The translations under genes and the position numbers were made by a program. Of a stretch of DNA of 64,000 bases, positions 1-64,000 are shown piece by piece. How positions within the stretch are numbered: the first letter of the stretch is position 1; the number at the start of each line of letters is the position of its first letter. The DNA comes from Promethearchaeota archaeon. GTDB taxonomy: Archaea > Asgardarchaeota > Lokiarchaeia > Sigyniarchaeales > SOKP01. The DNA lies in NCBI GenBank assembly GCA_016839555.1, contig JAEOUA010000003.1, forward strand, positions 224,001 through 288,000. Reading direction: 5' to 3'. The notes beneath the pieces were generated by a model that was not told the origin of the DNA, searched no databases, and saw only the letters and a program-made list of their open reading frames with translations.

Positions 1-158
1 ATCGTTGCCCATGGTCTATATACTAAAAATCCTTTTACATTATACCTTATATCTGCTAGGTCAGCTTTGTATAGAAGCTCTGAATACCAGCCAGAAAAAT
101 CCTCATCTTTCGAAATAGTGATACCAGTTTCCGGTATATTATTATCCTTTTTAGCCAT
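1..158 (-). CDS. proS: Prolyl-tRNA synthetase, N-terminal part (runs off the window start)
   Basis: Manual translation from ATG at 158: MAKKDNNIPETGITISKDEDFSGWYSELLYKADLADIRYNVKGFLVYRPWAT, matching the archaeal/eukaryotic ProRS N-terminus (FSxWY..A.L.D.RY.VKG..V.RP). Confidence 0.9.
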   Translation of the reverse strand, partial: MAKKDNNIPETGITISKDEDFSGWYSELLYKADLADIRYNVKGFLVYRPWAT

Positions 159-476
159 TATAATCCTCTTATTTAGAAGGATAATATTGTAAAAATTAAA
201 TATTTTTTTGGGAAAAACGCTTTTTTTATAGAAAACTTATTGAAATTTATTTTTTTCAGAATCAACAGTCTAAAATTTTAGAATTCTTTCATAAAACTGT
301 TAATTATAAGATTTTTAGAAATAAAATAAGAAATAATTTTTCTATTTATTTAGTTAAAGAATAAGATTTATATTTTTAAAGATTAAATATTTATATTGCT
401 AATTATCTCAAAATATAGCTTTATTATTTATTTTATACCTGAAAATCTTTATGCTATAATAAATTAAAAACCATTA

Positions 477-3458
477 ATGGAAAAAAATAAAATGAATGAA
501 TCAGAAATAAATGAAGAATTAGATCGATTTAAAGACTCCCTTTCTCTTTTAAATGTTGTTTTTAGTCGCAAGAGATTAAAGAAAGAAATATATAATGAAA
601 AAACGGGTTTTATTTTTAATGCTAAATATCAATTTTCTACGCGCGATGGAGGATTTAATTTTTATGTGGTATTTAATAATGGAGAAATTACTACTGGTGA
701 AGGCAAAATTGAAGACCCTAATATTACAATCTTTTACAAAGATAAAGCAACCTTAGCAGAAACCTGGAATAAAAGTGCAGATGAAACTCTTGAATATTTA
801 CTTGATAATTCCATGTCTTATAAAGGGAATATGTGCTATTTGACTAAATTTTCCTATCTTACTACAATCGCGACCGGAGCAAAAATAAAAGGATATAAGG
901 GTCCTGAAAATCAACTTATTTGTTCTATTGATGAGATATTAAAAGGAGAAGAAGGAAGAAAACTTCAAAATGAAAGTTTAAACCGAAAAATCGATAATGT
1001 AGAATTTTTAGAGGATCCATATTTATCAAAATATACAATTGATGATTTTCCGCGTTTAAAATATCTTAAAGCTCGCCGCAGAGCGATGAAGCCTGCTATA
1101 TGCGTTGAGAGAGCAAAACTATTAACGGAATATCATAGAAGAAACGGTTATGAAGTAGATAATGATGGGAATCCAATAGATCCTGAAATACGTCAGGCTA
1201 AAGCTGTTAATTATATTATAAGTAATAAAAAGCCAATTATTCATGACTATCATCTTGTAGCGGGTTCAACCACAACAAAAGAGGCAGGTATTCCTATGTA
1301 TCCTGAACTAATTGGTACTGCTGCATGGCCTGAATTACGGGCTATAGGAGATCGCAAGCTTAATCCTAATGATATTGATCCAAAAGATGCAGATATTCTA
1401 AGTCAAGAAATATTTCCATATTGGATGGAAAGAAATGTACGAGAGTATTGCCGGGCAAAATTTAATGATCCCGTTTCTCAATGGCTTGAGGAATGTTGGG
1501 TTTTCTATTTTATGATGAAAAATAATGCTATTTCACATACCGTTCCCGGATTTCCCATAATTCTTGAAAAGGGTTTAGAATCTATTAAAAATGAAGCCCT
1601 TGATAAGGAACAGGCAGCAGATTCATCGGAAGAAAAAAGGTTTTATAAAGCAGTTACAATTGCTATAGATGGTGCTATAGCTTATTCGAATCATTTGAGT
1701 GAGGAAGCCTTGAGATTAGCAGATTCATTAGATCCCGATGATCCTGAGCAAGCACAGCGAATTACGGAATTAAAGGAGCTTTCCCGGATCTGTGCAAAAG
1801 TTCCTGCAAAACCAGCAGACACCTTATATGAGGCGATTCAATCTATATGGACTAGTTTCGTATGTATCCATTGTGAAAATGCTAATTCTGCAATGTCAAT
1901 CGGGCGATTAGATCAGATGTTGCAACCGTTTTTTTTAAAAGAAATGAAAAAAGCCCAGAGTAAAGAAGAACAAGAAAAAATAATTGAAAAAGCAATTGAG
2001 CTCGTTGGATCTTTAATTTTGAGAATCAATGATCATGATCCTTTAGTGCCCTCCATAGGAAATAAATTATTTGGGGGGAGCTCTTCTGATGATACAGTTA
2101 CCGTAGGAGGCGTAGATAGAAATGGAAATGACGCCGTGTGCGATATGACATTTGTAATTTTAAAAACAAATGAAATGCTATGTTTTCAAGATCCAAATAT
2201 GAATGCCAGATATTATCCGGGAATTAATTCTGAAGAATATCTAAGACGTTTGGTTGAGGTTAATGTAAATATGATTTCTTCTCCCGCAATTCATAATGAT
2301 AAAACTATGATTGAGGCTCTGGTGAACGAGGGGTTTGCTATAGAGGATGCAAGAGATTGGGCTGCAACAGGTTGTGTAGAACCTACAGTAGTTGGTAAGC
2401 ATTATGGGCACACTAATTGTATGCTATTAAATTTGGTTGCACCACTAGAAATGGTATTAAATGATGGAGTCCATCCTTTAATTGGGGAACAAGTTGGTCC
2501 TAAAACTGGAATTCCTTCTTTAGAAAATTTTCCAACCTTTAATGATTTTTATAATGCATATAAAACTCATCTGGCATATCTAATTGAGAAGTCAATAGAA
2601 ATAAATAATTATTTGGGAATTAGTCATCAATATATCCACCCAACACCCTTTTTATCTGCTTTCTATGAAGGACCCTTAGATAAGGGAAAGGACTTAATTC
2701 ACGGCGGAGCGAAATATAATACATCAGGAGTAGCATTAGTAGCTTTAACGGATGTTGTTGATAGCCTGTTAGTCATAAGGGATTTAATCTATGATAAAAA
2801 AGAATTGGATTTTTCTACTCTACTCTATGCATTAGAAGATAATTTTGAAAATGGCTCGGCAGAATTATTGAATAAAATTGATAAAGTTAATAAATTTGGC
2901 TCTAATGAACCTGGAACTCAAGAAATTGCCGATGATTTGCTAGATTTTTGTTATAATGAATATAAAAAGACGAAAAATTATAGAGGCGGAGATTATCTTG
3001 TAGGATATTGGTCCATAAGTTATCATGTGGGGTATGGAATGCTTACAGGGGCATTGCCTTCAGGTAGAAAAGCGGGAGAATCCTTAACTCACGCACTAAC
3101 ACCGGCACCTGGAAGATCTGATCTATTGCTTCAAAACATCCACACCATAGCAAGCTTGGATCATCTAAAAATGCCCAATAATGCATCTTTTAATGTTAAA
3201 CTCGTCCCCAATGCTAACGATTCTCATCAGAAAACTTTAGACATTTTTACCGGTTATGTACAGAGTTTTTTTGATTTAGGAGGAATGTTGTGGCAATTTA
3301 ATATAGTAACCTCAGATACTTTAAGAGATGCAATGAAAAATCCTGATAATTATCGGTGGTTACTTGTTCGAGTGTCGGGTTATAATGCGTATTTTACAAA
3401 AATCAATAAAAATATGCAAATAGAAATAATAAAAAGAACAGAATTTCAGTCGAGATGA
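477..3458 (+). CDS. Glycyl radical enzyme (PFL2/eliminase-like) with N-terminal SCP2-like domain
   Basis: C-terminal RVSGY glycyl-radical motif; Cys loop ATGCVEP; SIGRLDQ; TVGG; first ~130 aa resemble SCP2 (VFNNGEITTGEGKIEDPNITI...LLDNSMSYKGNMCYLTKF). Confidence 0.9.
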   Translation: MEKNKMNESEINEELDRFKDSLSLLNVVFSRKRLKKEIYNEKTGFIFNAKYQFSTRDGGFNFYVVFNNGEITTGEGKIEDPNITIFYKDKATLAETWNKSADETLEYLLDNSMSYKGNMCYLTKFSYLTTIATGAKIKGYKGPENQLICSIDEILKGEEGRKLQNESLNRKIDNVEFLEDPYLSKYTIDDFPRLKYLKARRRAMKPAICVERAKLLTEYHRRNGYEVDNDGNPIDPEIRQAKAVNYIISNKKPIIHDYHLVAGSTTTKEAGIPMYPELIGTAAWPELRAIGDRKLNPNDIDPKDADILSQEIFPYWMERNVREYCRAKFNDPVSQWLEECWVFYFMMKNNAISHTVPGFPIILEKGLESIKNEALDKEQAADSSEEKRFYKAVTIAIDGAIAYSNHLSEEALRLADSLDPDDPEQAQRITELKELSRICAKVPAKPADTLYEAIQSIWTSFVCIHCENANSAMSIGRLDQMLQPFFLKEMKKAQSKEEQEKIIEKAIELVGSLILRINDHDPLVPSIGNKLFGGSSSDDTVTVGGVDRNGNDAVCDMTFVILKTNEMLCFQDPNMNARYYPGINSEEYLRRLVEVNVNMISSPAIHNDKTMIEALVNEGFAIEDARDWAATGCVEPTVVGKHYGHTNCMLLNLVAPLEMVLNDGVHPLIGEQVGPKTGIPSLENFPTFNDFYNAYKTHLAYLIEKSIEINNYLGISHQYIHPTPFLSAFYEGPLDKGKDLIHGGAKYNTSGVALVALTDVVDSLLVIRDLIYDKKELDFSTLLYALEDNFENGSAELLNKIDKVNKFGSNEPGTQEIADDLLDFCYNEYKKTKNYRGGDYLVGYWSISYHVGYGMLTGALPSGRKAGESLTHALTPAPGRSDLLLQNIHTIASLDHLKMPNNASFNVKLVPNANDSHQKTLDIFTGYVQSFFDLGGMLWQFNIVTSDTLRDAMKNPDNYRWLLVRVSGYNAYFTKINKNMQIEIIKRTEFQSR

Positions 3459-3537
3459 TTGTTTCATTAAAATATAAATCTGAAATAAAATAATCTAAAT
3501 TTTTATTATAATATTTAATTTTTTATCTTTTTTTATT

Positions 3538-4431
3538 ATGAATACACTTATTATCGATATTAAGAGAAATGCATTAGACGATGGTCCTGGAATAAGAACA
3601 CTTATTTTCTTTAAAGGATGCCCATTATCTTGTGTATGGTGCCAAAATCCAGAAGCAAAATCATCAGAGCAAGAAATTTCTTTCGAAAATGAACTATGTA
3701 GTTTTTGCGGAAAATGTGCGGAAGTATGTGAGACTAATGCGATTAATTTGGATTATAAATATAGAATAAATAGAGAAGTATGTAATTTATGTGGAAAATG
3801 TGTCAATATATGTCCCAATCACGCATATGAACTTGTAGGAAAATTTTACGAAATAGATGAGTTAGTTGATATTATTCTTAAAGATAAAATTTTTTTTAAG
3901 AATTCAGGTGGAGGAATCACTCTATCGGGAGGAGAACCTACTTTACACATGAATTATATGAATAAATTATTAAAAAAATTAAAAAAACAAGAAATTCATG
4001 TTTGTTTAGAAACATGCGGATATTTTAATCTTTCAAATTTCACAGAAATGATACTGCCATATCTTGATTTAATCTATTTTGATCTTAAGCTTTATGATCC
4101 GGCATTACATAAAAAATATTGTGGCGTTTCCAACGAGATAATTCTTCAAAATTTTAAATATTTGATTAATGAAGCAAAAGTTGAAATATTACCTCGTATT
4201 CCACTAATTCCAAATATTACAACCGATGAAAATAATTTAAAGAGTTTCGCTCAATTTTTAAAGTCGAATAATATAAATAAAGTTCATCTTCTTCCTTATA
4301 ATCCTTTATGGCTCTCTAAACCCGAGAAAATTGGAGTCAAACTGGAATATGATTACTCAGAAATGCTTAAAAGCGATCAAAAAGAACAAATTAAAACCTT
4401 ATTTTCAGATTTTGAATATAATCAATTTTAA
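3538..4431 (+). CDS. Glycyl-radical enzyme activating enzyme (radical SAM) with 2x[4Fe-4S] ferredoxin insert
   Basis: DGPGIRT, FFKGCPLSCVWCQNPE, CSFCGKCAEVC and CNLCGKCVNICP, GGITLSGGEP; directly follows the GRE. Confidence 0.95.
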   Translation: MNTLIIDIKRNALDDGPGIRTLIFFKGCPLSCVWCQNPEAKSSEQEISFENELCSFCGKCAEVCETNAINLDYKYRINREVCNLCGKCVNICPNHAYELVGKFYEIDELVDIILKDKIFFKNSGGGITLSGGEPTLHMNYMNKLLKKLKKQEIHVCLETCGYFNLSNFTEMILPYLDLIYFDLKLYDPALHKKYCGVSNEIILQNFKYLINEAKVEILPRIPLIPNITTDENNLKSFAQFLKSNNINKVHLLPYNPLWLSKPEKIGVKLEYDYSEMLKSDQKEQIKTLFSDFEYNQF

Positions 4432-4502
4432 GATAGCTCATTTTTAATAGGAAAAATCTCTAATTATATTTTAATAAATTATCAAAAATGAGTTGAAAGT
4501 CT

Positions 4503-5354
4503 TTGAATAATAATTTTGAAACAATTAAATTTGAATTACAAGATAATGGAATTGGTATTTTAACTCTTAATAGACCAGAGAAATTAAATGCGATTTCTTT
4601 TCAAATGGAGGAGGAGCTTCATAATATATTAGATGAGTTATCTACTAATTTAGATTGTAGAGTATTAATTCTAAGAGCAGAGGGAAGAATTTTTAGTGCA
4701 GGTACAGATCTTCAAGAAGGTCTAATATTGAATTCAAAAAAGAGTCCTGAAGGCTATGAAAAATTTTATTATTTAGAAGTTCCAGAGCCATTAAAAAGAA
4801 AAATCTATCATCAATGGAGAATAACCCAATTGATTGTGAAACTTCGAGAGATTCATCAACCTATAATTGCATTAATTCAAGGATCTGCTGTCGGAGGAGG
4901 ATTCGGATTTTTATTAGCGTCTGATATTAGAATTGCAGCGTCTAACGCAAAATTCATTATTGCATCAATTAATATTGGTTTAACAGGAGCCGATACGGGT
5001 TCGAGCTATTTTTTACCTCGTCTCATAGGAATGTCTAAAGCAGCGGAAATTATGTATACAGGTAAATCAGTTGATGCAGGTGAAGCACTAAAAATTGGTT
5101 TAATTTCAAAGATAGTTCCTAATGAAAAGCTTTTAGATTCTGGAATTGAATTAGCAGAAGAAATGTTAACAAAGAGCCCTTTAGGGTTAAGATTAACAAA
5201 AAAAGCAATAAATTTATCACTAGATTCACCATCTCTTAATACCATTATTCAATTCGAAAATAGTTCAATTGTTTTGGCGTTCTCATCTAAAGATGTGGGA
5301 GAGGCATCAGCTGCATTTTTTGGAAAGCGAAAACCGAATTATCCTTTGAAATGA
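4503..5354 (+). CDS. Enoyl-CoA hydratase/isomerase (crotonase) family protein
   Basis: LNRPEKLNA, FSAGTDL, AVGGGFG, SDIRIA, GSSYFLPRLIG; TTG start. Confidence 0.93.
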   Translation: MNNNFETIKFELQDNGIGILTLNRPEKLNAISFQMEEELHNILDELSTNLDCRVLILRAEGRIFSAGTDLQEGLILNSKKSPEGYEKFYYLEVPEPLKRKIYHQWRITQLIVKLREIHQPIIALIQGSAVGGGFGFLLASDIRIAASNAKFIIASINIGLTGADTGSSYFLPRLIGMSKAAEIMYTGKSVDAGEALKIGLISKIVPNEKLLDSGIELAEEMLTKSPLGLRLTKKAINLSLDSPSLNTIIQFENSSIVLAFSSKDVGEASAAFFGKRKPNYPLK

Positions 5355-5414
5355 TTTAAATCCAAAATTGATTTTTTTCTAGAATATCAAAATTCAATTC
5401 TTTTATTTTTCTTT

Positions 5415-6182
5415 TTAATATTGAGAAGTATCTTCAAATTCATGTAATTTAGCATTGGTGATTATAGAATTAGATTTTATTATTGCCTCGTAATCTTTTG
5501 ATTCTAAATATTTCTTAATCGTTTGAGTAATTTTTTCTAATTTTATACTATAATCATTATCATTTATTTCATAAATAATAACAGTGTTAGCGTCTTTTAT
5601 ATCTGATTTCAATTTTAACTCTTCATCAATTTTTTGGAAAGTAATTTTAGAAGCTCCATTTAAAATCCCAATTTTCTTTATTTCTTCTTCTAAACCACCA
5701 AAGGTAAAATAATTTCTCTCTTTTAACTGTAATTTAGAGGCGAGTATTCTTTCTAAATTATCTCTTGATTTTTTATCATAAAAGCTTGTAAGTTCTCTGG
5801 ATACAATTTCTTTATACTTATTTTTTATCAAATAATCTTTTTTTTCAATGAAATCTATTAAGGATTCATAATATCTATCGTCGATATTTTTGAAATTTTC
5901 AACATTTCGCACGAAATCTGTTAAATTATGTAATAAATCATAATAGAATTTCATGGTGGATTTAATTTCCAATTTCTCATTTAAAGCTTTTATTTCAGGA
6001 TAATATTTTTTTAAAATTAGATTAATTTTTTTATTTAATGCTGCTAAAACTTGAGCAATTTCATTAACTTTACTGAATGATTTATATCGAATTAATTCTA
6101 ATAATTTTGTATCACTTTCAATTAGCTCATCAAAAATTTCAGTTATTTTTTGAAAATATTTTTTCTCAATATACGACATCAA
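5415..6182 (-). CDS. Hypothetical protein (helical, charged)
   Basis: 255-aa ORF with typical composition; no recognised motif. Confidence 0.7.
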   Translation of the reverse strand: MMSYIEKKYFQKITEIFDELIESDTKLLELIRYKSFSKVNEIAQVLAALNKKINLILKKYYPEIKALNEKLEIKSTMKFYYDLLHNLTDFVRNVENFKNIDDRYYESLIDFIEKKDYLIKNKYKEIVSRELTSFYDKKSRDNLERILASKLQLKERNYFTFGGLEEEIKKIGILNGASKITFQKIDEELKLKSDIKDANTVIIYEINDNDYSIKLEKITQTIKKYLESKDYEAIIKSNSIITNAKLHEFEDTSQY

Positions 6183-6307
6183 TAATATAATAAAACTAAA
6201 TGTTTTTATTCTTATCGCTCATAATTTATTCTTTTTATTTAAATTTCTAAAAAGATTATATTAGATTTATTTCCAATTTAAAAGAGATTAGAAAAAAATA
6301 TTATTTA

Positions 6308-7033
6308 TTATAAATTTAAGGTCTTTTTAGTATCTTTCTTCAATGTTAGAATAGAGAATACAATCCCCCATAAATCTATAATAAAAAATGCTATCCATTC
6401 CCATACGAGACCAGGGATAATATTCTCTCTACAAAATCCAGGGAGTAAATTTAGAAGACTAGTACCAGCTGACAGATCTTGATTTAAAAAAATAAAAATA
6501 ATAATAGATACTATAAAGCCAAAAGATGCACTCCATTTTGGAAGTTTCTGCCGGTCTTTAGTTTTATCCTGCACTAAAATTGCAATACTAAATATTGCTG
6601 GTGTTATCAATGCTAGTATGAAAAAGGTTCTTGCAATATGAAAATGTGGAATTCTTTTTGTATCTGCAGGATTAAATCCTATAAGGATAAGAGTTATTGA
6701 CCAAAGCAAACCCAATATCATCCCGATTTTTGCTATTGGCGCTGAGTATTTACCTTCAAGGTAGAGTGAAAAACCTAGAAGAAAGAAGAAATTTAAAACT
6801 CCACTAATTATTATAAATAGATTAAATAATAACCAACTCCAATTCCCCGACGTAGCCATACCTAGCTCAGATACTGCATGATTGTACCATATATAATCGC
6901 AGCCCAACAAATCCTTTGCTCCAATCATACAAATTAAGGGTCCTAAGAATAAAAATCCACCTATTCCAATTAAACCCCATATACCTATAGATATTTTATC
7001 ATAAAATTTATCTATGAGTTCTCTAACTTTCAT
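6308..7033 (-). CDS. DUF998-like membrane protein
   Basis: About six TM segments; HAVSELG motif after TM1; conserved H in IPHFHIA. Confidence 0.7.
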   Translation of the reverse strand: MKVRELIDKFYDKISIGIWGLIGIGGFLFLGPLICMIGAKDLLGCDYIWYNHAVSELGMATSGNWSWLLFNLFIIISGVLNFFFLLGFSLYLEGKYSAPIAKIGMILGLLWSITLILIGFNPADTKRIPHFHIARTFFILALITPAIFSIAILVQDKTKDRQKLPKWSASFGFIVSIIIFIFLNQDLSAGTSLLNLLPGFCRENIIPGLVWEWIAFFIIDLWGIVFSILTLKKDTKKTLNL

Positions 7034-7207
7034 TATTTCATCATTATATTATTCCTTATACTAGCTATTAAATTATTTAATTTATTTAATTTTATTAGAA
7101 ATATTAAGGTTAAAGATTTAATAGGTTTTAAGCTATGTTTAAAGAAGAAAATAATTTCTCGGATTCTTAAATAATGATTTAAAAAAAATTAGATACGATT
7201 GTATATA

Positions 7208-8365
7208 TTATGGTGAAATCAATTTTCCAATAAAAATGATAGTTTTTGTTTGAGAGTCTACTATCAAAAATATAAATGCATGATCAGCTTTGAAAATAGG
7301 AATCTTTCGCTGAGGAAGAGGGCCCTTTCCACGTTTTGTTATCATAGTCACAGCAGCAGCTTCAGTACCCTTTTCATTTACATCAACAAAGGCTTTATGA
7401 AGAATTTCACCAATATTTAGAAATAAATTTTTAGAGATATCTATAATTCCCGAAAAATCTGCGACTGTTGTAAATGGAAGAGTAAGACCTAATTTTTTCA
7501 AATCCTTTTTAAGCTCATATTTAGTCTCCATTTTAAATTTAGGAATATAAATGTCTACTTCTTGTTTATATAATTGCTCTAAATGAGTAAATAAAAAATC
7601 TACTGATATTTTTTTTTCCAAATTTTTTAGTCTATATTTATCAGTAGGGAGAAATATAAACATAGAGTATCTTTCAATTTTCCCATATCTCTGATTACCC
7701 TTATAAGGCAATTCAAGTATTTGAAGATCTTTATTCTCAAAATAAGGAAATACATTAATTTGATGCATTAATAAAACAGGTGCAATCTCCCTGTTTTGAA
7801 GATAAAAATTTGTTTCTTGAGTCAAATTTTTATTAAAGCTAATATCCCATATCCCCTTAAAATAAATTACGTTTAGTAAAATTAATTTAATGGTTGGATC
7901 AAATTTTTGGGGTGAAATTATAGTTTTAATTTTGTTATATGTGTTTTTTTTTACCCATATATTGATTTTATTGCAAGTGTTCTCAATATTTTCAAAATTT
8001 TCTTTATAGAATGCACCATTGTAATTCTCTTCCATTAGATAGAGGAATGATTCAAGAATTTCATAATTATTATCTGCCCAAATAGAGTTAGCAATAGTAA
8101 CTTCAATATTTTTAATTTTTAAAAGTTTATCTACCAATTCTCTAATTTTAATAGGCACTTTTGTCTTATTGAGTGTTATATGAAGCCTATTCTTTAATTG
8201 TTCTTCTGTTTCATTTTTTGCTCCCATAAATATCATAGTTAGCGCTGTGAATATGCTTAAAGGTGAAATAAATAAGTTTTGATCAGTTTCTTTCAATTGA
8301 ATATATAAATCGATTGCAAACGCATTAATAGAATTAGAAATAGAAAATTGTCCAATACTTGACAT
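7208..8365 (-). CDS. Serpin (inhibitory-type hinge), no signal peptide
   Basis: NLFISPLSI, NVIYFKGIW, LELPY, IPKFK, VNEKGTEAAA, FKADHAFIFLI. Confidence 0.95.
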   Translation of the reverse strand: MSSIGQFSISNSINAFAIDLYIQLKETDQNLFISPLSIFTALTMIFMGAKNETEEQLKNRLHITLNKTKVPIKIRELVDKLLKIKNIEVTIANSIWADNNYEILESFLYLMEENYNGAFYKENFENIENTCNKINIWVKKNTYNKIKTIISPQKFDPTIKLILLNVIYFKGIWDISFNKNLTQETNFYLQNREIAPVLLMHQINVFPYFENKDLQILELPYKGNQRYGKIERYSMFIFLPTDKYRLKNLEKKISVDFLFTHLEQLYKQEVDIYIPKFKMETKYELKKDLKKLGLTLPFTTVADFSGIIDISKNLFLNIGEILHKAFVDVNEKGTEAAAVTMITKRGKGPLPQRKIPIFKADHAFIFLIVDSQTKTIIFIGKLISP

Positions 8366-8609
8366 CTTTTTATTAATTCCTTTAATAGATTCTGGAATCT
8401 TTATAAAAATATTTTTTTAAATTTTTTAATAACTTTATATATATTAAAGATTTTGGTTTTTTGGCTATGTTATTAAAAAATGTGCTTATAATATTAACTG
8501 CAAATTTATTGTTCTCGATTCTTTTAAAATATATTAATTAAAAAATTTCGATCAGAATTTAGTAATTAGGTTAATTACAATCTCATATAACTTATTGATT
8601 AATTATAAA

Positions 8610-9548
8610 TTATATTTTATTTTCAATATCTTTTATTCTTGACCTTAAAGTGACTTCTGTAATTTTAGCAGTCTCGCTGATTTCCGTTTGGGTTTTATGA
8701 TCTTTGGTTTTTTTAGCGGCCATATAAATAGCACTTCCTGCTAATCCTTTTGGATCTTTTCCGGATCTGAATAATCCATTTCTAGAAGCTTTTATTAAGA
8801 TATGGAGTGCCTTTTTCTGTGTTTTCATTGATAATCCTAAATCATTGCAAAACTTGAATATAAGATGTTCTGCTCTAATTGGATTATATTTCAATCCCAT
8901 AACAGGGAGGATCTCCCTAACTATTAAACCTAAGGATTTATGCACTGTCCTTCTAGGGGTCATAGAAATTTCGCATACTTCTTCAAGCAAGCGAGGAAAT
9001 TCATGAATCCTGATAGCAGAATATAATGCTGCGCAAACAAATCCTTCTATTGAGCGTCCCATAGTTAGTCTTTTTTTTGCCACCATCGTGTAGATTTTCC
9101 ATGCTGTTTCTTTAATATATTCTGGGATATTCATTTTCGAACAAAGAATTTTTAATTTTGGTTTTGCTTCCCAGAAATTTCTTTCAATGCTAGAAACCAA
9201 AGAATTTTGAATCTTAGATAGCCGTGAAAATAAAGTCTTTCCTCTAGCACCAATTAATTTTCCATTAGAATCTTTTTTACTATTAGAGAGCATGGTTCTT
9301 GGTCCAAATTCTCTCCAACGTGGCTCTGTTCTACGCCTCTTCTCAATTTCTTCCATTGAATACGCTCTTCGCTCATTTTCAACCAGATTTTCTCCTATAA
9401 CAATACCACAGTTAATACAAACTATCTCTCCCCCCTTTTGTTTAAAAGAAGGATTGTTACAACATTTGGTTAATTCACTTCTCTCGTTATTTTTATTTAA
9501 AGATTCTTCATCTTCAACTCTTAAACGATCTCTATAGTTATATAACAA
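8610..9548 (-). CDS. tfb: Transcription initiation factor IIB (TFB) paralog
   Basis: Zn ribbon CC..GEIVCINCG, two cyclin repeats (GRSIEG, PRLLEE, GKDPKGLAG, ITEVTLRSR); TTG start. Confidence 0.92.
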   Translation of the reverse strand: MLYNYRDRLRVEDEESLNKNNERSELTKCCNNPSFKQKGGEIVCINCGIVIGENLVENERRAYSMEEIEKRRRTEPRWREFGPRTMLSNSKKDSNGKLIGARGKTLFSRLSKIQNSLVSSIERNFWEAKPKLKILCSKMNIPEYIKETAWKIYTMVAKKRLTMGRSIEGFVCAALYSAIRIHEFPRLLEEVCEISMTPRRTVHKSLGLIVREILPVMGLKYNPIRAEHLIFKFCNDLGLSMKTQKKALHILIKASRNGLFRSGKDPKGLAGSAIYMAAKKTKDHKTQTEISETAKITEVTLRSRIKDIENKI

Positions 9549-10133
9549 TTTTATGCCCCCTCTTTATAGATGCTAGCTTTTTCTATTAATTTTTAAAGAA
9601 TCATAATGAAAATAATGGATTCAATAATTTTATAAATTTAATTATTAATAATTTCAAATTTGCTTTAAATGAAAAAACCTATCATATATTTTTCATTTTA
9701 CGTCAATTTTTTAAATTATCACATTATTTAGCAATATAGGATTTGAGGTTGGTATTCACTTGAATGATTTTATTAAAAATTCAGTATATAAAATTATATA
9801 TGTGATCAATTTTATTTTCGTTAATCTTAAATGAGAATAGCATAATTATAAAACTTACTATTTATAAAGAACAATATAAGAAAATTATATTAAAAAAAGA
9901 GCTTAATGCTTCGATTTCGGATAAAATATAGGATAGGTTTGGAAATAATTCCACAATTTCTCTCGCTTATAACGTGTTTCACTTTTTTTTTTTTGCATTA
10001 TTAATTCTTCTGGCTTATAATTAAGATATAAAAATATAAAATCGATAAATTGATATAAAATCTATATTTTTTTCGTTTTTAATATTTATTTTAAGATGCT
10101 ATAAATAAGAAATAAGATATTAAGTTGCTTTCT

Positions 10134-11426
10134 CTAACTTTTATTGTTCATTAAAGGTAAAATTTGGGGTCCATTAGGCAATATTAATATTCTAGACTCT
10201 CCACCATGCTTTTTTAAACCTCTCAAAATCGCTTCTTCTACTGTTTTTGAATGTTTCAGACCAATATTCCCAAGTTCTCTTTTTTTAAGTTTAGAAATTA
10301 CATAAATTTCAGCTTTCATTAATATTCGTGCCAATATTTGAATCTCCCATTGGTCTGGCACATTAATCTCATTTTTTAAGATTTTTTTATGGATTTCTGC
10401 TGGTGAGAGAGACAAATTTATCAAATCTTTGAATTTTTCATGTCCGCTGCCTATGCCATCCGAACATTCATTTACTGATATTATTGTACCTCCATTCTTG
10501 ACGGCCATCTCTCCTATAGCCATACTCTTTACGGCTTGATATAGATTCAAATCCAAGGGATACCCTCCGTTCCCACATATAACAATATCATATGGTTTAT
10601 CAATTTTTTTAAAGACTTTTTTTAATTGGAAATTAACAAGATGTTTATGTGTCTCCTCTAAATTTCCAGCAGTAACTTTATTTATTTCATGGTTTTGATT
10701 AATGCAAACGTTTACAATAAAATCAACACCCACTTTTTTAGTAATTTCTATTGAATTTTTATGGATTGGATTATCCTCAAAAATTCCAAATCTTGCAAAT
10801 GGTGAAGCAATATTTTTTGCAGAATGATTGCCTTTTATGGTTTCATAGCCTGCAATTCCGGGGATTACTGATTTCCTACCTCCTGAGAATCCTGCAAAAA
10901 AGTGGGGTTCAACATAACCCGTGAGTATTTTTAAGTTTGCTGTATAGTAGTGTTTATTAATCCATATTGGAACTTCATCGCTATCAACCCCTAAATTTAT
11001 TAAATCATCTCTATTTGTAGCAATATGTCCAAATACTTCAATTCTTTTCCTAATTTCTTGACTTATAATTCTTTGCAATTCAGGTTCTCTACAAGAGCGA
11101 TGTAGTCCAGTAGCAATTAAAATGAGGATTTGATTATCACTGATTCCGTTTTCATTCAATTCTTTTATGAGAGCTTGAAGGATGAGGTGTGAAGGCACAG
11201 GCCTAGTTGCATCGGAAACAACAATACAGACTTTATTAATTGGTTTTTTTTGGTGAATAATATCTCTTAATACTGGTGACCCAATAGGATTATTAATTGC
11301 ATTTCTAATGGCTTTAATTGGTTCATGGATAGCTTCCTGATGTTTGGGATAAAAAATATCAACCTTCCAATCTGGCTGAAGTGAGATATCCAAGCCATTT
11401 TTACCATAATCGATTTTAACGTTCAG
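10134..11426 (-). CDS. larA: Nickel-pincer-dependent lactate racemase family protein (LarA homolog)
   Basis: SDATRP, ATGLHR, EPHFFAGFSGGRKS, NHS, LYQAVK. Frame extends past the track start (11393) as LNVKIDYGKNGL to a CTG at 11426. Confidence 0.88.
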   Translation of the reverse strand: MNVKIDYGKNGLDISLQPDWKVDIFYPKHQEAIHEPIKAIRNAINNPIGSPVLRDIIHQKKPINKVCIVVSDATRPVPSHLILQALIKELNENGISDNQILILIATGLHRSCREPELQRIISQEIRKRIEVFGHIATNRDDLINLGVDSDEVPIWINKHYYTANLKILTGYVEPHFFAGFSGGRKSVIPGIAGYETIKGNHSAKNIASPFARFGIFEDNPIHKNSIEITKKVGVDFIVNVCINQNHEINKVTAGNLEETHKHLVNFQLKKVFKKIDKPYDIVICGNGGYPLDLNLYQAVKSMAIGEMAVKNGGTIISVNECSDGIGSGHEKFKDLINLSLSPAEIHKKILKNEINVPDQWEIQILARILMKAEIYVISKLKKRELGNIGLKHSKTVEEAILRGLKKHGGESRILILPNGPQILPLMNNKS

Positions 11427-13168
11427 AATTCTCTCCTCTTATGAAGAATTTCTCTGGCTTTTTCAAATATATAGCAAGTATCAACACCAGAGGGACATAA
11501 TTCTTTACATAATCCACATAAAGTACATGCATGAAATATATCATTAATTAATCTATTTGGTTTTAAATCACCATAAACCAAACCGTTTAAGATGCTTAAA
11601 CGGCCCCTTGGGCTATATGCTTCAATAAAATAATTCATTCGAGACGGGCATAAATTTATACAGAACCCGCATCTCATACATCGTAATTCTAAAATTTTAT
11701 CTTCTTGATTTTTTAATTTTCTGGAGATTTTTATCGAGCTTAATTTTCTCTGATCCCCTTTCCCAATACCTGGATTTAGAATTTGATGTGGATCGAATAA
11801 TTTTTTAATATTATTCATTAAATCAACCACTTCAGAGCCATGCTCTAATTCAAGATAAGGAGTTTTAATTTTTCCAATTCCATGTTCACCCGTTAAAGTT
11901 CCCCCAGAAGGAATTATGATCTTTTTATAGAGAAAATCTATTGCTTTTTTAAAATCTTCTACATCTTCTGGGTTATTTTCATTAAACATAAATGTGGGAT
12001 GTAGATTTCCTTCCATATGACAGATCGTAGCAACTATTAAATTTTTAGCCCCAATTTTTTTTGGGAGGTCTTCTATTTTTTTTATAATACTATCAAATTG
12101 CGTTATTTTTATGGTACAATCTTCAACGCAAGTGGTGGGCATTAATCGTGATAATGCTGGAAGATTTGCCTTCCTTGCTAAAATCAATCTTTCTCTCTCC
12201 TTTTCATTGCTCGCAATTCTATGCAATATAGGATTATTAGTCATTATTTTCTCAAACATAAGATTAAAATCATTTTCTACTTCATCTTCAGAGTTTCCAT
12301 CGACTTCAGCAAGTAAAACATATCCATTCGGAAATTCCAAAAATTCTCCTCCTAAATAGTCTGTCACCGCTTTTAAAATCACTTTATCCATAAATTCAAG
12401 TAGATTAGGAACTATTCTTGTTGATCTTAGCTCAATAGCAGCATTTTTTAACTTTTTAATATCATCAAAAATAAAGAGTGCTAACTTTCGAAATTTGGGA
12501 TATGGTCTAATTCTTAAGCCAATTTTGGTTATAACACCGAGTGTTCCCTCAGAACCAATTATTAAATCTTTTAAATTATATGATGAGACAGATTTTAACA
12601 CGTCGGTGCCCAGATGAAGTATTTTACCATTGGGTAATACAATATCAAGAAAAAGGACATAATTCTTAGTAACACCATATTTAAAAGCTTGAATACCGCC
12701 TGCATTATTCGCAACCATACCGCCGAGGGTGGCTACTGAACTAGAGCCTGGGTCAGGCGGAAAAAAATATCCCAATTTTTTTAATTTATCATTCAAATCA
12801 TCGCATATAACCCCAGGTTGGACTACTACTAGATTATTTTCTATATCAATTTTTAGTATTTTATTCATTTTAGTTAAGTCTAACACAATTCCCCCAAATG
12901 GTGTCATTGGACCTCCAGATAAACTTGTACCATTCCCTCGTGGGATAATTGTAATCAATTCTTTATCTGCAAGTATTAATATCTCAGAAATCTGATTATC
13001 TGTTTCAGGCGTGAGGATTAAATCGGGAATCCAATCTCGTTCAAATAAAGTTCCTCCAAATGCATATGTCCATCTTATTTCGAATTCATCATAGAAATTA
13101 GTTTCTCCCACAATTTGTTTAAATTCTTCTTTTAAATCAGGGTTGAGTTCTGAATAACCATGGCTCAT
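11423..13168 (-). CDS. FAD-linked oxidase (GlcD/D-2-hydroxyacid dehydrogenase-like) fused to a C-terminal 2x[4Fe-4S] domain
   Basis: PRGNGTSLSGG, FPPDPGS, GSEGTLG, GNLH, GEHGIG, NPG; CMRCGFCINLCP and CTLCGLCKELCP. Confidence 0.9.
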   Translation of the reverse strand: MSHGYSELNPDLKEEFKQIVGETNFYDEFEIRWTYAFGGTLFERDWIPDLILTPETDNQISEILILADKELITIIPRGNGTSLSGGPMTPFGGIVLDLTKMNKILKIDIENNLVVVQPGVICDDLNDKLKKLGYFFPPDPGSSSVATLGGMVANNAGGIQAFKYGVTKNYVLFLDIVLPNGKILHLGTDVLKSVSSYNLKDLIIGSEGTLGVITKIGLRIRPYPKFRKLALFIFDDIKKLKNAAIELRSTRIVPNLLEFMDKVILKAVTDYLGGEFLEFPNGYVLLAEVDGNSEDEVENDFNLMFEKIMTNNPILHRIASNEKERERLILARKANLPALSRLMPTTCVEDCTIKITQFDSIIKKIEDLPKKIGAKNLIVATICHMEGNLHPTFMFNENNPEDVEDFKKAIDFLYKKIIIPSGGTLTGEHGIGKIKTPYLELEHGSEVVDLMNNIKKLFDPHQILNPGIGKGDQRKLSSIKISRKLKNQEDKILELRCMRCGFCINLCPSRMNYFIEAYSPRGRLSILNGLVYGDLKPNRLINDIFHACTLCGLCKELCPSGVDTCYIFEKAREILHKRREF

Positions 13169-13224
13169 TATAACAATCTAAATTTAATTAAATATCCTAT
13201 CTAAAAAATCTTAATTGATTTAAA

Positions 13225-14109
13225 TTATAATGTTTTAAATTCTGAATTATTAAAACCAAGATTTTTCAGAATATCTACGGCACCTCCAATTATTTCCCTC
13301 ATAAATTCCTCCATACTAAGGATTTTTTCGCTGTGTCCGGAGGCAGGACTCCATATACTTTTATCCTTTAATTGAAAATGATAGATTTGCTTATAATACT
13401 CCTCATCAAAAATATCTTGATTTATAAGCCGGTTTTTAAAACTTTCAGGTGCGGGACATTCTTTTGTGGCCATTATTGCGGTTCCAAAACACACTGCTTC
13501 AGCACCCATAGTTAATGCTGCTAAAAAGCCTCTTGCATCACCGAATCCTCCAGCTGCAATTATCGGGATATTCAAAAGTTTTTTTCCTATTGTTATATTA
13601 ATTAAACTCGTTTGCTGATTAGGATTTTTAAATCCAGTACCTTCAAGACCGACTAAAGTAACAGCATCAGCTCCATCTTTTTCTGCTGAAATTGCATGAG
13701 GAATTGTAGAGCATTTATGGAACCAATAATAACCTTTTTTATGTACGAGATCTCCAAGCTTATTTGCTTTATAAGCGGATGTCGTAAAAAATTTTACTCC
13801 ATGATCAATTGCTAAATTTATATATTCAATATAAGTGTCTTCCGTTCTTGCATTTGGATTTTTTTCTGCCATCATGGGAGGTGCCACAGTTAAATTGATT
13901 CCATAAGGTTTTGTTGTTAGTTTTTCCATTAATTCTAATTCTTCCCTAAATTTCTTAAGGTTAGAAAAGTTCAATGCTGTTATTATTCCTAATCCTCCCG
14001 CATTAGAAAAAGCAGCTGCGAATTTTGCCCTTCCAATACCTGCAAATGCTCCCATGACAACTGGATATTTAACTCCCGTAATTTTAGTAATCTTAGTAGT
14101 CCATTTCAT
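13225..14109 (-). CDS. Nitronate monooxygenase / FabK-like FMN-dependent oxidoreductase
   Basis: AAAFSNAGGLGII, KPYGINL, PIIAAGG, GAEAVCFGT..ATKE. Confidence 0.85.
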   Translation of the reverse strand: MKWTTKITKITGVKYPVVMGAFAGIGRAKFAAAFSNAGGLGIITALNFSNLKKFREELELMEKLTTKPYGINLTVAPPMMAEKNPNARTEDTYIEYINLAIDHGVKFFTTSAYKANKLGDLVHKKGYYWFHKCSTIPHAISAEKDGADAVTLVGLEGTGFKNPNQQTSLINITIGKKLLNIPIIAAGGFGDARGFLAALTMGAEAVCFGTAIMATKECPAPESFKNRLINQDIFDEEYYKQIYHFQLKDKSIWSPASGHSEKILSMEEFMREIIGGAVDILKNLGFNNSEFKTL

Positions 14110-14280
14110 TTTTATATAATATAGAGATTCTAGGTAAAAATAATTGATTTTGAAAAAAATAATTTTCTAATTTTAATTTTCATTTTAGCTTAAAAAAATC
14201 TGATTTAGATCTTATAGGACAAAAATTTTTAATTTAGGAATAGTATTTAATTAATACTAAAAAAATATGATGGCTTCTTC

Positions 14281-14697
14281 ATGAGTAAAGTTCTGCAAGA
14301 TATCTACATTCTTACTGATTCCGGTACAACTATATGGAGTCGAGTTTTTGATCCAAAAATTAACGCACAAATGTTTGGAGCAGTAATGAGCGCCATCAAT
14401 AAATTTGCAGAACAAATTACTGAATCTGGTATAACAAATTTTGAATTAATTAAGAAACAATTTGTTATAATAAAAAAGAAAGATCTATTATTTATTGGAA
14501 ATGCTGGAAACAAAGTTAAACAAAAGAAGGTTAAGAATGAATTAAACCGAATCTCTGAAAAATTTTTTGAATTATATTCAGATCAATTACACCGAATTAA
14601 AAAATTTGGTGACATCTCTTTATTATCTGATTTTGAAGACCATATTGAGCCCTCTTTAGAAGATACTATTAATAAATTTCAAAAAGCTTTTTGGTAA
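14281..14697 (+). CDS. Longin-like domain protein (eukaryotic signature protein type)
   Basis: Beta-beta-alpha-beta-beta-beta-alpha-alpha pattern: IYILTDSGTTIWSR, MFGAVMSAINKFAEQI, FVIIK, LLFIG, LNRISEKFFELY, FEDHI. Confidence 0.75.
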   Translation: MSKVLQDIYILTDSGTTIWSRVFDPKINAQMFGAVMSAINKFAEQITESGITNFELIKKQFVIIKKKDLLFIGNAGNKVKQKKVKNELNRISEKFFELYSDQLHRIKKFGDISLLSDFEDHIEPSLEDTINKFQKAFW

Positions 14698-14994
14698 ACC
14701 GCGCTTTTATTATTTTTGGACGCAATTTTTAAAATTATATTTATATAGAAATTTAATAGTATGAAATTGATATATAGAAAAAAACAATGGAATAAAATAG
14801 TGAAAGAAAATGCTAATTTAGAGATTTTATATTTTCTTCTGAACCAAGGTTAATTCTCGTCCTTTTTTAAAAGAAGATAATAAGAAATCTTGTCAATAAT
14901 ATTTTTAAGGATTTTGGCTTTCTGTATTTATAATATGTTTATAAAAAATCTTAACATATAATTCAATAAGAGAAGAAAAATTAGAAAAACTATC

Positions 14995-15606
14995 ATGAAT
15001 ATAAACTCTAAAAAGCATTTGAAATTTAAAATTGTCGTAGCAGGGTCTAAAAATGTGGGAAAATCAAGTCTGATTCGCCGATATGCTACAGGAAAATTTG
15101 AATCAGACCTTCTTAGCACAATAGGAGTAGACTTTGAAACTAAAAGAGTTCAAGTAAGTGATATGGATATTCTTTTGAACATTTGGGACTTTGCAGGTGA
15201 GGAAAAGTTCAGAATATTATTCCCTGCTTATGTATCTGGAGCATCTGGAGCGATCTTACTATATGATATTACAAATCAGGATTCTTTATCTGATTTAGAT
15301 GATTGGATGGAAGTTATAACTTCAGTTCCAAATAGTCCTAAAACTTTAATATTAGTTGAAGCAAAGGTTGATTTGGAGCATAAACGGGAAGTTATGAGAG
15401 AAGAAGGAGAATATTTTTTTAATAAGCATAATTTTAAAGGAAAATTGTTAGGTACTTCTTCTAAGACCGGTAAAAATGTTGAAAAGGTCTTTAAATTGAT
15501 GGGAAGAGAAATCATAAAAAATAGTCTAAATAAATGTCAGAATTGTGGAAATTATTACCCCATAGAGCAAAAGTTCTGCCAATACTGCGGTAAAAAAACT
15601 CAATAA
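14995..15606 (+). CDS. Rab/Ras-like small GTPase with C-terminal zinc ribbon
   Basis: G1 GSKNVGKS, G2 STIGVDF, G3 WDFAGEE, G4 EAKVD, G5 TSSKT; tail CQNC..CQYC. Confidence 0.92.
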   Translation: MNINSKKHLKFKIVVAGSKNVGKSSLIRRYATGKFESDLLSTIGVDFETKRVQVSDMDILLNIWDFAGEEKFRILFPAYVSGASGAILLYDITNQDSLSDLDDWMEVITSVPNSPKTLILVEAKVDLEHKREVMREEGEYFFNKHNFKGKLLGTSSKTGKNVEKVFKLMGREIIKNSLNKCQNCGNYYPIEQKFCQYCGKKTQ

Positions 15607-15784
15607 ATTGAATTTCTCCCATTAAATATAAATAATTTATATTCAACATAGTTAAAGGTAAACAATCGTAATCATTTTCAATTACTAGGAATTATAGGAT
15701 AAATATAGAGTAGATTATTCTTTTTAAAAAATTTAAAATGAATTTAAAAATTTATTAAGGTAAAAAAAATAGTACTGATTCAAA

Positions 15785-16852
15785 TTGAATTATAGTTTTC
15801 AAGAAGATGTAAAAGAGATAATTTCTAGATTAAAAGAGGATAATATCTCATTTAAAGATAAAACGATTTTAGTAACAGGTGGAGCCGGATTCCTTGGGTC
15901 GTGGGTATGTGATGTTTTAGTTGAGCAAGGAGCTTACTGTATATGTCTTGACAATTTATGTTCGGGATCCACCGAAAATATACAACATTTAATGGATAAA
16001 GATAATTTTAGGTTTATCAATCATGATATCTCTCAACCTATCTTTTTCGGCTACAGCCATCACCCAAACGGCGTTTGTATAGGGGATATTAAAAAGATAG
16101 ATATAATAATGCATATGGCCAGTAGAGCTTCTCCATTTGAATTTAAAGATCATCCCATTTCAATTTTGAAAAGCAATACCTTAGGAACAATGATTGCCTT
16201 AGGGATAGCAAAGGCACATAATGCATTATTCTTTTATACAAGCACTTCAGAAATATATGGAAATCCTCCTGATGAGGAAATACCCACCTCCGAGTCATAT
16301 TTCGGTCATGTAAACCCCTTAGGACCGAGGAGTTGTTATGATGAATCAAAAAGAGCTGGAGAGGCATTTATTAAAGCTTATGAACTTCAGCACGATATTA
16401 AAACAAAAATTGTGAGAATATTTAATACTTCGGGACCAAGAATAAGATATGGTCCTAAATTTGGAAGGGTTGTTCCCAATTTTATTCACCAAGCAATTAA
16501 TAATTTAGACATTACCGTTTTTGGCGATGGGTCGCAAACCCGCTCATTTACATATGTAATAGATGAAGTCGAAGGAATTTTGAAAATGGTTTATAATGAA
16601 AAAGCAATAGGAGAAGTAATAAATCTTGGAAATGATAAAGAATTTACTATTTTAGAACTGGCTAAAATAATTCTTGAGCTAACGGGCTCTGATTCGAAAA
16701 TTATATTTAAAACATTACCGATTGATGATCCGCAAAGAAGGTGTCCAGACTTAACTAAGGCAAAAAAAATTTTAAATTGGGAGCCAAAAACATCATTAAG
16801 AGAGGGCTTAAGAAAGACTATAGCTTATTTTAGAGATCAAAATAAACAATGA
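15785..16852 (+). CDS. UDP-glucuronate decarboxylase (UDP-xylose synthase) family extended SDR
   Basis: TGGAGFLGS, ASRASP, STSEIYG, RSCYDESKR, GDGSQTRSF, DDPQRRCPD. Confidence 0.9.
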   Translation: MNYSFQEDVKEIISRLKEDNISFKDKTILVTGGAGFLGSWVCDVLVEQGAYCICLDNLCSGSTENIQHLMDKDNFRFINHDISQPIFFGYSHHPNGVCIGDIKKIDIIMHMASRASPFEFKDHPISILKSNTLGTMIALGIAKAHNALFFYTSTSEIYGNPPDEEIPTSESYFGHVNPLGPRSCYDESKRAGEAFIKAYELQHDIKTKIVRIFNTSGPRIRYGPKFGRVVPNFIHQAINNLDITVFGDGSQTRSFTYVIDEVEGILKMVYNEKAIGEVINLGNDKEFTILELAKIILELTGSDSKIIFKTLPIDDPQRRCPDLTKAKKILNWEPKTSLREGLRKTIAYFRDQNKQ

Positions 16853-16862
16853 ACTCATCTCA

Positions 16863-17390
16863 ATGTCAATTAAAGAAGAAGTATCATCTAAGGAAGATCA
16901 AGAAGCCAAAAAGGGCTTTAAACATTTTGGAAAAATATTAACTGTTTGCTTAATTGTAGGAATTTTAATTATCACTGGATTTATAATTTTCTATGCTATA
17001 AATCCAGAAAATCCTTATCATGTATATACTATCTTAAATGAAGATAAGCGGATGGAAGCTTATCCCATTAATGCCTCTGTTGGAGAAGATATTTATTTTT
17101 ATGTAGGGTTAGGAAATTATCTTGAAGAAAATTTAATATTTACTATACGAATTTCTAAAGGTGATAACACTACCATATTAACTCCATTTGGGACTTTAAA
17201 TGGAATTTATAATTATACAGCTGCTAATTTCATCTTAAGTCATGAAAGAATATGGATTTCAAATCAATTAAATATGTCATTCTATGAAACTGGAAAACGC
17301 ATAATTATAGCTGAGCTCTATGGAATTACAGCAGAATCGAAAGAATTTATTTATAACGTAGTTTTCTTACGAGTAAATGTAACACTTTAA
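16863..17390 (+). CDS. DUF1616-like single-TM protein
   Basis: N-terminal TM, then ILN...AYP, VGLGN, beta-rich extracellular domain. Confidence 0.6.
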   Translation: MSIKEEVSSKEDQEAKKGFKHFGKILTVCLIVGILIITGFIIFYAINPENPYHVYTILNEDKRMEAYPINASVGEDIYFYVGLGNYLEENLIFTIRISKGDNTTILTPFGTLNGIYNYTAANFILSHERIWISNQLNMSFYETGKRIIIAELYGITAESKEFIYNVVFLRVNVTL

Positions 17391-17392
17391 CT

Positions 17393-18775
17393 TTAATTCT
17401 TACGATCACTTCCTATTATTTGCACATTTTCTATTTTAACGTAAGGAGCTTTATATTGGCCGTACGCTTTAGATTGCTTCGATATTGCGGAAATATTGTT
17501 AAATAAATCAAAAAGATTAATTCCTAACATTGTTTCATTTAATGGGTGCTTTATCTCACCATCTATAATTAAATTGCCGTGAAGTATTAATCCTGAAAAA
17601 TCACCTGTTGAGATATTTGGGGAATCTCCAGTATAATCAAGCAGAATTCCTTTCGATATATCTTGAAAAATTTCTTGCTTTGAGGAATTTCCCGAAGTAA
17701 GGATAAAATTATTTACTCCAATTCCTGGAGGAGATGTATAAGAAGAGCGAATAGCATTTCCTGTACTTTCAACACCTTCTTTTGCCGCAGTATAACTATT
17801 ATGAAGTAATCCATCATTTAAGAATTTTCCATCATTAATTATAGTTTTATTTCTACAAGGTACTCCTTCATCATCCGATATTGAGGATCCAATAGAGCCA
17901 TCAATCAAACCATTATCTTCTATAGTAATTAATTCTGAACCAATTTTATCACCTTTATGTCCAACTAGGAAACTTCTTTTATATTGAAAGTTTTCTGCAT
18001 TTATCGCTAAAGAAATTGGTTTTAAAATTAGGCTAATAGTGCTTCTAGGGGTTAAAATAACAGGAACCTTCATGCTTTTTATTTTTTTTCTTTTAAGATT
18101 TCTTTTTGCAGATTTTAAAGCATTCTGAGCGACCTTTTTGGCATCTAAATCTTTTAAATTTCTTATAAGCTGCCAATCATCTCCATAAGAAGTTTCTTTG
18201 GTTGTTTTGTCTTTAGCAATTATATTCGAAATTATCGAACAAATAGTTTCCTTACGAGATATATCTATTCCATTAGAATTAAGAATAAATATTTCAGAAC
18301 AATTTGTTTTAAATTCAGCTGATTGAGAGATTGCTGATTCATCATTCTTGCACACATCGATAACATCTTGAATATATTCTGAAGCATCCTCAATTTCTAA
18401 ATTCTTAATATTTTTATCATAGAGATTATTTATTTTAGGATATTTCTTATGTTTTTCAGGAAGATTCTTGAAATCGATGTCAGGTGTGGCTCCTTTCATT
18501 AATTTAATTGCTTTTTTAACCATTTCATCAAGCTTTTTCTTGTCAAATTTATTAGTAAATGAAAAGCCACACGCACCATTTTTATCAAATATTCGTATAG
18601 AAATTCCATTTTCAAAACCTAATTTACTATATTTAATCGAATTCTCTTCTATATCAACATTCAAATATTGATCTTTATTTAGATAAGCCTCTGAACATTT
18701 TATATTAGTATTTTTCGTTTCTACTAAATTAATTACTTTTTGAACTAATCGATGAGGATCAAATTCATTATTCAT
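17393..18775 (-). CDS. pmbA: TldE/PmbA family protein
   Basis: DDEGVP, STGNA, STGDFS; no HExxH; follows tldD. Confidence 0.88.
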   Translation of the reverse strand: MNNEFDPHRLVQKVINLVETKNTNIKCSEAYLNKDQYLNVDIEENSIKYSKLGFENGISIRIFDKNGACGFSFTNKFDKKKLDEMVKKAIKLMKGATPDIDFKNLPEKHKKYPKINNLYDKNIKNLEIEDASEYIQDVIDVCKNDESAISQSAEFKTNCSEIFILNSNGIDISRKETICSIISNIIAKDKTTKETSYGDDWQLIRNLKDLDAKKVAQNALKSAKRNLKRKKIKSMKVPVILTPRSTISLILKPISLAINAENFQYKRSFLVGHKGDKIGSELITIEDNGLIDGSIGSSISDDEGVPCRNKTIINDGKFLNDGLLHNSYTAAKEGVESTGNAIRSSYTSPPGIGVNNFILTSGNSSKQEIFQDISKGILLDYTGDSPNISTGDFSGLILHGNLIIDGEIKHPLNETMLGINLFDLFNNISAISKQSKAYGQYKAPYVKIENVQIIGSDRKN

Positions 18776-20220
18776 TAATTTAAACCCCCGATAGTTACAT
18801 CCTTTACTCGAACAAATGGGCCACCATCACATACTCTTACTCTTTGTCCTCCTTTTCCACATATACCATCTGAATAATCTAATTCTTTCCCAATCGCAGT
18901 TATTTTATTAAGAATTTCTAATGTCATACCAGATAATGAAACATCTCTCATCATTTTTGTTTTTTCTCCATGTTCTATTCGATACGATAATTTACATTTA
19001 AATTGAAAATTTCCAGAAGCGGGGTCTGTATACCCATATTGAAACGCCTCGCAAAAGATGCCGTCATCAATTTCCTCAATCATATCTTCAAGTTTCCAGT
19101 CTTCTGGACTTAAAACCGTTATTCCCATTCTTACTTGAGGGTATGAGCTGACAGAAGATGCTCGTCCATGTCCATTTGGACTTTCATTCATCCTTGATGC
19201 AGTCTCTAAGCTATGAAGATAATTTTTTAATATCCCATTTTCGATTATTTTTGTTTTTTGAGAAGGAACACCTTCATCATCAAACATATAGGAACCAAAT
19301 AATTCATAAGGTAAATTATTTTTCTTTCCACTCCCAATTCTTGGGTCATCTGTGATTGTAACTTCTTCAAGAGCCACTTTTTCTCCAATTTTTCCCTCTA
19401 ATATGCTCTCTTTATTAAGAATATGATCAGCTTCTACGGCATGGCCAAAAGCTTCATGAATAAAAGTTCCTGTTAATTCAGGATCCATTATTATTGTGAA
19501 TTTTCCTCCTTTAGGTGATTTAGCGTCCAATAATTCTATTGCTTCCTTAGCAGATTTGAAACTAATGTTTTTCGCTTTTTTAGTATCATGCAATTCAAAT
19601 CCACCTAAACCACCAATAGAATTTACACTTTTTTGAATCAATCCATTTTTTTGAGCATATACAACACAAAATAATCGTGAAATTGGTTCTTTTTGATATA
19701 TTTTGGAACCAAAGGAATTTAAAAATAAATTTTTACTAATTGAATCATAATAAAGCGAATGAGTATTTTTAATCTGAGAATCGTATTGATTCGCAATATC
19801 TTCATGATTTTTAACTAATTCAATTTTTTCAGAGATATCAACATTCTCTAAATCTTTTTTAGTTTCCAATTCAAACTTGAATGTTATTGGATCTCTTTCT
19901 TTTATTTTATAATTCATGTTTGTTTGAGATTCTGATAAGATCGCTAATTTTATTGCTTTTTCGAATCCCAATTCTATTGATTTTCTGGAAATATCTTCAA
20001 GAGAAAAAAAACCCCATCCGCCGTTATAAAAAGTTCTGATACCACAGCTCTCTTTTTGATAGGTCGATAATTCTTTACTTTTATTATCAGTGAATTCCAC
20101 CGTTACCCCTGTTTTGATGGCTGTTCTAATATCCCAATAGTCTAATTTATTTCGAGATAACTCATCTAATCTTTTTATTAAATTATCATCAAAGATTTTT
20201 AATTCGTCTATTAGGTCCAT
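18775..20220 (-). CDS. tldD: TldD metalloprotease
   Basis: HEAFGHAVEAD, FDDEG, NGHGR, CGKGGQ.V.V.DGGP. Confidence 0.92.
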   Translation of the reverse strand: MDLIDELKIFDDNLIKRLDELSRNKLDYWDIRTAIKTGVTVEFTDNKSKELSTYQKESCGIRTFYNGGWGFFSLEDISRKSIELGFEKAIKLAILSESQTNMNYKIKERDPITFKFELETKKDLENVDISEKIELVKNHEDIANQYDSQIKNTHSLYYDSISKNLFLNSFGSKIYQKEPISRLFCVVYAQKNGLIQKSVNSIGGLGGFELHDTKKAKNISFKSAKEAIELLDAKSPKGGKFTIIMDPELTGTFIHEAFGHAVEADHILNKESILEGKIGEKVALEEVTITDDPRIGSGKKNNLPYELFGSYMFDDEGVPSQKTKIIENGILKNYLHSLETASRMNESPNGHGRASSVSSYPQVRMGITVLSPEDWKLEDMIEEIDDGIFCEAFQYGYTDPASGNFQFKCKLSYRIEHGEKTKMMRDVSLSGMTLEILNKITAIGKELDYSDGICGKGGQRVRVCDGGPFVRVKDVTIGGLN

Positions 20221-20445
20221 AAAATTGATACAAAAAGATAATTTATTATTATTTTTTTTGTCTGATATAGTTATAAAAATTAATACAAAATAAAAGTTAC
20301 TTTTTTATCATTTATTAATTCTTAAGGTATTTAATAAGAGACTTTTTTCTTTCATAAATTATTAGACTTAATATAAAAATATTTAAATTTACCAACAGAC
20401 TATTATGAGAAAAAAAATTTAAGAGATTTGTTTTTTCTCTATTCT

Positions 20446-21750
20446 CTACTTAAAAGGATTCTTACCTCCTAAGATTTTTTCCTGATATTTTTTTAAGGAA
20501 GGAGGACATAGTCCTTTTTCTGTTGCGATTTTTTTAAGGTTTTTCATCATTTCCGCTAAATCAACTCCTGAAGGGCACCAATTAGTACAATTACTACAGC
20601 CAGTGCATAAAAATAATCCATCTTTTACAGCTTCCTCTATTCCATTATGAATATAATCGCGTACGATATTTAGGCCCCCAATACCATATTTAGAAGCATA
20701 GACATTTCCAAAAGCCCGAGAAGCGGTACAAACAAAATCACAAGATTTACAGGAAATACATTTTAACATATCTTTATAGAAAAGATCTTCTTTCGCCGCT
20801 TTAGTTCTCCAATCATCTACTAGAATTACCACAACTTCCTTAGCACCATACATTCCAAAAACTCGAGTGCCTCGAATATCTGAAGTTCCAGAAGGAGCTG
20901 TAATAACACTAATATAACCTGCATCGACGTTTGTAATTCTTTCTTGAATCTTACCCACCATAAATGCATCATATTCATCGGGTACAATCTTTGAAATTCC
21001 CGCTACCACGATATGTTTATCCACGGCTCTTGTCAATAGACTAATGTTTCCTTCATTTTCAAGTAAAAAAATAGTTCCGTCATGAGCAGAAATAGCGTTT
21101 GCGGATGTTAAAGATATTTTTACATCATTAAGTAATTCTGGTCGATAATTCTCTCTATAAAATTGTACAATTTTCTCTGGATCTGGTTCCAGTTCTACTC
21201 CATATTTTTCTTTTATTTTCGCAACGATTTCTTCTTCAGAAAATTGAACACCTGGAGCTAAAGTAAAGCTGGGATATTCATATTCAAATAGTTGACATAG
21301 TACATCTCCAAGATCTGTTTCTTTTATTTCAATATTATTTTCTTTCAAAACATCCATAATTCCAATATCTTTAGCTTCGAGAGATTTTGATTTGTAAATG
21401 ATCTTCGCATCTCCTAATTCTTTCATAAAGGCTTCTTGTGCTTCTTCATTAGTCTTGGCATAATAAACTTTAAATTTATTGGTTTTTTCCATAACATTGA
21501 TACATTTTTCAACATATTCATCTATATTTTCTACAAATTTTTCTTTTGCTTCAATTATAGCTGGTTTATATTTTTCTATATATTCTCTGCTGGTATCTTC
21601 ATATAAATATCGTAAATCATATGATCTATATTTTCCAAGGCAAGCCAATCTCCAAATTTCCGCGAATTTTGCATATTCTGAGTCTTTATCTTTTAGAGCT
21701 TCTATTTTCTGTTGTACATGTTCATATAATTCTTTTCCTTTTTCACTCAT
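20446..21750 (-). CDS. LUD-domain [4Fe-4S] protein (LutB/LldF-like)
   Basis: KSKS, ETDLG, ENEGN, GISKIVP, ITAPS.T.DI, CISCKSCDFVC, CTGCSNCTNWCP. Confidence 0.85.
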   Translation of the reverse strand: MSEKGKELYEHVQQKIEALKDKDSEYAKFAEIWRLACLGKYRSYDLRYLYEDTSREYIEKYKPAIIEAKEKFVENIDEYVEKCINVMEKTNKFKVYYAKTNEEAQEAFMKELGDAKIIYKSKSLEAKDIGIMDVLKENNIEIKETDLGDVLCQLFEYEYPSFTLAPGVQFSEEEIVAKIKEKYGVELEPDPEKIVQFYRENYRPELLNDVKISLTSANAISAHDGTIFLLENEGNISLLTRAVDKHIVVAGISKIVPDEYDAFMVGKIQERITNVDAGYISVITAPSGTSDIRGTRVFGMYGAKEVVVILVDDWRTKAAKEDLFYKDMLKCISCKSCDFVCTASRAFGNVYASKYGIGGLNIVRDYIHNGIEEAVKDGLFLCTGCSNCTNWCPSGVDLAEMMKNLKKIATEKGLCPPSLKKYQEKILGGKNPFK

Positions 21751-22486
21751 TCAAGGGATCAACTCCATTTATTATTTTCATTAGAAAATCTTCAAATTTC
21801 AAAACAGGTTTCTTAATATTATTTTCATTTTTTATTCGTTTAAATGCGGTATAACAAAATGGACAAGCTGTTAGAAGGATTTTACCTCTTCTCATTTGAT
21901 CAAAAATCGTTTTGGTGTTATAATCACTATTTTCTTTAAATATAGAATATACTCCTCCTCCCGATCCGCAACAAATACTATTTAATTTATTGTTTTCCAT
22001 TTCATGAAGTTTTATATTCTTGATTGATTCAATAATTTTCCTAGGTTCGTCTATAATTGGAACAACCGCATTTCGCAGATGGCATCCATCATGATAACAA
22101 ACATACATTTTTTTTCCATCATATTTTAGATTTAATTTGCTTAAATTCTCTGGTTTTGCTAAAAATTGTAATAAATGTTCAACATCCACTTTAAAATTAT
22201 CTCCTAAAAGTTTAGGGTAATATCTTGTTAAATATTGATAACAACCAGCACAAATTGTAGTAATTTTATCTATATCATTTTCTTGAAACCAAGTATTAAC
22301 AAAATCCGCATGTTTTTTCATTTCCTCTTCTTTTGTAATATGGTAAGCGAGAGCGCCACAACATGGAACCTCTTCTAGCACTTCATATTCTTCATCAATT
22401 AAATTTATTAATTTAATACCATTTTCACAGGTATCTTTATATTTTGAGGAGCTGAGACACCCTAAATAAATCAATTTTCTTCCCAT
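21743..22486 (-). CDS. CCG-domain Fe-S protein (LutA/GlcF-like)
   Basis: YLGC, PCCG, CAGC, YHDGCHL, CCGSGGG, TACPFC; overlaps the LUD gene by 8 nt. Confidence 0.85.
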   Translation of the reverse strand: MGRKLIYLGCLSSSKYKDTCENGIKLINLIDEEYEVLEEVPCCGALAYHITKEEEMKKHADFVNTWFQENDIDKITTICAGCYQYLTRYYPKLLGDNFKVDVEHLLQFLAKPENLSKLNLKYDGKKMYVCYHDGCHLRNAVVPIIDEPRKIIESIKNIKLHEMENNKLNSICCGSGGGVYSIFKENSDYNTKTIFDQMRRGKILLTACPFCYTAFKRIKNENNIKKPVLKFEDFLMKIINGVDPLNE

Positions 22487-22868
22487 CTAAAAATTCACTT
22501 TTTATTTTTTTAAACTATTTCTAATTAATAATTTAACTCAGATTCTTATAATTATAAATTTTATATAACTTTCATCATTTAGGTTGATAATATTAATTTA
22601 AAGATCAAATTTCCACTGCTATAGATAATATTTTAAAGATTTAATAAGAAATAGAAAAAGATTAACCATTTCTTCGGTTTAATGATAATTCTTATTTAAG
22701 ATATGGGTTATTATTTGAACAAATATTAATAAATCTCTGTGATTAGAAAATATAAAAGTAAACAATTTTATTATGAATTAATTAAAAATTAATAAAATAA
22801 AAAGTAAAAATTTCGAATTAAAACAATATATTTTCAAATCATTAGAAAATTGATGGAGCTGAAATAAT

Positions 22869-23150
22869 ATTCCAAAATTAATTGAAAATAAAGAAAAAAA
22901 TTTTACTCTTTTCCTCAATAAACAGAGATGTGGGGGATGTAATGCTTGCATATCGTTATGTCCAACTGGAATTCTTGAACAGGGTGAAGAATTAAATGTG
23001 CGTATAGCATATGTCCCTAGAGTTAAAGAGGGAAAAGAGAAATATTGTACTGGTTGCAGAAGATGTGAATTTGGTTGTCCCGATTGGGCAATTTATATAT
23101 TAAAAATTAAAGAAGAAAATCAACAAGAGCCTGAAAAGGCTCAAACATAA
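22869..23150 (+). CDS. 2x[4Fe-4S] ferredoxin, delta subunit of 2-oxoacid:ferredoxin oxidoreductase (absent from ORF track; probable ATT start)
   Basis: Manual translation: IPKLIENKEKNFTLFLNKQRCGGCNACISLCPTGIL...YCTGCRRCEFGCPDWAIYI...EKAQT*; no ATG/GTG/TTG between the upstream in-frame TGA (22860-22862) and the first cluster motif; GGAG at 22855-22858. Confidence 0.88.
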   Translation: MPKLIENKEKNFTLFLNKQRCGGCNACISLCPTGILEQGEELNVRIAYVPRVKEGKEKYCTGCRRCEFGCPDWAIYILKIKEENQQEPEKAQT

Positions 23151-23154
23151 TGAG

Positions 23155-24336
23155 GTGAATAAATTGAGTATTGAAGAAGAGAAGCGATTTTTATCACCTG
23201 GAAAACATTTAATGATGGGGAATGAAGCGATGAGTGAAGGAGCAATAACCGCAGGACTTAAATTTTTCGGGGGATATCCAATCACTCCTAGTACTGAGGT
23301 AATTGAGCATTTGGCTAAACGATTACCGGAAGTAGGTGGATGTTGCATGCAAATGGAGGATGAACTTGCATCAATTAATTCAGTTATAGGAGCATCTCTG
23401 GTTGGGGTAAAGGCTATGACAGCAACTTCTGGTCCTGGATTGTCTTTAATGGCCGAGACTATTTCCATGGCAGCCAATTTAGAGGTTCCCTTTGTATTCT
23501 GTGATGTGCAAAGAAATGGTCCGGGGACTGGTTATGTGACTGAACCACACCATAATGATATTGGATTTATTAGATTTTCAGGTAATGGAGAATTTCAAGT
23601 TATTGCTTTAGCTCCCATGACATGTCAAGAATTATTTGATTTAACAATTACAGCATTTAATTTTGCAGAAACATATCGTTGCCCTGTTTTTATACTCTCC
23701 GATGCCTATTTAGGTCATTTACATGAAGTTGTAAATGTTCCTTCTAAAGAAGAATTGCAAAAAAGAATTATTGAGAGAAAATTGCCAGAAGATACCTCGG
23801 GAAGAATGTTTTCTTATCAAGACAATGTATCGGGTGAATATATAATTCCAAAACCTCCACAAATGGGAACAGAATATTGTCCAGGATTATTTCTTCATCA
23901 ACCACATGGTCCGGACGGATTACCAACCCCAAAACCAATGGAGTTTATACAAGTTATTATGGAGAAAATAAACACAAATAAAGATAAAATATGTCTCATA
24001 GATAAGTATTTGTTAGATGATGCAGAAATAGTTATTATTTCATATGGATTACCTGTGAGAGCAAGCTATCGCGCAGTGGATATTGCCCGAAAGGAAGGAA
24101 TAAAGGTTGGGATTTTTAGATTAATTACTGTATGGCCGTTTCCCGAAGAAAAAGTGAGAGAAATTGTAAAAAATGCAAAAGCTGTAATTGTACCTGAACT
24201 AAATTATACAGGCTATATTGCAGAACAAATAGAAAGAGTCACTAATATTGAAACCCCAGTGATTAAAATTCCGAATGTATGTGAATTTCATCATCCAGAT
24301 CTAATTCTTAAACATATAAAGGAGGTGGCAAAATAA
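23155..24336 (+). CDS. 2-oxoacid:ferredoxin oxidoreductase alpha subunit
   Basis: GNEA, GYPITPSTE, QMEDELAS, TATSGPG.SLMAE; start GTG 23155 or TTG 23164 (after GAGGTGA). Confidence 0.93.
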   Translation: MNKLSIEEEKRFLSPGKHLMMGNEAMSEGAITAGLKFFGGYPITPSTEVIEHLAKRLPEVGGCCMQMEDELASINSVIGASLVGVKAMTATSGPGLSLMAETISMAANLEVPFVFCDVQRNGPGTGYVTEPHHNDIGFIRFSGNGEFQVIALAPMTCQELFDLTITAFNFAETYRCPVFILSDAYLGHLHEVVNVPSKEELQKRIIERKLPEDTSGRMFSYQDNVSGEYIIPKPPQMGTEYCPGLFLHQPHGPDGLPTPKPMEFIQVIMEKINTNKDKICLIDKYLLDDAEIVIISYGLPVRASYRAVDIARKEGIKVGIFRLITVWPFPEEKVREIVKNAKAVIVPELNYTGYIAEQIERVTNIETPVIKIPNVCEFHHPDLILKHIKEVAK

Positions 24337-24337
24337 A

Positions 24338-25261
24338 ATGTCTGGTATAGGTCCAATGTATCCTCAAGAAAAACCAGAACATCCGTATTTAGATAAATCA
24401 TATGCAGGATATTTAATTGGTAATTATTCTTCACGATTTTGTGCAGGATGTGGCTATGGAATTATTGCACAACTCTATACCCGAACCTTTGAAGATGAAG
24501 GATTAGATCCTAAGAAATTTCCTTTAATTGTAGGGATAGGTTGCTATAGTCAGATAATGTTACTGGTCCATTATTCTGCACAGAAGGTTCTAACTTTGCA
24601 TGGTAGAGCACCAGCAATTGCTACTGGGATAAAGATGGGAAATCCAGAAATGAAACCAATCATTTTTTCAGGTGACGGGGATGCATTAGGAATAGGAGGA
24701 AATCATTTCATACATTTATGCAGAAGAAACTTGGATGCTGTTATATTTATTTTTAATAATAGCATATATGCTATGACAGGAGGACAAGGAGCACCTACAA
24801 CGCTTTGGGGAGCAGAGAGTACCACGACTCCCTATAAGATGTTTGAAAATCGTATAGATGGAGTAGATTTAGCACTAGCTGCTGGTGCTACCTATGTTGC
24901 ACGTACTACCGTAGCTCATCCAAGAACATTCATGAAATATTTCAAAAAAGGTTTAAATCATAAAGGTACATCAGTTATTGAAGTTATTGTACCTTGTGTG
25001 ACCTATTTTGGCAGAAAAAATGTCAATACTTTGGGATCTGAATATTCTGAATTACAAGAAGAAGCTGAAAAGATGGAGACCGCAGGAAAGATGATAGATT
25101 GGATAAAGAAAAACACAGTAAGAATAAATCAAGCACAATTTATGACTGAAAAAGAGTTATTTAATAAATATATAATAGGTGAATTTCGTTATGATCCTGA
25201 TAAACCAGAATATTCCGATCAATATAATAGTATTATAAAAATCGCACAAGGAAGGGAATAA
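24338..25261 (+). CDS. 2-oxoacid:ferredoxin oxidoreductase beta subunit (TPP-binding)
   Basis: FCAGCG, GIGC, LHGRA, GDGD...IGGNH, NN..YAMTGGQ. Confidence 0.93.
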   Translation: MSGIGPMYPQEKPEHPYLDKSYAGYLIGNYSSRFCAGCGYGIIAQLYTRTFEDEGLDPKKFPLIVGIGCYSQIMLLVHYSAQKVLTLHGRAPAIATGIKMGNPEMKPIIFSGDGDALGIGGNHFIHLCRRNLDAVIFIFNNSIYAMTGGQGAPTTLWGAESTTTPYKMFENRIDGVDLALAAGATYVARTTVAHPRTFMKYFKKGLNHKGTSVIEVIVPCVTYFGRKNVNTLGSEYSELQEEAEKMETAGKMIDWIKKNTVRINQAQFMTEKELFNKYIIGEFRYDPDKPEYSDQYNSIIKIAQGRE

Positions 25262-25263
25262 AC

Positions 25264-25863
25264 ATGGCGAGATATGAAATTCGTATTGTAGGATTTGGAG
25301 GGCAAGGTGTTATTACATTAAGTAAAATGATAATAACAGCATCTTCTCTTTATGATGGATTAGCCGCAACTCAAACAGAAGCCTATAGCGCTGCCGCAAG
25401 AGGAGGAAAATGTTGGGCAGAAATAGTGGTAGATTTGGACGAAACTCAAAAACTTATTGATTATCCAAAAGCTTTAGAACCTTATGATTTTTTAATCATT
25501 CTCTCAGATGAAGGGGCATCTGATGTAAAGAAAAGTGATTTAAAAAAAGGTAAAAATACAGGATACCTTATTTGGGATACATCAACAATCAAGAAGTTTC
25601 GAACGGCTAAAAGAGTGAAATCTTTTGGTTTTCCAGTTCAAAAAACATCCTTAGAAAAATTTGGTAATACCGTCTTTGGAAATTCCATTCTATTTGGTGC
25701 ATTTACTGCTATTTCAAAAATATTCTCGGAAGATTCAGCTATTAAAACAATTAAGCGTTTTGTACCATCAGGCACACTTGAAACTAATTTAAAAGCGTTT
25801 GAATTAGGAAAAGAAGAAGCAGAAAAATTTCTCATAGAATTAGATGAAAATGGAGGAAAATAA
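25264..25863 (+). CDS. 2-oxoacid:ferredoxin oxidoreductase gamma subunit
   Basis: GFGGQGV, YSAAARGG, NSILFGA, NLKAFELG. Confidence 0.92.
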   Translation: MARYEIRIVGFGGQGVITLSKMIITASSLYDGLAATQTEAYSAAARGGKCWAEIVVDLDETQKLIDYPKALEPYDFLIILSDEGASDVKKSDLKKGKNTGYLIWDTSTIKKFRTAKRVKSFGFPVQKTSLEKFGNTVFGNSILFGAFTAISKIFSEDSAIKTIKRFVPSGTLETNLKAFELGKEEAEKFLIELDENGGK

Positions 25864-25864
25864 A

Positions 25865-27688
25865 ATGTTCTTGAAAAGAATAAAAAAAGGCTGGAAAGAA
25901 TTAGAGACAGAAATAATAGAATCAGGTAAATGTGTTTATTGTGGAGCGTGTGGAGCATTTTGCGCCAATATAAAATTTAATCAGGAGAGGGAGGAACCTT
26001 ATGATGATGGTTCTTGTGAGGAAATGAATACCTGTAGGGATGGTTATGGAGTCTGTTATAATTTATGTCCCAAAACCGGAACTGATATTATCCCTCTGGA
26101 TTTATTGGATAAATGGGTTTTTGAAAAAGAACATGATAAAATTTTAGGTCATTATAAAGATATTTTATCGGTTAAAGTTGAAGATTCTTTTAAACAAAAG
26201 TTTGATGATAACAACGCAGATCCAATAACTGCTCTATTAGCCGTTGCTATGGAAAATAATGAGATCGATTGCGCAATATTAAATAAAACAGATGAATTAT
26301 ATAGACCCGTCCCTTATATAGCAAAGAAAAAGGATGATTTAAAATCGTTTGTAAATAATAACCTAAGTCAAGCACCCACTTTATCTCTGATTGGTGAGGC
26401 AATAAATGAAGGATATGTAAATATTGCTGTTGTTGGAAATCCTTGTCAAATTCAAGGTGTAAGAAAAATTCAAAACCATCCGAGATTTGATTTTGAAGCT
26501 TATGATTTGATTTCTTTAGCCATAGGAACATTTTGTTTTGGAAAATTCCAAAATGAACAATTATCAAAGATTCTTCAAGAACATGATATCGATCGAAAAA
26601 ATATTAGAAAAACAGAAAAAGATGAAAACAATTTCAAAATAAGGATTATTACAAATAATGGAACAAAAGAAATTAGATTGAATCAATTGTATGATAGTTC
26701 CATTCGAAATGCTTGTTTTTCTTGCTCTGATTATACTGCTTCCTTTGCAGATATCTCTGTTGATAGTATTGGAAGTGAAAATGGATGGACCACCGTAATA
26801 ATCAGAACCAAAAAAGGTCAAAGTATTTTTGTTTCTGCAGTAAAGAAAGGATATTTCAAAACAAAAGAGTTGGAGCAAGATAAGAGGGAATTAATATTAG
26901 ATATTACCAGAGCGAGTGTTGATATCGTAGAAATTGAGGATATAATAGAGCATTCCCCCAATATTAAGAGTTTTTGGATCCGAAATCCCCGAATAGCAAA
27001 AGCTTATAGACCAGGAAATTTTGTAATTCTCTGGATACCAGATGTTGATTTCTTGCCAATGTCTATTTCGAATGTTAAAGGAAGTCTTTTAGAAATAACA
27101 GTTGAGAGAATAGGAGAAGGAACCTCAAAATTATTTGATATGAAGAAAGATGATAAACTAGGAATACGAGGACCCTTTGGAAATAGTTGGAATTATGAAG
27201 ATGCTTCAAATATCCTTGTAATTGGAGGAGGATTAGGAGTTCCTGCTCTATCAACGGTGATCCAACCATTAAAATTAAACAATAAGAATGTTTTTGTAGC
27301 TATCGGAGCAAAAAATCAAGCATCATTACTGTTTGAAGAAAGATTTAAAGAATTGATACCAAATACTTTATGTACTACAGATGATGGTTCTGTTGGTAGA
27401 AAATGCTATGTTACCGATCCAATTGAAGAAATAATTGATCAAAATAACATAGATCTCATTTTAACTTGTGGACCAGAAGTTATGATGAAAAAAATATTAG
27501 AAATAGCAAATAGGAAAGGAATTGAAATACAAGCATCATTAGAAAGGAAAATGAAGTGTGGTGTAGGATTATGCGGATCTTGTTGTATAGGAGTGAAAAA
27601 TGATATAACTGTTTGTAAAGATGGTCCTATTTTCAATTCAGAACAATTAAATAGCTTTCCACAATTTGGCACATACAAGAAGGAATAA
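25865..27688 (+). CDS. Fusion of FrhB/FdhB-like (F420 hydrogenase beta) domain and PyrK-like FAD/NAD/[2Fe-2S] electron-transfer domain
   Basis: CVYCGACGAFC, VGNPCQ, IGTFC, ACFSCSDY..ADIS..GW; then RGPFGN, GGGLG, TDDGS, CGPE.MM, CGVGLCGSC, VCKDGP. Start placed at ATG 25865 after GGAGG (track gives 25844). Confidence 0.88.
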   Translation: MFLKRIKKGWKELETEIIESGKCVYCGACGAFCANIKFNQEREEPYDDGSCEEMNTCRDGYGVCYNLCPKTGTDIIPLDLLDKWVFEKEHDKILGHYKDILSVKVEDSFKQKFDDNNADPITALLAVAMENNEIDCAILNKTDELYRPVPYIAKKKDDLKSFVNNNLSQAPTLSLIGEAINEGYVNIAVVGNPCQIQGVRKIQNHPRFDFEAYDLISLAIGTFCFGKFQNEQLSKILQEHDIDRKNIRKTEKDENNFKIRIITNNGTKEIRLNQLYDSSIRNACFSCSDYTASFADISVDSIGSENGWTTVIIRTKKGQSIFVSAVKKGYFKTKELEQDKRELILDITRASVDIVEIEDIIEHSPNIKSFWIRNPRIAKAYRPGNFVILWIPDVDFLPMSISNVKGSLLEITVERIGEGTSKLFDMKKDDKLGIRGPFGNSWNYEDASNILVIGGGLGVPALSTVIQPLKLNNKNVFVAIGAKNQASLLFEERFKELIPNTLCTTDDGSVGRKCYVTDPIEEIIDQNNIDLILTCGPEVMMKKILEIANRKGIEIQASLERKMKCGVGLCGSCCIGVKNDITVCKDGPIFNSEQLNSFPQFGTYKKE

Positions 27689-27958
27689 TTTTTTTTCTTT
27701 ATTTTATTATTAGGTTCAATGATGAGTTTTCCCGAGGGATAATCAAAAACAATCATTTGATAAAGCATTATCAAAAACGTAATAAAATCATCATAATTTA
27801 AATTTATTTAATAATAAAATATGAATTCATGAAAAAAATTGAAAATTATCATTTAAAGATCAAGAAATTAAATTCTTTTAGCCTACCCCGTCAATTTTAA
27901 TAATTCTTAAATATTTCTTAAATTATTATTTCCTAACTTCTAAAAGGAATGAATTATC

Positions 27959-29041
27959 ATGGATGATAATTGGAAAAATGAAATTCCAACTCCTGCTCTT
28001 GTTTTAGACTATAATAAAATGATGGAAAATATTAATACCATGGCTAAATTTGCTAAAGAGCATGATATAAACCATAGACCTCACGTCAAAACTCATAAAT
28101 GTCCTATTATTGCCCATTTGCAATTAAAAGCAGGATGTAAGGGGATTACGGTAGCAAAGGTTGGGGAGGCAGAAGTTTTTGCTCAATCGGGAATTGATGA
28201 CATATTTATAGCGAATCAAGTGATCGTTCCAAATCATATAGATAGATTCGCAAAATTAAATAAATATATAAAAATAAGATGTGCCGTTGATTCTCAAAAA
28301 AATATTCTAGACCTGAGCAAAATAGCAGCTCAAAATAATACTACATTAAAAGTGTTTCTTGATATTAATTTGGGATTAGGCAGATCTGGTGTTGAACCGG
28401 GAGAGCCTGCTCTTGAGATGGCTAGATTTATTGAAAAAACACCAAACATAGATTTAGTAGGCCTCATGGGCTATGAAGGTCATCTTACTCCAATGATGAA
28501 TCTAGATCAAAAAGAAAAAATGGCAAATGAATGTTTCAAAAGGATTGTTGATACCAGGGATTTATTAAACGAAAATGGATTTAATATCAAAAACATTACT
28601 ACATCTGGCTCAGGAACATATAGGTATGCGGCGAATTACGAAGGGATTACTGAGATACGCCCTGGTACTTATGTGTTTTCCGATGAACATTTAGATATGG
28701 TCGAAAAAGCGTTTAAAATTGCAGTAACAATATTAGGTACCATACAAAATCAAACTGGAAAAAAAGAATTTACAACTGATGCTGGTGCTAAAGCAATCGC
28801 GACTGGAGATGGGAAACCTGAATTTAAAGATTTTCCCAAATCTAAAATTAGAGTAATGAATGAAGAGCACACTCAATTTAAGGCAATTGGTCTGGATAAA
28901 AATTTGGAAATAGGACAAAAAATTGAATTTTACCCTGCTCACATATGTACTACTATTAATTTACATGACCATATCCACGTGATAAAGGATAATGAGTATG
29001 TCGGAAGATGGGAAATATTAGCAAGAGGTAAAAGTTATTAA
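27959..29041 (+). CDS. DSD1 / D-threonine aldolase family PLP enzyme (alanine racemase fold)
   Basis: TPAL, RPHVKTHK, GYEGH, EIRPGTYVFSD, NEEH, PAHIC. Confidence 0.88.
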   Translation: MDDNWKNEIPTPALVLDYNKMMENINTMAKFAKEHDINHRPHVKTHKCPIIAHLQLKAGCKGITVAKVGEAEVFAQSGIDDIFIANQVIVPNHIDRFAKLNKYIKIRCAVDSQKNILDLSKIAAQNNTTLKVFLDINLGLGRSGVEPGEPALEMARFIEKTPNIDLVGLMGYEGHLTPMMNLDQKEKMANECFKRIVDTRDLLNENGFNIKNITTSGSGTYRYAANYEGITEIRPGTYVFSDEHLDMVEKAFKIAVTILGTIQNQTGKKEFTTDAGAKAIATGDGKPEFKDFPKSKIRVMNEEHTQFKAIGLDKNLEIGQKIEFYPAHICTTINLHDHIHVIKDNEYVGRWEILARGKSY

Positions 29042-29063
29042 TAAGGGAAGTGTTTTAAAAAAT

Positions 29064-29444
29064 ATGGTAGATATTGAATATGTAAATCCCGGAACTCCGG
29101 TTGCTGGACCTTATACACCTGGAGTCCAAGTAGGAAATCTTCTTTTTGTATCAGGTCAGGGTTCTGCACCAGGCATTGATAATATTAAGGATCAGACTAA
29201 CTCGGTACTTGAAAACATCAAAAAGATTGTTGAGGCTGCTGGATGCAGCGTTGCTGATATCGTAAAAACAACCGTTTTTTTAAGCGATATTAAGGATTTT
29301 GGTAAAATGAACCGAACTTATAAGAAATTTTTTGATAATAATGGTGCTGAAGGAAAATATCCAGCTCGAACAACTATCGAAGTAGCAAGCTTACCTGTTC
29401 CTAGCATGTTAATAGAAATTGACGCAATAGCCGTAATAAAATAA
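29064..29444 (+). CDS. ridA: RidA/Rid family enamine deaminase
   Basis: GPYT, LFVSGQ, IVKTTVFL, YPARTT, IEIDAIA. Confidence 0.9.
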   Translation: MVDIEYVNPGTPVAGPYTPGVQVGNLLFVSGQGSAPGIDNIKDQTNSVLENIKKIVEAAGCSVADIVKTTVFLSDIKDFGKMNRTYKKFFDNNGAEGKYPARTTIEVASLPVPSMLIEIDAIAVIK

Positions 29445-29523
29445 TAACTTTTTTTTTAATTTTTTTGATCAATATTTCTTCAATAATCTTAATACCTGCT
29501 CCTTAAAAGAAAAAAAGAACACT

Positions 29524-29589
29524 GCGAGAACAACCGTTCAAGTTGCATATTTACCTGCTACTGGAATGTTAGATGAAATTGAAGTTATA
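29524..29589 (+). pseudogene. Remnant of a second RidA-family gene (C-terminal part only)
   Basis: Translates ARTTVQVAYLPATGMLDEIEVI, colinear with the adjacent RidA tail ARTTIEVASLPVPSMLIEIDAI; no 5' part. Confidence 0.7.
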
Positions 29590-29599
29590 AGATTACAAT

Positions 29600-29833
29600 T
29601 TATTGGTTCTTAAGGTATTTAATAAGATTTTCTTTATTTTCCCTTTTTTTTAACTCTTTTATAATTGCAATCGCTTCTTTTACGCTACAATTTTTAGAAA
29701 ACTTTGATGCCTGTTCAAATTTAAAAGAATGGTTGCATTTGAAACATATTTTTCTTTTAATTCTTCTTGGAGTATAAAACCATGTACCACAAAAGGTACA
29801 TCTGAAAAAATAGAATTTTTTAGCGTTAGGCAT
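29600..29833 (-). CDS. Small Zn-ribbon protein (DUF1922-like)
   Basis: FRCTFCG...KICFKC. Confidence 0.7.
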   Translation of the reverse strand: MPNAKKFYFFRCTFCGTWFYTPRRIKRKICFKCNHSFKFEQASKFSKNCSVKEAIAIIKELKKRENKENLIKYLKNQ

Positions 29834-30019
29834 TTATGAAAAGAGTATAAGAAACGCCTCATAAATCTTAATAGTGAGCAAATTTAATGATTTTTTTTAA
29901 TATATAAAATCTTTTTATAGATTAATAACTCAAACATAAAACTAAATAATCATATATATTTTCCTTAATCATACAGATAAATTTATTGAAAAATTGATTT
30001 TTCTATTTTAAGGGATTTT

Positions 30020-30691
30020 TTGATTACCATGAAAACTTATGATAAAAAAGAGCTAGATAAATTAAGTATTAATGAATTAACTCATACTTTTATGGACATT
30101 ATTAAGGAGCAGACTTCAATTCTAATAGAGGGAATTGAACATCTAATTGATGAAGATTTCGAGACATTTAACAAGAATTTGAATTATGTAATTGAAACTT
30201 CGACCGAAGTTAAAGTAAAAAAGAAATTTGAGTCAAAGATTTTTAAATCCAAGTTAATGTTCAGTAAGGCTGATAGATTAAAAGTTTTTAGTAAAATTAA
30301 TGACATAAAAAATATTGGTGAATTTCTCGCTAATAAAATGCTCCTATATAAAGTAATTTTTCCTGACGAAGAATTTAAAAATCAATTAAGAGAGATAATA
30401 TCCTCTCTAAGAATAATTTCTGATAATATATCTGACTCGGTAAAATTTATTGGTTCTGATCTCATAAAAGCGCATGATATTTGCGAAGAAATTAAAGAAG
30501 AAAGACGCAAAATGAGAAAGGAGGAATTTGATTTGTTGAAACGTCTTTGGGGGTATGATATGGATTATTTATCACGGACTTTTTTATATTTAAAAGAGTT
30601 AATTGAAGGCATAATGATGTTAGCTGATCATATCAAAGATTTTGCGGAATATATCCAATTTTTATCAATAAAATATTTGATTTTCGATTAA
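30020..30691 (+). CDS. DUF47/PhoU-like phosphate transport regulator (divergent)
   Basis: All-helical, ADRLK, LADHIKD; adjacent to Pit; start may be ATG 30029. Confidence 0.7.
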   Translation: MITMKTYDKKELDKLSINELTHTFMDIIKEQTSILIEGIEHLIDEDFETFNKNLNYVIETSTEVKVKKKFESKIFKSKLMFSKADRLKVFSKINDIKNIGEFLANKMLLYKVIFPDEEFKNQLREIISSLRIISDNISDSVKFIGSDLIKAHDICEEIKEERRKMRKEEFDLLKRLWGYDMDYLSRTFLYLKELIEGIMMLADHIKDFAEYIQFLSIKYLIFD

Positions 30692-30697
30692 TACTTA

Positions 30698-31738
30698 TTG
30701 GGAGTTTCCATGGCAGATAGCGTTTCTTTTTCTTTAGTATCAGTTCTTATTATTATGGGAATTTCTTTAGCATTTGCTATTGGAGCTAATGATGAAACTT
30801 TATCGGCTTTAGTTGGCGCTGGTGTAGTGAAGTTTAGGATTGCATTGATAATAGGCGGAATCGCAACTGGATTTGGGATGATTTTTTTTAGCCAAAATGT
30901 TGGAAAAACAGTTGGAGAAGATATATTAGGCTCCGGAGTAAAATATACAGATATTATGCTTTTAGCTGTTTTGATTAGTAGTATAATTTGGTTAATTATT
31001 GGTTCTTTTGCTGGAATTCCTTTGAGCTCGACCCATAGTACAGTGGGAAGCATATTTGGAGTTTTAATAATATATTCATTAACTCAAGGAGGCGTTAATC
31101 CTGAAACGGCCCTAAATTATGGTAAACTTTTAGAAATAGTTTTAGGATGGTTTTTCTCTCCAGTTTTGGGATTATTGGTGACATTTATCCTTTTTAAAAT
31201 AATAGCTAAGATATATTTAACACGACTAAGGGGGCTGAACCAAATAGAAAAAGCCGAAAAAAGATTTAATTGGATCTTATTTATCGCTGTAATTTTTGCA
31301 GAAGTGTGGGTTGGAGCTAATTCAGCAGAATGTATTGGAATATTTTATGGGATATTGAACAGTAATTATATAAACATGATGCAATATTGGTTTTTTGTTG
31401 TTATATGTGGCATCTTTGTTTTTCTTGGGATATTTTTTGTGGGTAGATATGTTATTAGAAATTTAGCGAGTCATATGACTAATGCTCGTCCTAGTGAAGG
31501 TGTTATTCTTCAATCTTCTTCGGCGCTTATATTAATGCTCGCAACTTTTCTTGGACTTCCCATCTCACATTCACATGTTATTGTATTTTGCATTATTGGC
31601 TTAAATATCTCTCAAAAAAAGGAAATTGACAAGAAAGGTTTGTTAAAAATGGCGCTATATTGGTTCTTAACCTTTCCTGTGGCAGCAATTTTAGGGGGAT
31701 TTCTTTATTGGATTTTTGTTTTATTTGGGTTTTCATAA
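30698..31738 (+). CDS. pit: Inorganic phosphate transporter, PiT family
   Basis: GAND, GIPLSSTHSTVG, GWFFSP, GLPISHSH. Confidence 0.88.
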   Translation: MGVSMADSVSFSLVSVLIIMGISLAFAIGANDETLSALVGAGVVKFRIALIIGGIATGFGMIFFSQNVGKTVGEDILGSGVKYTDIMLLAVLISSIIWLIIGSFAGIPLSSTHSTVGSIFGVLIIYSLTQGGVNPETALNYGKLLEIVLGWFFSPVLGLLVTFILFKIIAKIYLTRLRGLNQIEKAEKRFNWILFIAVIFAEVWVGANSAECIGIFYGILNSNYINMMQYWFFVVICGIFVFLGIFFVGRYVIRNLASHMTNARPSEGVILQSSSALILMLATFLGLPISHSHVIVFCIIGLNISQKKEIDKKGLLKMALYWFLTFPVAAILGGFLYWIFVLFGFS

Positions 31739-31804
31739 TGTTTAATTTCATAAACTATATAAAATATATAGCCTATATATGAAAATAATGATTATTAATT
31801 TGAT

Positions 31805-32494
31805 GTGAAAAAAATGGGTTCATTAATAGAATACTTTAAGAAAGAAACTGCTAAAAATGTACTAGAAAAGGCAATAGAGCACGCAAAAGAAGTTCAAAAA
31901 ACTGTTAAAGAATTAAATAAGGGGATAAAAGTACTTTTGCTGGAAAAAGATTCCGAAAAAGCACACGATATATTTCATGCAGTTGATCTTATAGAGGGGA
32001 ATGCCGATTCGATTAGAAGAGATATTCTTTCCTCAATTTCCAAAGGTGAACTAAATCCTAGTGTAAGAACTGACCTTTCCCATCTAATAAAGAGATTAGA
32101 TGATGTTGCAAATTGTTCAACTGGAGTAGCGAGGAGAATAAATACAATTCCTATGAACTTTTGGGAACAAACGAGCAATGAATCAACAAATCTTATATTG
32201 AATATGATGGAAACGACTGTAGAATGTTCTAACTATTTGGATAAAATAGTAATAGACTTATTAGGAAATAGAAAAAGCGTTAAGGAATATGCGAAACAAA
32301 TAAATCTGCTTGAGCATGAAATTGATTTATTAAACATTAAATTAAGAAGAAGTTTACAAGAAACCAATTATAATGTTAATAGTTTTTCAATTTTTACAGT
32401 GGGAAATACAATCGATATAATAGAAGCAATCTCTGACGCTATTGAGGCAGTGGCTGATTATATTATGCTTCTCCTTACAAGCGCCTCAGTTTGA
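31805..32494 (+). CDS. DUF47/PhoU-like phosphate transport regulator
   Basis: EGNADSIRR, LDDVAN, EHEID, ISDAIEAVAD. Confidence 0.85.
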   Translation: MKKMGSLIEYFKKETAKNVLEKAIEHAKEVQKTVKELNKGIKVLLLEKDSEKAHDIFHAVDLIEGNADSIRRDILSSISKGELNPSVRTDLSHLIKRLDDVANCSTGVARRINTIPMNFWEQTSNESTNLILNMMETTVECSNYLDKIVIDLLGNRKSVKEYAKQINLLEHEIDLLNIKLRRSLQETNYNVNSFSIFTVGNTIDIIEAISDAIEAVADYIMLLLTSASV

Positions 32495-32824
32495 ATAAAA
32501 TTATAATATCAGAATTAAAAATAGCTCCTTATTTGTAAATTGATTTGATCCTCTTCATTTTAAACTGACTTAAACCTTATTGAGAGTGAATTTCTCTTTT
32601 TTCTAATCCCTTAGTTAAGAATAATAGATAAATAGACTTAAATATGAATCAAACCTTTTGTTTAATTTTCTAACTTTAAAAAGTATAATTAATAAGACTT
32701 AAAACGTATTTTATTGGGGTTTTAATATGATCAGATATATTGAATGATTTATTTTTTATTTACAATTAATTATAATAATATCTAATAATTTACATTAAAA
32801 TAAAATTTAATAATTTAAATTAAA

Positions 32825-34177
32825 ATGTCACCATTAACTCCAATAGAGAACAGATATCGAACGGAAATTGCGGATATTTTTACCCAAGAAAAAAAGCTGG
32901 AAAATTGGTTAAAAGTAGAAGCTGTTTTAGCAAAAGTTCATGCTGATGTAGGGAATATTCCAAGAGAAGCAGCGGATGAAATTAGAAAAAAAGCAAATCT
33001 TGAATATGTCAAATTGGAAAGAGTTGAGCAAATAGATAGAGAAATCCATCATGATCTCATGGCAATGATAAAAGCATTAGCAGAACAATGCGAGGATGAT
33101 GCTGGAAAATATATTCATTTAGGAGCAACTAGTTATGATATTGAAGATACTGCCTTAGCATTACAATTAAGAGAGGGTTTAGAATATTTAAAAAATTCCT
33201 TAATAGAACTAATTAAAACCTTAACCAATTTAGCAGAGCAAACAAAAAACTTAATTTGTATTGGACGAACACATGGTCAACACGCAATCCCTACTACATA
33301 TGGGATGAGATTTGGAGTGTGGGCATATGAAATTGATCGCCATCTAAAACGATTAGATCAAATTAAAGAGCGGATTTCTTATGGCAAAATGTCTGGGGCA
33401 GTTGGAACGATGGCAAGCTTTGGAGATAAAGGAATGGAAATTCAAGAAAAAGTCATGAGAGAATTAAATCTAAATGCTGTCTTAATAGCAAATCAAGTAT
33501 TACAGCGAGATCGGCATGCTGAGGTAATATTTTTAACCTCACTTATAGGACAAACTTTAGCTAAAATTGCGAAAGAAAATAGAATCCTTCAGAGAAATGA
33601 AATTGCCGAAATATTCGAACCATTTAAAAAAAAGCAAGTTGGAAGCTCCACGATGCCACATAAACGAAATCCTCACAAATCTGAAAGAATATGTAGCTTA
33701 GCACGAATCTTAAAATCCAATGTAATAGCTAGCTTGGATAATATAATATTAGAAGATGAAAGAGATTTGACTAATTCTGCATCTGAGAGAGTGTTATTTC
33801 CGGAAAACTTTATCTATCTTGATTTTATGTTGGAACAATTAACTAAAAATCTAAAAGGATTAGAAATTAATAAAAAAAATATTGAAAAAAACCTTAATCT
33901 TACTAAGGGAGCCTGCTTAGCAGAAAAGATTATGCTACATCTAGTTGAAAAAGGTATCGGGAGGCAAGAGGCGCATGAGATTTTACGCCAAGCCGTTATT
34001 AAAGCACAAAAAGAAGATCTATTTCTTTATGAGATATTAAGTAAGCATGAAGAAATAAAAGATAAATTTTCAGAGCAAGAGTTGAAAGAATTGTTGGATC
34101 CGCATAATTATATCGGGACTGCGGTATTACAAGTTCAAAATCTAGTGAAATACTTAAAGAAAAAATATAACTTTTAA
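32825..34177 (+). CDS. purB: Adenylosuccinate lyase
   Basis: HLGATSYD, GRTHGQHA.PTT, GSSTMPHKRNP..SE. Confidence 0.96.
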   Translation: MSPLTPIENRYRTEIADIFTQEKKLENWLKVEAVLAKVHADVGNIPREAADEIRKKANLEYVKLERVEQIDREIHHDLMAMIKALAEQCEDDAGKYIHLGATSYDIEDTALALQLREGLEYLKNSLIELIKTLTNLAEQTKNLICIGRTHGQHAIPTTYGMRFGVWAYEIDRHLKRLDQIKERISYGKMSGAVGTMASFGDKGMEIQEKVMRELNLNAVLIANQVLQRDRHAEVIFLTSLIGQTLAKIAKENRILQRNEIAEIFEPFKKKQVGSSTMPHKRNPHKSERICSLARILKSNVIASLDNIILEDERDLTNSASERVLFPENFIYLDFMLEQLTKNLKGLEINKKNIEKNLNLTKGACLAEKIMLHLVEKGIGRQEAHEILRQAVIKAQKEDLFLYEILSKHEEIKDKFSEQELKELLDPHNYIGTAVLQVQNLVKYLKKKYNF

Positions 34178-34390
34178 ATATTAATTACTCTTTTTAAAAC
34201 CTACTGTTTTCTAAAATAATTTGATACCATTATCAATAGATTTTAGTTGTTATAAAAAATTGAATTAATGTTTTATTAAATTTTCTCTGTTGTTTCTACT
34301 AATTTCTAAATATTTCTCGAGTATCTTTTATAAATAATAATGCGTAGATTCAAATTTTAATGAAAATATGAGGAGATATGAGAGATTGAT

Positions 34391-36502
34391 ATGATCAAAG
34401 ATAATCAAAAAAAACCTAATAATTTAATTAAAGAAAAAAGCCCTTATCTCTTACAACATGCTTATAATCCTGTGAATTGGTATGCATGGGGCGATGAGGC
34501 GTTTAGAGCAGTGAAGACCCAAGATAGGCCAATATTTCTTTCTATAGGGTATTCTACTTGCCATTGGTGCCATGTAATGGCACATGAATCATTTGAAGAT
34601 CCTGAAGTTGCTCAATTAATTAATGAAACCTTCATTCCCATTAAAGTAGACCGAGAAGAAAGACCTGATGTTGATAAAATATGTATGTTTGCATGTCAAT
34701 TAATGTCAGGAAGGGGGGGATGGCCCTTAACCATTATGATGACTCCCGATAAAAAACCTTTTTTTGCAGGAACTTATATTCCTAAAGAAGCTAGATTTGG
34801 TCAACCTGGGCTTTTAGAATTAATCCCAAAAGTTAAAGATATGTGGGAAAATCAGAGAGATAAATTATTTCAAGCAAGTGAGAAGGTTACTTTTGCGATT
34901 CAAAATGCGTTAAATGAAGCTCCCGGTGAAAAATTAGATAAAGAAACTCTAAGGGAAGCTTATGCGCAACTTTCAAAAAGATTCGATTCTCAAAGTGGAG
35001 GGTTTGGAATGGCACCTAAATTTCCCACTCCTCATAATTTTTATTTTTTACTAAGATATTGGAAAAGAACTGGAGATGAAAAGACCTTAAAAATGGTGGA
35101 AAAAACCCTTCAAGAAATGCGGAAAGGGGGTATTTATGATCATATCGGATTTGGATTTCATAGGTACTCAACTGATTCAAGGTGGTTCCTTCCACATTTT
35201 GAAAAGATGTTATATGATCAAGCTTTATTAGCTATAGCATATTTGGAGGCATATCAAGCCACAAACAAAGAATTTCATGCTCAAATAGCAAGAGAAATTT
35301 TCACGTATGTTTTACGAGATATGACCTCTAAGGACGGAGGATTTTATTCTGCGGAGGATGCTGATAGTGAGGGTGTTGAGGGAAAATTTTATGTGTGGTC
35401 TAAACAAGAGATTGAAGATATATTAGGGAAAGGGGAAAGAAATACGGAATTATTTATAGAGAGTTATAATATTACAGATTCGGGAAATTATAAGGAAGAA
35501 GCATCAAAACAAAAAACAGGAAAAAGCATTTTATTTCTTAAAAAATCTTTTGAAGATCTTGCCTTGGATTATAAAACAAGCCCGTCAGAATTGAAAGAAA
35601 AATTAGAAGAAGCACGTAAGAAAATATTTTCATATCGTGAAAAACGAATTCATCCCCATAAGGATGATAAAATATTAACGGATTGGAATGGAATTATGAT
35701 ATCTGCCCTCGCACAAGGGGCGAGAATATTAAATGATGAGGAATTACTTAATGCTGCTGAAAAAGCTATAAATTTCATGCTGACTCATCTCAGAACAGCA
35801 AATGGAAAATTAATGCATCGATTTCGAGAGGGCAAAGCCGGGATTAATGCTTATGTTGATGACTACTCTTTTATGATATGGGGTTTGATTGAAATGTATC
35901 AAACAACTTTCGAGACTAAATACCTTAAATTAGCTCTGGATCTAAATAATACCTTAATTTCAGATTTTTGGGATGAAAATATTGGAGGTTTTTATTTTAC
36001 TTCCGATGATGGGGAACAATTAATTATCAGACAGAAAGAAATTTATGATGGTGCAATACCTTCGGGAAATTCTGTCGCTATGATGAATTTGCTCAAATTG
36101 AGCTATTTAACAGGAAATCTTGAATTTGAAAGAAAAGCAGACATTATTAGTAGAGTATTCGCGGAAAAAATTAAATTAAATCCCAGTGCTTTTACAATGC
36201 TTATGAGTGCGGTAGATTTTGGTATCGGTCCTTCGTATAAATTAGTTATTGCGGGAGATTCTAATGCAGAAGATACAAAAGCTATGATAGAAGAAATCAG
36301 AAAACATTTTTTCCCTAATATTATGCTTATACAACGCCCAATGGAGCTTGAAAGTCCTGAAATTGATCAGATTGCCTATTTTATTAAACTATATTATGAT
36401 ATAGATAAAAAAGCTACCGCATATGCATGTTTCAATCAAGGTTGTAAACCTGCTACTACTAGCAAAACCCAAATGCTTGAATATCTAAATTCAAATTGGT
36501 AA
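34391..36502 (+). CDS. YyaL/SPATA20 (DUF255) thioredoxin-domain protein
   Basis: [54 protein letters not shown]. Confidence 0.93.
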
Positions 36503-36650
36503 AATTTGACTATTCTTACTTAATCCCTCTTTTTATTAGACAAGGAAACTTAAATGAAATATTTCCAAATAATCATATATATTAATGATACTTAATTACA
36601 TGTTTTCAATTCATTTTATTAAAAATTAGAAATAAAAAGTGTGTTAAAAA

Positions 36651-37022
36651 TTGAATTTTAGCTATTTTAAACAGCTAATTATTTTTCTAATAGTTACAAT
36701 AATCATTACAATAATACTACAGCTTCTTCATGTGGGAGATATAGTACTTTTCATTGGTTTGATGGTTTTATTTGTATTAGGCAGTGTGAGCTATTTTACT
36801 TCATTGAAAGATGTCTCTGAAGATCTTAATCGAGAGTTCTCCCCTAGTTTAAAAAATTTTAGTCCATTGATTATATTTTTAGTAGTTAGCATTCCCATTT
36901 CGATTGTCATTTTTGTACTAAAAACCAGCGAACTTGTTAAGATGGTTGGTCTAGTTATCTTATTGATATTCATCTCCATTGTATATTATTTAGGAATGCG
37001 AATCGTGTTAAAGGAATCTTAG
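36651..37022 (+). CDS. Small 4-TM membrane protein with internal two-fold repeat
   Basis: Two similar helical-hairpin halves (LIIFLIVTIII...VSYF / LIIFLVVSIPI...IVYY); TTG start. Confidence 0.6.
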   Translation: MNFSYFKQLIIFLIVTIIITIILQLLHVGDIVLFIGLMVLFVLGSVSYFTSLKDVSEDLNREFSPSLKNFSPLIIFLVVSIPISIVIFVLKTSELVKMVGLVILLIFISIVYYLGMRIVLKES

Positions 37023-37152
37023 ATCAGCAATTAGAAATGTTTTGAAGAAGTTTAGAAGATTAATGAAAAAAAGAACTAAAAATATAAAAATTTTTTAACA
37101 TTTTCTTTAATTCCAAATATATTTTTCTGAAAAAATAGAAAAAGGGAGAAAC

Positions 37153-37422
37153 TTATGCTTTTTCTCTCAAACGAGTGTTCACTAATTTTTTTAATTCTTC
37201 TACAAATTCTACAGAATTCATCTCTTTTTGAGTTATAAAAACTTTAATGCCATCTGGTCCCTCTATGTATGCAGAGGGATATTTAGCATCTGTGACTTCT
37301 GGATAGTACTTCTCAAACTCATCTCTATGATAAAATTCAACGTTCACTTCCTGATCTAATTCAGTTATATATTGAGCCCATTCTTTTTTCATTCCAAAAT
37401 TACCAAACGTAACTGCGCATAG
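37153..37422 (-). pseudogene. 5'-truncated conserved hypothetical protein (LCA.T.G.FGMKKEW family)
   Basis: Frame continues upstream of the Met as LCAVTFGNFG-MKKEW, then hits TAA; as recalled, full-length members carry a further N-terminal segment. Confidence 0.55.
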
Positions 37423-37675
37423 ATATATTTAAACCTAATAATTATTAACTTAATTATTTCTACATTTTAACGTTTCAAATTACTTTATTTAGGCAATTTT
37501 TAGAAGTAATATCATTAAATTATAGGATATTATTATTTCTATGGAAAGAGCAAAAAGTATTAATCACTATTTAAATCTGATGGTTTTAAGAAATAAATGG
37601 TATTATTTTTAGAAATTCTTTCACTTATGAATTAAATGGATTTTATAGCTTTAAAATTATGATTTGTTTCTGTTT

Positions 37676-38410
37676 ATGAAAAATAAAGAATATGTAAATC
37701 TAAGTGAAAAAGTATTAAAGGTTTATCAATATGCAGAACACATAGTAAATGAGGGAGGTTACGGCAAACAGGTAGAATCTCTGAAGGAATTAATGGAAAC
37801 AAAACCATACAAAACAATTTCAGTAGAGGAATTCTTTAGAGAATATACATGGGTGGTATTTACTTGTGGTTTTAAAGCAGCTTATGTGCAAAAATACTGG
37901 AATAACATAAAAAGAATGTGTTGTGGCTTTGATATATCTAAAACAAAAGAATTATCATTTGAGGAGCTCTTAGAGGTAAGTCCGATAAAGAATAAGAAGA
38001 AATTAAAAGCTATTAAACAATCATGTGAAATCATTAATGATTGTTTTGTTGAAAAGATCCATAAAATCAAAGATAAAGATGAAGCTAAAGATTTATTTAA
38101 AACTCTTCCTTTTATTGGAGAAATCACAGTATATCATATAATGAGAAATATTGGGATTGATTGCTTTAAACCAGATCGTCATATAGTTCATATAACAAGA
38201 GATCTTAATATTTCAGAAACAGATTTATTTCAAATTATTTGTTCAAAATATAAAGAATATATTGGTGTTATTGATTATATTCTTTGGCGTGCATCCGCAA
38301 CATTACATAATTTACAACCCAATTCATCTTTGGTGGAATTCGCGCTGAATGGAAAGCAATTGAATGAAGTTCCAAAAAATAATTTTATGAATAGTAATTT
38401 TTTATTCTAA
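37676..38410 (+). CDS. Helix-hairpin-helix DNA glycosylase-like protein
   Basis: LPFIGEITVYH...KPDRH HhH-type signature; VIDYILW; start ATG 37676 (track gives TTG 37664). Confidence 0.6.
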   Translation: MKNKEYVNLSEKVLKVYQYAEHIVNEGGYGKQVESLKELMETKPYKTISVEEFFREYTWVVFTCGFKAAYVQKYWNNIKRMCCGFDISKTKELSFEELLEVSPIKNKKKLKAIKQSCEIINDCFVEKIHKIKDKDEAKDLFKTLPFIGEITVYHIMRNIGIDCFKPDRHIVHITRDLNISETDLFQIICSKYKEYIGVIDYILWRASATLHNLQPNSSLVEFALNGKQLNEVPKNNFMNSNFLF

Positions 38411-38547
38411 TAATTCCAAGATCGCTATAAAAATAGATTTTGAAATAAAAATTCATTAGCATTTCAACCAATTTTTAGATTATAGATAAAATGTATTTAT
38501 TTTAAGAAAAAGTTATTATTTTAAGAAAAAAAATAAAGAGAAATACA

Positions 38548-39924
38548 ATGATTTTAAAAAGAATTAAATCAGAAGGCTTAGCTCATATATCTTATTTCAT
38601 TGCCTCAGAAAGTGAAGCTTGTGTAATCGATCCACGAAGAGATATTGGGAAATATATTGAATTGGCCTATAAAGAAGATGCTACTATAAAATATATATTC
38701 GAAACACATCGAAATGAAGATTATGTAATCGGATCTGTTGAACTTGCTCAAGATGGAAACGCCAAAATCTTTCATGGGCCTAACTTGGATTTTCAATATG
38801 GTAATACTTTACAAGAAGGTCAAGAATTCCAAGTAGGAAATTTGAAGATAGGATGGATTTATACCCCAGGACATACTGATGAAAGTGTTTCCTATATACT
38901 CTATGATTTAGATTCAGGGCCAGAGCCGATAATGGCCTTTACGGGAGATACATTGTTTATTGGCGATGTGGGAAGAACAGACATGTATGGTCCAGATGAA
39001 GACAGAAGGATGGCGGAAAATCTTTATGAAAGTCTTTTTAATAAAATTCTTCCTTTAGGAGATCATGTAATTGTATGTCCAGCTCACGGATCTGGTTCTG
39101 TTTGCGGAGGAAATATCAGTGAGCGAGAACATAGTACCATTGGAATTGAGAGAATGCAAAATCCGGCATTACAACTTACTGATAAGGAGGAATTTATTCA
39201 ATATAAGATGAATGAAAACCATTTTTATGCTCCCTATTTTAAAATGATGGAGAAATATAACCGAGAAGGGGCACCACTTTTAAAGACTCGTCCAAAAGCG
39301 AAACCAATGTCTCCTAAAGAATTTCAAGTTAAAATGGAAAAAGGAGCATTCTGCGTTGATACTCGTGAACCCGCTGATTTTGGCGGAGCACATATTGAGG
39401 GCTCTTATAATATCATCCTCGATGGACTTCCCCTCTTTAGCGGGTGGGTATTGATCTATGATAAACCAATCCTATTAATTGTAAAAGATTATCAAGATCT
39501 CGAGAAAGCTATCAGATTTTTAAATAGATTAGGTTATGATAATATAATTGGTTACTTAACAGGTGGTATAATAGGGTGGTATAGTCATAATTTTCCCACC
39601 AAGTCTATTCCTCTATTAACTGCGAGAGAATTGAAAAAGAAAATCGAAAAAAATGAGGATATCTTTATTTTAGATGTAAGAAGCCAAGATGAATGGGAAA
39701 CAGGGTATATAGAATCAGCAAATCATATCTATATTGGTAAATTAAAAACTAATTTAGAGCATGTACCACATGGAAAACAAATTGTTACTTTGTGCGGGAA
39801 TGGCACCAGAGCAAGTCTTGCAGCAAGTCTTTTGCGAAAAGAGGGATATAAAGATGTAATGAATGTTTTGGGCAGTATGAAAGCTTGGAATAGCGGAGGA
39901 TATCCTGTCGTCAAGGAAAATTAA
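38548..39924 (+). CDS. MBL-fold hydrolase (persulfide dioxygenase-like) fused to two rhodanese domains
   Basis: ETHRNEDY, TPGHT, FTGD.LFIGDVGR.D, PAHG.GS.CG, DTR/DVR, CGNGTRAS. Confidence 0.9.
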   Translation: MILKRIKSEGLAHISYFIASESEACVIDPRRDIGKYIELAYKEDATIKYIFETHRNEDYVIGSVELAQDGNAKIFHGPNLDFQYGNTLQEGQEFQVGNLKIGWIYTPGHTDESVSYILYDLDSGPEPIMAFTGDTLFIGDVGRTDMYGPDEDRRMAENLYESLFNKILPLGDHVIVCPAHGSGSVCGGNISEREHSTIGIERMQNPALQLTDKEEFIQYKMNENHFYAPYFKMMEKYNREGAPLLKTRPKAKPMSPKEFQVKMEKGAFCVDTREPADFGGAHIEGSYNIILDGLPLFSGWVLIYDKPILLIVKDYQDLEKAIRFLNRLGYDNIIGYLTGGIIGWYSHNFPTKSIPLLTARELKKKIEKNEDIFILDVRSQDEWETGYIESANHIYIGKLKTNLEHVPHGKQIVTLCGNGTRASLAASLLRKEGYKDVMNVLGSMKAWNSGGYPVVKEN

Positions 39925-39973
39925 GCTCTTTATTAATAAATAAAAATAAAAAAAAAATAACAGAGGATAAAAA

Positions 39974-40312
39974 ATGGGAAATACAAAAGATAAATTAATG
40001 GCTGTTGATAAAACTCTTAAGAATTTAGGAGCGCTCAATCCTAAAGCTATGAAAAGTTTCAAGGAATATATGAATTCCGTGAAAATGGAGGGGATTTTAT
40101 CACCTAAAATAAAAACTATTATAGGCGTGGCTGTTGCTGTTTCAAAACAGTGTGAATATTGCGTTCCATTTTATGTTAAGCAGGCATTGGATAGTGGTGC
40201 CACTAAAGAAGAGATATTAGATGCTTGTATGATGGCTGCATTATTAGGAGGTGGTCCTGCTATCACATTCATAAAACATGTATATGATGCCCTAGAGGAG
40301 TTAACGAAATAA
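39974..40312 (+). CDS. Carboxymuconolactone decarboxylase / AhpD family protein
   Basis: LSPKIK.II..AVA..QCEYC, GATKEEI, GGGP. Confidence 0.88.
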   Translation: MGNTKDKLMAVDKTLKNLGALNPKAMKSFKEYMNSVKMEGILSPKIKTIIGVAVAVSKQCEYCVPFYVKQALDSGATKEEILDACMMAALLGGGPAITFIKHVYDALEELTK

Positions 40313-40360
40313 TTTTTGTCTATTAAAAAAAATCAAATAATTAAATACGAGATGATTAAG

Positions 40361-40756
40361 ATGGTAGATATATTAAAAAAAGAACTTTCTATGAAATTTA
40401 ATGATGCTGTGGAGCATGTAAGAAAAATTGTCGAGGATGAGGGTTTTAGTGTAATGCTTGTAAAAAATATAGATGAAATTTTCAAAAAAAAACTCGGAGT
40501 CAAAGAATATGAGAGATATACAATTATTTTAGCATGTGCTCCTCAATTTGCTAAAGGAGCATTAGATGTTTCTAAAAATGTGGGCCTTCTTTTTCCTTGT
40601 AGTTTCGCAGTTTATGAAGATCAAGGAAAAATATATGTTGGCCATGCGTCTATCATGAAAATTGCTCCTGAAGTTGGTCTAGCACCCCAAGATAAAATGG
40701 CACCTGTAATTGAAGCCACTGGTAAGGCAGTTCACGCAGCATGGGATAAATTATAA
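40361..40756 (+). CDS. DUF302 domain protein
   Basis: EGF.V, Y.IILAC.P..A, GLLFPC; start moved to ATG 40361. Confidence 0.85.
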   Translation: MVDILKKELSMKFNDAVEHVRKIVEDEGFSVMLVKNIDEIFKKKLGVKEYERYTIILACAPQFAKGALDVSKNVGLLFPCSFAVYEDQGKIYVGHASIMKIAPEVGLAPQDKMAPVIEATGKAVHAAWDKL

Positions 40757-41083
40757 TTAAAAAATTTTTTTAAAAAATTCTATTTCTTTTTTTATTCTAA
40801 AATTTCTAATGAGATTTTCCTAAAAATGCCTAATATAGTTAGATTAAGTATTCTTCAGCTATAGGATTTTCATGGATACATTCTTTCAAAGAATATACTA
40901 TATTTTAAAGACGGAATTTGTATTTTAAAGCATAGATGAATTAAGAGCGTATATAAAAAAAATAGTCTTATAAAAATTAAAACATATATTAAATTGTAGC
41001 AATATGAGGATTTAATGATTTTTATTGCCCTTTCCAGCAATAGTTTTATCCTCAAAGAAGATTTTAAGCTAGGCTCTATTAAT

Positions 41084-42412
41084 TTAATCTATCTTATTTT
41101 TGTTCTTATTTTGAAGAAAATAGCACAGTAATAATAGTAGAAGTGATATTTCATTGATGAAAAAAAATATCCAATAAATAATTGGATTTAACGAAACTGC
41201 TTTTATATATCTTTGAATTAAGTAGGTTATCAAAAATATTATCAATAAAAAACTCATGAATGTTTTCAAATCTTTATGTTTCCGATTTAATTCTACAATA
41301 ATATTTCCAAGCTCAATTGCGCCTAAATAAAATATAATTGGAAAAAAATATAAAATCACTCTATAATCCAAATCAAATCCAATGATTGATACAAAAATAC
41401 TCAGATAAGCAAAATTCACACCTATAAATACAAATATAAAAAGAAATTGCTTCTTTTTGATATTTTTAATTAAAATATATATACTTAATATGGTAAAAAC
41501 CAATCCAATTAAAACAAATAAAAAATAGAATTCTAATGGAATTCCAAGAAGTATTCCATTTAATAATACTTGTATAAATGATGATATGCTTGAAAATAAA
41601 CTCGAATATAAATTAAGGTAAAAAGTATTTTGTACCTTCCAATTATAAAACGGATTTCCAAATCTATAATCACTAAATAATAACCAGAAAAAAAAAGATA
41701 ATATAAAAGCAAGGACTATAATCATAACTTTTTTTATGGATATGGTTTCAAATTTAAATTTAAAGATTTTTAATTTTGAGATAACAAAAAAAAATACAAT
41801 TATAATTGTACTAAAAAGTCCCGCAGTTAAAAGAGTGAGTGTCAGATATGAAATTGAAAGCGCTAAGAATATATTATCTTGTAATTTCATTTTTTCTTTT
41901 ATAATAGTAAAATAGAATATGATAATAATCAAAAGTGCTAATAGATTTTCTCTTAATCCTAAAGCTGAATCAATTATGAAGGGAAGAGAGAAAGATATTA
42001 AAAAACTTACGATTAACCCAGTATATTTTGATTTTTCTCTATTTTTCTTATTTTCTCCAAAATATTTCAGAGAAGCTTTAGTAAATATAATGTAAGAACA
42101 AATTATTAATAAAATACCAGAAGTAAATGAAGCTAATTTAGCAGATAAAATATAATTAGAATAAGTAGATACTATGTTATTATTTGTAGGGAATATCAAA
42201 TTGGTCAATAAAATAAATAAAACAATTAAAAGTGGAAAACCTGGTGGTCTTACTGAATAGTAAAAAACCTCAATTATACCTACGGCTCCACGTATATAAG
42301 TTGGAGTATCAAGAGCATCGGGAAGTGTTTTTAAATGGTATAACCTAATGAGAGACCCTATTATTAATACAATTAAAAACCAATAATCACTTGTTCCTAA
42401 TCTTTTTTTCAA
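41084..42412 (-). CDS. Polytopic membrane protein, GT-C (ArnT/PMT-like) glycosyltransferase
   Basis: IRL..D...Y..A...RPPGFPLL, LREN, RVIL; many TM segments. Confidence 0.65.
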   Translation of the reverse strand: MKKRLGTSDYWFLIVLIIGSLIRLYHLKTLPDALDTPTYIRGAVGIIEVFYYSVRPPGFPLLIVLFILLTNLIFPTNNNIVSTYSNYILSAKLASFTSGILLIICSYIIFTKASLKYFGENKKNREKSKYTGLIVSFLISFSLPFIIDSALGLRENLLALLIIIIFYFTIIKEKMKLQDNIFLALSISYLTLTLLTAGLFSTIIIVFFFVISKLKIFKFKFETISIKKVMIIVLAFILSFFFWLLFSDYRFGNPFYNWKVQNTFYLNLYSSLFSSISSFIQVLLNGILLGIPLEFYFLFVLIGLVFTILSIYILIKNIKKKQFLFIFVFIGVNFAYLSIFVSIIGFDLDYRVILYFFPIIFYLGAIELGNIIVELNRKHKDLKTFMSFLLIIFLITYLIQRYIKAVSLNPIIYWIFFFINEISLLLLLLCYFLQNKNKNKID

Positions 42413-42836
42413 TTTAAAAACCTTATAATAAAGTTTGATATTACACTTAAATTGTATTTATAACTTAAATCTTTCCTTTAATTAAATATTTTAAAAACTA
42501 TTCGATATTGATGAATAATTTTAACTTGATTTAAAATCTAATAATAATAATTCTTTTACATTATTTTTTCTATTGTGAGAGAATAATTTTTTTAATTATT
42601 ATTAAAATTAGTTAGTTATTATCTTATTATGATTCTTTCAAATTTTTATGAGTTTTCTTATTCTTAGTTATTTTAGAAATTAAAAACAAATTCAGCAAGA
42701 TTCTTTTCATACCTCTATAGAATGATCTACTTCCTTAATTCTTTTAAATTCCTTTAGCTTATTATAGAAACGAAAATTATTTAGATCTTATCAAACTTTC
42801 TACTAGAATAATTTTATTATCACAAAATAGCTAGAA

Positions 42837-43751
42837 TCATAGGATTTTCTCTAGTAATTTTAATATTTCAGTATTTAAATCTTTATTAGATGCAAAAAAT
42901 CCTGAACTTGCAATTACTAACTCATCATGCTTATATTGAAAATTATTTCCGTAAAAATCAGTGACCTTCCCCCCTGCTTCTCTTACCAAAAGATCTCCAG
43001 GACAAAAATCCCATATTTTGGGATTGGTAGTTAATGGGCGAAAATATATATCATACATTCCCTCTGCTACTTTACAAAACTTTACCATACTATCCATCGC
43101 AATTGTATTTTTAATTTGAGCCATTTCAATAAATTTATCGGATAATGGAGAATCATAATGAAGAGAATGACATAATATAGCTTGATTTAATTTTTTTTGA
43201 TTGCTTACATTAATTTTTTTAAATGATTCACCATCTTCCGATCTCCAAGCTCCTCCCTTATCAATTGCTTTATATATGATACTTTTTTGATTATGGATTG
43301 AAGGAACAGCAATTACTGATGCTTTAGGGATATAATTTTCCATGAACCCAATCCCTATTGCATATACTAATCCTTTTTTATATCCTATTGTTCCATCGAT
43401 TGGATCTATTGTCCATTGCCGATTTGAATTAGGACCTCTGTAAATTAGAGTTTCTCGAAGATTTACTATCTCTTTAATATCTAAGGAATCATAAGATTTT
43501 TTAATTAAAGATATAGTTTGAGGAGTTAATAATTGAATATTACTCTCTTCAGCGATAATTTGATCCTCAGGAAAGTTCTTTTTTATTCTTGAGATTATAT
43601 AGATTTGAGAAGCAAGATCAGCTATTGTTACTGGTGTATTATCAGTTTTCTGATAAGAATCAAAATTTTTTGTTTTAAGATATTCTGTTATATCTAATGC
43701 TTTTTTTGCTAAATTTATCGCGAGGGATACCTCATCATTAAATTTATGCAT
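42837..43751 (-). CDS. Inositol monophosphatase superfamily, 3'(2'),5'-bisphosphate nucleotidase (HAL2/CysQ-like)
   Basis: K.D.TPVTIAD, AEE, WTIDPIDGT, KIWD, EAGGKVTD; start placed at ATG 43751 (track gives 43817). Confidence 0.88.
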   Translation of the reverse strand: MHKFNDEVSLAINLAKKALDITEYLKTKNFDSYQKTDNTPVTIADLASQIYIISRIKKNFPEDQIIAEESNIQLLTPQTISLIKKSYDSLDIKEIVNLRETLIYRGPNSNRQWTIDPIDGTIGYKKGLVYAIGIGFMENYIPKASVIAVPSIHNQKSIIYKAIDKGGAWRSEDGESFKKINVSNQKKLNQAILCHSLHYDSPLSDKFIEMAQIKNTIAMDSMVKFCKVAEGMYDIYFRPLTTNPKIWDFCPGDLLVREAGGKVTDFYGNNFQYKHDELVIASSGFFASNKDLNTEILKLLEKIL

Positions 43752-43826
43752 ATAATAATTATAATACTTAATTATCAATAAATAGAACTTAAAGTTACGC
43801 TCCACATTCCGCACCAATCCAACAAA

Positions 43827-46664
43827 CTAATTGATCTTCTCCTTTTTTTCATTCATATTAATTTTAGATTCTGTTTGGATATATTTTTCAGGATTTTGCT
43901 TAAATTCTGTCAAACATGAAGGATTGCAGAAATAGTATTTTTCGCCCTTATATTCATATTCACTCCAATTTTCTGGCTTTCCCATCATCCCGCATACTGG
44001 ATCAACAACAAGTGCTTGCTCTTCTTTATCTTTCGATTTATGCATTAATTTGGGATCTATATTCTTGAAATCCTTATATTTTTCAGGATCTTGTTTAAAT
44101 TCAGCCAAACAAGAGGGATTGCAGAAATAATATTTCTCTCCTTTATATTCATACTCAATTGATTGACTAGGAATTATTTTCATACCGCAGATTGGGTCAA
44201 TCACTCTCTCTTCTTTTAATAATTTTTCTTCTTCAAGCTGCTGCTTTGTTTTAGGATTATACCGCTTTAAAAATAACGCATTAGTCACGACTGATACTGA
44301 ACTTGTTGCCATAAATACTGCTGCTAAATATGGAGGTAAGAAAAACCCAGCTAAATAATATAACAAACCAGCAGCAAGAGGAATTCCAATGATATTATAT
44401 ATAAATGCCCAAAATAGGTTGGTTATCATTTTACGATAAGTTTTTTTAGATAATTTTAATGCAGCAACAACATTGCGTAGATCTCCTCTCATTAATACAA
44501 TATCTGCAGTTTCGATTGCAATATCCGTCCCAGAACCTATTGCAATCCCTACATCCGCCTGTGCCAAGGCGGGGGCATCATTTATTCCATCTCCAACCAT
44601 CCCAATTATACGATTTTGATTAGATTCTTGCAACTGTTTAATTTTTAAAGCTTTATCATTAGGTAAAACTTCGGCGAGTATATTTTCTTCTTTAAAATCC
44701 AATTCTTTTCCAATATTAATTGCTGTTTTTCTATTATCTCCGGTGATCATAAAAAGGTCTAATCCTAATTTTTGGAGTTTCTCTAAAGCATAAGGGGCTT
44801 GTTCTTTTATTTTATCGGAAATTCCAATTAATCCTTTAATGGTGTCTTCTATACTTATGAATATTGTAGTTTTTCCTTGCTCTCTAAATTCATTAAATTT
44901 TTGCTCATAATTAGCTATAGAAACTGAATTCTCTTCCATTAATTTCTTATTTCCAACAAGAATTTTTCTATTATGAATAGTAGTTTTTATACCTTTTCCA
45001 GGAATCGCTTTAAAATCTTCGGGCTCATCCAAATTAAGTCCTCTTTGGTTTGCTTCTTCAATTATAGCGTAGCCAATTAGGTGCTCAGAACCCAATTCCG
45101 CACTGCCTGCATAATATAGCAATTGTTTCTCATCTATCCCCATTCCTTGCAAATCTTTTTCGGTAAATATTGCCGAGATCTTAGGTTTTCCAACTGTCAA
45201 TGTACCTGTCTTGTCAAATACAAGAGTATTTATATTCTGTATAGCCTCCAATGAATCGCCTCCTTTAATTAAAATCCCATTTTCGGCGCCTTTACCAGTA
45301 CCGACCATTACTGCAGTAGGTATTGCTAATCCTAAAGCGCATGGACATGAAATTACCACTACTGAAGTAAAAACTAATAAAGATAATTCAAGACCAATAT
45401 CAGCAAAAAAGAACCAATAGGAGAATGCAAATATGGCTATTGCTATTACAATCGGAACAAAATAATTGCTCACTCTATCCGCCAATTTTTGTTTTTCTGC
45501 TTTTCTACTTTGAGCTTTTTTAACAAATTCAATAATCTGTGATAATACAGTATATTTTCCTACTTTTTCTGTTTTTATATGAATTAATCCCGTTTGATTA
45601 ACAGTGGCTCCAATCACATTATCTTCTATTTCTTTTTTTACATATTCGCTTTCCCCTGTAATCATAGATTCATCTATTTTAGTTTCTCCTTTTATGATTT
45701 TCCCATCCACAGGGATTTTTTCCCCAGGTCTCACCACAATTATATCTCCAATCTCGATTTCCTCAATTGGAATTTCTGTTTCTTTTCCATCTTTTAATAA
45801 AGTCGCTGTTTTTGGTTGCAATCCAATTAATTTCTTTATTGCCTCAGAAGTTTGCCCTTTCGTTTTATGCTCAAAATACTTTCCAATTAATAGAAATGTT
45901 AAAATCATGCTCATAGCTTCATAAAATGTTGTTCCATCAATTAAAAATGTAGTAAGTATTGAATAAATATACGCTGTGGATGTGCCGAGAGCTACCAGAA
46001 CATCCATATTTGTAGATTTATTTCTAAGAGATTTATAAGCTCCCTTTAAAAAAAATGAACCTGCGATAATATAATTCGCGGTTGCCAGAAAAAATAAGAA
46101 TAGATTTCTGGTTAATGATTCCTCCATAAACCAGCTTATGGGGGTAATTATAAGACTAAATATTAATGAAATAAAAAGAATTCGTAATCTATATCTTAAT
46201 TCTTTTTGATGAGCTTCTATTTCTTTTTCCATTGCTCCTGCAGATTTCTCAATTTTATAACCTAAATTTTTGATCTCGGAATAAACTTCGTTCTCATCTA
46301 ACTCTAATTCATTAAACTCTATAAAAAGCTTTTTCGCATTAAAATTTCCTCTCACATTATAGATGCCTTTAATTAATTCTACATCTTGAACTATAGTATC
46401 GAATTGATTTTCAGAAATAGCATCTACTATTTTTATGTCTATCTTTGAGAGCGATGCTTTATATCCCAAATCAAAAATTGCTTTATTAAAATTATTATAT
46501 CCCGTTCTAGATGGATCATATTCCACAGTTGCTTCTTCATTCGCAAAATTTACAACCGAAGAATTAACACCCTCTAAATTCTTTAATTTTGTTTCAATTT
46601 TTAATGCACATGATGCACAAGTCATTCCACCGAGTTTAATTTTTACGCTTTTGCGTTCGCTCAA
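43827..46664 (-). CDS. copA: Cu(I)-translocating P1B-type ATPase with C-terminal tandem YHS/TRASH domains
   Basis: [29 protein letters not shown] and MATSS; two DP.CGM...[13 protein letters not shown] repeats. Confidence 0.95.
43870..44200 (-). repeat. Intragenic tandem duplication encoding two YHS/TRASH domains (approximate limits)
   Basis: ggattgcagaaata..tattt..c.cc.ttatattcata occurs near 43921 and 44116; both copies encode [25 protein letters not shown]. Confidence 0.85.
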
Positions 46665-46989
46665 AAAATTTCACCACATATTAATTTTTGTTTATTTAAT
46701 CAGATTTTTTTAAAAAAAGTGAATCTCAAAATATTCTATTAAATTAAGATTATCCAATAAGTTAAATGATTTGTTTATGATAAATAAATTGCGGGATAAG
46801 AGCGAAATTTTTTAATAAGGATCTTAATTTTCTGATTTATATTTAAAAAATCAAACCATGGAGAAAATCAAAATATATATAAGGTTGTGATTAAAGTTTC
46901 ACTAATAAAAAATCACTCTATAAGAATTATATATAACCTCATCTTATCATTCAATAAACAAAAATATTAAATTTTGGAGAATAAAGAAA

Positions 46990-47367
46990 ATGGCAGAAAA
47001 AAAGGATGATGACATCTATCATTCAACTTTTATGTATAAAGAAAGCCATGATATTTTAGAAAAGTGTATATTAAACGAGGATGAAATGTGCGAATATCTT
47101 GAAAGAACAGAACATATTGATCCTAAAGAGGAACATGATCACCTGTATTCAGTAATGACAAATGAAATGAGACGGGAGCTTCTAAAATTTATAGACATTA
47201 ATGCAAGATCTTTTGATGAAATAAAGGATAAGTTCCAAATAGAGGATCAGCTATTGAATTATCATTTATCTATGCTAGAACAATTATTTTTTCTCATGAA
47301 TACAGAAAGTGGGTGGAAAGCAACCCCCAGAGGACTAGGATTTTTATATTATACTATCTTGAAATAG
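46990..47367 (+). CDS. Winged-helix (ArsR-like) protein, paralog 1
   Basis: NEMRRELLKFI..SFDEIKDKF..LNYHLSMLE..W.ATPRG. Confidence 0.75.
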   Translation: MAEKKDDDIYHSTFMYKESHDILEKCILNEDEMCEYLERTEHIDPKEEHDHLYSVMTNEMRRELLKFIDINARSFDEIKDKFQIEDQLLNYHLSMLEQLFFLMNTESGWKATPRGLGFLYYTILK

Positions 47368-47535
47368 TAAGCAGTTAAATTCAAAATAGGCTCAATAGAA
47401 ATCAGAATAATGAAAGTTTCTTCGTTCTATCATTTAATTAAACACAATTCTATTTTTTTTATTTAGAAAATAAAAATTTGATTTCTATTAATTTATAAGG
47501 ATCTTAAATATAAATTATATTAATTTTCATTTAAT

Positions 47536-47901
47536 ATGAAAGAGGAAAATAAAAATGATATTTCCTCCTTTAAGGGAGAAAAAGAAGTTTTAGAAAATTG
47601 TAAATTAACAGAAGAGGAAATGAAAAAATATTTAGAATTATTTGAAGGAACGAACCATAAGCTGGATCATGCCCGGGCTTATAGAACAATGATGAATCAA
47701 ATAAGACGGGAGATCCTAAATTTTGTGGGCAGTAATGTTAAATCTTTTGATGAGATAAAGGATAAGTTTCAACTAGATGAAAATCAATTGCAATATCATT
47801 TATCTATGCTAGAACAATTATTATACCTCATGAATACTGCAAGTGGGTGGAAAGCAACCCCCAGAGGGCTTGCATTTTTATATAATACTATTCTAGAGTA
47901 G
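47536..47901 (+). CDS. Winged-helix (ArsR-like) protein, paralog 2
   Basis: NQIRREILNFV..SFDEIKDKF..LQYHLSMLE..W.ATPRG; shares exact DNA runs with paralog 1. Confidence 0.75.
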   Translation: MKEENKNDISSFKGEKEVLENCKLTEEEMKKYLELFEGTNHKLDHARAYRTMMNQIRREILNFVGSNVKSFDEIKDKFQLDENQLQYHLSMLEQLLYLMNTASGWKATPRGLAFLYNTILE

Positions 47902-48129
47902 TAAGGAATTATTTGTAAAAGAAGAATAATATAATAATTTAATGACTAAGTAAGAATTAAACCTTCTTTAAAATCAATTTAACTAATTCTAAATATTATT
48001 TGGATAGTTATTTGCTTATCAGAGAATATTAATATTTTATAAAAATAAGTGTTAAATTGTATCCTCATTTAGCAAAATTTAATAATTAATTAGATAAAAA
48101 TTAATTAGAAATCTAAAAGGTTATAAAAT

Positions 48130-48801
48130 ATGTCAGAACAACATAAGGTTGGAATTCCTCTCTTAGGAGACCCGTTTCCAAAAATGACGGTAACTACGAC
48201 ATTTGGTGTATTTAACTTGCCAGAAGATGCAACCGAAAATGGTAAGTATTGGGTTGTGTTATTTAGTCATCCCGCAGATTTTACTCCCGTATGTACGACT
48301 GAGTTTCATGCTTTTGCAAAACGTAATGATAAATTTCAGGAATTAAATACACGTTTAATTGGATTATCTATTGATCAAGTATATTCTCATATTAAATGGG
48401 GAGAATGGATCAAAGATAACTTGGATACGGAGATTCCATTCCCAATAATCGCGGACCACGGACAAGTAGCTACTACATTAGGAATGGTACATCCAGGAAA
48501 AGGAACATCAACAGTAAGAAGTGTATTTATAATTGACCCACAAGGTATTATCCGCATTATACTTTATTATCCTCAGGAAATCGGAAGAAACATGGACGAA
48601 ATATTGCGATGTGTGAAAGCTTTGCAAACAGCAGATAAAAACAAAGTTGCTATACCCGCAAATTGGCCAAATAACGAATTATTTGGAGATCATGTGATTG
48701 TGCCACCAGCAAAAGATGTGAAAACCGCAAAGGAGCGGCTTGCCAACGCAGGAAAAGATTATGAATGCTTGGATTGGTGGCTATGCCATAAGAAATTATA
48801 A
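48130..48801 (+). CDS. Peroxiredoxin, Prx6 / archaeal TDXH type
   Basis: [29 protein letters not shown]-terminal CLDWWLC. Confidence 0.95.
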
Positions 48802-48807
48802 ATCCTA

Positions 48808-48834
48808 TTTTTCTCTTTTTTTTTCTATTTTTTC
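48808..48834 (+). terminator. Oligo(T) archaeal-type terminator after peroxiredoxin
   Basis: Long T-rich tract right after the stop; similar tracts follow the genes ending at 27688 and 29444. Confidence 0.5.
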
Positions 48835-48979
48835 TGATAGCAAAAAAATCATTTGTAAAGGCCTTGTTAATTTTTATAAAACCTAATATAAAGACTAATT
48901 TTTTATTATATAAAACTTAAAAAATTATTTCCAGTCTATATATAATAATAGGTATTAAACCAATAGAGATGTGATAGTA

Positions 48980-49429
48980 ATGGCAGAATCAAAATCAGAA
49001 GAAATAAGTACAGAAGTAGGACTTAAATTAAAAGAAAAAATGATTTTTAAATGTGATCTGGGTGAAATGAAGGTAAAAGATTGTTATATTGATGAAACAC
49101 ATAAGACAGAAGCAGATATGTGGGGTCCAAATCCCTCTCGAATGTTAGGGATGGCAATATTAGGCTGTCTAAGTGCTAGTTTTATGTTTTGCTTGAAAAA
49201 AAGAGAATTTCAAATAGAAGATCTTAATGCCAACGCAAAAGTGACAGTAGCGAGGAATGAGAAGGGATTTTGGAGAGTAAAAAAAATTGATGTCACCATA
49301 GAGCCCAAAATTGACACCCCTGAAATGCGTAAACGCGCAGATCAATGTAAAAAATTTTTTGAAGATTATTGTGTAGTCACTCAAGCTGTACGGGAAGGAA
49401 TTAATATAGAAGTTGATTTAAAATATTAA
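48980..49429 (+). CDS. OsmC/Ohr family protein
   Basis: GPNP...A.LGCL, second Cys in YCVVTQAV. Confidence 0.85.
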   Translation: MAESKSEEISTEVGLKLKEKMIFKCDLGEMKVKDCYIDETHKTEADMWGPNPSRMLGMAILGCLSASFMFCLKKREFQIEDLNANAKVTVARNEKGFWRVKKIDVTIEPKIDTPEMRKRADQCKKFFEDYCVVTQAVREGINIEVDLKY

Positions 49430-49575
49430 ATTTTAACTCTGTTTATTTTAAGTTATTAAGTCAATTTTTTCAATAAATTTTTCAATAGTTATCTTAATTT
49501 TTTTGCGATTAAATCTTATTATTATTATCTTATCAAATCTTAATATAATAAAGATAGGTTGCAACCTTTAAAATC

Positions 49576-50757
49576 ATGAATAATAACAATGACCTCTATT
49601 CTAAATTAGGAGTCTCATCCAATAAAGAGGATGTTCACAAAGCAATTCAAAATATTGATAAAGGTTTATTTCCGGGGGCTTTTTGTAAAATAGTAACAGA
49701 TATTAGGAATAGAGATGAGTTTTGCTCAATATTTCATACTGATGGCGCAGGAACAAAAGCCAGCCTTGCGTATATGTATTATAAGGAAACAGGAGATCTT
49801 TCTGTTTTTAAAGGAATAGTGAAAGATGCGGTTACTATGAATATTGATGATTTACTCTGTGTTGGAGCTACTGGCCCTGTTTTTTTGTCAAATGCTATTG
49901 GAAGAAATAATAAACTAATATCAGGGGATATAATTTCAATACTTATCAATGAATATTCTGATTATTGTGAAGAATTGTCCTCATGGGGGTTAAACACAAT
50001 CCCTTGTGGTGGTGAAACTGCAGATGTAGACGATTTGGTAAAAACTATCATGGTAGATGCGACTGTATTTACCACTATGAGGCGAGAGCATGTGATTGAT
50101 GCTAGTAAAATTAACAATAAAGATATTATTATAGGACTTGCAAGTTTTGGAAAAAGTAACTATGAAATAGAATATAATAGCGGAATTGGAAGCAATGGAC
50201 TAACATTAGCCAGACATGGAACCCTTTCTCATATTTATTATGAAAAATATCCTGAATGTTATGATAAAAATCTAGATGAAGAGTTGGTATTTTTTGGAAA
50301 GTATGAATTGAGGGATAAAGCGAAGGGATTAGAATTATCTGTTGGAAAAGCATTATTATCACCTACAAGAACTTATACTCCAATAGTTCTTGAAATTTTA
50401 AAATCCTATAGAAAAGAAATTAATGGAATTATTCACAATACCGGAGGTGGTCAAACAAAAGTACTCAAATTTGGTGCTGGAATAAAATATGTAAAAGATA
50501 ATCTTTTTGAGTCCCCTCCAATATTTAAAATAATCCGAGAATCCTCAAATAGTTCATGGAAAGAAATGTATCAAGTTTTTAATATGGGACATCTTATGGA
50601 AATTTATTGTAATGAGTCCGTGTGTGATGATATTATAAATATAGCAAGAAGATATGGAGTAGATGCGAAAGTAATAGGCAATTGCGAGAAGTCCCCACTT
50701 AAGAATAAAAATATATTAGAAATAATAACTCCTTTTGGAACATTAGAATATAAATAA
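49576..50757 (+). CDS. purM: Phosphoribosylformylglycinamidine cyclo-ligase (AIR synthase)
   Basis: GVSSNKEDVH, DGAGTK, MNIDDLLCVGA, GGETAD, SNGLTLAR, LLSPTRTY, HNTGGG, MYQVFNMG. Confidence 0.88.
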   Translation: MNNNNDLYSKLGVSSNKEDVHKAIQNIDKGLFPGAFCKIVTDIRNRDEFCSIFHTDGAGTKASLAYMYYKETGDLSVFKGIVKDAVTMNIDDLLCVGATGPVFLSNAIGRNNKLISGDIISILINEYSDYCEELSSWGLNTIPCGGETADVDDLVKTIMVDATVFTTMRREHVIDASKINNKDIIIGLASFGKSNYEIEYNSGIGSNGLTLARHGTLSHIYYEKYPECYDKNLDEELVFFGKYELRDKAKGLELSVGKALLSPTRTYTPIVLEILKSYRKEINGIIHNTGGGQTKVLKFGAGIKYVKDNLFESPPIFKIIRESSNSSWKEMYQVFNMGHLMEIYCNESVCDDIINIARRYGVDAKVIGNCEKSPLKNKNILEIITPFGTLEYK

Positions 50758-50786
50758 TTTAAAAATCATTAAAGAAAAGAATTTTT

Positions 50787-51749
50787 ATGGAAAAGATTGA
50801 CGTAATTTGTATTGGCGCGGCATTAGTTGATATGATTGCAAAAGTTGAGAGATTTCCATTAGATGATGACGAAGTCTTTGTCTCAGATTTAAAAATATTA
50901 TCAGGAGGCGCTGCCGCAAATACAGCAGCCGCTTGTAGTATTTTAGGTTTAAATGTAGCTTTTATTGGAAAATTAGGAACAGATGATGAATTTGGGAGAA
51001 AAATTATTAAAGATTTTGAAAAAGTATCTGTTAAGACTGATTATATTAAATATTCAGACCAACATAGTACGGGATCTGCCTATGTAGCGCTAAATAAACA
51101 GAATAAGACTAGACGCATTTTTGCACATAGTGGAGCAGCAAATTATTTATCACAAACAGATATAAAAGAAGAGGAATTAATTACCACGAAATTAATATAT
51201 TTAAGTAGCCTAAAGAATTTAGTTCCTTTCATAGAAGCAGGCAAAATTGGAAAGCAATATAGGATTCCCGTTGTGTTAAATCCCGGCATGTTAATAATCG
51301 AGCAAAAATTGGATAAAATTAAAGACTTATTGCAATATATAGATATTTTAATATTATCAAAACATGAATATGCAACATTATTTAATCTAAAAAATAAAAA
51401 GTTCTCAGAAAAGACTTATATTGAAATAAGTGAAGAATTAAAGCAGTTAGGGATAAAAGTTATTATTATAACTTTGGGAAAAAAAGGAGCACTCTTAATC
51501 TATGAAGATGATTCCCATATCTCACCAACAATAAAGATTGAGAAGATCGTAGATACTACTGGTGCTGGCGACGCCTTTTCGGCAGGTTTTATGTACGAAT
51601 ATTTGCTTTTAAAGGATCTTACTTTTGATAATTTAATTAAATGTGTTAAGATTGGAAATTTTGTCGCTGGAAAATGTATACAGAAATTAGGAGCAAGATA
51701 CGGTATCCCATCTCGAGAAGAACTTGAACAATTTCAAAAAAAGTTTTAA
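50787..51749 (+). CDS. PfkB family carbohydrate/nucleoside kinase
   Basis: GGAAANTA, ITLGKKGA, DTTGAGDAF. Confidence 0.92.
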   Translation: MEKIDVICIGAALVDMIAKVERFPLDDDEVFVSDLKILSGGAAANTAAACSILGLNVAFIGKLGTDDEFGRKIIKDFEKVSVKTDYIKYSDQHSTGSAYVALNKQNKTRRIFAHSGAANYLSQTDIKEEELITTKLIYLSSLKNLVPFIEAGKIGKQYRIPVVLNPGMLIIEQKLDKIKDLLQYIDILILSKHEYATLFNLKNKKFSEKTYIEISEELKQLGIKVIIITLGKKGALLIYEDDSHISPTIKIEKIVDTTGAGDAFSAGFMYEYLLLKDLTFDNLIKCVKIGNFVAGKCIQKLGARYGIPSREELEQFQKKF

Positions 51750-51807
51750 AATATTTCTAGTTTTATTTTATTATTATTTAAACGATAATTTTTAATGTGA
51801 ATTATTA

Positions 51808-52872
51808 GTGAGTTCAAATACAAGAATAAGCGGAGAGATATTCAAAAGAAGAGTTAGATTTTTAGTAGAAATTGTTGTTATTTTTTTCGGATTATTTTTT
51901 ATTACAGTTATTTTAATTTTGATATTATATCTTTTCATTACGCCTCAATCTACATTATATGGCCCATTATATTATATTTTTCGGGCATTAGCCATCTCAA
52001 TTGCGGTCCCTTTATTTCTTTACCTTACTAATTATATCTTGGGATGGACTAAAAATAGAGATGATCAAGAAAAAATAATTAATCCAGTTTTAAGTTATTT
52101 TAAACTGTTTAAAATAACTAAAACTAATTTTAAATATCAATTATTTTATGGAATATTGTTATTATTCTTGGTGTTTATTCCTCTAGATTTTATTTTTTAT
52201 TTAATACCAGGAATGCTTGAATATAGTATAGATTCTTTAATAACAAGTAGCAATACAAACCGTTATTTATTATACGAGGATTATTTTCTCTTTCTTATCT
52301 CTGTTATCATCATTCAAGTTTCTGTCGCATATTTTGAAGAGATTCTTGTGAGAGGGGTTTTAGCAAAAAGAGGAAATGATTATTTTAATAAAATGTCAGC
52401 TGTCATGATTTCCTCATTCTATTTTGGTTTAGGGCATCTTGCCTATTTTTTATTACCAATTAGGGAGAATTATCCCATTTGGTTTCCAATTATCTGGTTT
52501 ATTCAAGCATTCTTTGTGGGGATTATATTAGGAATCTTTTTTTTAAGAAAAAAATGGTTATTTCCCTTAATTTTTTCTCATGGACTTAATAATATCATAT
52601 CTGCTAATGCTCTTTGGTTTTGGGTCAATTCATATGATTTTTTAATCATTACATTGTTTCAATATATCCCTTTATTATGTATAAGTGTGATCTTGTTTAT
52701 TTTACAATATTCAACGATAAAGGAAGCTATAATTAGTGGATTAATTGAAATTAAGAACTATTTTACAACCAATGAGAAAATAGGAATAAATAAGAAGATG
52801 ATAATTCTTAGGGTATGTTTTGATTTTTTTATTGGATTTATAATTTTTGTAATTGCCTTATTTCTTGTATAG
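51808..52872 (+). CDS. CPBP (Rce1/Abi-like) intramembrane glutamic endopeptidase
   Basis: EEILVRG, FGLGH, HGLNN; many TM segments. Confidence 0.88.
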   Translation: MSSNTRISGEIFKRRVRFLVEIVVIFFGLFFITVILILILYLFITPQSTLYGPLYYIFRALAISIAVPLFLYLTNYILGWTKNRDDQEKIINPVLSYFKLFKITKTNFKYQLFYGILLLFLVFIPLDFIFYLIPGMLEYSIDSLITSSNTNRYLLYEDYFLFLISVIIIQVSVAYFEEILVRGVLAKRGNDYFNKMSAVMISSFYFGLGHLAYFLLPIRENYPIWFPIIWFIQAFFVGIILGIFFLRKKWLFPLIFSHGLNNIISANALWFWVNSYDFLIITLFQYIPLLCISVILFILQYSTIKEAIISGLIEIKNYFTTNEKIGINKKMIILRVCFDFFIGFIIFVIALFLV

Positions 52873-52897
52873 TTATAAATTAAAGAGATAAATCAAG

Positions 52898-53419
52898 ATG
52901 AGATATGGAATAATATCTGACACGCATATAAAAGATATGAATGATGAGAAAGTAAAACCATTAATAAAAGCATTGAAAAATGCATTTCGAAATGTTGATA
53001 AAATTATTCATGCCGGTGATATTTCTAATTTAGCATTCATAGAAGAGCTTAATAAAATAGCACCTGTCAGTTTTATCATAGGAGAAGATGATGAATTTAC
53101 TGATTTAAAAAGATTCTTAAAAATTAAGACGCTTCATTATAATATTGGAGTAATTCATGAAGTTCCTTCTAATTTAGAAGAATTCTGTAGGAGTAATGAC
53201 TTAATTAGAGGGATTTTAATTTTCGGTCATACTCATAAACCTTTGATAAAAGGCACTGAATTCAACACTCTTTTACTAAATCCAGGGTCACCCACTATTC
53301 CTAAAGCTCCAGATAAAATAGCAGGCTTTCAAAAACCAGTGGCAAGAAAAAGTGTTCTTACTTTGGAAATAGATCAAAAAGGAATAGTAAAAGTATTTAT
53401 CATAAATTTAAAATTATAA
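52898..53419 (+). CDS. YfcE/MJ0936/Vps29-family metallophosphoesterase
   Basis: ISDTH, HAGD, GHTHKP, LNPGS. Confidence 0.88.
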   Translation: MRYGIISDTHIKDMNDEKVKPLIKALKNAFRNVDKIIHAGDISNLAFIEELNKIAPVSFIIGEDDEFTDLKRFLKIKTLHYNIGVIHEVPSNLEEFCRSNDLIRGILIFGHTHKPLIKGTEFNTLLLNPGSPTIPKAPDKIAGFQKPVARKSVLTLEIDQKGIVKVFIINLKL

Positions 53420-53566
53420 ATAAGAATAAAAAAATGATGCAAGAATTTTCTGATTTTAATAATTCTAAGATTTATAAACAATAATTAATTCCTAAAAGAT
53501 TAAATATTTAATCTTTTTATAACTAATTATACAAAAATATTGATCGATTTTCAATGGTAATTAGAT

Positions 53567-53962
53567 ATGGTAAGTAAGATTGAACGTGTTTTGATGGAGC
53601 TAAACGAAAATGGCGGCTTTAAAGCTTCTTTATTCTCCACTCCCGCAGGTCTACTTCTGGCTTCTCAAAAAACAGAAGAAGTTGATGAAAAATCTTTAGC
53701 TGCAATGGGATCCCTCTTAACAGATGCTGCTTTTAAAGCAAGAGAGGAATTAAATTTATCAAATTTAGAAACTATAAGATTAGGATTTATGGATGATTTG
53801 ATAATAATGAAAAATATAATTCTATCCAATGACGCACATTTCATATTAGCTATACTTTCCAAAGCCCCGGAATCTAGAGATGTTGACAAATACTATGATG
53901 ACCTTTTAGATTGGGCTGTCGAGAACTCTAAGGAAGAGCTTAAAAAATTGAGCTCAATTTAA
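53567..53962 (+). CDS. Roadblock/LC7 domain protein
   Basis: SLFSTPAGLLLAS..DEKSLAAMGS.L..AA...EL. Confidence 0.82.
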   Translation: MVSKIERVLMELNENGGFKASLFSTPAGLLLASQKTEEVDEKSLAAMGSLLTDAAFKAREELNLSNLETIRLGFMDDLIIMKNIILSNDAHFILAILSKAPESRDVDKYYDDLLDWAVENSKEELKKLSSI

Positions 53963-54053
53963 TAAACAAGATAAATAATTTATCTTAAAAAAATTCTTTT
54001 TAAGGCTTAAAATTAAATAAATATAATAAAAAATTCAATTTAGAATTATATTT

Positions 54054-54701
54054 TCAATTTTTATTCGATTTTAGTTTATTATAGAATGAAATAACTAAAT
54101 CAGCAAGTTGATTTTCATAGCCCCAATAGAAATGGTCCGCTCCTTTAATAATTTCAAATGTTTTTGGTTCATGATAAAAGCTGTAATGGTTTTTAAAGTT
54201 ATTATAAACCGCAATATCATCTCTATCTCCTTGGATGAATAGTTTTGGTTTGTCGGATTGGGAAAGATTTTTAAAAGTTTTTCCCATAAAATCCCAAGGG
54301 AAAGATATTGCAATATAACTTATTATATTATCATTATAATTAATTGCTGAGCATCCCACTGCAGCGCCATATGAGTATCCACAGATTAAAATTTTTTTAA
54401 TTTTATCTTTATTTAATAAATAATCGATACATAACTCCACTTGATTGATGGGACTCATTTTTGTGGAGGATATATTTATTGATCCACCTATACCAATAAA
54501 ATTAAATCTTAAACAAGAAATATCATTAGTTATTACCTCGTTAAAGATTCCTGAAACTACATTATTATGCATATTTCCTCCGAACTCTGGGTGGGGATGG
54601 ATCAATAATATGCCACAATCCTTATCGTTAAGATTTTCAAAATATTCTGCTTCAAGTTTTGCGTTTTCATTGGAAATAAAAATTTTTTTCACTTCGCTCA
54701 T
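54054..54701 (-). CDS. Alpha/beta hydrolase
   Basis: HPHP..GG.M.NNVV, LRFNF.G.G.S, GYSYGA, QGDRDD, GADHF; start placed at ATG 54701. Confidence 0.88.
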   Translation of the reverse strand: MSEVKKIFISNENAKLEAEYFENLNDKDCGILLIHPHPEFGGNMHNNVVSGIFNEVITNDISCLRFNFIGIGGSINISSTKMSPINQVELCIDYLLNKDKIKKILICGYSYGAAVGCSAINYNDNIISYIAISFPWDFMGKTFKNLSQSDKPKLFIQGDRDDIAVYNNFKNHYSFYHEPKTFEIIKGADHFYWGYENQLADLVISFYNKLKSNKN

Positions 54702-54764
54702 ATGAAATATTAAATCTTTTGCATTCAAAAAAATTTAACTTATCTTTATCCTTAATTGTTACTT

Positions 54765-55553
54765 ATGGGAGAAAAAGTGGCTTTAATAACTGGAAGTACC
54801 CGCGGTATTGGGAAAGCAATTGCTTTGGAATTAGCAAATATGGAATATTTAATAGCAATAAATGGAGCATCAACGAATCACCTTCCAAAGGAATATATTG
54901 ATGAATTAGAAAGGGTATATGGGCGAAATTATAAGAAAAAATTTTTATATATTCAAGCAGATATAAGTCAAAAGATTGATCGTAAAAATCTTGTAGAAAG
55001 AATAAAAAAAGAATTTAAACGATTAGATTTATTAATAAATAATGCTGGAATATCTCCTCCAGAAAGAAGAGATATATTAGAAGCTTCTGAAGAATCTTTT
55101 GAAGAGGTGTTGAAAATTAATCTACAAGGTCCATATTTTTTAACGAGAGATATCGCAAATTGGATGATCAATCAAAAGAAAGAATTGAAGAATTATAATC
55201 CGTATATTATAAACATTTCATCCGTTTCTAGCTTTGCTTCTTCACCAAATAGAGGTGAATATTGCATCTCAAAAGCAGGAATCTCCATGATGACCAAATT
55301 ATATGCCGATAGGCTCGCTGAATTCAAAATTCCCGTATTTGAAATTCAACCAGGAATCATTGAAACTGATATGACTTTACCTGTTAAGGGGAAATATGAT
55401 GAATTAATTAATCAAGGGATACTTCCCATTAAAAGATGGGGATTTCCTGATGAAGTCGCGAAGGCGGTAAGAGCTATAGTATCTGGATTATTACCCTATT
55501 CTACAGGAGATATTATACATATTGATGGAGGATTTCACCTAAAAAGATTATAG
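54765..55553 (+). CDS. Short-chain dehydrogenase/reductase (3-ketoacyl reductase-like)
   Basis: TGSTRGIG, NNAG, S..NRGEYCISK, PGII.TDM, DGG. Confidence 0.92.
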   Translation: MGEKVALITGSTRGIGKAIALELANMEYLIAINGASTNHLPKEYIDELERVYGRNYKKKFLYIQADISQKIDRKNLVERIKKEFKRLDLLINNAGISPPERRDILEASEESFEEVLKINLQGPYFLTRDIANWMINQKKELKNYNPYIINISSVSSFASSPNRGEYCISKAGISMMTKLYADRLAEFKIPVFEIQPGIIETDMTLPVKGKYDELINQGILPIKRWGFPDEVAKAVRAIVSGLLPYSTGDIIHIDGGFHLKRL

Positions 55554-55667
55554 AAGAAAAAATTTTACTTGATTATCATAAAGCTACGCAGCCAAATTAT
55601 TTTAAATACTTCAATAACTTTTTTTATATAATTTAAAAAAATCTGTAAAAAAAAATTCAAATTTTAT

Positions 55668-57692
55668 ATGATTGCTTCTAATAATATTGAGAAATTTCTT
55701 GATTTTAAATTTATAAAATATGATACCATCATAATTGGGAGTGGAGCTGCAGGATTAAATTGCGCACTTCATTTAGTAGAAGAGGGGATAGAGCCCAGTG
55801 AAATTGCAATTATAACAGAAAAATTAGGAGGCGGTACATCATTTAATGCAGGTTCAGATAAGCAAACTTACTATAAATTGTCCATAATAGGAAAACAGAA
55901 AGATTGTCCTACCGATATGGCACAAGATCTATATTCAGGGGGTGCTATGCACGGTGATATAGCATTAATAGAAGCAACTAATTCAATTCGTGAATTTTTT
56001 CATTTGGTTCAACTGGGAGTTCCTTTTCCCCATGATAAATATGGTGGATATTTTAGCTATAAAACGGATTATGATCCCAAACAAAGGGCTACCTCAATAG
56101 GACCATTAACCTCCCAAAAAATGTGCGAATGTTTATTAAGAGCCGTTAATGAGGCAAATATTACTATTTTTGATTATTACTATGCTGCGGAAATTATAAT
56201 TAATCAATCTCAAGGATATAAAGAATCTGTTGGATTGATTGCCTTGGACATTAAAAATCTTTCTAATCATAAAGATCTTGAAAACTTAATTGATTCAATT
56301 AAAATTTTTCAGTCTAAGAACATTATTTTAGCTACCGGTGGTCCCGCAGCATTATATAAATATTCTGTTTATCCAAAATCTCAATGGGGAGGTATGAGCC
56401 TTGCTATTAAGGCAGGATGCAAATTCCAAAACCTAACAGAATCTCAATTTGGTTTAGCCTCAATTAAATTTAGATGGAATCTTTCTGGTTCTTATCAGCA
56501 AGTTATTCCACGATATTTTTCACTTGATAAAAATGGGAAAGAAACTGAATTTTTAAATCAGTATTTCGATTCATTTTCTCAACTTTCAAAAGCGATATTT
56601 CTAAAGGGATATCAATGGCCATTTAGTTCAGATAGAATTGAAGCTAATGGATCCTCTTTAATTGATTTAGCAGTATATTATGAAACGGAAATTCTTGGGA
56701 ATAAAGTGTTTTTAGATTATAGGAACAATCCGGAATCTTATAATCAAAATGAATTAGATTTAATTGCTAAAGAATATTTAGAAAACTCAAATGCTCTTCT
56801 TAACAATCCAATAGAAAGACTAAAGCAATTAAATAGAGATGCTTTCGAACTTTATAAAAGTCATAATATTGATTTAACAAAAGTACCTTTAGAAATTGCT
56901 GTGTGTAATCAGCATTTAAATGGAGGTGTTAAGGGAGAGATTTGGTGGGAAACTAATATTAAACACTTATTTGCTATTGGGGAAATTAATGGAAATCATG
57001 GTATTCATCGACCAGGTGGAGCGGCACTAAATTCAGGTCAAGTTGGAGGCTTACGAGCTGCTCAAAAAATAGGAAATGTTTATAATAACTCCAATTTTTT
57101 GGAAAATGAAGATTTTAAAAAGATTGTAAGAAATTATCTAAAAAACTTCATAGCAGAGTTTAAAAATTTGATTTCAAATGAACATGCAGAACTAAAATCC
57201 AAAGAAATCTTAAGAAATATACAAGAACGAATGACAAAATTTGGCTCTATTATAAGACCATTAAATGGTCTTCGGGAGGCAGAACAAAATCTGAAATCTG
57301 AAATAAAAAATCACAACTCTATGGTCAAACTAGACCAAAATCTAGAGATCTTAGACTATTTGAGGGTAAAAGATGCCTTACTTACACAACAATATATTTT
57401 TAACTCAATATTAAATTATCATGAATCTTATGGCTCAAGCAGAGGGTCATATCTCATTATTAGAGATTCACTTAATCCCTCCTTCAAAGAACAATATATA
57501 TCGCCGCCCAGAAAATTAACATGTTTTAAATTTGTGAAAAGTGAAAGAAATTTTAAAAATAAAATTCAAACTATTAAATCTTCTAATGGAAGAATTATAT
57601 TTAAATGGGAACAAATAAGAGAAATTCCTAAAGAATCTGGTTGGTTTGAAACGATTTGGAAGAAATATAAAGACAAAGAAGTTTTTAAATGA
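55668..57692 (+). CDS. FAD-binding protein of the SdhA/FrdA/NadB flavoprotein superfamily
   Basis: IIGSGAAG, LATGG, QHLNGG, LFAIGE.NG.HG.HRPGG.AL; no sdhBCD nearby. Confidence 0.8.
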   Translation: MIASNNIEKFLDFKFIKYDTIIIGSGAAGLNCALHLVEEGIEPSEIAIITEKLGGGTSFNAGSDKQTYYKLSIIGKQKDCPTDMAQDLYSGGAMHGDIALIEATNSIREFFHLVQLGVPFPHDKYGGYFSYKTDYDPKQRATSIGPLTSQKMCECLLRAVNEANITIFDYYYAAEIIINQSQGYKESVGLIALDIKNLSNHKDLENLIDSIKIFQSKNIILATGGPAALYKYSVYPKSQWGGMSLAIKAGCKFQNLTESQFGLASIKFRWNLSGSYQQVIPRYFSLDKNGKETEFLNQYFDSFSQLSKAIFLKGYQWPFSSDRIEANGSSLIDLAVYYETEILGNKVFLDYRNNPESYNQNELDLIAKEYLENSNALLNNPIERLKQLNRDAFELYKSHNIDLTKVPLEIAVCNQHLNGGVKGEIWWETNIKHLFAIGEINGNHGIHRPGGAALNSGQVGGLRAAQKIGNVYNNSNFLENEDFKKIVRNYLKNFIAEFKNLISNEHAELKSKEILRNIQERMTKFGSIIRPLNGLREAEQNLKSEIKNHNSMVKLDQNLEILDYLRVKDALLTQQYIFNSILNYHESYGSSRGSYLIIRDSLNPSFKEQYISPPRKLTCFKFVKSERNFKNKIQTIKSSNGRIIFKWEQIREIPKESGWFETIWKKYKDKEVFK

Positions 57693-57820
57693 AGAATTAA
57701 ATAAACCAAGCTAAAGTATATTTATTTCTTTTTTTTTATAAATAGAATAATTAATTATTTAACTAACTAATTAGATAGGTAAGTCAATTAAAAATTAAAA
57801 ACTATTAAGCTATTAAAAAG

Positions 57821-59038
57821 GTGTTCGAAATTTCATCAGAAAAATCCATAGTTTACTGGGCATCGCCCTATGAATTAATTGCCATTAAAAATTCTTCTAA
57901 AAATATGATAACTAATAATTTAGTAAAAACGAGATTTATCTTAGATAAAATTTTAAATAATTTCATATCCCCTGATGAAAAAGTGGGTGTAAAAGTACAT
58001 GTAGGTGAAGCTTATAATACGCGATATTTACGACATGATTATGTTCATGAAGTTGTTGAAGTTATAAAGGAAAAAGGAGGCATACCAAAACTTATAGAAA
58101 CACAAGGCATAGGAATGGAGACTCATCTTGTTAAAATTCCCAATAATTGTGTGATATGTTTAGGGAGTCGTAAAAATAAAGAGGACCATTATAATATTGC
58201 TCATCTTCATGGTTATACGGAAACCATTATTGGTGCGCCGTTAGAATTTTTAGATGGTGAAAAAGGACTTGATGGAAAGAACGTTAAGATAGATGGTATT
58301 CATCTAAAAGAGGTTAGTGTAGCATCTGGTCTCTTTGATTTTGACAAACTAGTTTTAATTTCTCATTTCAAGGGTCATCCTCAAGCAGGCTTTGGAGGTG
58401 CTTTAAAGCAATTAGGTATAGGATGTGTTACCAAACATAACAAATTTAAAGCTCATTTCTCTGGCAGTCTAAGTACAACTAAAAGATGTGACATTTCTAA
58501 ATGTAATCAAGAATGTATTACTGCTTGCCCAGTAGATGCCATTAGAATAGAGGAAGATTCTGCTATTATCGATCCTTCGAAATGTATCGGGTGTTTAGGT
58601 TGTCAAGAGGCTTGCCCAGTGAGAAAGGCAATAAAATCCGCTACATATAATGATTTAAAGGTGTTTAATGAAAGACTTATTGATAATGCTCTTGCTGTGG
58701 TAACTTCATTTGGTCCTGAAAAAATACGTTATATTAGTTTTGCTTTTGATATACCAGCTATGTGTGACTGTGTTGTAAATGCCAACATGAATATTGTGCC
58801 TGATTTAGGCATTTTTGGATCAAATGATCCTGTTGCTATCGATCAGGCATGTATCAATATGGAAACCGCAGCACCTGGGCTCCCTACATTAAATGCAGAA
58901 GGAGAATGGATAGAGCCAGTTGCAGCAGGAATAGAAAAATTTAAAGCTTTCAACAAGAGTTTAGACACAACTTGGCAACTTAATGCTGCGAAAACAAATA
59001 AACTCGGAAATGGGGAATATGAATTAATTAAGATTTAA
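57821..59038 (+). CDS. DUF362 domain protein with inserted 2x[4Fe-4S] ferredoxin
   Basis: VKVHVGE, SHFKGH...GFGGALKQLG.GC, CITACP, CIGCLGCQEACP, CDC, PDLGIFGS.DPVAID. Confidence 0.85.
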   Translation: MFEISSEKSIVYWASPYELIAIKNSSKNMITNNLVKTRFILDKILNNFISPDEKVGVKVHVGEAYNTRYLRHDYVHEVVEVIKEKGGIPKLIETQGIGMETHLVKIPNNCVICLGSRKNKEDHYNIAHLHGYTETIIGAPLEFLDGEKGLDGKNVKIDGIHLKEVSVASGLFDFDKLVLISHFKGHPQAGFGGALKQLGIGCVTKHNKFKAHFSGSLSTTKRCDISKCNQECITACPVDAIRIEEDSAIIDPSKCIGCLGCQEACPVRKAIKSATYNDLKVFNERLIDNALAVVTSFGPEKIRYISFAFDIPAMCDCVVNANMNIVPDLGIFGSNDPVAIDQACINMETAAPGLPTLNAEGEWIEPVAAGIEKFKAFNKSLDTTWQLNAAKTNKLGNGEYELIKI

Positions 59039-59212
59039 TTTTAAATACCTTTATTACTAGCTTTTTTATCTTTTTACTTTTTTTTAATATGATGGTTGAT
59101 TTAAAAAATATCTGTAAAAATAAGTATTATTTGCTCTTCTTCAACTGAACTGCTAAAAAATATTAAATTAACCAAATTTTCATTCTTAATATTAAAAATA
59201 AGAAAAAAAAAA

Positions 59213-60607
59213 TTATAATTTTAATTGTCTTAACTGAATTCTATTGTTTTTCACCTTATCTGGCGTGAGATCATATAGTTTCCAAAACGCTATCGCTCCA
59301 ATAAATATAAAAATGGCGGGAATGAGACTGGTATGAATATGAATTCCCCATATTGCCAAACTAGATTGAGTTGCAATTGCATCATTGAAACCTGTTAGAG
59401 TATGGACAATTGAAAAAGTAAGTGCTTGTGCGACAATTCCAAGGCGCCCGAAAAACATTTGAAATCCAGTATAAAGTCCTTCTTCACGCTTTTTTGTTAA
59501 AATAATTGAATTATCTATAACATCACCCGAGACAGGATATATCATTATCCAGAATCCTCCTAGTGGCACCCCCCATAAAACCATGTTAATTATAATTCCG
59601 ATATAGCTCCTTAAAAAAAGAAGAGGCAAAGTAAATACTCCCAACATTAAAGCAGCAATAAATAAAACTTTACGATTATCATTAAGTTTATCAGAAAGCT
59701 TTTTCCAGAAGGGAGCCGAAACTAAGACTCCAATGAGAAATGCAGCAAATACTAAGGTCTGAGCTTGAGACTCCATCCCAAGACTAAAACGAACTACGTA
59801 TGGGATTGAAGCTTGCATAGTTTCTATCATGGATTGATATAGGGTATAAATTACCATGAAAGTAATAAATGCCCTCTGAATCACAGCCTTTTTCATACTC
59901 TTAAAAAATGATTCTTTTTCAGTAAGTTTTTGATATTTTTCAAAATATTTATCTATTAACGCTTGATCTTCTCGAACCCCTGGGATTGCAATTATGAAGC
60001 CTATCGTAACGATGATAAAGGATACAAGACCTTGATAAAAGAAGGATGGAATATTTCCATAGTTGAAAACTAACGGGGGAACTATTGCACCAAGAGCAGT
60101 GCCAACCACCCCAATCATTATTTGAAAACTACTTGTTAATCGTCGTTCTTTCATTGAGCGAAATTTATCGGGGTAAAGCGCAATAAAATTCACAAAAAAT
60201 AACGAATGAAATGTATCGAATAAACAGGTTGTAAATAATAACCATATAAATAAGATCAAAGCATCATTAACTGCATCGGTCGTGGGTGGTAAGAATATTA
60301 ACGCATAGGAGAGCCCCCAAGGCAATCCTCCTATTAAAATCCATATAAATCTTCTTCCATATTTCCTAGTAAACCTAAACTGTTTATTGGTTAAATACCC
60401 GATGATAGGATCATTGAACATATTGTAGACAGCAAATATCACAAATGCTAATCCTACCAACCACACATCTAAATGAATCTCGCTTTCAAAGAAATAAAAA
60501 GCATTTGCAGAAAAGGCAATGCGCATAAATTCCCGAGAAAATGATCCGAAAGCATAGGAGGCAAGTTCTTTTTTTGGATGTAATATTTCTTCATTAATTT
60601 CTTCCAA
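59213..60607 (-). CDS. MFS transporter, GPH (glycoside-pentoside-hexuronide) family
   Basis: NDPIIG...GRR..WIL, ERR, DVID...RREEGLY-like motif; ~12 TM; TTG start after AGGTG. Confidence 0.88.
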   Translation of the reverse strand: MEEINEEILHPKKELASYAFGSFSREFMRIAFSANAFYFFESEIHLDVWLVGLAFVIFAVYNMFNDPIIGYLTNKQFRFTRKYGRRFIWILIGGLPWGLSYALIFLPPTTDAVNDALILFIWLLFTTCLFDTFHSLFFVNFIALYPDKFRSMKERRLTSSFQIMIGVVGTALGAIVPPLVFNYGNIPSFFYQGLVSFIIVTIGFIIAIPGVREDQALIDKYFEKYQKLTEKESFFKSMKKAVIQRAFITFMVIYTLYQSMIETMQASIPYVVRFSLGMESQAQTLVFAAFLIGVLVSAPFWKKLSDKLNDNRKVLFIAALMLGVFTLPLLFLRSYIGIIINMVLWGVPLGGFWIMIYPVSGDVIDNSIILTKKREEGLYTGFQMFFGRLGIVAQALTFSIVHTLTGFNDAIATQSSLAIWGIHIHTSLIPAIFIFIGAIAFWKLYDLTPDKVKNNRIQLRQLKL

Positions 60608-60764
60608 AAATCACACCTTTATACATTATTTTTGTAAAATAAAATTATCTTAAATAAAAATTATGATCTTAAAGATATTTAAAACTGATCATAAAACAAA
60701 TTAATAATATTGGGTTTTACTAAAAATTTCTATTAAAAAAATAAGTTCTTAATAAAGCACTCCT

Positions 60765-62138
60765 CTAAGATTTGTAGAGTGGATCTCGAACCATGCACCC
60801 AGTGTTTTTTCCTTTACTCATTAATTCTGAGCATTTTGAACAAGCGATACAGACTTTATTTTTATCTATTTTTTGATTCTGCAAAATTTGTTTTGGAAAA
60901 TTGGGATTTGCAAAGCTCATTCGCCCGAGGCCACAAATATCTACCATTCCATTAGTTATTAGAGCTGAGCATATATTTATGGCGAATTGACGTAAATATG
61001 AGTATCCTGACCCAATTATAATCATATCTTTAGGGGAGTTCTTTTTTATAGATGAGGTTAAAGTTATCATTCTATTAACACTACATAGAGGATGCTCCGG
61101 TGGCTTTTCAGCTCCCGCTGCGGGGATATCATAGGGTCTCGTAAGAAATGGTTTGTAATGGGGATTTCCACTACTAATATTCAATAACTTTACATCTTGC
61201 CTATATAAAAGTTGGATTAATTGGAAAGGTTCTGAGAGATCTATAGTAGCAGGAAAATTTTCGTTTTGTAATTTTGCATTTCCAAATCCATAGGGATAAG
61301 GTATTCCATCATATACTCCCAAGCGTGTAGTTATAATAAAGTCTGATGTAGGAACGCTGTTATTTAGTTTTTTTATTACATTTAATAGTAATCGAGCACG
61401 ATTTTCAAGAGCATACCCTCCATAGATCGAATTCTTTTTAGTTCTAGCACTCAATAGTTCTGAAATTAGATAGCCATGACACGCTTTAATATCAACACCA
61501 TCAAAACCAGCATTATAAGCTAATTCAGCTTTTTTTACCCAAATATCCTCTAATTTTATGAGTTCTTCATCTGAGATGATTTTCCCTTCTTTTTTATTGA
61601 CATTAATAGCTGCATCCAAATCATTATGATAATATGTGCGAATTGGATAATTTTTTTTTCCTTTTTTAGAGTATCTCCCCGAATGATTGAGTTGTAAGAT
61701 TATTATACCTTTATTATCAAATCCAAGGGTTTTTAGTGTATCATCTAATATTTTTCTAAGATATCTTACAAATCTTTTAAATTTTTCAAAATTTCTCTGT
61801 GTTATAACTAACTGATGGGGATTGGATTTAAATTCTTCTAAAATAGAGGTCGCTTCAATCCAAATAATTCCAGCCCCACCATTCGCATATCGTTTATATC
61901 GGCGAAGAGTTAAAAGGCTTGGACTTCCATCTAACTGAGCATCAAAACCCTCCATAGGTTGTACTGCTAATCTATTAGGAATTTCTATATTATTTAAAGC
62001 TATAGGTTGCTTGAAGCACTCAAAATTATCATCCATCGAAAGAGATATTTTTAATTTTTTTATTGTTAATTTTAGATCCGCAAGAGAATTATATGAAAAG
62101 GGTTCGAATTTTTCACAATCTTGTGGAACTTTACTCAT
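60765..62138 (-). CDS. NADH:flavin oxidoreductase (Old Yellow Enzyme family) with C-terminal Fe-S motif
   Basis: NRLAVQPMEG, QLNHSGR, AGFDGVDIKACHGYL, YGG.LENR.R, CIACSKC..C. Confidence 0.88.
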   Translation of the reverse strand: MSKVPQDCEKFEPFSYNSLADLKLTIKKLKISLSMDDNFECFKQPIALNNIEIPNRLAVQPMEGFDAQLDGSPSLLTLRRYKRYANGGAGIIWIEATSILEEFKSNPHQLVITQRNFEKFKRFVRYLRKILDDTLKTLGFDNKGIIILQLNHSGRYSKKGKKNYPIRTYYHNDLDAAINVNKKEGKIISDEELIKLEDIWVKKAELAYNAGFDGVDIKACHGYLISELLSARTKKNSIYGGYALENRARLLLNVIKKLNNSVPTSDFIITTRLGVYDGIPYPYGFGNAKLQNENFPATIDLSEPFQLIQLLYRQDVKLLNISSGNPHYKPFLTRPYDIPAAGAEKPPEHPLCSVNRMITLTSSIKKNSPKDMIIIGSGYSYLRQFAINICSALITNGMVDICGLGRMSFANPNFPKQILQNQKIDKNKVCIACSKCSELMSKGKNTGCMVRDPLYKS

Positions 62139-62232
62139 AGCTGATCTTTGCTTTAATAAATATTTATAAATATAGACAATTATGATTATATTTAAAAAAG
62201 ATATTAAAATATAAAAAGGAGAAGGATACTAC

Positions 62233-62901
62233 TTGGATATTATTTCAATGGTCGGACAAACCATTGCGTATGTGGCTGCTTTTTATGTAGTAATCGTCAT
62301 TATTAGAAAAGATATAAAATATATAGGAAATAAATTATTTGTGATTTCATTTTTATTATTTGGATTATATGCGCTTGTTCTATTCTTATATGAATTCCCA
62401 ATATCAATTATCATTAATGAAATTCTTTTAAGAGGTTCTTTATTAATAGTGGTAATGGGAATCCTTTTTTTTGTACTCTCAATGCAAGTATTTGCCCAGA
62501 GTTCGATATATCTTGAAAAAATTATGAGTAAGCTAATCATTACCGTATCTATAGCCGTTTGCATTATAACTTTCATTTTTCCATATAAAGTTTTACAGAT
62601 TCAACCAGAGATAGAAGCAGATAAAAATATTATTTCTTTGTTAGCTACTGGCATCTTTTCTTTTACTTTAATGATTTATAATTCAATTCAGCTTTATAAT
62701 GTATTAAATGATATAGAAAATGCAAAAGTTCAGATAAGGAAAAAGATCAAGATATTAATAGTTGCCCAATTAATCGGAATATTAAGTCCTACTATGAGTG
62801 TTATTGGAAATATAACTAAAAACTCTTTTATACATGCTCTGATGTTTGTATTTCTTGCTATTCCAATAGTGATTGTTGGATTTATAATTTCAAAGGATTA
62901 A
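62233..62901 (+). CDS. Stand-alone 7-TM membrane protein (HisKA_7TM-like)
   Basis: Seven hydrophobic segments; K...NKLF after TM1; basic RKKIK before TM6; no cytoplasmic domain. Confidence 0.6.
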   Translation: MDIISMVGQTIAYVAAFYVVIVIIRKDIKYIGNKLFVISFLLFGLYALVLFLYEFPISIIINEILLRGSLLIVVMGILFFVLSMQVFAQSSIYLEKIMSKLIITVSIAVCIITFIFPYKVLQIQPEIEADKNIISLLATGIFSFTLMIYNSIQLYNVLNDIENAKVQIRKKIKILIVAQLIGILSPTMSVIGNITKNSFIHALMFVFLAIPIVIVGFIISKD

Positions 62902-62958
62902 AAAAATGAGAATTAAGTTCATAAAGGAGGTTATATCAAAAATAAAATATTTTTTGAA

Positions 62959-63582
62959 TTATTTTATTTCGGATTTAATTAAAGAAAGCACTCTAATTAT
63001 ATTGGTTTTTATTTGATCAAGATTATTACCTTTAGTGAGCCAACTTCCAGCGCAAGCAAGCACATTGTCCAATTTTAAATAATCCAAAAAATTTGTTTCA
63101 TCAATTCCACCCGTGGGGATGAATTTTATATTATTGAATGGTCCAGCTAAAGCCTTTAAAAAGGATGGCCCACCACAAACTTCAGCAGGAAAGAATTTAA
63201 ACACTTCTAAGCCTCTTTCAATTCCCCATTCTACAAGAGTAGGACTATCTATGCCAGGAATTACTACAATATTATTTTTAATACAATAATCAACAACAGT
63301 AGGGTTAAATCCGGGAGATACTATAAATTGTGAACCTGCATTAATCGCTTTATCAACTTGCTTAATGGTTAATACAGTTCCTGCCCCAATAAAGATTTCT
63401 GGAATCTCTTTTTTAATATTTTTGATTGATTTTTCGGCAACCGCTGTCCGAAAGGTAACCTCGATTATGGGAAGACCCGAATTTACTAAAGTTTTTGCTA
63501 AAGGCACAGCAAATTTAGCATCTTGGATTGACACAACTGGTGTAATTTTTAATTTATTTAGAGTATTAAAGACTTCATTCAT
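62959..63582 (-). CDS. eda: KDPG/KHG aldolase
   Basis: IEVTFRT, GAGTV, FIVSPG, FKFFPAE, PTGGI; start placed at ATG 63582. Confidence 0.93.
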   Translation of the reverse strand: MNEVFNTLNKLKITPVVSIQDAKFAVPLAKTLVNSGLPIIEVTFRTAVAEKSIKNIKKEIPEIFIGAGTVLTIKQVDKAINAGSQFIVSPGFNPTVVDYCIKNNIVVIPGIDSPTLVEWGIERGLEVFKFFPAEVCGGPSFLKALAGPFNNIKFIPTGGIDETNFLDYLKLDNVLACAGSWLTKGNNLDQIKTNIIRVLSLIKSEIK

Positions 63583-63671
63583 GGTTTCTAAAAAATGCAA
63601 AAAATATAATTTATATAATTAAATAATGTAACAAATATTAAAAGCAAATTCAAAATATAATATATTTAACC
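63583..63671. promoter_or_regulatory. Divergent promoter region between eda and kdgK
   Basis: Short spacer with TATA-like boxes (tttatata, atataatatattta) between head-to-head genes. Confidence 0.45.
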
Positions 63672-64000
63672 ATGGAAAACTTTAAGATTGTCACATTTGG
63701 CGAAATTATGCTTCGACTTTCTCCGCCAAATTATCAAAGATTTATTCAAGCTCGATCTTTTGATGCTATTTATGGAGGAGGTGAGGCTAATGTTGCTGTA
63801 TCGCTTGGAAATTATGGAATTAAGGTAGATTATGTAACACGATTACCTGATAATGAGTTAGGGGATGCATGTGTTAATTATTTAAGGCAATTTGGGGTTG
63901 GTACTGATAAAATAATTAGAGGGGGTGAAAGGATCGGGATATATTTTCTTGAAAAAGGTGCCTCGATTCGATCAAGTAAAGTAATTTATGATAGAGCCCA
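63672..64000 (+). CDS. kdgK: 2-keto-3-deoxygluconate kinase (PfkB family), N-terminal part (runs off the window end)
   Basis: Manual translation MENFKIVTFGEIMLRLSPP..RF.QA.SFDA.YGGGEANVAVSL...RIGIYFLEKGASIRSSKVIYDRA. Confidence 0.9.
   Translation, partial: MENFKIVTFGEIMLRLSPPNYQRFIQARSFDAIYGGGEANVAVSLGNYGIKVDYVTRLPDNELGDACVNYLRQFGVGTDKIIRGGERIGIYFLEKGASIRSSKVIYDRA

Follow-up and report, generated by a model that had tools for sequence, protein, structure and literature searches.

A glycyl radical enzyme family with an SCP2-fold domain in Asgard archaea and Desulfobacterota, a candidate for the radical cleavage of lipid-like substrates

We analyzed a window of 64,000 nucleotides from a Promethearchaeota archaeon (contig JAEOUA010000003.1) and found a locus of three genes encoding an oxygen-sensitive glycyl radical enzyme (GRE) with an N-terminally fused SCP2-fold domain, its activase, and a crotonase-superfamily protein (Table 1). 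With a probability of about 0.55, we read the locus as a CXE-type radical 1,2-eliminase or C-X lyase, acting with its activase and a crotonase that processes CoA esters, and converting the polar head of a lipid-like substrate into an aldehyde. In simpler terms, this widespread family probably cleaves a hydrophobic, alcohol-like molecule to give an aldehyde, which would be a new reaction for GREs. From the comparisons below, we infer what kind of reaction takes place, that the substrate is lipid-like, and in what order the steps of the pathway follow.

Table 1. Features of the three-gene locus (positions in the window).
Feature	Position	Strand	Basis
SCP2-fused glycyl radical enzyme (GRE)	477..3458	+	993 aa; Pfam PFL-like and Gly_radical
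N-terminal SCP2-fold domain (predicted, about aa 8-135)	498..881	+	AF2 model, Foldseek, and VIA-align; weak Pfam SCP2 match
Conserved linker (aa 136-192)	882..1052	+	Alignment; LEDPYL...DFPRLKYLK motif in C-terminal part
GRE catalytic core (aa 193-991)	1053..3449	+	Pfam, NCBIfam, PDB matches 2f3o, 1r8w, 8id1, 6vxc
His354, equivalent to glycerol dehydratase His164	1536..1538	+	Alignment to 1r8w; invariant in 57/57 relatives
Cys loop G632-C633-V634-E635 (CXE)	2370..2381	+	Translation; C633/E635 invariant 57/57
Glycyl radical motif R965-V-S-G968-Y969	3369..3383	+	Translation, Pfam
GRE-activating radical SAM enzyme	3538..4431	+	297 aa; CX3CX2C and two-cluster ferredoxin insert
Crotonase-superfamily protein, 'GAD' subtype	4503..5354	+	283 aa, TTG start; ECH_1 E 3e-52

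The open reading frames, their strands, and their Pfam and NCBIfam matches agree with the original prediction of a GRE followed co-directionally by a ferredoxin-insert activase and an enoyl-CoA hydratase family gene. The single-Cys GCVE loop and the RVSGY motif that it had reported were both located in the translation of the 993-residue GRE, for which Met6 (position 492) is an alternative start: the identical protein in the database has 988 residues. The activase has a Radical_SAM domain and two Fer4 motifs in Pfam, and passes the cut-off of TIGR02494 (299 bits for a cut-off of 174). The flanking genes, ProRS and others upstream and further genes downstream, are all on the opposite strand and unrelated. 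Hence, the GRE, activase, and crotonase genes make a self-contained unit. There are no small Cys-rich ORFs within or between the three genes, and the claim that no BssB/C-type subunits are encoded here thus holds.

The N-terminal region of the GRE had been described as patterned like SCP2. Pfam matched it to SCP2 (PF02036) with 13.7 bits (E 0.08), below the gathering cut-off of 21.3, while scores in relatives ranged from 21.7 to 35 bits and the N-termini of more distant ones passed the cut-off (35 and 31 bits). Searches of the PDB with the N-terminus by sequence alone, using either the single sequence or a profile, returned chance-level matches only, so that the SCP2 fold had to come from modelling. 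In an AlphaFold2 model (pLDDT about 85-94 across residues 10-100), the top 44 Foldseek matches in the PDB were all SCP2-fold (best E 1.8e-6, probability 1.0). VIA-align, a search independent of Foldseek, gave human SCP2 as the best match (Z 11.3, rmsd 2.6 Å over 111 residues). Its top ten were all SCP2-fold chains, nine with Z of at least 9.0 and the tenth with 5.9; chains of other folds began at 5.4. The two structure searches thus confirm that residues 8 to 135, approximately, adopt the SCP2 fold. The fusion itself recurs, in more than 120 proteins.

The predicted SCP2 domain also seems to contact the rest of the enzyme. In a complex test, the domain and the GRE core scored 0.91, and the best of three controls scored 0.01. 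In the benchmark of this test, 58 of 80 solved complexes scored that high, against 2 of 110 mismatched pairs, counts that are only rough here because we supplied our own alignment. The runs shared at least 95% of their contacts, with a partner pLDDT of at least 84. On the SCP2 side, interface residues show higher conservation than the remainder of the domain (0.76 vs. 0.60, permutation p 0.0008), and the interface takes in helix 526-531, which leads into the GGSSSDD active-site loop. We know of no solved complex of SCP2 and a GRE, and the models support docking of the domain on the catalytic core. The linker between them had low pLDDT when the N-terminal piece was folded alone; in the full-length model, its pLDDT was 69-81 at residues 131-170 and 93-96 at residues 171-190. 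A split form of the system occurs in another locus (L067), where a domain-less GRE (41% identical) is followed by a gene of 154 aa and then by the activase. The product of the 154-aa gene is homologous to the SCP2-like domain (hhalign 97.5%, E 5e-12).

The catalytic core is a 10-stranded barrel of the PFL2/eliminase type, matched by Pfam across residues 193-974 (PFL-like PF02901, E 2e-158; Gly_radical PF01228, E 2e-19). Its best sequence matches are eliminases and PFL2 (330-380 bits). It scored 538 bits with TIGR01774, below the cut-off of 678, and between 124 and 400 bits with the NCBIfam equivalogs of CutC, HypD, HpfG/HpsG, PflD, indoleacetate and HPA decarboxylases, and PFL, which have cut-offs of 994-1150. 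The core thus lies outside every characterised subfamily and is far from reaching any of the NCBIfam cut-offs of characterised GREs. A pyruvate formate-lyase was discarded, since the loop is TGCVEP, with a single Cys and no Cys-Cys pair.

The active-site signature is invariant across 57 relatives from Asgard archaea and Desulfobacterota. It keeps the Cys/Glu/His triad of eliminases but replaces the four other residues of the glycerol dehydratase pocket: among His164, Ser282, Tyr339, Asp447, and Tyr640, His164 alone is kept. The replacements (Ser282 by Ala472, Tyr339 by Asp538, Asp447 by Asn647, Tyr640 by Trp845) are invariant in the family. Ser282, Tyr339, Asp447, and Tyr640 belong to the glycerol-binding pocket of the dehydratase, and the pocket residues around the third carbon in its structure are all changed here. 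The invariant pocket residues specific to the family are largely polar (Asp538, Asn647, His645, Thr646), which suggests that the reacting group is polar. In glycerol dehydratase, Glu435 acts as the base and His164 as the acid (PMC13450708). The CXE loop had been taken as a mark of eliminases, and together with the equivalent of His164, both invariant in 57/57 relatives, it does point to eliminase chemistry. According to a 2026 review, no characterised GRE eliminase or isomerase has lost CXE (PMC13450708); as it is common to isomerases, the motif is not exclusive to eliminases.

Among solved structures, the best match by sequence is the archaeal PFL2/PflD of A. fulgidus (2F3O, 380 bits), whose function is still debated (PMC13450708). 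It has a single Cys with CVE and an Ala at the position of Ser282, as here, but it lacks the SCP2 domain and keeps the equivalents of Asp447 and Tyr640. The glycerol dehydratase of C. butyricum (1R8W/1R9D) and the GRE propanediol dehydratase (5I2A) have a similar PFL2-type core (359 and 332 bits, respectively). They share with the SCP2-GRE the CXE loop, the His164 equivalent, the glycyl motif, the ferredoxin-insert activase, and probably an aldehyde product, whereas the SCP2-GRE has about 190 extra N-terminal residues that include the SCP2 domain. The E. coli YbiW/PflD enzymes are 1,5-anhydro-hexitol-6-phosphate C-O lyases with CXE, and cut an ether-type C-O bond beside the carbinol carbon (PMC13450708). 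They serve as chemical precedent for an alkoxide leaving group, but match at only 270-316 bits, act on soluble sugar phosphates, and have no SCP2 domain.

The family is common to Asgard archaea and Desulfobacterota and is hence not specific to Asgard archaea, whose clade appears nested within bacterial clades. An orthologue is found in Desulfatibacillum alkenivorans, of a genus that degrades alkanes and alkenes. We compared 64 related loci (46 Asgard and 18 bacterial) by our own ORF calling and single-linkage clustering; as many of them are on short contigs, the linkage counts are lower bounds. Aside from the activase, the commonest partner is an aldehyde:ferredoxin oxidoreductase (AOR), in 24 of the 64 loci. 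It is found at most four genes from the GRE in 20/46 Asgard and 4/18 bacterial loci, which implies that the product of the GRE is an aldehyde. The Asgard and bacterial groups of GRE-linked AORs are only about 33% identical, indicating independent recruitment in archaea and bacteria. No AOR adjoins the operon in the window, and none of the ten AORs of the genome is close to the GRE-linked ones (35-37% identity to the five compared AORs lying at most three genes from the SCP2 enzyme).

Also encoded in bacterial loci are a FadD-like ligase, a FadE-like dehydrogenase, and TetR regulators. In one locus (L057), the SCP2-GRE shares its strand with an AMP-binding ligase, the crotonase, an AOR, and a long acyl-CoA dehydrogenase; the best NCBIfam matches of this ligase are all long-chain fatty-acid-CoA ligases. 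The best, though weak, NCBIfam match of the ACAD-like dehydrogenase is acryloyl-CoA reductase. No small Cys-rich ORF recurs across the loci. Other neighbours were set aside. The HEAT, HD, beta-helix, M23, Y-family polymerase, and 5'-nucleotidase ORFs adjoining bacterial GREs were annotated and are unrelated. A CrtI-like and FNR-like pair lies upstream in 19 Asgard loci; as it is on another contig here and absent from bacterial loci, it was treated as lineage synteny and not as a core part of the system.

The original prediction had the GRE feeding beta-oxidation, with a linked gene of the enoyl-CoA hydratase family. The linkage of the crotonase to the GRE does recur, with GAD-type crotonases of 38-43% identity adjoining GREs in both Asgard and bacterial loci, but in a minority of loci (4/46 Asgard, 10/18 bacterial). 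In the alignment to 5zai, GGGFG replaces GGGLE and IASIN replaces LPEIN, so that both catalytic Glu of the canonical hydratase give way to Gly and Ser, which makes an enoyl-CoA hydratase feeding beta-oxidation an unsafe reading. Moreover, a 3-hydroxyacyl-CoA dehydrogenase gene was found in none of 66 loci, and a thiolase gene in one. The NCBIfam scores of the crotonase are below all cut-offs.

In our preferred reading, the activase would set the radical on Gly968, from which it would pass to Cys633. The thiyl radical would abstract hydrogen at the substrate's carbinol carbon, Glu635 would deprotonate the carbinol hydroxyl, and His354 would protonate the leaving group on the adjacent carbon (OH, OR, or amine), yielding the aldehyde. 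The docked SCP2 domain would bind an amphiphilic substrate by its hydrophobic tail, leaving the polar head to enter the active site. The adjoining AOR of relatives would oxidise the aldehyde; in bacterial loci, the acid would then be activated by the FadD-like ligase and processed by the FadE-like dehydrogenase and the unusual crotonase.

The SCP2 module might instead be a structural or regulatory accessory, gating a channel like BSS-beta, stabilising the radical domain, or tethering the enzyme to the membrane, with a small and polar substrate (a diol, amino alcohol, or anhydro-sugar, for instance). We regard this as unlikely, although the polar residues of the pocket would suit it. In most Asgard loci, too, the AOR is the only catabolic neighbour, and AOR accepts many aldehydes. 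The beta and gamma subunits of BSS, the beta, gamma, and delta subunits of MASS, and the gamma subunit of HPAD are likewise accessory modules bound to a catalytic subunit, and the SCP2 system also has its split form. Known accessory subunits serve stability or channel access rather than the carriage of substrates (PMC13450708). These small subunits are FeS proteins resembling HiPIP or rubredoxin (PMC13450708), while the SCP2 module has a lipid-carrier fold and no Cys clusters. Against this reading, in SdsA1/Pisa1, MFE-2, and UbiJ, all among the top structural matches, an SCP2 fold is attached to, or works with, an enzyme acting on hydrophobic chains, and the fusions with solved structures (SdsA1, MFE-2, UbiJ; Foldseek matches) act on hydrophobic substrates. 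Their catalytic domains are unrelated to GREs, and the SCP2 domain is C-terminal in SdsA1 and MFE-2 but N-terminal on the radical enzyme. The long-chain-type acyl-CoA ligase, FadE-like dehydrogenase, and TetR regulators of bacterial loci further argue against a small polar substrate.

An acyl-CoA thioester as substrate (a hydroxyacyl-CoA bound by SCP2, for instance), with the crotonase acting directly on the product of the GRE, is a poor candidate. SCP2 proteins do bind fatty acyl-CoAs, and a gene of the crotonase fold lies after the activase in this locus, a linkage that recurs in 14 loci. Yet, the AOR as the commonest partner points to a free aldehyde, and the CoA ligase of L057 implies that the GRE acts before CoA is added. 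In our reading of the 2026 review, no characterised CXE-type GRE takes a CoA ester (PMC13450708). An alkyl- or benzylsuccinate synthase adding hydrocarbons to fumarate, the assignment (Ass/Bss) that the Hermodarchaeota study gave to single-Cys Asgard GREs from BLAST and similarity to A. fulgidus PflD (PMC8163825), would fit a domain for hydrophobic ligands and the occurrence in Desulfatibacillum, but is highly improbable given the scores of MasD (197 bits) and TutD (172 bits) against 330-380 for eliminases, the retained CXE and His features of eliminases and isomerases, the AOR linkage, which has no role in fumarate addition, and an operon without the small FeS subunits that all characterised X-succinate synthases have (PMC13450708).

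Within the preferred reading of a radical eliminase for lipid-like substrates, a more specific and doubtful possibility is that the family takes the first step in the anaerobic breakdown of glycerol ether lipids, be they alkylglycerols from bacteria or archaeal lipids of the archaeol type. In this case, the GRE would expel the OH or alkoxide beside the free carbinol of glycerol, giving 3-alkoxypropanal and, from diethers, a free alcohol. The AOR would produce 3-alkoxypropionate and the ligase its CoA ester. The glutamate-less crotonase could then beta-eliminate the second alcohol to give acryloyl-CoA, to be reduced by the ACAD-like enzyme. Such a pathway would account for the change of all pocket residues around the third carbon, and for the absence of hydroxyacyl-CoA dehydrogenase genes from the loci, the single thiolase, and the match to acryloyl-CoA reductase. 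It would also account for the occurrence of the family in sediment Asgard archaea and in Desulfatibacillum, a genus that makes alkylglycerol ethers.

Among the open-access papers searched, we found none on the SCP2-GRE architecture or on a lipid-cleaving GRE, and in a preprint on Asgard microcompartments GREs appear in the reference list only. According to the 2026 review, the PFL-like GREs with characterised functions are all bacterial, entire clades await validation, and no accessory subunits are known other than small FeS proteins (PMC13450708). The SCP2-GRE family would bring to these enzymes a novel kind of accessory module, in the form of a lipid carrier that is fused or separately encoded, and would probably be the first GRE acting on a lipid-like substrate. 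It would also give a function to one of the commonest GREs of Asgard archaea, so far labelled as alkyl- or benzylsuccinate synthases from BLAST alone. Since D. alkenivorans has an orthologue and belongs to a cultivable genus, the question is directly testable. Should an ether lipid or a long-chain diol prove to be the substrate, the family would explain how recalcitrant lipids in sediments could be turned over anaerobically.

The SCP2-GRE, the 993-aa glycyl radical enzyme (GRE) of the window, is probably a CXE-type radical eliminase or lyase. It would yield an aldehyde by attacking the polar head of an amphiphilic substrate, the tail of which would sit in the docked SCP2 module. We put the probability of this reading at about 0.55. 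The gene is the first of three co-directional ORFs in 477-5354, and its product has a single Cys in the GCVE loop (residues 632-635) and an RVSGY motif (965-969). These two motifs, the ferredoxin-insert activase, and the crotonase-family gene had all been described from the sequence alone, and all are present. The flanking genes lie on the opposite strand, with ProRS upstream and an uncharacterized 255-aa protein, a DUF998 protein, a serpin, and TFB downstream. As they are also unrelated, the three genes constitute a self-contained unit. We found no small Cys-rich ORFs in or between the three genes, in line with the small subunits being absent, as originally predicted.

Features of the window in and around the three-gene unit
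Feature	Position	Strand	Characteristics
993-aa protein (SCP2-GRE)	477-3458	+	PFL-like and Gly_radical matches, residues 193-974
297-aa protein (activase)	3538-4431	+	above the curated GRE activase cut-off; CX3CX2C and two-cluster ferredoxin insert
283-aa protein	4503-5354	+	crotonase superfamily
Serpin	7208-8365	-	full length (Pfam Serpin, E 2e-100), Asgard archaeal; adjoins the TFIIB/TFB gene
TFIIB/TFB	8610-9548	-	
LarA-type lactate racemase and FAD-linked oxidase	10134-13168	-	adjacent genes; oxidase with 4Fe-4S dicluster domain (D-lactate dehydrogenase-like)

Positions 1-12000 are very poor in G+C (25-36%), with the GRE gene as the G+C-richest stretch of this region. The LarA/oxidase neighborhood is partly syntenic, since homologs of the oxidase (neighbor-ORF cluster c9; 10 loci including the window) and a DUF1848 gene (cluster c8; likewise 10 loci) lie 3' of the SCP2-GRE in the loci listed.

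The N-terminus of the GRE has only a weak Pfam match to SCP2 (E 0.08) and no match in the PDB by sequence. The domain is nevertheless strongly conserved in an alignment of 26 homologs, and its AlphaFold2 model is confident over residues 10-130. When this model was searched against the PDB with Foldseek, the top 44 matches were all SCP2-fold proteins (best E 1.8e-6), including AF1534, UbiJ-SCP2, the SCP2-like domains of alkylsulfatases, and human SCP2. An independent comparison with 48,161 chains using VIA-align also placed SCP2-fold chains in the top ten positions, the best being human SCP2 (Z 11.3, rmsd 2.6 A over 111 residues). Nine of them had Z of at least 9.0 and the tenth had 5.9, compared with 5.4 for the highest-ranking chain with a different fold. 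The N-termini of more distant relatives exceed the Pfam SCP2 cut-off unaided (35, 31, and 21.7 bits). Hence, the SCP2-like domain proposed in the original prediction is confirmed.

The SCP2 domain is predicted to dock on the catalytic core. When residues 1-140 were tested for complex formation with residues 190-993, the score was 0.91 and the best of three controls reached 0.01. Of 80 solved complexes, 58 attain this mark, compared with 2 of 110 mismatched pairs; these counts are only approximate here because we supplied our own alignment. Contact agreement was at least 95% and the pLDDT of the partner at least 84 in these runs, and no SCP2-GRE complex with a solved structure is known to us that the model could have reproduced. 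On the SCP2 side, conservation is higher at the interface than elsewhere in the domain (0.76 vs 0.60, permutation p 0.0008); the same test gave no significant difference on the core side. There, the predicted interface includes residue 221 and helices 281-289, 309-326, and 526-531, the last of which leads straight into a GGSSSDD loop. Asp538 in this loop corresponds in the alignment to Tyr339 of glycerol dehydratase. The conserved substrate channel of GREs is placed at a cap helix between beta2 and beta3, a post-beta1 loop, and helix alpha8' (PMC13450708), and from the order of secondary-structure elements helix 526-532 is a candidate for this cap helix. In one related locus (L067), the GRE (41% identical) lacks the domain, and the next gene encodes a stand-alone 154-aa homolog of it (hhalign 97.5%, E 5e-12), with the activase gene coming third; the module thus behaves like an obligate partner, whether fused or separately encoded. 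The SCP2 domain might instead be accessory or regulatory, with a small and polar substrate, which we regard as unlikely though the most serious of the alternatives.

The core falls below every NCBIfam equivalog cut-off (e.g., 400 vs 1050 bits for CutC and 400 vs 1100 for HypD), as well as that of the PFL2-3 subfamily, which places it outside the characterized GREs, as anticipated. By sequence, the solved structures closest to it are those of A. fulgidus PFL2 (380 bits) and glycerol dehydratase (359), followed by HpyG, HypD, propanediol dehydratase, and CutC (about 330-338 bits); matches to MasD (197), TutD (172), and PFL (107) are weaker. Relative to glycerol dehydratase, Cys433, Glu435, and His164 are kept, whereas four pocket residues are changed (Ser282 to Ala, Tyr339 to Asp, Asp447 to Asn, and Tyr640 to Trp). 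All characterized GRE eliminases and isomerases keep the CXE motif; in glycerol dehydratase, the C1 hydroxyl loses its proton to Glu435 while the leaving hydroxyl receives one from His164, and in YbiW and PflD the same motif breaks a ring ether C-O bond (PMC13450708). Among the 57 full-length Asgard and bacterial relatives compared, His354, Asp538, Cys633, Glu635, His645, Thr646, Asn647, and Trp845 are invariant. Ser471 and Ala472 are found in 56, as is Gly968, where the remaining sequence is gapped. Judging from these positions, a single substrate across the whole family is likely.

To characterize the neighborhoods, ORFs were called in the loci and clustered, and genes within four positions of the SCP2-GRE were counted; as many loci are short, these counts are lower bounds. 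An activase was found in 31 of 46 Asgard and 6 of 18 bacterial loci, an aldehyde:ferredoxin oxidoreductase (AOR) in 20 and 4, respectively, and a long FadE-like acyl-CoA dehydrogenase in 4 bacterial loci and none of the Asgard ones. The AORs are about 33% identical between the two groups and mostly 55-86% (Asgard) or 65-67% (bacterial) within them, which points to independent recruitment in each domain and thus argues for functional coupling to an aldehyde product. The window's genome (3.74 Mb) has ten AORs and five GREs (open frames of 799-996 aa), both unusually large numbers; no close relative of the GRE-linked AORs compared was found among its AORs. In about 19 Asgard loci (e.g., L012:6928-9722), a divergent upstream pair encodes a CrtI/carotenoid-isomerase-like FAD oxidoreductase and a PaaE-like FNR/2Fe-2S reductase; the window's genome has this pair on a different contig (C3, about 75-78 kb).

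The linkage to a crotonase-fold gene does recur (4 of 46 Asgard and 10 of 18 bacterial loci), but the proposed feeding of beta-oxidation is not supported at the level of the operon. BLAST searches of 66 loci with the 3-hydroxyacyl-CoA dehydrogenases and thiolases of the window's own genome returned no dehydrogenase and a single thiolase, so the cluster is not a beta-oxidation operon; the genome has beta-oxidation genes elsewhere. The window's crotonase belongs to a distinct "GAD" subtype in which both canonical hydratase glutamates are replaced. This subtype occurs in 3 Asgard loci, the window counted, and in 7 bacterial ones, whose copies are 38-43% identical to that of the window. In a Desulfobacterales MAG (L057:1198-13641), one strand carries a second, SCP2-less GRE (831 aa), an AMP-binding ligase whose best NCBIfam matches are all long-chain fatty-acid-CoA ligases, a crotonase, an AOR, a long acyl-CoA dehydrogenase, the SCP2-GRE and, last, an unknown 209-aa protein (c35). 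A homolog of c35 in L040, another Desulfobacterales locus, is 61% identical to a counterpart encoded in the window's genome (C1:332541-333152). An acyl-CoA as the substrate of the GRE seems improbable to us. The X-succinate synthase annotation given to Asgard GREs in PMC8163825 is very hard to sustain, as it is contradicted by the MasD and TutD scores, the retained CXE/His pair, the absence of FeS subunits, and the AOR linkage.

A speculative and rather unlikely route is anaerobic ether-lipid degradation. An alkylglycerol or archaeol would be converted to 3-alkoxypropanal, then to the acid and its CoA ester, from which the glutamate-less crotonase would yield acryloyl-CoA and release the alcohol. 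YbiW and PflD provide a chemical precedent, and the gene set is compatible with this scheme.

The fusion is found beyond the window in more than 120 proteins (983-1003 aa, 59-84% identity) from Promethearchaeota/Loki, Thor, Hermod, Hod, Jord, and Frey MAGs and from Desulfatibacillum. Scanning species-representative genomes gave 66 loci, including Desulfobacterales, Desulfosudaceae, and Desulfatibacillum alkenivorans DSM 16219. Only members of this family have the exact active-site signature in a library clustered at 50% identity. The family is surrounded by a broader uncharacterized clade marked by [HM]T[GN] and [YF]W motifs; there, the SCP2 domain can be part of the same protein, missing, or the product of an adjacent gene. 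A few SCP2-fused paralogs are devoid of the catalytic Cys or Gly. Four GRE paralogs in the representative library (P0132, P0137, P0146, and P0154; 984-1007 aa, with ~190-200 extra N-terminal residues) have lost the catalytic Cys, and P0137 the radical Gly as well. P0132 and P0154 align through the SCP2 region of the query, and the N-terminus of P0146 has a weak Pfam SCP2 match; the four may be non-catalytic lipid-binding relatives. In a FastTree phylogeny rooted on SCP2-less relatives, all Asgard sequences form a single clade nested inside a bacterial (Desulfobacterota) grade, which tentatively suggests a single transfer from Desulfobacterota to Asgard archaea.

We found no description of an SCP2-GRE or of a lipid-acting GRE in the literature searched. 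A 2026 review lists only FeS proteins as small subunits of GREs and stresses that archaeal GREs are uncharacterized (PMC13450708). While the enzyme class is already known, the accessory module and the probable class of substrate are new.

Follow-up and report, generated by a model that had tools for sequence, protein, structure and literature searches.

A ferredoxin-FrhB-PyrK fusion encoded with a 2-oxoacid:ferredoxin oxidoreductase in a Loki-type archaeon as a putative outlet to NAD(P)+

The window analysed here (the whole stretch of 64,000 nucleotides from a Loki-type archaeon) contains an operon with the order delta-alpha-beta-gamma-fusion, in which the last gene joins ferredoxin, FrhB-like and PyrK-like regions in one chain (Table 1). 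On the basis of domain matches the core enzyme is assigned as a four-subunit (delta-alpha-beta-gamma) 2-oxoacid:ferredoxin oxidoreductase (OFOR), with all four genes in this single operon. The alpha subunit scores 406 bits against NF006412 (2-oxoacid:acceptor oxidoreductase alpha; cut-off 411) and gamma scores 124 bits against NF006323, under the cut-off; of the models for OFOR substrates the best are generic 2-oxoacid or Kor-like, and all fall under their equivalog cut-offs. Four cysteines of the beta subunit (35, 38, 69 and 220) are invariant in the alignment and were assigned to the proximal [4Fe-4S] cluster. The preliminary description placed the fusion at the close of an OFOR operon, behind gamma, but omitted the delta gene, the first codon of which is ATT, with ATG, GTG and TTG all absent before the first Cys motif; among 18 aligned rows the first residue of delta is I in nine and M in nine, and delta orthologs lie directly 5' of alpha in 16 loci.

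Table 1. Features of the OFOR-fusion operon and its immediate surroundings, in window coordinates.
Feature	Position	Strand	Basis or remark
LutB-like (LUD + 4Fe-4S) and LutA-like (CCG) gene pair	20446..22486	-	Pfam; divergent from operon; context, no part of the enzyme
OFOR delta subunit, 93 aa, two CxxCxxCxxxCP motifs	22869..23150	+	Translation; Pfam Fer4_7 45 bits
OFOR alpha subunit, 393 aa, GTG start	23155..24336	+	POR_N 188 bits, PFOR_II 74 bits
OFOR beta subunit, 307 aa, TPP-binding	24338..25261	+	TPP_enzyme_C 105 bits
OFOR gamma subunit, 199 aa	25264..25863	+	Pfam POR 85 bits
GGAGG ribosome-binding site within the end of gamma	25852..25856	+	Direct sequence reading; 8 nt 5' of fusion ATG
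Fusion residues 1-92: conserved N-terminal helix and 2x[4Fe-4S] ferredoxin domain	25865..26140	+	
Fusion residues 93-347: FrhB-like domain	26141..26905	+	Pfam, alignments to solved chains, family tables, Foldseek
Fusion residues 350-607 and stop codon: PyrK/NfnA-like FAD- and NAD(P)-binding domain, all-Cys [2Fe-2S] site	26912..27688	+	
T-rich tract TTTTTTTTCTTTATTTTATTATT directly 3' of fusion stop	27689..27712	+	Direct sequence reading
D-serine-dehydratase-like PLP enzyme and RidA	27959..29444	+	Pfam and NCBIfam; 3' of operon; context

The fusion occupies a single open frame of the forward strand (25844-27688), within which the ATG at 25865 was taken as the start, a choice that fits the N-terminus of the orthologs (MxIxKIKKGWKEL); the resulting reading frame (25865-27688, 607 residues) begins 1 nt after the gamma stop codon (TAA, 25861-25863). 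Pfam identifies FrhB_FdhB_N at residues 121-175 (24.3 bits, cut-off 22), FrhB_FdhB_C at residues 186-338 (130.8 bits), NAD_binding_1 at residues 453-543 and DHODB_Fe-S_bind at residues 560-595. The initial view of this gene as one continuous reading frame, in which ferredoxin and FrhB-like regions precede a complete PyrK-like region 1 nt behind gamma, is thus upheld by the frame itself, by Pfam and by the NCBIfam model NF000796, as is its placement at the close of an OFOR operon, given the OFOR genes in 21 of 21 loci and the poly-T tract after the stop, which is likely to be an archaeal terminator ending the operon. It had likewise been noted that the window holds no pyrD and no hydrogenase or formate dehydrogenase subunit; neither a NiFe-hydrogenase large subunit, nor a molybdopterin (Fdh-type) gene, nor pyrD was found anywhere on the contig that contains the window. 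The LutB-like/LutA-like pair adjoins the operon in six other loci as well. The pair formed by the D-serine-dehydratase-like enzyme and RidA, both of them 2-oxoacid-forming steps, also lies 3' of the fusion in one other genome (G138, locus L061).

All 16 cluster cysteines of the fusion are conserved. In the N-terminal helix K8, G9, W10, E12, L13 and E16 are invariant across a 45-row alignment, and the eight ligands that follow (C23, C26, C29, C33, C51, C57, C64 and C68) form a dicluster ferredoxin motif that is complete in 128 of 128 family members. An AF2 model of the whole chain has a pLDDT of 73.8 and a pTM of 0.72. A dN/dS estimated roughly at 0.08-0.14 indicates that purifying selection still acts on the gene. 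With pS at about 0.7 the synonymous sites have reached saturation, such that the values per domain support no more than overall purifying selection, the FrhB_N region being fastest. The intact frame and low dN/dS led us to reject a pseudogene. An assembly artefact, a concern raised at the outset, was rejected also: more than 120 full-length homologs of the fusion come from independent assemblies, contigs of other studies span the junction of gamma and the fusion as well as the eroded loops described below, and the same DNA occurs in independent metagenomes.

Among 400 Asgard genomes the fusion is restricted to two sister families of one Loki-type order. A locus search of genome contigs with the fusion protein alone returned one full-length locus only. 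The gamma gene of OFOR lies immediately 5' of the fusion in 21 of the 21 loci with flanking sequence, comprising 17 from the family of the window and four of four from the sister family (37-42% identity); gene order is constant in these 21 loci, and delta, alpha and beta are present in the related loci wherever the contig reaches. The spacing between gamma and the fusion, 1-17 nt, is kept across the two families despite their being only about 40% identical. When co-occurrence was counted across the genomes that both searches covered, the fusion was present in all 21 genomes with an ortholog of alpha and absent from all 14 in which alpha was not found, the sole exception being a fragment at a contig edge. 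The fusion was not found described in the Asgard literature that we searched, and our literature search returned no paper containing both FrhB and PyrK. A search for stand-alone FrhB relatives in another phylum, centred on the small genome G226, found none, a result that carries no weight.

The strict co-occurrence and the 1-nt spacing favour a dedicated subunit of OFOR over an enzyme that re-oxidises free ferredoxin. The latter, which corresponds to the first alternative of the preliminary description less its F420 part, would be a free-standing ferredoxin:NAD(P)+ oxidoreductase, co-expressed with OFOR and undocked from it, that re-oxidises soluble ferredoxin from OFOR and from other enzymes. 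Such a role is consistent with the presence in OFOR itself of a delta subunit, through which electrons usually leave for soluble ferredoxin, and with the finding that a search of the genome with the fusion as query revealed no NfnA/PyrK-like gene besides pyrK, so that the cell may need an enzyme of this kind; but strictly joint gain and loss with one OFOR paralog would be unexpected of a general ferredoxin oxidase, as would a spacing kept at 1-17 nt behind gamma in two such divergent families. The nearest solved relatives also argue against it. Residues 8-349 of the fusion find their best matches in the zeta subunit of CODH (8riu_B, 185 bits) and in FwdI (8rja_E, 139 bits), and the N-terminal region aligns with residues 1-83 of CODH zeta, the ferredoxin domain by which that subunit is anchored to its enzyme; these FrhB-like plug-in subunits of F420-reducing CODH and Fwd attach by an N-terminal ferredoxin domain and, as acceptors, take the place of free ferredoxin (PMC11493965). 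Since the closest solved relatives plug onto an enzyme in this way, there is a precedent for attachment of the fusion to OFOR. On this evidence we consider a free-standing enzyme unlikely, and docking of the fusion on OFOR as a dedicated subunit the better account.

The PyrK-like half (residues 353-606) scores 256.1 bits against the NCBIfam PyrK equivalog NF000796 (cut-off 224), matches the solved chains 4ylf_A (138 bits), 5jca_S (121 bits) and 5ksw_B (98 bits), and superposes with a Foldseek TM-score (target) of 0.75 on both PyrK and the NfnI small subunit. Its [2Fe-2S] ligands (C565, C570, C573 and C584) and a GGGxG motif are kept in 127-128 of 128 sequences. The score over the NF000796 cut-off and the database names of homologs would make the fusion the PyrK electron-transfer subunit of dihydroorotate dehydrogenase B, and it is under one of two labels, "dihydroorotate dehydrogenase electron transfer subunit" or "F420 hydrogenase subunit beta", that hundreds of entries are deposited. 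Gene context refutes the first of these. A separate pair, pyrD (72615-73457) with its own stand-alone pyrK (73547-74347) adjacent, is present on another contig of the genome (C12); pyrD is near the fusion in none of the 21 related loci; and the fusion carries 350 additional N-terminal residues. The question left by the preliminary description, whether orthologs pair with OFOR genes or with pyrD, is thereby answered in favour of OFOR, and the dihydroorotate dehydrogenase subunit was rejected, its probability being negligible.

The resemblance of this half to NfnA raises the further alternative of flavin-based confurcation or bifurcation, in which a flavin in the FrhB pocket would act as does the flavin of NfnB, coupling electrons at the ferredoxin level with NAD(H) and with a further carrier, for example F420. 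In outline the fusion does resemble NfnAB, with a PyrK/NfnA-like [2Fe-2S] module beside a [4Fe-4S] module with a possible flavin. However, the hallmarks of NfnA appear to be missing: no NfnB/GltD-like domain is present in the fusion protein or in the operon, and the first [2Fe-2S] ligand is Cys, as expected for the four-Cys site of PyrK, in place of the Asp found in 4ylf_A and 5jca_S. As the flavin pocket that this mechanism requires is moreover eroded in this genome and shows changes in several further lineages, we regard it as very unlikely.

By fold and Pfam domains the preceding half of the fusion is placed in the FrhB/FdhB family, with Foldseek TM-scores (target) of 0.78-0.79 to 8riu_B, 9r52_B and 4ci0_C, and its [4Fe-4S] ligands C194, C224, C284 and C287, kept in all 128 family members, align with C104, C134, C192 and C195 of FrhB. 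The FrhB_FdhB_N score, in contrast, is far below the 83-87 bits of stand-alone homologs, and the scores against the frhB equivalog TIGR03289 (161.5 bits, cut-off 331.5) and FpoF NF040616 (92 bits, cut-off 475) both fall short. In solved FrhB the FAD is held by the loops 24-QDGG (pyrophosphate) and 73-GTKYT (adenine/isoalloxazine) (PMC3930138), and a conserved GKGK loop is proposed to face the F420 site or channel, an ADxSxGSxGS stretch being a further mark of the family (PMC3591093). Comparison with five solved FrhB-type chains (3zfs_C, 8riu_B, 8rja_E, 9tn7_A and 9r51_B) bears out the first impression that several FrhB motifs here are eroded. The first loop, (D/N)GG(I/V)V(T/S) in the solved chains, reads NADPIT in the window (118-AD in place of the canonical GG, and NN-AD where FrhB has QDGG); the second, G(T/S)(K/R/N)Y(T/E) in the solved chains but KSKYT in 9tn7, reads NNNLS from residue 164; and the stretch AD(I/V)S(V/T)GS reads ADISVDS, D300 replacing a glycine that is both canonical and usual in the family. 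At the sites of GKGK and ADxSxGSxGS the window has KDENNF and ADISVDSIGS.

None of the canonical QDGG, GTKYT and GKGK loops is kept in any member of the fusion family. The consensus loops in the family of the window are EAGP, GYKPS, DKxNF and ADISVGNxGS, relative to which this genome carries G119D, GYKP to NNNL and G300D; in the sister family the first loop is GGGA and the second is variable (RGTPF, HATAF, MDPCF, RQFQL). The closest stand-alone FrhB homologs, on the other hand, keep QDGG, G(T/S)KYT and KGK, and of the six FrhB paralogs in this genome four have all three loops and five have QDGG or TDGG. Conserved positions of the pocket loops are changed at 7 of 24 in the window versus 15 of 233 elsewhere (Fisher p = 0.0017, a value that overstates independence, the loop positions being adjacent), while changes outside the pocket loops are mostly conservative. 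The same positions are altered in other lineages, with GYNPF in P0023 and GYEPS and ADISVSD in the P0122 cluster. In these alignments the FAD/F420 loops are radically eroded in this genome and non-canonical throughout the family. Nevertheless, GYKP is retained in about 118 of 126 members of the family of the window, and such strictness argues that the pocket retains some function in them, possibly flavin binding of a different kind; a role as an Fe-S wire only would accordingly seem the safest reading for this genome, and a weaker one for the family.

It is this half of the protein that would distinguish a dual-outlet hub, in which the FrhB-like domain binds flavin and reduces F420 whilst the PyrK-like domain reduces NAD(P)+, so that both pools are fed, or in which the protein also acts as an F420H2:NAD(P)+ transhydrogenase. 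Retention of the FrhB fold and of its [4Fe-4S] cluster is consistent with such a hub, as is the conservation of GYKP in most of the family; the closest solved relatives, the CODH zeta subunit and FwdI, are proven F420 reductases; and FrhB6 genes of ANME-1, which cluster with pyruvate:ferredoxin oxidoreductase, are proposed to provide a direct outlet that reduces F420 and bypasses free ferredoxin (PMC9012536). F420 would also be available to the cell, as cofG, cofH, cofD and cofE, for which the preliminary description had advised a check, are all found in the genome with scores over their cut-offs. Against this, the three canonical FAD/F420 loops are lost from every family member and the second loop is free to vary in the sister family; in this genome the pyrophosphate turn bears an Asp, and none of G, Y, K and P survives; and the score against the frhB equivalog is about half its cut-off. 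We therefore judge a dual outlet unlikely. Of the two alternatives offered originally, a domain that reduces F420 and an FrhB domain left as no more than an Fe-S wire, it is the wire that better fits this genome, since the FAD/F420 loops are radically substituted whilst every Fe-S cysteine persists and the PyrK module is undamaged.

Taken on balance, it is probable that the fusion is a dedicated fifth ("epsilon") component of OFOR, through which electrons from 2-oxoacids would be transferred as hydride to NAD(P)+ and not to free ferredoxin. In the putative pathway the low-potential electrons of 2-oxoacid oxidation would start at TPP in beta and pass to the beta [4Fe-4S] cluster, thence to the two [4Fe-4S] clusters of delta, to the two of the N-terminal ferredoxin domain of the fusion and to the [4Fe-4S] cluster of the FrhB-like domain; within the PyrK-like domain they would then move over the [2Fe-2S] cluster and FAD to NAD(P)+. 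The FrhB-like domain of this genome would serve as an Fe-S bridge and scaffold, with its ancestral FAD/F420 site degenerate and its flavin presumably lost. A point against an NAD(P)+ outlet is that placing electrons of -500 mV onto NAD(P)+ wastes energy, and a physiological rationale is called for. A broader reading, which we consider improbable, is that OFOR, the ferredoxin/FrhB-derived wire and the PyrK module make up, in Loki-type archaea as relatives of the eukaryotes, a ferredoxin-independent, NAD(P)+-reducing OFOR complex of a build unseen elsewhere, that the pocket of the GYKP-type majority may hold a second flavin, giving a new three-way routing or confurcating machine between the ferredoxin level, F420 and NAD(P), and that this genome is a natural loss-of-pocket variant showing which branch is dispensable.

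In models of Asgard (Loki-type) metabolism, and in syntrophy scenarios for the origin of eukaryotes, 2-oxoacid oxidation reduces free ferredoxin that is disposed of as H2 or formate (PMC7015854). Were an NAD(P)+ outlet to operate, part of the 2-oxoacid flux would be independent of hydrogen transfer and the predicted redox balance would change; it would also constitute a third way of coupling OFOR to pyridine nucleotides, after the GltD-like and P450-reductase-like modules, and an example of the F420-reductase fold recycled as an Fe-S bridge. Of the two database labels the first is wrong, on gene context, and the second is doubtful given the degenerate F420/FAD loops. The eroded pocket of this genome and the GYKP-type orthologs provide a ready natural comparison.

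Amongst known systems the best matches to the fusion in both sequence and fold (TM-score 0.78) are, from Ca. Ethanoperedens thermophilum, CODH zeta (8RIU chain B) and FwdI of the F420-reducing formylmethanofuran dehydrogenase (8RJA chain E). In these, as in the fusion, a 2x[4Fe-4S] ferredoxin domain at the N-terminus precedes an FrhB fold that carries a single [4Fe-4S] cluster. Each is encoded alongside a low-potential oxidoreductase that normally depends on ferredoxin, and plugs onto it; the fusion gene is likewise linked to OFOR, on which its product would dock. Unlike the fusion, with its degenerate loops, they retain (D/N)GG and G(S/T)xY and are FAD-binding F420 reductases that lack a PyrK module, whereas the fusion has a PyrK/NfnA-like domain and OFOR as its partner enzyme. 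ANME-1 FrhB6, compared by description, also belongs to the FrhB family, its gene being conserved within a cluster for a 2-oxoacid oxidoreductase, but is a stand-alone FrhB and putative F420 outlet for which no PyrK fusion is reported.

With PyrK (1EP1, 5KSW) and NfnA (4YLF, 5JCA) the fusion has in common an FNR-like FAD/NAD domain and a C-terminal [2Fe-2S] cluster (98-138 bits), which in those proteins shuttles electrons between NAD(H) and a redox centre in the partner; the cluster of PyrK has four Cys ligands, as in the fusion, whereas NfnA has Asp as the first. The partners are PyrD (FMN) for PyrK and NfnB (FAD and 2x[4Fe-4S]) for NfnA, whilst in the fusion the module stands behind an Fe-S domain and is OFOR-linked. 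Fsr, the F420-dependent sulfite reductase (7NP8, 7NPA), similarly fuses ferredoxin and FrhB domains to a second redox module in a single chain, but there the FrhB half carries FAD and actively oxidises F420H2, and the second module is a sirohaem sulfite reductase. Finally, NAD(P)+-linked 2-oxoacid oxidoreductases include the phenylglyoxylate:NAD+ oxidoreductase PadEFGHI and the pyruvate:NADP+ oxidoreductase (PNO) of Euglena, the flavoprotein part of which is P450-reductase-like. In the 2-oxoglutarate:NADP+ oxidoreductase (KGOR) of Azoarcus evansii, an NADP+-linked OFOR, the flavoprotein part is GltD/NfnB-like (PMC10134865). All three combine an OFOR core with an extra flavoprotein part leading to NAD(P)+, as is proposed for the fusion complex, but these parts belong to other families, and none of the three enzymes is known to include an FrhB-like bridge or a PyrK-type module such as the fusion would contribute.

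The fusion belongs to the 2-oxoacid:ferredoxin oxidoreductase (OFOR) and not to PyrD, although public names of its homologs read 'dihydroorotate dehydrogenase electron transfer subunit' or 'F420 hydrogenase subunit beta'. In the window's genome pyrD is followed directly by a stand-alone pyrK on a separate contig (C12), and in 21 loci, 17 from the window's family and 4 from the sister family, the fusion lies directly behind gamma, which upholds the preliminary description in not assigning it to dihydroorotate dehydrogenase. Delta, alpha and beta are present in these 21 loci wherever the contig extends, in the order delta-alpha-beta-gamma-fusion. The fusion was thus rightly said to close the OFOR operon, but the delta gene upstream of alpha had been missed. 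Its frame opens with ATT, and no ATG, GTG or TTG start was found before the first Cys motif; the corresponding position in homologs is Met in 9 of 18 aligned rows and Ile in the other 9, a split that makes a non-canonical start likely and suggests a conserved initiation codon of this kind. The four invariant cysteines of OFOR beta are kept in the alignment. In two genomes, G135 (C98, C182) and G138 (C189, C95), the operon is spread over two short contigs, one carrying delta, alpha and the beginning of beta, the second the fusion together with beta or gamma, probably reflecting assembly fragmentation or strain variation.

Features of the OFOR operon, its neighbours and the fusion protein
Feature	Position	Strand	Description
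LutB-like (LUD + 4Fe-4S) and LutA-like (CCG) pair	20446-22486	-	beside OFOR operon
Delta ferredoxin gene	22869-23150	+	93-codon frame upstream of alpha; two CxxCxxCxxxCP motifs; Fer4_7 45 bits
D-serine-dehydratase/BhcC-like PLP enzyme, then RidA	27959-29444	+	downstream of fusion
Fusion, N-terminal part	residues 1-92		short, strongly conserved helix and eight cysteines (dicluster ferredoxin motif)
Fusion, FrhB-like domain	residues 93-347		Pfam FrhB_FdhB_C 131 bits, FrhB_FdhB_N just 24 bits
Fusion, complete PyrK/NfnA-like module	residues 350-607		NCBIfam NF000796 256 bits (cut-off 224)

Neighbouring genes give some indication of the substrate. The LutA/LutB-like pair adjoins the operon in seven loci (the window, L064, L068, L071, L074, L086 and L087) and may connect the 2-oxoacid step with the oxidation of lactate or 2-hydroxyacids, whilst the D-serine-dehydratase-like enzyme and RidA, also found behind the fusion in G138 (L061:6461-7910), would suit a route by which D-serine or threonine-type substrates supply pyruvate or 2-oxobutyrate. 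On the basis of these neighbours, pyruvate or 2-oxobutyrate would be a likely OFOR substrate.

That a single reading frame joins a ferredoxin/FrhB-like region to a complete PyrK-like domain was confirmed by the frame itself, open throughout 25844-27688, and by Pfam and NCBIfam matches. In this window of ~30% G+C (C1:224001-288000 of a 3.74 Mb assembly in 12 contigs) the gene starts at ATG 25865, where orthologs begin (consensus MxIxKIKKGWKEL), 1 nt past the gamma stop and with GGAGG 8 nt upstream; a T-rich tract directly follows its stop codon. The source labels of the closest homologs place the window in a Loki-type (Promethearchaeota) Asgard archaeon. The 607-residue product has three parts. 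In an AF2 model (pLDDT 73.8, pTM 0.72) the first half resembles the F420-reducing subunits 8riu_B and 8rja_E (TM-score 0.78) and the second half PyrK and the NfnI small subunit (TM-score 0.75). Among known proteins the PyrK-like half is most similar to NAD(H)-binding ones. Nfn-like confurcation seems very improbable: the [2Fe-2S] site is all-Cys like that of PyrK, whereas the NfnA site contains Asp.

Independent assemblies supply more than 120 full-length homologs (~605 aa, 61-85% identity), and contigs of two marsh-metagenome studies span both the unusual loops and the boundary between gamma and the fusion, ruling out an assembly artefact. In a set of 1.84 billion cluster representatives this architecture occurs in just two full-length clusters at 50% identity, both labelled Lokiarchaeota; every other long match is either a PyrD-PyrK fusion or a PyrK fusion of unrelated type. 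The single-chain PyrD-PyrK and PyrK-PyrD proteins P0240 and P0168 (~590 aa) in public data represent a different kind of PyrK fusion. A literature search found no published description of a ferredoxin-FrhB-PyrK fusion. Within 400 Asgard genomes the fusion is present in 76 of 134 from the window's family and, in the same order, in all four of the sister family, and was not found in the remaining genomes searched. For genomes covered by both searches, all 21 with an alpha ortholog carry the fusion and all 14 in which none was found lack it, the sole exception being a fragment at a contig edge; the five operon genes are therefore inherited as if they were a single unit. One in-frame TAG occurs in each of the fusion genes G533:C44:42518-44323 and G534:C77:12544-14349, which may mark a pseudogene, reflect a sequencing error or have another cause.

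In the cryo-EM structure of Frh, FAD lies among loops 23-30 (conserved 24-QDGG round the pyrophosphate), 71-77 (G73-T77, Lys75-Tyr76) and 131-138 (PMC3930138), and the F420 side has a conserved 163-IGKGK turn and ADVSTGSVGS stretch (PMC3591093). These loops are kept in five solved FrhB-type chains, in the closest stand-alone homologs and in most of the genome's six further FrhB-like paralogs, but not in the fusion family. The paralogs include C10:209784-211888, C10:219303-220214, C10:491059-492036, C12:253068-254051 and C11:137528-138142; two, of ~500 aa each, have a long N-terminal extension, two are in tandem, and the one on C11 is without any QDGG or GTKY region.

FAD/F420 loops in canonical FrhB and in the fusion
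Group	First loop	Second loop	Third loop	ADIS stretch
Canonical FrhB	QDGG	G(T/S)KYT	KGK	ADxSxGSxGS
Window's family	EAGP	GYKPS	DKxN	ADISVGN
Sister family	GGGA	free to vary	not canonical	ADISVGVxD
Window and its 85% relative	NADP	NNNLS / NDHIS	not canonical	D300 (window)

The erosion of FrhB motifs noticed earlier is borne out by alignment to solved chains and by the family tables. With pocket loops defined from the literature, the window is altered at 7 of 24 conserved loop positions compared with 15 of 233 elsewhere (Fisher test, p = 0.0017, adjacent loop positions overstating independence), and the median family member at none. Within the loops its substitutions are radical (G to D, GYKP to NNNL), outside them mostly conservative, and the same pocket positions are altered in other fusion lineages too. 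All 16 cluster cysteines are retained in 127-128 of 128 sequences, and the gene is under purifying selection. In the window's genome the former FAD/F420 pocket has very probably lost its function; family-wide, the predicted pocket is non-canonical and its use uncertain. F420 as a second outlet of the fusion is accordingly hard to favour, although F420 biosynthesis genes exist in the genome, so that supply would be no obstacle.

The closest relatives of known structure are FrhB-like subunits that attach through a ferredoxin domain to CODH and to formylmethanofuran dehydrogenase, putting F420 in place of free ferredoxin (PMC11493965). By analogy, we propose that the fusion would dock on OFOR and relay electrons through its three [4Fe-4S] clusters, then through the [2Fe-2S] and FAD of the PyrK module, with NAD(P)+ as putative final acceptor; that it instead acts as a free-standing ferredoxin:NAD(P)+ oxidoreductase is unlikely. 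FrhB genes adjoining PFOR genes have been noted in ANME-1 (PMC9012536). The window contributes a natural variant of the fusion with an eroded pocket.
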